13,664 bases of DNA from Gammaproteobacteria bacterium (GTDB lineage: Bacteria > Pseudomonadota > Gammaproteobacteria > GCA-001735895): contig JBNKUM010000119.1 in the NCBI GenBank assembly GCA_050298595.1, positions 1 to 13,664 on the forward strand, in the 5' to 3' direction. Made by a program: the position numbers and the translations under genes. Of this stretch, positions 1-13,664 are shown piece after piece (the first letter of the stretch is position 1; each line of letters begins with the position of its first letter). The notes under the pieces were generated by a model. It did not search any database, was not told the origin of the DNA, and was given only the letters and a program-made list of their open reading frames with translations.

Positions 1-140
1 CCCTTCGGGCGAGACGGGAAACAGCCATCTGCTGCGTTGTCATCCTTGAAAAGGGCATGCCATTCCCTGCGGATGACGCCTTGCATATGACTATTTCCCG
101 TCTCGCTATAATCTACATACAGTTTAGGACAGTACACTAG
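1..140. mobile_element. MITE-like/structured repeat element, left end cut by window
   Basis: Nested inverted repeats: GCGAGACGGGAAACAGCCATCTGC (9-32) vs GCATATGACTATTTCCCGTCTCGC (83-106, 21/24 complementary), with inner GTCATCC/GGATGAC. Ends in GGACAGTACACTAG, a CTAG-ended terminus resembling non-autonomous IS-derived elements. Confidence 0.55.
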
Positions 141-214
141 ATACTCGCTCACCTGGATCGTTAGTGGCGATCCAGATTTTGCGATAGTCAAACTTTTCCA
201 GGGCCTGTTTCAAC

Positions 215-622
215 CTAACCACCAGAACCGCTAGGAACATTATCTATAACCAGAACATTATCCGTACCGATAAATTGAACAAGATCATAGGTGAAACCGG
301 TCAGTGTCAGTACGTTGTAGTCACCAATTATTATCTCTTCAAGAGCCTTGATTTCAGACATCCAGAATTTGGCAACGAAATTACCCCGGTCATCAGCTTT
401 CCAGGATTTAATTGGAACGCCGTTAAGATAAACCGTGTGGGCGTTGACGGTGGAATAGGCGATATCGGTGTGTACGGTGACCACATAGCCTTGACTACCT
501 ATATTGATCACATTGGGAGCAACGGTTATGCCGATCTCGTATCCGTAGGCGCTTATCATCACCAGAAAGAGCGCAATTCCGATTAGCATTTTTTTGAATA
601 GACTGTAATTTAAAGCTTTCAT
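215..622 (-). CDS. Small secreted hypothetical protein (135 aa)
   Basis: Start re-assigned to the ATG at 622 (MKALNYSLFKK), preceded by SD AGGAG. Basic N-terminus plus hydrophobic stretch ending SAYG suggests a signal peptide; the mature part is beta-rich. Confidence 0.75.
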   Translation of the reverse strand: MKALNYSLFKKMLIGIALFLVMISAYGYEIGITVAPNVINIGSQGYVVTVHTDIAYSTVNAHTVYLNGVPIKSWKADDRGNFVAKFWMSEIKALEEIIIGDYNVLTLTGFTYDLVQFIGTDNVLVIDNVPSGSGG

Positions 623-801
623 TGTCGTATCTCCTACGCAGAGTTTGCTTTCAGCGAAACCCGCATCATGCCTTAATGACTTATAAATCCCATGAGCATT
701 AACACCAGTGTATGCGGTTACTGTATAGATTCTAGGTTGGTTTGAGGGCACATAATATCAGTAGTAATGCCTATCGAGGGTCAGTCTAGCGGGCAGTCTT
801 T

Positions 802-820
802 TGTCATCCTTTGTCCTACA
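802..820. promoter_or_regulatory. Candidate response-regulator binding site, copy 1 (TGTCA-N5-TGTCCTACA)
   Basis: TGTCATCCTTTGTCCTACA is 14/19 identical to 2855-2873 and lies upstream of the 215-622 gene. Confidence 0.4.
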
Positions 821-851
821 GAACACTGTGTGCTGGCATATCAGATAGGGA

Positions 852-1484
852 TTAATCGATCAGCTTGTTGTGAAAGGCATATTGAGTGAGTTCTGCATTG
901 CTGTGCATGTCCATTTTTTTTAGCAGGCGGGCTCGGTGCGTACTGATAGTCTTGACGCTGAGACTCAGTTCCTTGCCGATTTCACTAACAGCTTTGCCAG
1001 AAGCAAGCATTAACATAATCTGGTATTCACGGTCAGACAGTGTTTCATGCGGAGCTTTGGAGCCGTCCCGCGACAGATCGAATGCAAGTCTCTCCGCCAG
1101 AGATGCACTCACATACTTGCCGCCTCGAGCAGCCTTGCGAATAGCAAACACCAGCTCCTCCGGTGCTCTTTCCTTGGTCAGGTATCCTGCAGCACCCTCT
1201 TTCAATGCACGGACGGCATACTGATCCTCTGGATAGATGCTGAGAATGAGAACGGGTAGATCTGGATAGTCATTTTTCAGGCGTCTTAGCGTGTCCATAC
1301 CGCCGCGACCAGGCATCGCAAGATCCAGCAATACAACGTCCCAGGATCTTTTTCGTAGCTGCTCAATTACCTCCTGTCCATTGGATGCCTCCCCTGTAAC
1401 AACCATGTCATCGGTTTCCATGAGGATCTGTTTCAAACCGCGACGCACAATAGCATGATCATCGGCGATTAGAATCTCAATCAC
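852..1484 (-). CDS. NarL/FixJ (UvrY/GacA-like) response regulator, REC + LuxR HTH
   Basis: ILIADDH, VVLLDLAMPG (phospho-Asp), GAAGYLTK, and C-terminal LSDRE...EIGKELSLSVKTISTHRARL. Confidence 0.95.
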   Translation of the reverse strand: MIEILIADDHAIVRRGLKQILMETDDMVVTGEASNGQEVIEQLRKRSWDVVLLDLAMPGRGGMDTLRRLKNDYPDLPVLILSIYPEDQYAVRALKEGAAGYLTKERAPEELVFAIRKAARGGKYVSASLAERLAFDLSRDGSKAPHETLSDREYQIMLMLASGKAVSEIGKELSLSVKTISTHRARLLKKMDMHSNAELTQYAFHNKLID

Positions 1485-1486
1485 TG

Positions 1487-2800
1487 TTAATTATCTCCCC
1501 CGCATTCGGCAAGCACGCTGACAGACACGGTCACACCACCATTTTGAGCCGAATCTATTTCAAGCTTTCCTCCCAGATCTCGTACGCGTTCCTGCATACC
1601 AATCAAACCGTATCTCTGACCCCTATTCACTGGAAGTTGCGCAAAACCCTTACCGTCGTCTTCAATGCGCATCTCGAACATTTCGTTACTATAACGCAAT
1701 AACACGGTAACACGAGACGCTTCTGCATGCTTGGTAATATTGGTTAGTGATTCCTGAAAGATACGAAACATGGCGATGGAAAGATCATCATTGAGCACTA
1801 TGTCATGCGGATTCGAGTTAACCACACAGGTTATGCCTGTGCGCTGGCTAAATTCTCCCGCCTGCCACTCAATGGCTGCCGACAGACCGAAATCATCCAG
1901 TATTCCAGGGCGCAGTTCCGAGCTTATACGATGTACGGCCCTGGCAGTATGGCTGACGAGCGTCTTCATGTCGTCGATCTTATCCGAAATCGATAAATCC
2001 CTTTCTGACAGGTGTCGTTTTAACCAGTGCACATCCATATTTAGCGCGGTCAATGACTGACCTAATTCATCATGAATCTCACGTGCAATTCGCCTTCGTT
2101 CCTGCTCGCGAATAACCTGCAAATGTGAAGTCAGTTTTCCCAGCCGCTCGTGTGATTCCATGAGCCTGGCTTCCCAGTTGCGCCGCTCGGAAATATCCTT
2201 GAAATCCTCCACGATACCGAGGATCTCACCATCCGGCGCACGGAATGGGGTTGCCGATACGATGCAGGGAACACGACTGCCATCAATGCGAATCTTCTCG
2301 ACATCATATTCAAGTCGTTGTTCGTGTTTCAGGATTCGTCTCAATGGGCAGCGTGACGTATCGCATAGCTCACCCTTGAAATGGGCATGGCATTTATGGC
2401 CAATAATTTTCGTCTTGTCCAGGCCGACGAGGGTAGCAAAAGTATCGTTGGCCATTATCACATTGAAATCACGATCCACGATGCGCATACCGTCGGCTGA
2501 AGTTTCAAAAATCTGCGACAACTCAAGGTTAGCAATTACCGCCTTATGCTCGGCAGTTTTCCAGCCGCGTAACATCCAATGGGAATAGAATCCGAAGGCG
2601 AAGAACATGACCATCACGATGAGTCGCATCCAGGTTTCGTGGGAGGTGGGGGTTAGTAAATGCTCGGTGAAATCCGATCCCTCAAAAAACACGATATGTA
2701 GGTAGGATTCTATAATCCAGTAAATGATACCCAGCAGGAAACCAGCCAGTATCAGACGCCGATCATCGTTGAAGTGCTTAAATTTTTGGTGTATGCCCAT
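1487..2800 (-). CDS. PAS-domain sensor histidine kinase (HisKA_3 / NarX-UhpB type)
   Basis: Two N-terminal TM segments, PAS/PAC, ERRRIAREIHDELGQ H-box, QESLTNITKHA N-box, DDGKGF and GLIGMQER boxes. Ends 2 nt before the regulator start. Confidence 0.95.
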   Translation of the reverse strand: MGIHQKFKHFNDDRRLILAGFLLGIIYWIIESYLHIVFFEGSDFTEHLLTPTSHETWMRLIVMVMFFAFGFYSHWMLRGWKTAEHKAVIANLELSQIFETSADGMRIVDRDFNVIMANDTFATLVGLDKTKIIGHKCHAHFKGELCDTSRCPLRRILKHEQRLEYDVEKIRIDGSRVPCIVSATPFRAPDGEILGIVEDFKDISERRNWEARLMESHERLGKLTSHLQVIREQERRRIAREIHDELGQSLTALNMDVHWLKRHLSERDLSISDKIDDMKTLVSHTARAVHRISSELRPGILDDFGLSAAIEWQAGEFSQRTGITCVVNSNPHDIVLNDDLSIAMFRIFQESLTNITKHAEASRVTVLLRYSNEMFEMRIEDDGKGFAQLPVNRGQRYGLIGMQERVRDLGGKLEIDSAQNGGVTVSVSVLAECGGDN

Positions 2801-2854
2801 GTCTCAGTGGAATAGTGAAGTTGCTTTTAATAAATTCCTGAATCCGCAGTTTCA

Positions 2855-2873
2855 TGTCAGGGGCTGTCCTACA
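2855..2873. promoter_or_regulatory. Candidate response-regulator binding site, copy 2
   Basis: TGTCAGGGGCTGTCCTACA (minus strand TGTAGG-N7-CTGACA, an imperfect palindrome), about 55 nt upstream of the kinase start. Confidence 0.4.
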
Positions 2874-3440
2874 ATTTCACATCTGGGTTTCATCAACTTT
2901 TACAGCCCGACTTTCCGTTGCATAGCTGCGCCCAAAATACCCCCTGGCTGCTCCAATGTATAGTGCCCACGGTAGGCTTTTGCCATCGTTGTATTTTCTC
3001 TCTACACCCTTCTTAGAATAATCGTTATGTGGTCGCGGTGCAGCCTGATATAAAGAGTGCGTATTGCAGCCATTGAGATATTTCATTCCTTTCGAAAAGA
3101 AATGGAGTGTAAAAATAGCTGACACTCAGTCAAGTAGTGATGTCACTAAATTTTACAAATATATAATGCCTGCAGATAATGGCCCTTTACAATGCTCTAT
3201 AAGATAGATAGATTCTGGATTCGGCATACAGAATGCTTTCTTCTTTGCAGGCTTCATTTACAAGCCCCTGAGAATTTTTTCAGTTCTCATCTCTAAGTAT
3301 TTCCAAAGAGTTTACATTTTAATCTCACGGAGGAAATAACCCCATGAAATCGATATTTAAAACCCTGTTATCTGCATATCATGCTTTAAATAACCTAACT
3401 CATAACTATCAATCGTCAATTTGTTTAAGGAGAAAATATC

Positions 3441-5663
3441 ATGGATATTTTTAAAGGAAGAGAAAAACTTGAAAAGACAAAATCTCAATTAGGCGACCAT
3501 GTCAGTATTATCAGGAACCGACTGACAAAAATTCCTGAGCGGGTGGTGGAAATTGACACCTATCCAGCAAGCTTGAAGCAAGGGGCAGTTCCGGTTTCCA
3601 GGGAAAATGTAGAGGTGACTTTTAAATCCTTCTTTCAGGAGCACAAGGCTGTCTTTGAAATTGAAGCCGATAACTTAAAACTGGCTTCTGCAAAGAAAAT
3701 CAATAAAAGATGGTATGTAAAATATGCACAGTATTACAAAGGCATTCCTGTTCACCACGCAATTGTAGGCTTAGATGCCTCAGAGCACGGCAAAGTAGGC
3801 TCATACGCCGCAAACTATTACCCAGATATCGATCAGCCGACTAAACCCGGCATAAGCCTGGATAAGGTATCAGTGTCCGCCATCAACACCTATGAAGAAA
3901 AAGATCGCAAAAAATTAAGGATGAAAGAAGGCGACCTGATCATTTACCCCGAAAAAATAGAGGATAAGATCACCTTTCATCTGGCCTGGAAGCTACAGAT
4001 CGTGGGGGAAGAACCCGACCCGGAAATCGAGAAATACTTTATTATTGATGCTATGAACGGACAGATTATCAGGGAATACACAGCCAGATTCCCCGATGCT
4101 CAGGTTACAGGCACTGTTCAATGCGAGGTCTATCCCACCAACCCGACTGACCCCATCAGCACCGTACCCCTTAAAAATCAATATGTGGAGATCGAGGACG
4201 AAGGGACCACGACCACAAACAGCGTCGGACACTATCAAAAAACTGTCAGCTGGTTTTGGCAGTTCTTGAACTGGCCGTTTGGGGAAGCCACCTTCACGCT
4301 CAATGGCCCCTATGCGCACGTGCAAAATAACGATGGCACAAATTACATTGAAACCAGGCACTGCAATATCAGCAGTCCGTGCAACCTGACATGGACTGAT
4401 ACAGATCGGGATCATATCAACCTCTTCTACCATCTGAACTTATTCCACGACTGGCTGGAAAACGAACTCGGGTACTCCTGGACCAATCCCTGGGATGGAA
4501 CAAGCCGCTTCAATGCCAGGGTCAACTATAACTTCAACAATGCCTATGCAGGCGATCCCATGGAGTTCGGAACCAATAATTATGTGAGAAGTAGTGATGT
4601 GATCTACCATGAATGTGGGCACAACGTGTTGTACGAAATCTATGGCGACTGGATTGGTTTTCCATCCACCCATATCGAAGCCTATGCCATGGACGAAGGC
4701 TTTGCTGACTATTTCGCATGCAGCTTCACTAACGACTCAAGGATGGGCGAAGGCTGTTTTGGAAGCCCCAGAAACCTGAATAATAATGACGCCTACCCCG
4801 GGAAAAACAGTTACAACATCGAGGGCCACTCTGGCGGTAAGATCATTGCAGGAGCCGCCTGGGAGCTCAGACAACGGCTAATCAACATCTATGGTGGCCC
4901 GGGGGCCAGAATTGCAGACCAACTGCTTTTGGAAGCACATCAGATTCTCTCGACTTACCCCAGAGACTATTACTTTTCAGATCCCCGCGAAAGCAACCTG
5001 CTGTCCGCCCTGTACAAAGCAGCCGACACCGATTATAACCTGCTTAATGGATTCCCTTACTTCAATGATATCCAGCATGCCTTCCACGCACACAGTCTCC
5101 TTCAGGCAGTACTTGACGATGGAGACAGTTTTGACTTTTCGACCAATACTCTAGGCAGATATACCGGAGGAGATCTCTACAACCACGAGGGTGAATTCTG
5201 GGCGAATAATCTCAACCAGCAAGGTGTCATAGACCTTGGGAATATCGGTGACCCTGATATGACCACGGTTAACCTCCCAACCAGCGGTTATACAAGATTT
5301 GGGGTCAATGCAGTTTCAGGCCACACCTACGTATCCAGGGCACAACAGGGAGAGTTGGACAGCTACATTGTATTTCGAGTGACCGACATTAACGCGAATA
5401 AGGTTACAGTCCGTTACTTCTATCGGTTCAGTCCCTGGTGGTACATCGCCAATTTGAATTCCAGGGAAATCCACAAACTGGATTGCCACTGGGTCTCTCA
5501 GATGGCCCCTGGGAATAAATCCTATTGCGAGAATTTACAGGAAGTCGCTGATTTAATCGAACACAGTGGATATAACGGCTGTCATTATTGCCTTCCTCGG
5601 TATGATACGGACACACTGGCACTGCCTACGGTTCTGGAGAATCTGCAGGAAGATTTAACCTGA
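3441..5663 (+). CDS. Zinc metallopeptidase, M36/M4 (fungalysin/thermolysin)-like, with FTP/PepSY-like propeptide and C-terminal Ada-like metal-binding domain
   Basis: YAQYYKGIPV (FTP-like), YFIIDAMNGQII (PepSY-like), HECGH (HEXXH), EGFADYF third ligand, GHSGGKIIAGAAWELR, and C-terminal H-x3-C...CxxC. SD AAGGAG upstream. Confidence 0.85.
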   Translation: MDIFKGREKLEKTKSQLGDHVSIIRNRLTKIPERVVEIDTYPASLKQGAVPVSRENVEVTFKSFFQEHKAVFEIEADNLKLASAKKINKRWYVKYAQYYKGIPVHHAIVGLDASEHGKVGSYAANYYPDIDQPTKPGISLDKVSVSAINTYEEKDRKKLRMKEGDLIIYPEKIEDKITFHLAWKLQIVGEEPDPEIEKYFIIDAMNGQIIREYTARFPDAQVTGTVQCEVYPTNPTDPISTVPLKNQYVEIEDEGTTTTNSVGHYQKTVSWFWQFLNWPFGEATFTLNGPYAHVQNNDGTNYIETRHCNISSPCNLTWTDTDRDHINLFYHLNLFHDWLENELGYSWTNPWDGTSRFNARVNYNFNNAYAGDPMEFGTNNYVRSSDVIYHECGHNVLYEIYGDWIGFPSTHIEAYAMDEGFADYFACSFTNDSRMGEGCFGSPRNLNNNDAYPGKNSYNIEGHSGGKIIAGAAWELRQRLINIYGGPGARIADQLLLEAHQILSTYPRDYYFSDPRESNLLSALYKAADTDYNLLNGFPYFNDIQHAFHAHSLLQAVLDDGDSFDFSTNTLGRYTGGDLYNHEGEFWANNLNQQGVIDLGNIGDPDMTTVNLPTSGYTRFGVNAVSGHTYVSRAQQGELDSYIVFRVTDINANKVTVRYFYRFSPWWYIANLNSREIHKLDCHWVSQMAPGNKSYCENLQEVADLIEHSGYNGCHYCLPRYDTDTLALPTVLENLQEDLT

Positions 5664-5688
5664 AAGACAGAACAGAAAAGCTAAACAC

Positions 5689-5728
5689 GCCGACGCGTCT
5701 TGCTAACCTGCAGACGCTGTCGGTTTAT
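5689..5728 (+). terminator. Possible terminator hairpin after the peptidase
   Basis: GCCGACGCGTCTTGC...GCAGACGCTGTCGGT forms a bulged stem followed by a short T-rich tract. Confidence 0.4.
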
Positions 5729-5856
5729 AGACACGACTTATTTTGACCATTAGTATTATTGGAGAATGGATAAACATGGACCCATATATTGAACATTGAT
5801 AGCAGCAAGCAAAAGTCGTAGTTTCTAAAATCTCATAAAATCACAAGGAGCGCATA

Positions 5857-6160
5857 ATGCCTAAATCCAGGAAGACTCAGGTTTCTATCGAAGCCATACC
5901 TTACTACCATTGAATTTCCATTTGATATTAATATCGATCCCAGACACCGGGTTTACCTCACTAAGGACTTCGAAAGCCCGTTTATATCACTGGTAGGTAG
6001 CGCGTATAAAATCAGACTAGCCTGTGAGCAAATGGAGATAAATTGGGTGCATGCTGTGAAGCGCTGTGCTGAAGTTTTTCCCGACAGACAACCCTTAACC
6101 TCCTCCAGTTTTTATAAATTCAATCTGATTCACCTGTTTGGTTTTCAGCATGGATACTGA
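5857..6160 (+). pseudogene. Internally deleted REP-associated tyrosine transposase (RAYT, Y1) remnant
   Basis: SD AAGGAG and ATG at 5857 give MPKSRKTQVSIEAIPYYH*IS, matching the typical RAYT N-terminus (...PYYHCISRCVR) with Cys changed to TGA. A second frame from 5921 gives NIDPRHRVYLTKDFESPFISLVGSAYKIRLACEQ, resembling the C-terminus of the same family. The catalytic core is absent. Recognised from memory. Confidence 0.7.
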
Positions 6161-6161
6161 T

Positions 6162-6245
6162 TTTTCGCGAATGCATGGACGCCTACTTGAACGTAGGTGG
6201 TAGAGCGAAGCAGAAGGTCAGAGCCGATGCATAGGAGCGTGAAAA
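6162..6245. repeat. Nested short palindromic (REP/MITE-like) unit
   Basis: Outer TTTTCGCG/CGTGAAAA, two ATGCAT copies (6171, 6227) and an internal CCTAC-TTGAAC-GTAGG hairpin. Confidence 0.35.
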
Positions 6246-6340
6246 GATAAATCGAGTTTAATGGTTTACGAAACAGTGGGTTACACTCTAATGCGAGCGG
6301 TCAACTGCGGAATCCAGGTTCAAACTAATCCTAAAGGAAT

Positions 6341-6389
6341 GCCATACATAAAAAAACCCACCGCAAGGGTGGGTTCTTTTATGTATGGC
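6341..6389 (-). terminator. Long terminator hairpin downstream of tRNA-Arg
   Basis: 22-bp stem (one G-U) GCCATACATAAAAAAACCCACC / GGTGGGTTCTTTTATGTATGGC, containing a U7 run on the minus strand. Confidence 0.8.
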
Positions 6390-6462
6390 GCGCCTGGAGA
6401 GATTCGAACTCCCGACCGCTCGGTTCGTAGCCGAGTACTCTATCCAGCTGAGCTACAGGCGC
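6386..6462 (-). tRNA. tRNA-Arg (anticodon ACG)
   Basis: GCGCCTG acceptor stem, D arm AGCTCAGCTGGATAGAGT, anticodon arm CTCGG-CTACGAA-CCGAG, GTTCGAATC T loop, encoded CCA; 77 nt. Confidence 0.98.
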
Positions 6463-6474
6463 CTGTTTTGAAGA

Positions 6475-6509
6475 GCCGAGATTCTACGGATTTTGTTACC
6501 CATTTACCA
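6475..6509 (-). promoter_or_regulatory. Putative tRNA promoter
   Basis: -10 TAGAAT (6486-6481) followed by GC-rich discriminator CTCGGC; weak -35 (TGGTAA) at 17 bp spacing. Confidence 0.5.
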
Positions 6510-6517
6510 GCCCTATT

Positions 6518-7591
6518 TTAACTTTTATTCAAGTATTCTCGCTGTCCATGGCATCCTGCATTACAAAACAGTTCATATGAGATGGTTTCGCTTAATTTTG
6601 CGATGTCTGAGGCAAGTGGATTGTCTCCCCATAAGATAACTTCATCGCCTGGTTTGACGTCCATTCCAGTCACATCAACGGTAATCATGTCCATCGATAC
6701 CCTTCCAACAATACTGACTTTTTGCCCATTGATCATCACATACCCATTCCTCAGATGGCGTGGATATCCATCAGCATAACCTGCTCCTACAACGGCTATC
6801 TGTTGATCGTCAGTACAGATATAAAGACCGCTATAACCGATTCGATCACCCCTTTTACGTAAATTTATAGCGACGATTTCAGAGGTGAAGGTCATTGCTG
6901 GTTTTAGCTGATCTGCATGCTGCTGGGTTAATAGCGGATCACTACCATATAGCGCGATACCTGCACGAACCCAGCGCCGTTGGCTTACTGGCCAGCCAAG
7001 AATTCCAGCAGAATTGGCGATTCCCCATTCATAGTCTTCCAGCCCCAGTTGACTCACCTGCTCGATCTGTTCAGCAGATGTCATATCAGCGGGATCGTCT
7101 GCGTTCGCCAGATGCGTCATCAGGCGGATTTCGTCCACTGCGGCATGTGCATTCAATTGATTGACGACCTGATCCATATGATGTGTTGAGAAACCTAAGC
7201 GGCCCATTCCTGAATTAAACTTTACCCAGATATCTATGGGCTTCTTTTCACTATGGGGTTGCAGCAGGTCTATCTGCCATAACTGATGGATGACAGGGTC
7301 AAGATTGTGTGAAAAGCATAATTCCATTTCAGTGGGGTTTATCGCTCCACCCAGAATAATGATCTTCTGTTTTATACCCGCATTTCTAAGCACCATGGCT
7401 TCAGGGACTGTCGCTACCGCAAAGGCATCCGCTTCGGGTAAAGCCTGAGCGACCTCAACTGAACCGTGGCCATAAGCATCTGCCTTGATGACCGCAATAA
7501 CCTTGCTGTCGATTGCTTTGTTTTTCAGGTATTGATAATTAAAGCGGATTGCATCTAAGTCAATAATGACTCTTGAATGTCGTGTATGCAT
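6518..7591 (-). CDS. alr: Alanine racemase
   Basis: AVIKADAYGHG PLP-lysine motif, SGMGRLG, GYADG, GRVSMD. Start taken as the ATG at 7591 (alternative 7606), not 7855, which overlaps dnaB. Confidence 0.96.
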   Translation of the reverse strand: MHTRHSRVIIDLDAIRFNYQYLKNKAIDSKVIAVIKADAYGHGSVEVAQALPEADAFAVATVPEAMVLRNAGIKQKIIILGGAINPTEMELCFSHNLDPVIHQLWQIDLLQPHSEKKPIDIWVKFNSGMGRLGFSTHHMDQVVNQLNAHAAVDEIRLMTHLANADDPADMTSAEQIEQVSQLGLEDYEWGIANSAGILGWPVSQRRWVRAGIALYGSDPLLTQQHADQLKPAMTFTSEIVAINLRKRGDRIGYSGLYICTDDQQIAVVGAGYADGYPRHLRNGYVMINGQKVSIVGRVSMDMITVDVTGMDVKPGDEVILWGDNPLASDIAKLSETISYELFCNAGCHGQREYLNKS

Positions 7592-7598
7592 TGTGAGA

Positions 7599-8990
7599 TC
7601 ACTCATCCAGGCCGTAGTCGTCGAAGGCCAGATTTTCAAAACGGGTAAATTGCCCCAGGAATGAAAGTCGTACGCCGCCAATAGGTCCATTACGTTGTTT
7701 ACGAATGAGTATTTCTGCAGTGCCTTTATCTGGACTATCCGGGTTATACACTTCGTCGCGATAGATAAACAGGATAACGTCTGCATCCTGCTCAATACCA
7801 CCAGATTCGCGCAGATCTGACATGACCGGGCGTTTATCGGGACGTTGTTCCACACTTCGATTTAACTGAGAGAGTGCAATAACAGGTACGTGGAGTTCTT
7901 TTGCTAGCGCCTTGAGTGAGCGCGAGATCTCTGATATTTCTGTGGCGCGGTTTTCGCTGCCACCTGAGATCTGCATGAGCTGAAGGTAGTCGATCACAAT
8001 CAGATCCAGTCCGTGCTCACGTTTCAAACGTCTGCATCGGGCGCGCAGTTCGGTGGGCGATAAGGCGGCTGAGTCATCAATAAACAGCTTGGCTTTGGAT
8101 AGCATGGCGACTGATGAGGTGAGTCGTGGCCAGTCATGATCATCCAGTTTACCGGTACGTAGATTATGCTGATTGATGCGCCCGAGCGATGACATCATAC
8201 GCATCGCTAGCTGTTCACCCGGCATCTCCATACTAAATACCGCAACCGAGTGTTCACCGCTCACCGCTGCATATTCAGCCATATTCATGGCAAAGGTGGT
8301 TTTCCCCATAGAGGGCCGTCCGGCAACAATGATAAGGTCTGATCGCTGTAGACCTGAGGTCATTTCATCGAACTTGCTGAAGCCGCTGCTGATACCGGTT
8401 ATTGCTTCGTCACTGCCAAATAGCTCTTCAACCTTTTTAACGGCCTTGGATAGCAGGCTTTTAATATCTTCGAAACCTTCATTTTCGCCTGCACTTTGCT
8501 CGGCGATCTGGAATACCAGACGCTCGGCTTCATCAACCAGTTCTTTACTGGTTCGGCCATCAGCGTTATAGGCTGCGCTGGTGATATCGTGGCCTACCTT
8601 GATCAGCTTGCGCAATACAGAGTACTCACGCACGATCTCGGCATAGGCTTTGACATTAACTGCGGTAGGCGTTTCATTCGCCAGTAGCCCGAGATAAGCC
8701 AACCCACCAATTGAGTCTAGCTCATTGCGGTTTTCCAGCCAGTCTTTGATGGTGACGACATCGTAGGGTTTATCGTCTTCGGAGAGTGCGGCAATAGCGC
8801 GGAAGATCAGTGCATGATCGTGTCGATAAAAATCCTTTTCATTCACCAGATCAGCGATTTTTTCCCAGGATTCATTATCCAGCATCAGCCCACCGAGTAC
8901 CGATTGCTCGGCTTCCATGGAATGAGGAGGGACCTTGAGGTCGTCTACTCGCTGACTTAATTCAGCGACTCGGGTGGCGATTTCAGACAC
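7599..8990 (-). CDS. dnaB: Replicative DNA helicase
   Basis: PPHSMEAEQSVLG, GRPSMGKT Walker A, IDYLQLM, SDLRESGGIEQDAD, KQRNGP. Confidence 0.99.
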   Translation of the reverse strand: MSEIATRVAELSQRVDDLKVPPHSMEAEQSVLGGLMLDNESWEKIADLVNEKDFYRHDHALIFRAIAALSEDDKPYDVVTIKDWLENRNELDSIGGLAYLGLLANETPTAVNVKAYAEIVREYSVLRKLIKVGHDITSAAYNADGRTSKELVDEAERLVFQIAEQSAGENEGFEDIKSLLSKAVKKVEELFGSDEAITGISSGFSKFDEMTSGLQRSDLIIVAGRPSMGKTTFAMNMAEYAAVSGEHSVAVFSMEMPGEQLAMRMMSSLGRINQHNLRTGKLDDHDWPRLTSSVAMLSKAKLFIDDSAALSPTELRARCRRLKREHGLDLIVIDYLQLMQISGGSENRATEISEISRSLKALAKELHVPVIALSQLNRSVEQRPDKRPVMSDLRESGGIEQDADVILFIYRDEVYNPDSPDKGTAEILIRKQRNGPIGGVRLSFLGQFTRFENLAFDDYGLDE

Positions 8991-9111
8991 AGTGAATTTG
9001 TATTCTAGTAGGTGGAAACCATGCTACAGCATAGTTATGCCGGTAGCCTAAATTCTCTGACTCCGCTTGAAAGCGGGCATCATGCGCTCAGACAACAGAC
9101 AGCCAGAGCAC

Positions 9112-9138
9112 AAAGGGGCTGTCACAGACAGCCCCTTT
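9112..9138 (-). terminator. Intrinsic terminator of the rpsF-rplI operon
   Basis: Perfect 12-bp inverted repeat AAAGGGGCTGTC-ACA-GACAGCCCCTTT downstream of rplI. Confidence 0.75.
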
Positions 9139-9203
9139 ATTGTAACAAAACTGTTACCGAAAGAAGAATCAATTATCCCTATCGGTAGAACAGATTTTAT
9201 AAC

Positions 9204-9656
9204 TTATTCTTCACCAACGATTTCGATCACAACAGTAGCGATCACATCGGTATACAGGTGGATATCAACTTCATGCTCACCTGTATTATGTAGAGCGCCT
9301 TCTGGTAAACGTACATCGCGTTTTTCAATTGCGGTACCAGCCGCAGTAATTGCATCAGCGATATCAACAGTGCCGACAGAACCGAACAATTTACCTTCGC
9401 TACCCACCTTGGCAGTAATAGTCACTTTCTCTAGCGCTTCGATAGCAGCTTTACGAGCCATTGCTGTCGCTAAAGCTTCTGCTGCTGCTTTTTCCAGCTC
9501 TGCCCTTTTGGCTTCGAATTCAGCCATGTTTTCAGCAGTTGCTGGTTTGGCTTTGCCACCAGGGAACAGAAAGTTACGTGCAAAACCAGCTTTAACACTA
9601 ACCTTGTCACCCAAAGAACCTAAATTATCAATATTTTCCAACAGAACGATTTCCAT
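9204..9656 (-). CDS. rplI: 50S ribosomal protein L9
   Basis: MEIVLLENIDNLGSLGDKVSVKAGFARNFLFP and GKLFGSV. Confidence 0.99.
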   Translation of the reverse strand: MEIVLLENIDNLGSLGDKVSVKAGFARNFLFPGGKAKPATAENMAEFEAKRAELEKAAAEALATAMARKAAIEALEKVTITAKVGSEGKLFGSVGTVDIADAITAAGTAIEKRDVRLPEGALHNTGEHEVDIHLYTDVIATVVIEIVGEE

Positions 9657-9672
9657 AGGATAAGCCTCTCAC

Positions 9673-10578
9673 TTAATCATCAGTATTCACAGGGACAGAT
9701 TTCAATTTTGCTCGGAAATCCATCCAGTTATCTACAACCCCCAGTATTGCGGTTACACCCGCGACCTGAGGAAAAATTATCATCGTCATATACAGTAAAC
9801 CTAACAAAGCAGATTTCCTGTAATGCCTCGACCAGCTATGTGCGACTGCCAGCCCCTGAAACAAAAACGTTAACACTACCACCATCAACAGCGCTGTTAG
9901 CCAGTCTTGCTGTAATAGCATACTGGCAATGCCCAGTATCAAAGCTAGTAACGCAATGCTTTTACCAAATCGAATGGCATAGAATTCATCACGAAATCCT
10001 CTCGATTCGGACAATCTGGACTGAAACCAGCGACCAATCAGTAACGAAACAGCAAAAATAAAATACATCACCGCAATCATCAGCATGGTCATACTGTGTA
10101 CGACATTTTGCAGGCCTGTTTCAAGCTGCTCCATGTCTATACCCGGCTGCTGTTGCATATCCTGAAACATAAGCCTCAGAATTTCCTTCAACGCATCTTC
10201 TGCGCCAGGCCACAACATAAACTGTAATGCTACGGCTATCATCGCCAGCCCCATTCCCACCATAAAGGTAAAAGAAATTGAACGCGTTCGACGTAAAACT
10301 TCAGCCAGAACCATCACGGGTAACCATTGAACTAGCCCAATGGAGACACCCATTATCAGTGATTGCGTCAGCAAATAACTGACTGCGGTTATCCCGACGA
10401 TTGAAACCAGAATCACTCTGGTTCCTGACACCAGACCCTGTGTCAGAATAATCAGGCTGACTATCGCACTACTTAAGATGGATAGTAGCGGGATAAACAG
10501 TGACAGTACCGCAAGGATACCTGCCACTGTTGCTGCATGCATTGGACCTTTAAGGGCATATCTTGCTATTGCTAACAT
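9673..10578 (-). CDS. DUF2232/YybS-like multi-pass membrane protein
   Basis: Highly hydrophobic, FQGLAVAH and C-terminal GVVDNWMDFR; occupies the usual position between rpsR and rplI. Confidence 0.85.
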   Translation of the reverse strand: MLAIARYALKGPMHAATVAGILAVLSLFIPLLSILSSAIVSLIILTQGLVSGTRVILVSIVGITAVSYLLTQSLIMGVSIGLVQWLPVMVLAEVLRRTRSISFTFMVGMGLAMIAVALQFMLWPGAEDALKEILRLMFQDMQQQPGIDMEQLETGLQNVVHSMTMLMIAVMYFIFAVSLLIGRWFQSRLSESRGFRDEFYAIRFGKSIALLALILGIASMLLQQDWLTALLMVVVLTFLFQGLAVAHSWSRHYRKSALLGLLYMTMIIFPQVAGVTAILGVVDNWMDFRAKLKSVPVNTDD

Positions 10579-10606
10579 GACTGTCCTGTAAGGCCGAAGC
10601 CGTTAA

Positions 10607-10831
10607 TTAATGCTGGTCGGTATATGGCAGCAATGACAGAAAACGAGCGCGTTTAATAGCAGTTGCTAACTGGCGCTGATATTTTGCCTTGGTACCGGTT
10701 ACTCGACTTGGTACGATCTTACCGGTTTCGGTGATGTACTCTTTCAGAGTTTCCAGATCTTTGTAATCAATAACTTCAGAGTCATCTGAGCTGAACTTAC
10801 AGAATCTTTTACGACGAAAAAAACGTGACAT
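10607..10831 (-). CDS. rpsR: 30S ribosomal protein S18
   Basis: IDYKD...[13 protein letters not shown]...[19 protein letters not shown]. Confidence 0.99.
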
Positions 10832-11307
10832 TATTCTTCTCCCTCAGGCTTGGTTTCAACGGCTTCTTCTACAGCTGCTTCAACTACAGCGGCAGGAACT
10901 TCATCAGAGGCTAAAATTTCTTCATCAGTTTCTTCATCAGTTTCTACACGTGCTGGTTTACGCTCAGACTTGGCAGATTCTTCTTTCTCAACTGCAGACA
11001 TCATAGGTGACTTAGTAGTAACCGCATCTTTCATGACCAGAGTCAAATGACGCAGTACGGCATCGTTAAAGCGGAAGATAGATTCCAGTTCTTCAAGAAT
11101 TTCACCAGAACATTCAATGTTCATCAGCACGTAATGGGCTTTGTGGATTTTCTTGATAGGGAATTCAAGATGACGACGACCCCAGTCTTCTTCACGATGA
11201 ACTGCACCGCCAGAAGCTGTGATCATGTTGCGATAGCGTTCCACCATAGCGGGGACCTGTTCGCTCTGATCCGGATGGACCAGGAATACTATTTCGTAAT
11301 GTCTCAT
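10831..11307 (-). CDS. rpsF: 30S ribosomal protein S6 with long acidic tail
   Basis: [42 protein letters not shown]. Confidence 0.99.
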
Positions 11308-11360
11308 AACATCCTCATGGAATAAGCCCCCTGTCTACGAAAACAGTGGAGCGAGAAGTT
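11308..11360 (-). promoter_or_regulatory. Probable S6:S18 ribosomal protein leader RNA
   Basis: Minus strand: hairpin GCUCCACUGUUU/AGACAGGGGGC, unpaired CCA, and outer stem UUCUCG/UGAGGA that sequesters the SD. This fits the known S6:S18-binding motif. Confidence 0.6.
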
Positions 11361-11366
11361 TAAGGA

Positions 11367-11401
11367 GCGCGGATTCTACATGAGCACAACGGGTATCGCA
11401 A
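11367..11401 (-). promoter_or_regulatory. Sigma70 promoter of the rpsF operon
   Basis: -35 TTGCGA (11401-11396), 17-bp spacer, -10 TAGAAT (11378-11373), GC-rich discriminator CCGCGC. Confidence 0.8.
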
Positions 11402-11509
11402 GGTTTGTTGGGCTTTTCAGGGGAATTAGGCAGGATTTGATCAGCCATCTTCAGATAAGGTTCGTAGAGTAGCCAGCATAAGAGGGCGAAGTTCTGGCCT
11501 GACTGATGA

Positions 11510-11788
11510 TTAAAGAGTCATTAGTTCGCGTATATCATCTGGAAACGACAGGCATAATGGATCATGTTCGACATGCCGCTCATCCATCCAGCCAGTGGGA
11601 TGCCTGAGCTGGTTTTCAAAACGCCTTGCCAGTTCATCACTAATAGGTTCGAAGGGATTATCCAGTAATACATCGAGTGTACCCTGCTCCAGCTTTATCT
11701 CCTTCAGAAAACGTTTCACAGCGGCCTGTCCCTGTTTGATTTCCCTATAACAATTGCTCAGATTCTGATGTCGTATTGCCTGAGCGAT
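11510..11788 (-). CDS. Small phage-repressor-like (XRE/Cro) HTH protein; start non-canonical or lost (possible pseudogene)
   Basis: The frame is open upstream of the listed GTG (11719) as far as TAA at 11800-11798, giving IAQAIRHQNL...ISDELARRFENQLRHPTGWMD, a pattern typical of repressor N-domains. SD-like TAAGGT lies 6 nt before the ATC at 11788. Confidence 0.5.
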   Translation of the reverse strand: MAQAIRHQNLSNCYREIKQGQAAVKRFLKEIKLEQGTLDVLLDNPFEPISDELARRFENQLRHPTGWMDERHVEHDPLCLSFPDDIRELMTL

Positions 11789-11910
11789 AAGGTGACCTTA
11801 AGGGTCAACCTGTCGGCAGCCTACCAGGTCAGCTACAAGGTTGATCATATGACTGTACTCGGCGGGCTGGAAGGCGTGCTGAAGGATACTGTCAGGATCA
11901 ATGTGTAATG

Positions 11911-11947
11911 TGAAAAACTGACTCAGGTAATAGGGCCTGAGTCAGTT
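11911..11947 (-). terminator. Intrinsic terminator downstream of the RT
   Basis: Perfect 12-bp inverted repeat AACTGACTCAGG-N8-CCTGAGTCAGTT (11916-11947) running into UUUUU on the minus strand, about 50 nt after the RT stop. Confidence 0.75.
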
Positions 11948-11995
11948 CAGGAGAATTATCATCCCTACCCTGGATACTCGGAAAACAATCCTCTC

Positions 11996-13297
11996 TTAAC
12001 TCTTTGAAAAATCGATTCTCTGATATAAGCTTTTTAACTTCTCTGCTTTGACTGGATTCAAAGTATTCACATATTGGATACGACCCGACAGATAGGCGGG
12101 GAAGTCTGGATGATTATGCCTGTTCTGACTAGCCGCACCATGACGGATGCAATTATGTAAAATCGCTTTTAATTCATCATAGTAGCGGCGGTCAATGTTA
12201 GGCCTATTATTGATGATGATGCCCACCAGCTTCTGTCTTTGATGGCTGGCTTTTCGACGAGACTTTTTAAAATTAAGCTCAAGCCCCTCTTCAATACATA
12301 TACTGCCGACCAGTGGCTCTAAAAAACGCCAGTCGCGTGACTGATTGGTTGAAAAAGCCAGGTCATCGGCATAGCGCGAATACGTCAATCCTGCACTTTT
12401 AGCTAAACCACTAAGCCGACGATCCAGCCTCAGCATAACGGCATTGGAAAGCACGGGTGAAGACGGCGCACCTTGCGTCAGATGTCGTCTCTTAACGCGC
12501 TGACGTTGTTCCGGATCAAGTTGAGATAACTCAGGCACGTCGGACCTGCATCGATGTGTGCACAAATTGGTTAGGTTAATGGATATCAGTTTGTTATAAC
12601 CAAGATTTCTGAAAACCTGATAAACCGGCAGCCAATCGATAGATTGAAAAAAATGTGCCAGGTCATAAACCAGTAAATAACTTTTACCGCTATGCTTACT
12701 GGCATGGCTTAGACAACTATGCTTTGCTCGAAAACCATGAGCTGCTTTATGAATCGGCGCGTGACAAAGAATATTGTTTGAGATTTTTTGTTGCAGTGAT
12801 TTCAATAAGGTTTTAGGTGATTCAATCAATCGTACCCCACCACTGCGTTTAGCGATGCAATGATAGTGATAGTGTCGCAAGTGATCAGGACAAACACTGT
12901 TGTGAGATTTTACATCACATAACCAATCTAGCTGCGGGCCTGTAATACCAAACCAGAATAAAAGATCATTAATAGTTTCAAGCTGAGGTGAACCGGTATT
13001 TTCATCGCGAATGGGTACATTGCCCTGCAAAGAATATTCAACAATTTTTGGCTTTTCTGGTGACCATATAAACCAGGCACCTAAAAGTGGGTGCTGGGCA
13101 AGAAAGTGAGATATATCGTTCTGAGCAGGCTTTACAGGAAAAGCGAGTAGTAGCTGATTTACCAACTGGTCAATATCATCGGGTAAGTTATCAATAGCTA
13201 GAATCGCACTCGACAACAGGGTTGTATAATGCCAGTCCACACTGTGAAACCAGCAGCTTAATTGATGAACAAAATAACTTCGCTGTCGACCATTCAA
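11996..13297 (-). CDS. Retron-type reverse transcriptase with N-terminal extension (433 aa)
   Basis: IAKRSGGVRLIESP, HKAAHGF (region X), DLAHFFQSI, LTQGAPSSP, YSRYADDLAFS (YADD at 12373-12362), QKLVGIIIN (region Y variant). TTG start with SD GGAGAG. No maturase or endonuclease domain. Confidence 0.93.
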   Translation of the reverse strand: MNGRQRSYFVHQLSCWFHSVDWHYTTLLSSAILAIDNLPDDIDQLVNQLLLAFPVKPAQNDISHFLAQHPLLGAWFIWSPEKPKIVEYSLQGNVPIRDENTGSPQLETINDLLFWFGITGPQLDWLCDVKSHNSVCPDHLRHYHYHCIAKRSGGVRLIESPKTLLKSLQQKISNNILCHAPIHKAAHGFRAKHSCLSHASKHSGKSYLLVYDLAHFFQSIDWLPVYQVFRNLGYNKLISINLTNLCTHRCRSDVPELSQLDPEQRQRVKRRHLTQGAPSSPVLSNAVMLRLDRRLSGLAKSAGLTYSRYADDLAFSTNQSRDWRFLEPLVGSICIEEGLELNFKKSRRKASHQRQKLVGIIINNRPNIDRRYYDELKAILHNCIRHGAASQNRHNHPDFPAYLSGRIQYVNTLNPVKAEKLKSLYQRIDFSKS

Positions 13298-13351
13298 AAC
13301 ACTCTCCGTGGGTTAAGCCGAATCTGTGGTTTCAGGTTTAAATCAATAAAA

Positions 13352-13500
13352 AACGGACACCCAACTCACAATCCGCATGAACTGTCTTGCACACAGTGCA
13401 ACAGCGTTCCTGCCACGTTAAGGAAGTAATTACTTTACCCTGGGGTTGCCCCAGAGCCCAATAAACACCTGGTTTATCGGCCAATACTTGGGTATCCGTT
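13352..13500 (-). ncRNA. Retron msr-msd RNA
   Basis: a1/a2 arms AACGGAUACCCAA (13500-13488) and UUGGGUGUCCGUU (13364-13352) form 13 bp with one G-U. G at 13487 faces G at 13365. Hairpins at 13480-13458 and 13457-13437; msd-type hairpin at 13375-13413. Ends 54 nt before the RT start. Confidence 0.85.
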
Positions 13501-13536
13501 CCTTAGTAAGGTATGAAAATATAAATCAAAAATCAA
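13501..13536 (-). promoter_or_regulatory. Candidate sigma70 promoter for the retron RNA
   Basis: TTGATT (13536-13531), 17-bp spacer, TACCTT (13513-13508), then 7 nt to the first base of the RNA's 5' arm (13500). Confidence 0.35.
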
Positions 13537-13664
13537 TGTTCTAATCGGGAACGATTGATTTCATACAGACAAATCCCAGTCGCTACCGATACATTCAGGC
13601 TTTCTACCTGCCCCTGCATCGGCAGCTTGACCAGATAATCGCATTGCTCGGCGGTCAGGCGGCG
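13533..13664 (-). CDS. rlmB: 23S rRNA Gm2251 methyltransferase, 3' end (partial, not in the ORF track)
   Basis: Manual translation [43 protein letters not shown] contains the SPOUT motif SLNVSVA. The rlmB-rpsF order is the expected synteny. Confidence 0.92.

Follow-up and report, generated by a model that had tools for sequence, protein, structure and literature searches.

A probable two-part retron without an effector in cis at the rlmB–rpsF junction of a gammaproteobacterium

The locus described here, found in a window of 13,664 nucleotides of gammaproteobacterial DNA (the whole stretch that was analysed), is most probably not a broken tripartite retron but a complete and functional one in two parts, of the stand-alone 'clade 11/outgroup' kind. 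The current view of retrons is that of tripartite defence systems of a toxin–antitoxin-like nature, which are also exploited in genome editing to make DNA inside the cell. Stand-alone lineages are what this tripartite picture leaves unexplained, and the present locus provides a clean natural case: a minimal cassette, about 1.6 kb long, that brings its own terminator and probably a promoter as well. All elements of the compact retron proposed in a previous, sequence-only reading (RNA, reverse transcriptase and terminator, with no effector in cis) are present on the minus strand (Table 1). We show that a small island carrying this cassette entered the otherwise tight rlmB–rpsF junction in the common ancestor from which a subclade of the genus descends, and that purifying selection kept the cassette while its companions, an SPFH–RtcB operon and an XRE-type regulator, were reduced to a scar of 689 bp. 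The novelty that had been seen in the arrangement finds no support, as stand-alone cassettes are already described in the accessible text of two papers (PMC7736814; PMC13712802): the locus is probably a further member of these retrons and, the class being already in print, it does not overturn current knowledge.

Table 1. Features of the retron island and of its borders (positions in the window).
Feature	Position	Strand	Basis and remarks
rlmB 3' end (23S rRNA methyltransferase, SpoU family)	13533..13664	-	Pfam SpoU_methylase 2.8e-10; TGA stop 13535-13533
Candidate -10 box TATATT for the retron RNA	13518..13523	-	Putative, as read from the sequence
msr-msd RNA, 159 nt	13347..13505	-	Fold and covariance model
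Extended a1/a2 stem of the RNA	a1 13505-13489; a2 13363-13347	-	
Two msr hairpins	13480-13437	-	Part of the msr-msd RNA
msd stem-loop	13423-13364	-	Part of the msr-msd RNA
Unpaired G just 3' of a1 (CCAAG motif)	13487	-	Predicted 2'-OH branching/priming guanosine
Retron RT, 433 aa, TTG start	11996..13297	-	RVT_1 2e-24; YADD at 12373-12362
N-terminal five-helix domain (residues 1-80)	13058..13297	-	Predicted structure; linker onward to about residue 104
Intrinsic terminator, 13-bp hairpin and U-run	11915..11948	-	3' of the RT; -25.1 kcal/mol, z -6.3
SPFH/Band-7 gene remnant	about 11783..11908	+	tblastn
XRE-type HTH regulator pseudogene	11444..11797	-	80% identity to residues 80-197; one in-frame TAA
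rpsF (ribosomal protein S6), downstream island border	10831..11307	-	Pfam Ribosomal_S6 6.1e-29

The tail of rlmB present in the window is the same sequence as in the full 245-aa rlmB of contig C6 in genome G000. From there on the elements are closely packed, as had been noticed, with distances that need correction: 27 nt, not 32, separate the rlmB stop from the RNA, and 49 nt, not 54, the RNA from the TTG start of the reverse transcriptase (RT) gene. The candidate TATATT box would place the start of transcription of the RNA near 13511-13505; a consensus promoter scan called no promoter at this point. TTGACC-type -35 boxes can be read by eye at the equivalent place in genome G001 and in locus L029. 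The strong terminator claimed to follow the RT is indeed there. A simple consensus terminator scan overlooked it and folding revealed its hairpin, which none of 200 shuffled sequences could equal. The cassette is otherwise bare, with no other ORF of at least 60 aa between 11996 and 13533, and none of that size on the opposite strand overlapping the RT.

By sequence profile and by fold alike, the enzyme groups with the RTs of retrons. In PADLOC, a check that the sequence-only reading had advised, its best models are RT_other (5.4e-124) and RT_outgroup (6.8e-118), followed by RT_XIII (5.3e-88), and the best 25 of 64 matches are all retron RT models; a copy of a described type, the outcome that reading would have taken as a refutation, is largely what was found. 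The AlphaFold2 model of the RT (pLDDT 91.8) has as its top Foldseek match the RT of retron Ec86 (7v9x_A, E 5.8e-22, TM(target) 0.83, 28% identity). Across the 50 sequences of alignment A1, all of which also entered a midpoint-rooted tree obtained by a quick IQ-TREE search, Y309, D311 and D312 of the YADD motif are invariant and A310 nearly so. The correspondence to the retron-specific regions that the accessible part of PMC13712802 calls X (NAxxH) and Y (VTG) is only loose: region X reads HKAAHGF in the window, with KAAHG where NAxxH is expected (family consensus xHxAAHGF), and region Y reads KLVGIIIN, with LVG where VTG is expected (family consensus QKxTGIVVN). VTG itself occurs in some members (e.g. 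QKVTGVVVN), and a literal NAxxH is not seen. One could still imagine another kind of bacterial RT (group II intron, DRT/UG or Abi), preceded by a fortuitous fold, considering that an Rfam scan of 11000-13664 returned no family at E <= 1 and that the NCBIfam retron models stay below their curated cut-offs (the St85 family reaches 1.1e-61, under its cut-off of 235 bits). This reading is effectively refuted by the PADLOC ranking, by the low scores of group II intron and Drt models (only 1e-12 to 1e-7), by the best 17 Foldseek matches listed, which are all retron RTs, and by the a1/a2 architecture of an RNA that covaries throughout the family.

This RNA combines the hallmarks of retrons: a1 and a2 form an inverted repeat, msr hairpins and an msd stem-loop lie between them, and a G is conserved. 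It folds at -69.3 kcal/mol (z -5.5), a value equalled by none of 200 shuffles, and the consensus structure derived from seven relatives comprises 53 pairs, of which 11 show compensatory changes. A covariance model built on this family, R1, finds the RNA ahead of the RT gene at 64 of the 84 loci outside its training set (E <= 3.2e-4), the match ending between -53 and +231 nt from the start of the RT, as extrapolated, in the 69 tabulated members of the alignment, six of which are training loci. R1 describes one coherent RNA family. Among 67 distinct RNA sequences, 91.6% of the cells are paired, to be compared with 66.6% after shuffling and 42-49% after sliding, while 49 of the 53 pairs vary on both sides, counts that lean towards the model structure because the alignment was fitted to it. 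The motif CCAAG (C21 C22 A23 A24 G25) is invariant in all nine aligned RNAs, and its G, which by analogy would be the priming guanosine, occupies after a1 a position that fits the general layout of retron RNAs outlined in the accessible part of a census preprint. An ORF of 50 aa noticed inside the RNA in locus L002 was rejected as non-coding: G001 has there a 2-nt gap in hairpin 1, and substitutions in the RNA compensate in pairing.

The second distinctive feature is the N-terminal extension of the RT, which had been noted before and proves to be real and conserved. A domain of about 100 aa, linker included, occurs in all the family members that were examined and can be aligned over 21 loci and 50 proteins; in the AlphaFold2 model it consists of five helices (residues 2-19, 24-34, 42-52, 59-68 and 70-78). 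Where the RT match of a locus begins at residue 104, about 310 nt separate the end of the RNA match from the similarity to the RT domain. It is tempting to see in this domain a built-in effector, fused at the N terminus in a way comparable to the fused-effector types I-C, XI and XII, which loss or alteration of the msDNA triggered by a phage would free to harm the cell. Its universal presence in the family, its purifying selection (dN/dS 0.16-0.43) and the lack of any gene in cis available for the job speak in this sense. We nevertheless hold this view to be rather doubtful. The domain has only about 80 residues in five helices, and lacks a conserved set of acidic, basic or histidine residues of the sort that hints at catalysis, the columns conserved family-wide being hydrophobic or structural (L13, W22 and P57 over the 21 loci; W22, L27, P39 and W75 over the 50 proteins). 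Nor did comparisons provide a lead: Foldseek against the PDB found no fold match (best E = 4), Pfam and PADLOC offer no family or domain for this region, and an Atlas feature search gave as its best match, at 0.78, an unnamed cluster. When residues 1-100 were compared by phmmer with 1.84 billion representatives, 13 matches were retrieved at E <= 0.001, showing no sign of the domain in other protein contexts: 12 of them lie at the N terminus of the matched protein (nine of 60-272 aa, probably fragments, and three of 417-432 aa), and the last is made of six weak stretches in a protein of 674 aa. The domain may simply bind RNA or msDNA, or mediate oligomerisation.

If no effector is fused to the enzyme, one would look for it next door. 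A survey of the neighbourhoods of homologues, another check proposed at the outset, identified no consistently linked gene over 90 family loci. The largest cluster of shared neighbours concerns ten loci, and is made of antisense ORFs overlapping the edges of the RT; of the 280 ORFs of at least 100 aa that lie no more than 400 nt from a cassette, 245 are singletons, and no family spans more than four loci. These figures come from naive ORF calls in high-GC metagenome loci, many of them short, with at least 1 kb on both sides in only 53 of the 90, so that small or fast-evolving partners could escape the survey. With this scope, neither an effector gene nor a recognisable fused effector domain was found in the window, in genome G010, or recurrently in the 90 loci. 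Elsewhere, members of the family sit amid housekeeping genes, such as ilvC/ilvB in L066, L089, L091 and L100.

The sequence-only reading had rightly seen no effector downstream of the RT; it had overlooked what the spacer contains. The 689 bp between RT and rpsF are the scar of two unrelated genes, coding for an SPFH protein and an XRE-type HTH regulator. In the SPFH remnant, residues 210-226 are fused to residues ~351-383 of a 383-aa protein that is intact in G004 and G012 (tblastn matches at 11783-11833, 100% over 17 aa, and at 11807-11905, 73%, 3.7e-10), and the HTH pseudogene has lost its N-terminal HTH part, about 84 residues. Intact SPFH genes carry Pfam Band_7, and the intact HTH protein Pfam HTH_3. 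The latter gene accompanies the RT at the rlmB–rpsF site in four genomes out of five: its orthologues, on the RT strand between RT and rpsF, are intact in G001, G004 and G012, and reduced to a pseudogene in G000. In G010 it is absent, with rpsF following the RT after 255 bp. PADLOC, applied to the neighbours of the cassette in the island, matched only the KAP NTPase of G001 (QatA/PifA/PDC-S20), and none of the HTH, SPFH, RtcB, 320-aa and p76 proteins. As for p76 (L011:13646-13876), we rejected it as a gene, judging its composition to look non-coding.

Because these pseudogenes adjoin the cassette, the earlier idea of a partner that has decayed acquires a physical basis. One would then take the retron for a relic and the HTH protein of the island, alone or together with SPFH/RtcB, for its former partner, in a setup similar to that of type VI. 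The presence of the HTH gene on the RT strand just described, starting in G001 only 235 bp after the RT, and the absence of both HTH and SPFH genes from the site in congeners devoid of the RT are consistent with it. Several observations tell otherwise, and we consider this scenario very unlikely. No homologue of the HTH, SPFH, RtcB, 320-aa, p76 and KAP NTPase proteins was found at the 85 loci outside the genus subclade, and paralogues of the HTH protein (45-50% identity) reside elsewhere beside unrelated genes; the one on contig C94 of G000 adjoins exosortase and VIT/VWA genes, and is uninformative. In G004 and G012, genes on the opposite strand separate the HTH gene from the RT and it diverges from the SPFH operon, a layout that suggests a local regulator, perhaps of the SPFH–RtcB operon itself. 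The HTH gene is missing in G010 and broken in G000, and the RT nonetheless evolves between these two genomes, neither of which has intact neighbours, with a dN/dS of 0.166. Finally, type VI retrons join a clade 3 RT to a small toxin and to a Cro/C1 HTH protein, of 91-110 aa according to the accessible text of PMC7736814. The HTH protein of the island has 197 aa, is not adjacent in two of its three intact cases, is dispensable and lacks a PADLOC match, and the RT belongs to another clade, with RT_VI scoring only 2.4e-39.

The history of the site can be followed in some detail. The RT was found in four of the 13 other genomes of the genus, and a class-wide sample of 399 other genomes contained full-length relatives in two; further relatives come from a Saccharothrix genome and from records labelled gammaproteobacterial by their sources. 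The proposed insertion between rlmB and rpsF is borne out by the RT-less congeners: in seven of the eight having an rlmB match, rpsF is located 113-272 bp after it (the eighth, G008, displays no rpsF within the 1244 bp available, and G009 has no rlmB match). A metagenome contig that joins position 11321 to 13551 represents the empty form of the site. Against G010, G012 and G004, dS is 0.23, 0.25 and 1.16 for the RT and 0.28, 0.30 and 1.20 for rlmB, a parallel that marks the RT as vertically inherited in these three sister species. Purifying selection acts on the RT (dN/dS 0.11-0.21 overall), also where the island neighbours are lost, and since adjacent genes have disappeared in sister species, no adjacent gene is required. 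In the fourth sister species, G001, the cassette has apparently been swapped for a divergent one of the same family. The terminator is kept in G012, and G001 shares only its 3' half, which would mark the boundary of the replaced cassette. The SPFH and HTH neighbours show no co-replacement with the RT in G001; despite the exchange, the HTH gene has retained the divergence of the resident lineage (dS 0.54 between G012 and G001).

A cassette inherited vertically at one site, under purifying selection, across a dS of about 1.2, beside translation genes and with no toxin-like partner, might have been domesticated for a role other than defence, for example in nucleic-acid metabolism or in stress responses. 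The existence of other members among housekeeping genes goes in the same direction, and such an outcome is raised for vertically inherited or orphan retrons in the accessible part of PMC7736814. We see domestication as unlikely, however, in view of the patchy distribution of the family in the genus and in the class, of a genomic site that varies between lineages, and of a variable island, which in G001 hosts a KAP-family NTPase with QatA/PifA-like matches. The like-for-like replacement in that genome also resembles the turnover of defence loci. A non-defence role appears less likely than phage sensing.

We can then propose how a complete, two-part retron would operate. The RNA would be transcribed from a promoter of its own, located at the rlmB stop, and the RT would bind the msr hairpins and prime synthesis on the 2'-OH of the invariant G 13487. 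The msd stem-loop would be copied into an msDNA of about 55-65 nt that remains bound, so that the working unit would be a particle made of RT, msDNA and RNA, including the N-terminal domain, with an output independent of any gene in cis. Most likely this would be a phage-sensing particle, acting via an unlinked host factor or via its own N-terminal domain, circumstantial as the case for defence may be. One step further, RNA, msDNA and an RT endowed with its five-helix domain could form a self-sufficient two-component system with no dedicated effector protein, an idea we put forward as possible and quite tentative. If true, retrons would have a mode of action that does not depend on effectors, and three observations would be explained: purifying selection maintains the cassette at a housekeeping junction even as all its neighbours decay, a bare cassette is exchanged like for like (in G001 perhaps together with the KAP NTPase), and some 90 loci show no recurrent partner. 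Purifying selection, a strongly covarying RNA and a confident model of the RT make the role of an effector-less retron testable by cloning. Such a compact RT/ncRNA pair may also be on offer for msDNA production.

It remains to situate the locus among known systems. A literature search under the wording 'effector-less' returned unrelated papers only. The closest solved RT core is that of Retron-Eco1 (Ec86), type II-A, with which the cassette shares the a1/a2-msr-msd logic of its RNA; the chain of Ec86 has 314 aa and is devoid of the N-terminal domain of about 100 aa, and the title of its PDB entry refers to a complex with an effector, whereas no effector gene adjoins the RT here. The Retron-Eco5 (Ec107) orphans of clade 2 likewise consist of an RNA and an RT without a specific associated protein. 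To our knowledge Ec107 has no comparable N-terminal extension, and its RT belongs to a different clade (RT_Ec107-like reaches only 3.3e-55 here). For these orphans, the authors weigh loss of the partner, a partner in trans, or a different mechanism (PMC7736814, in its accessible part).

Stand-alone (msr-msd)-RT cassettes without associated protein are assigned there to two places, an Ec107-like branch of clade 2 and clade 11 (Mestre 2020, PMC7736814), and the available text of the SPIRE survey (mSystems 2026, PMC13712802) describes clade11-A/B as stand-alone, with 'Outgroup' ncRNAs. The resemblance to this clade 11/'outgroup' group lies in the best RT models, the absence of a recurrent accessory gene and the ncRNA directly upstream, although filing under clade 11 depends on names, those of the PADLOC 'outgroup/other' models and the tie made in PMC13712802 between OutgroupA/B ncRNAs and clade 11. 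The same text reports for clade11-A no recurrent accessory domain and an enrichment in Pseudomonadota, Actinomycetota and Acidobacteriota, which the taxa of our family (Saccharothrix and the gammaproteobacterial records, taxon-less metagenome loci aside) broadly match. According to what is accessible of Mestre 2020 clade 11 is essentially actinobacterial, while the subfamily considered here is marine and gammaproteobacterial; the N-terminal domain, a fixed rlmB–rpsF site and an analysis of selection go unmentioned for clade 11 in the accessible portions of both papers. Type XIII (clade 10), combining a SWIM/winged-helix protein with or without HEAT/ARM and noted for its vertical inheritance (PMC7736814, same portion), is more distant: RT_XIII scores about 120 bits below RT_other, and Pfam scans of the window and of its relatives identified no SWIM or ARM-like gene near the cassette. 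A last parallel concerns populations rather than molecules. Vc95, Vc81 and Vc137 of Vibrio cholerae, which are of other types and in another genus, provide in the discussion of Mestre 2020 (PMC7736814, as accessible) a precedent for the swap of one retron by a divergent one at the same site, the very event that we infer for G001.

We file the locus between rlmB and rpsF as a well-documented new member of a known group of stand-alone retrons. [quoted passage not shown] No further ORF of at least 60 aa is present in 11996-13533 on either strand. Beyond rpsF, a 301-aa gene at 9673-10578 (minus strand), between rpsR and rplI, is kept in all congeners examined and changes more quickly than the ribosomal genes beside it (dN 0.19 to the congener G004).

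Features of the retron locus and of the gene inserted in a sister species
Feature	Position	Strand	Basis or remark
rlmB tail	stop 13535-13533	-	Pfam SpoU_methylase
Structured RNA	13505-13347	-	fold and family covariation
RT ORF, 433 aa, TTG start	13297-11996	-	ORF call
Hairpin, 13 bp, with U-run	11948-11915	-	-25.1 kcal/mol, z -6.3
Spacer, 689 bp	between RT and rpsF		two gene remnants inside
SPFH/Band-7 remnant	11783-11905	+	two separated pieces of a 383-aa protein
HTH_3 remnant	11444-11797	-	residues 80-197 of a 197-aa protein, in-frame TAA
rpsF	3' of spacer	-	Pfam Ribosomal_S6
rpsR, 301-aa gene, rplI, dnaB-sized ORFs	beyond rpsF, in that order	-	ORF calls
1541-aa protein of sister species G001	L014 2053-6678	-	BNR/Sortilin-type beta-propeller repeats and KAP-family P-loop NTPase

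The structured RNA is real and family-wide. A 176-nt stretch upstream of the RT folds at -69.3 kcal/mol (z -5.5). Seven relatives were compared: the RNAs of the window and of four congeners, the other allele of the window's assembly (contig C6), and that of a metagenome contig whose RT has only 48% identity. Their consensus combines an a1/a2 stem of 17 bp with two msr hairpins and one msd stem-loop, with compensatory changes in 11 of 53 pairs. The covariance model built from these seven RNAs has RT-strand matches in 64 of 84 other sources (E <= 3.2e-4); from the end of the match to the extrapolated RT start the distance ranges from -53 to +231 nt among the 69 alignment members with a tabulated RT position, six training loci included. 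In the alignment of 67 distinct sequences, which had been fitted to the model, so that pairing and covariation counts must be read with this caveat, paired cells reach 91.6%, against 66.6% when shuffled and 42-49% with partners slid, both sides vary in 49 of the 53 pairs, and covariation scores 0.569, compared with 0.165. The motif CCAAG is invariant at the 3' edge of a1 in the aligned RNAs, and its G at 13487 is the predicted priming guanosine. Rfam holds no family matching the window RNA.

The 433-aa protein is a retron RT. Its only Pfam domain is RVT_1 (residues 148-361); PADLOC ranks RT_other first (5.4e-124), followed by RT_outgroup (6.8e-118), RT_XIII (5.3e-88) and the III-A models (about 1e-70), while the top NCBIfam model is the retron St85 family, at 1.1e-61 and under its cut-off, with much weaker scores for the models of group II introns and Drt. 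An AlphaFold2 model (mean pLDDT 91.8, from an alignment of 50 sequences) finds its closest PDB structure in retron Ec86 (7v9x_A, E 5.8e-22, TM 0.83 on target), and the next matches are all retron RTs: Eco2, type I-A, Eco7/Ec78, Ec83 and Eco8. The active-site YADD is intact, and all columns invariant across 50 homologues are present. Among 8000 candidates scored, 4155 proteins are homologous at E <= 1e-10; the best 120 measure 384-485 aa, most spanning 97-100% of the query, and the source, where one is named, is Granulosicoccus, Arenicella, Exilibacterium, 'Chromatiales' or an unnamed gammaproteobacterium.

In the model, residues 1-80 fold into five helices, and this N-terminal domain remains alignable down to relatives of 34-37% identity. 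The RNA ends about 310 nt upstream even where RT similarity begins at residue 104, which makes the extension a universal feature of the family. Searched alone, the domain matches the N terminus of proteins in 12 of 13 hits at E <= 0.001, the other hit being a 674-aa protein with six weak stretches; a PDB fold search gave no match (best E = 4), Pfam and PADLOC have no family for it, and the Atlas offered no useful lead. That a domain carried throughout the family, in which the positions conserved across the wide set are hydrophobic or structural only (L13, W22, P57), is a built-in effector seems doubtful, and we rank this second among the readings of the retron's function.

The history of the site can be followed within the genus. 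The RT occurs in 4 of 13 other genomes, always between rlmB and rpsF, and its carriers have the closest rlmB (89-98% identity, against 68-78% in other congeners). Seven of the eight RT-less congeners with an rlmB match have an empty junction, with neither RT nor the HTH gene described below and with rpsF 113-272 bp after the match; the eighth (L116, G008:C315:1-2686) is the sole one without rpsF in the 1244 bp available beyond rlmB. Metagenome contigs link 11321 to 13551, an empty-site form from the same samples, and 11386 to 12002, a form like that of the sister species G010. The dS of the RT (0.23, 0.25 and 1.16 for the sister species G010, G012 and G004) matches that of rlmB (0.28, 0.30 and 1.20), which fits vertical descent. 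With dN/dS of 0.11-0.21 overall, 0.10-0.18 in the RT part and 0.11-0.43 in the N-terminal part, the cassette is under purifying selection.

In the sister species G001, the flanking genes are close (dS 0.15-0.53), yet the RT shares 52% identity and its dS is saturated, and in a quick-search tree it (P0029) pairs with P0019 (support 100), outside the five-member clade of the window RT (99). Shared sequence restarts within the terminator loop near 11930, and a gene for a KAP-family NTPase, with PADLOC matches to QatA, PifA and PDC-S20, lies between rlmB and the RNA. From these features we conclude that in G001 a divergent cassette of the same family has taken the place of the earlier one; the NTPase may have arrived together with it. 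The cassette is exchanged like-for-like. Domestication of the cassette is unlikely in our view and ranked third.

Contig C6 breaks off after rlmB, the RNA and 118 codons of the RT, in an allele close to that of G012 (dN 0.011). Its positions 1-590 (L002), set against window 13297-13664, display two retron alleles following an identical rlmB tail; two alleles, one of them G012-like, indicate that contigs end here through a mixture of strains or species, not duplication.

The present analysis shows the 689-bp spacer to be the scar left by unrelated genes. Both genes left there as remnants, SPFH and HTH, are intact in sister species. In G004, rlmB, RNA and RT come first, then three genes on the opposite strand (for a 320-aa protein, RtcB and SPFH), then the divergent HTH and rpsF; G012 has SPFH and HTH, G001 an SPFH stub fused to an HTH clipped at its N terminus, and in G010 all island neighbours are gone, rpsF lying 255 bp beyond the RT. 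From these natural knock-outs it is clear that the retron does not need the genes beside it. A retron whose HTH partner has decayed is ranked last and is very improbable.

The module adjoining the retron in G004 (L011 9517-14480) and G012 (L013 8554-11323) is conserved: the 320-aa protein of no known family, the RtcB RNA ligase and SPFH/Band-7 occupy one strand and the 197-aa XRE-type HTH is divergent, a layout that suggests a regulator with an RNA-repair or stress operon. PADLOC matched none of these four proteins. HTH paralogues of 45-50% identity are found at G000:C94:219592-220131 (L122 6569-7186), in G010:C74, G011, G002 and G001:C49; the first, in the window's assembly, adjoins exosortase (EpsH) and VIT/VWA genes, and Pfam gives a weak Imm6-like match in its C-terminal part (6e-4, under cut-off).

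A wider survey covered 90 loci: the window, four congeners, five loci from other genomes and 80 from metagenomes, these last selected out of 537 confirmed stretches. With ORFs called mechanically and flanks of at least 1 kb on both sides in only 53 loci, all-against-all clustering of ORFs up to 5 kb away gave no neighbour common to more than 10 loci, the 10-locus top cluster consisting of antisense ORFs that overlap RT edges; 245 of the 280 ORFs of at least 100 aa within 400 nt of the cassette are singletons, and the largest family spans four loci. HTH, SPFH, RtcB, the 320-aa protein, p76 (a small candidate ORF of G004) and the G001 NTPase were absent by tblastn from the 85 loci outside the subclade, and these island neighbours are not the retron's partners. 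In one subgroup ilvC and ilvB recur, which reflects housekeeping synteny; at the soil or peat metagenome loci L066, L089, L091 and L100 they lie beside the retron on the opposite strand, a further example of insertion next to housekeeping genes. The nearest marine-type relative, L029, has opposite-strand genes on both sides (a hydrolase and a TANGO2-like gene).

The novelty implied for an effector-less retron does not survive comparison with the literature. Passages of Mestre et al. (2020) describe stand-alone (msr-msd)-RT cassettes in a clade 2 branch (Ec107-like) and in clade 11, apply the term 'orphan retrons' to them and raise the question of effectors in trans or a different mechanism. 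The SPIRE survey (2026), in the part available, counts 71 members of clade11-A and 39 of clade11-B, assigns low novelty to both, and describes clade11-A as enriched in Pseudomonadota, Actinomycetota and Acidobacteriota, with an 'OutgroupA' ncRNA and without recurrent accessory domain. Compared through model names and these published descriptions, the window retron fits the clade 11 group, in the RT_outgroup and RT_other names, the absence of partners and the taxonomic spread alike. What is added here is the spacer scar, the dispensable neighbours, the purifying selection, the like-for-like exchange and the universal N-terminal helical domain. Most likely, and ranked first, the RT particle acts via a host or trans partner or is a self-sufficient defence. 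A census preprint sampled RT-DNA production in every RT clade, with intermediate yields outside clades 2, 9, 10, 3 and 4, clade 11 being unnamed in the passages available.

Another, unrelated RT (464 aa) is encoded in the window's assembly on the plus strand of the 3.7-kb contig C13 (L125, 2330-3724). Its best PADLOC matches are a generic RT (2.6e-77), a Cas1-RT type (Cas1_IIIb, 2.6e-54) and models like UG17/Drt9, and by its appearance it is an RT of a group II intron or one associated with CRISPR, not that of a retron.
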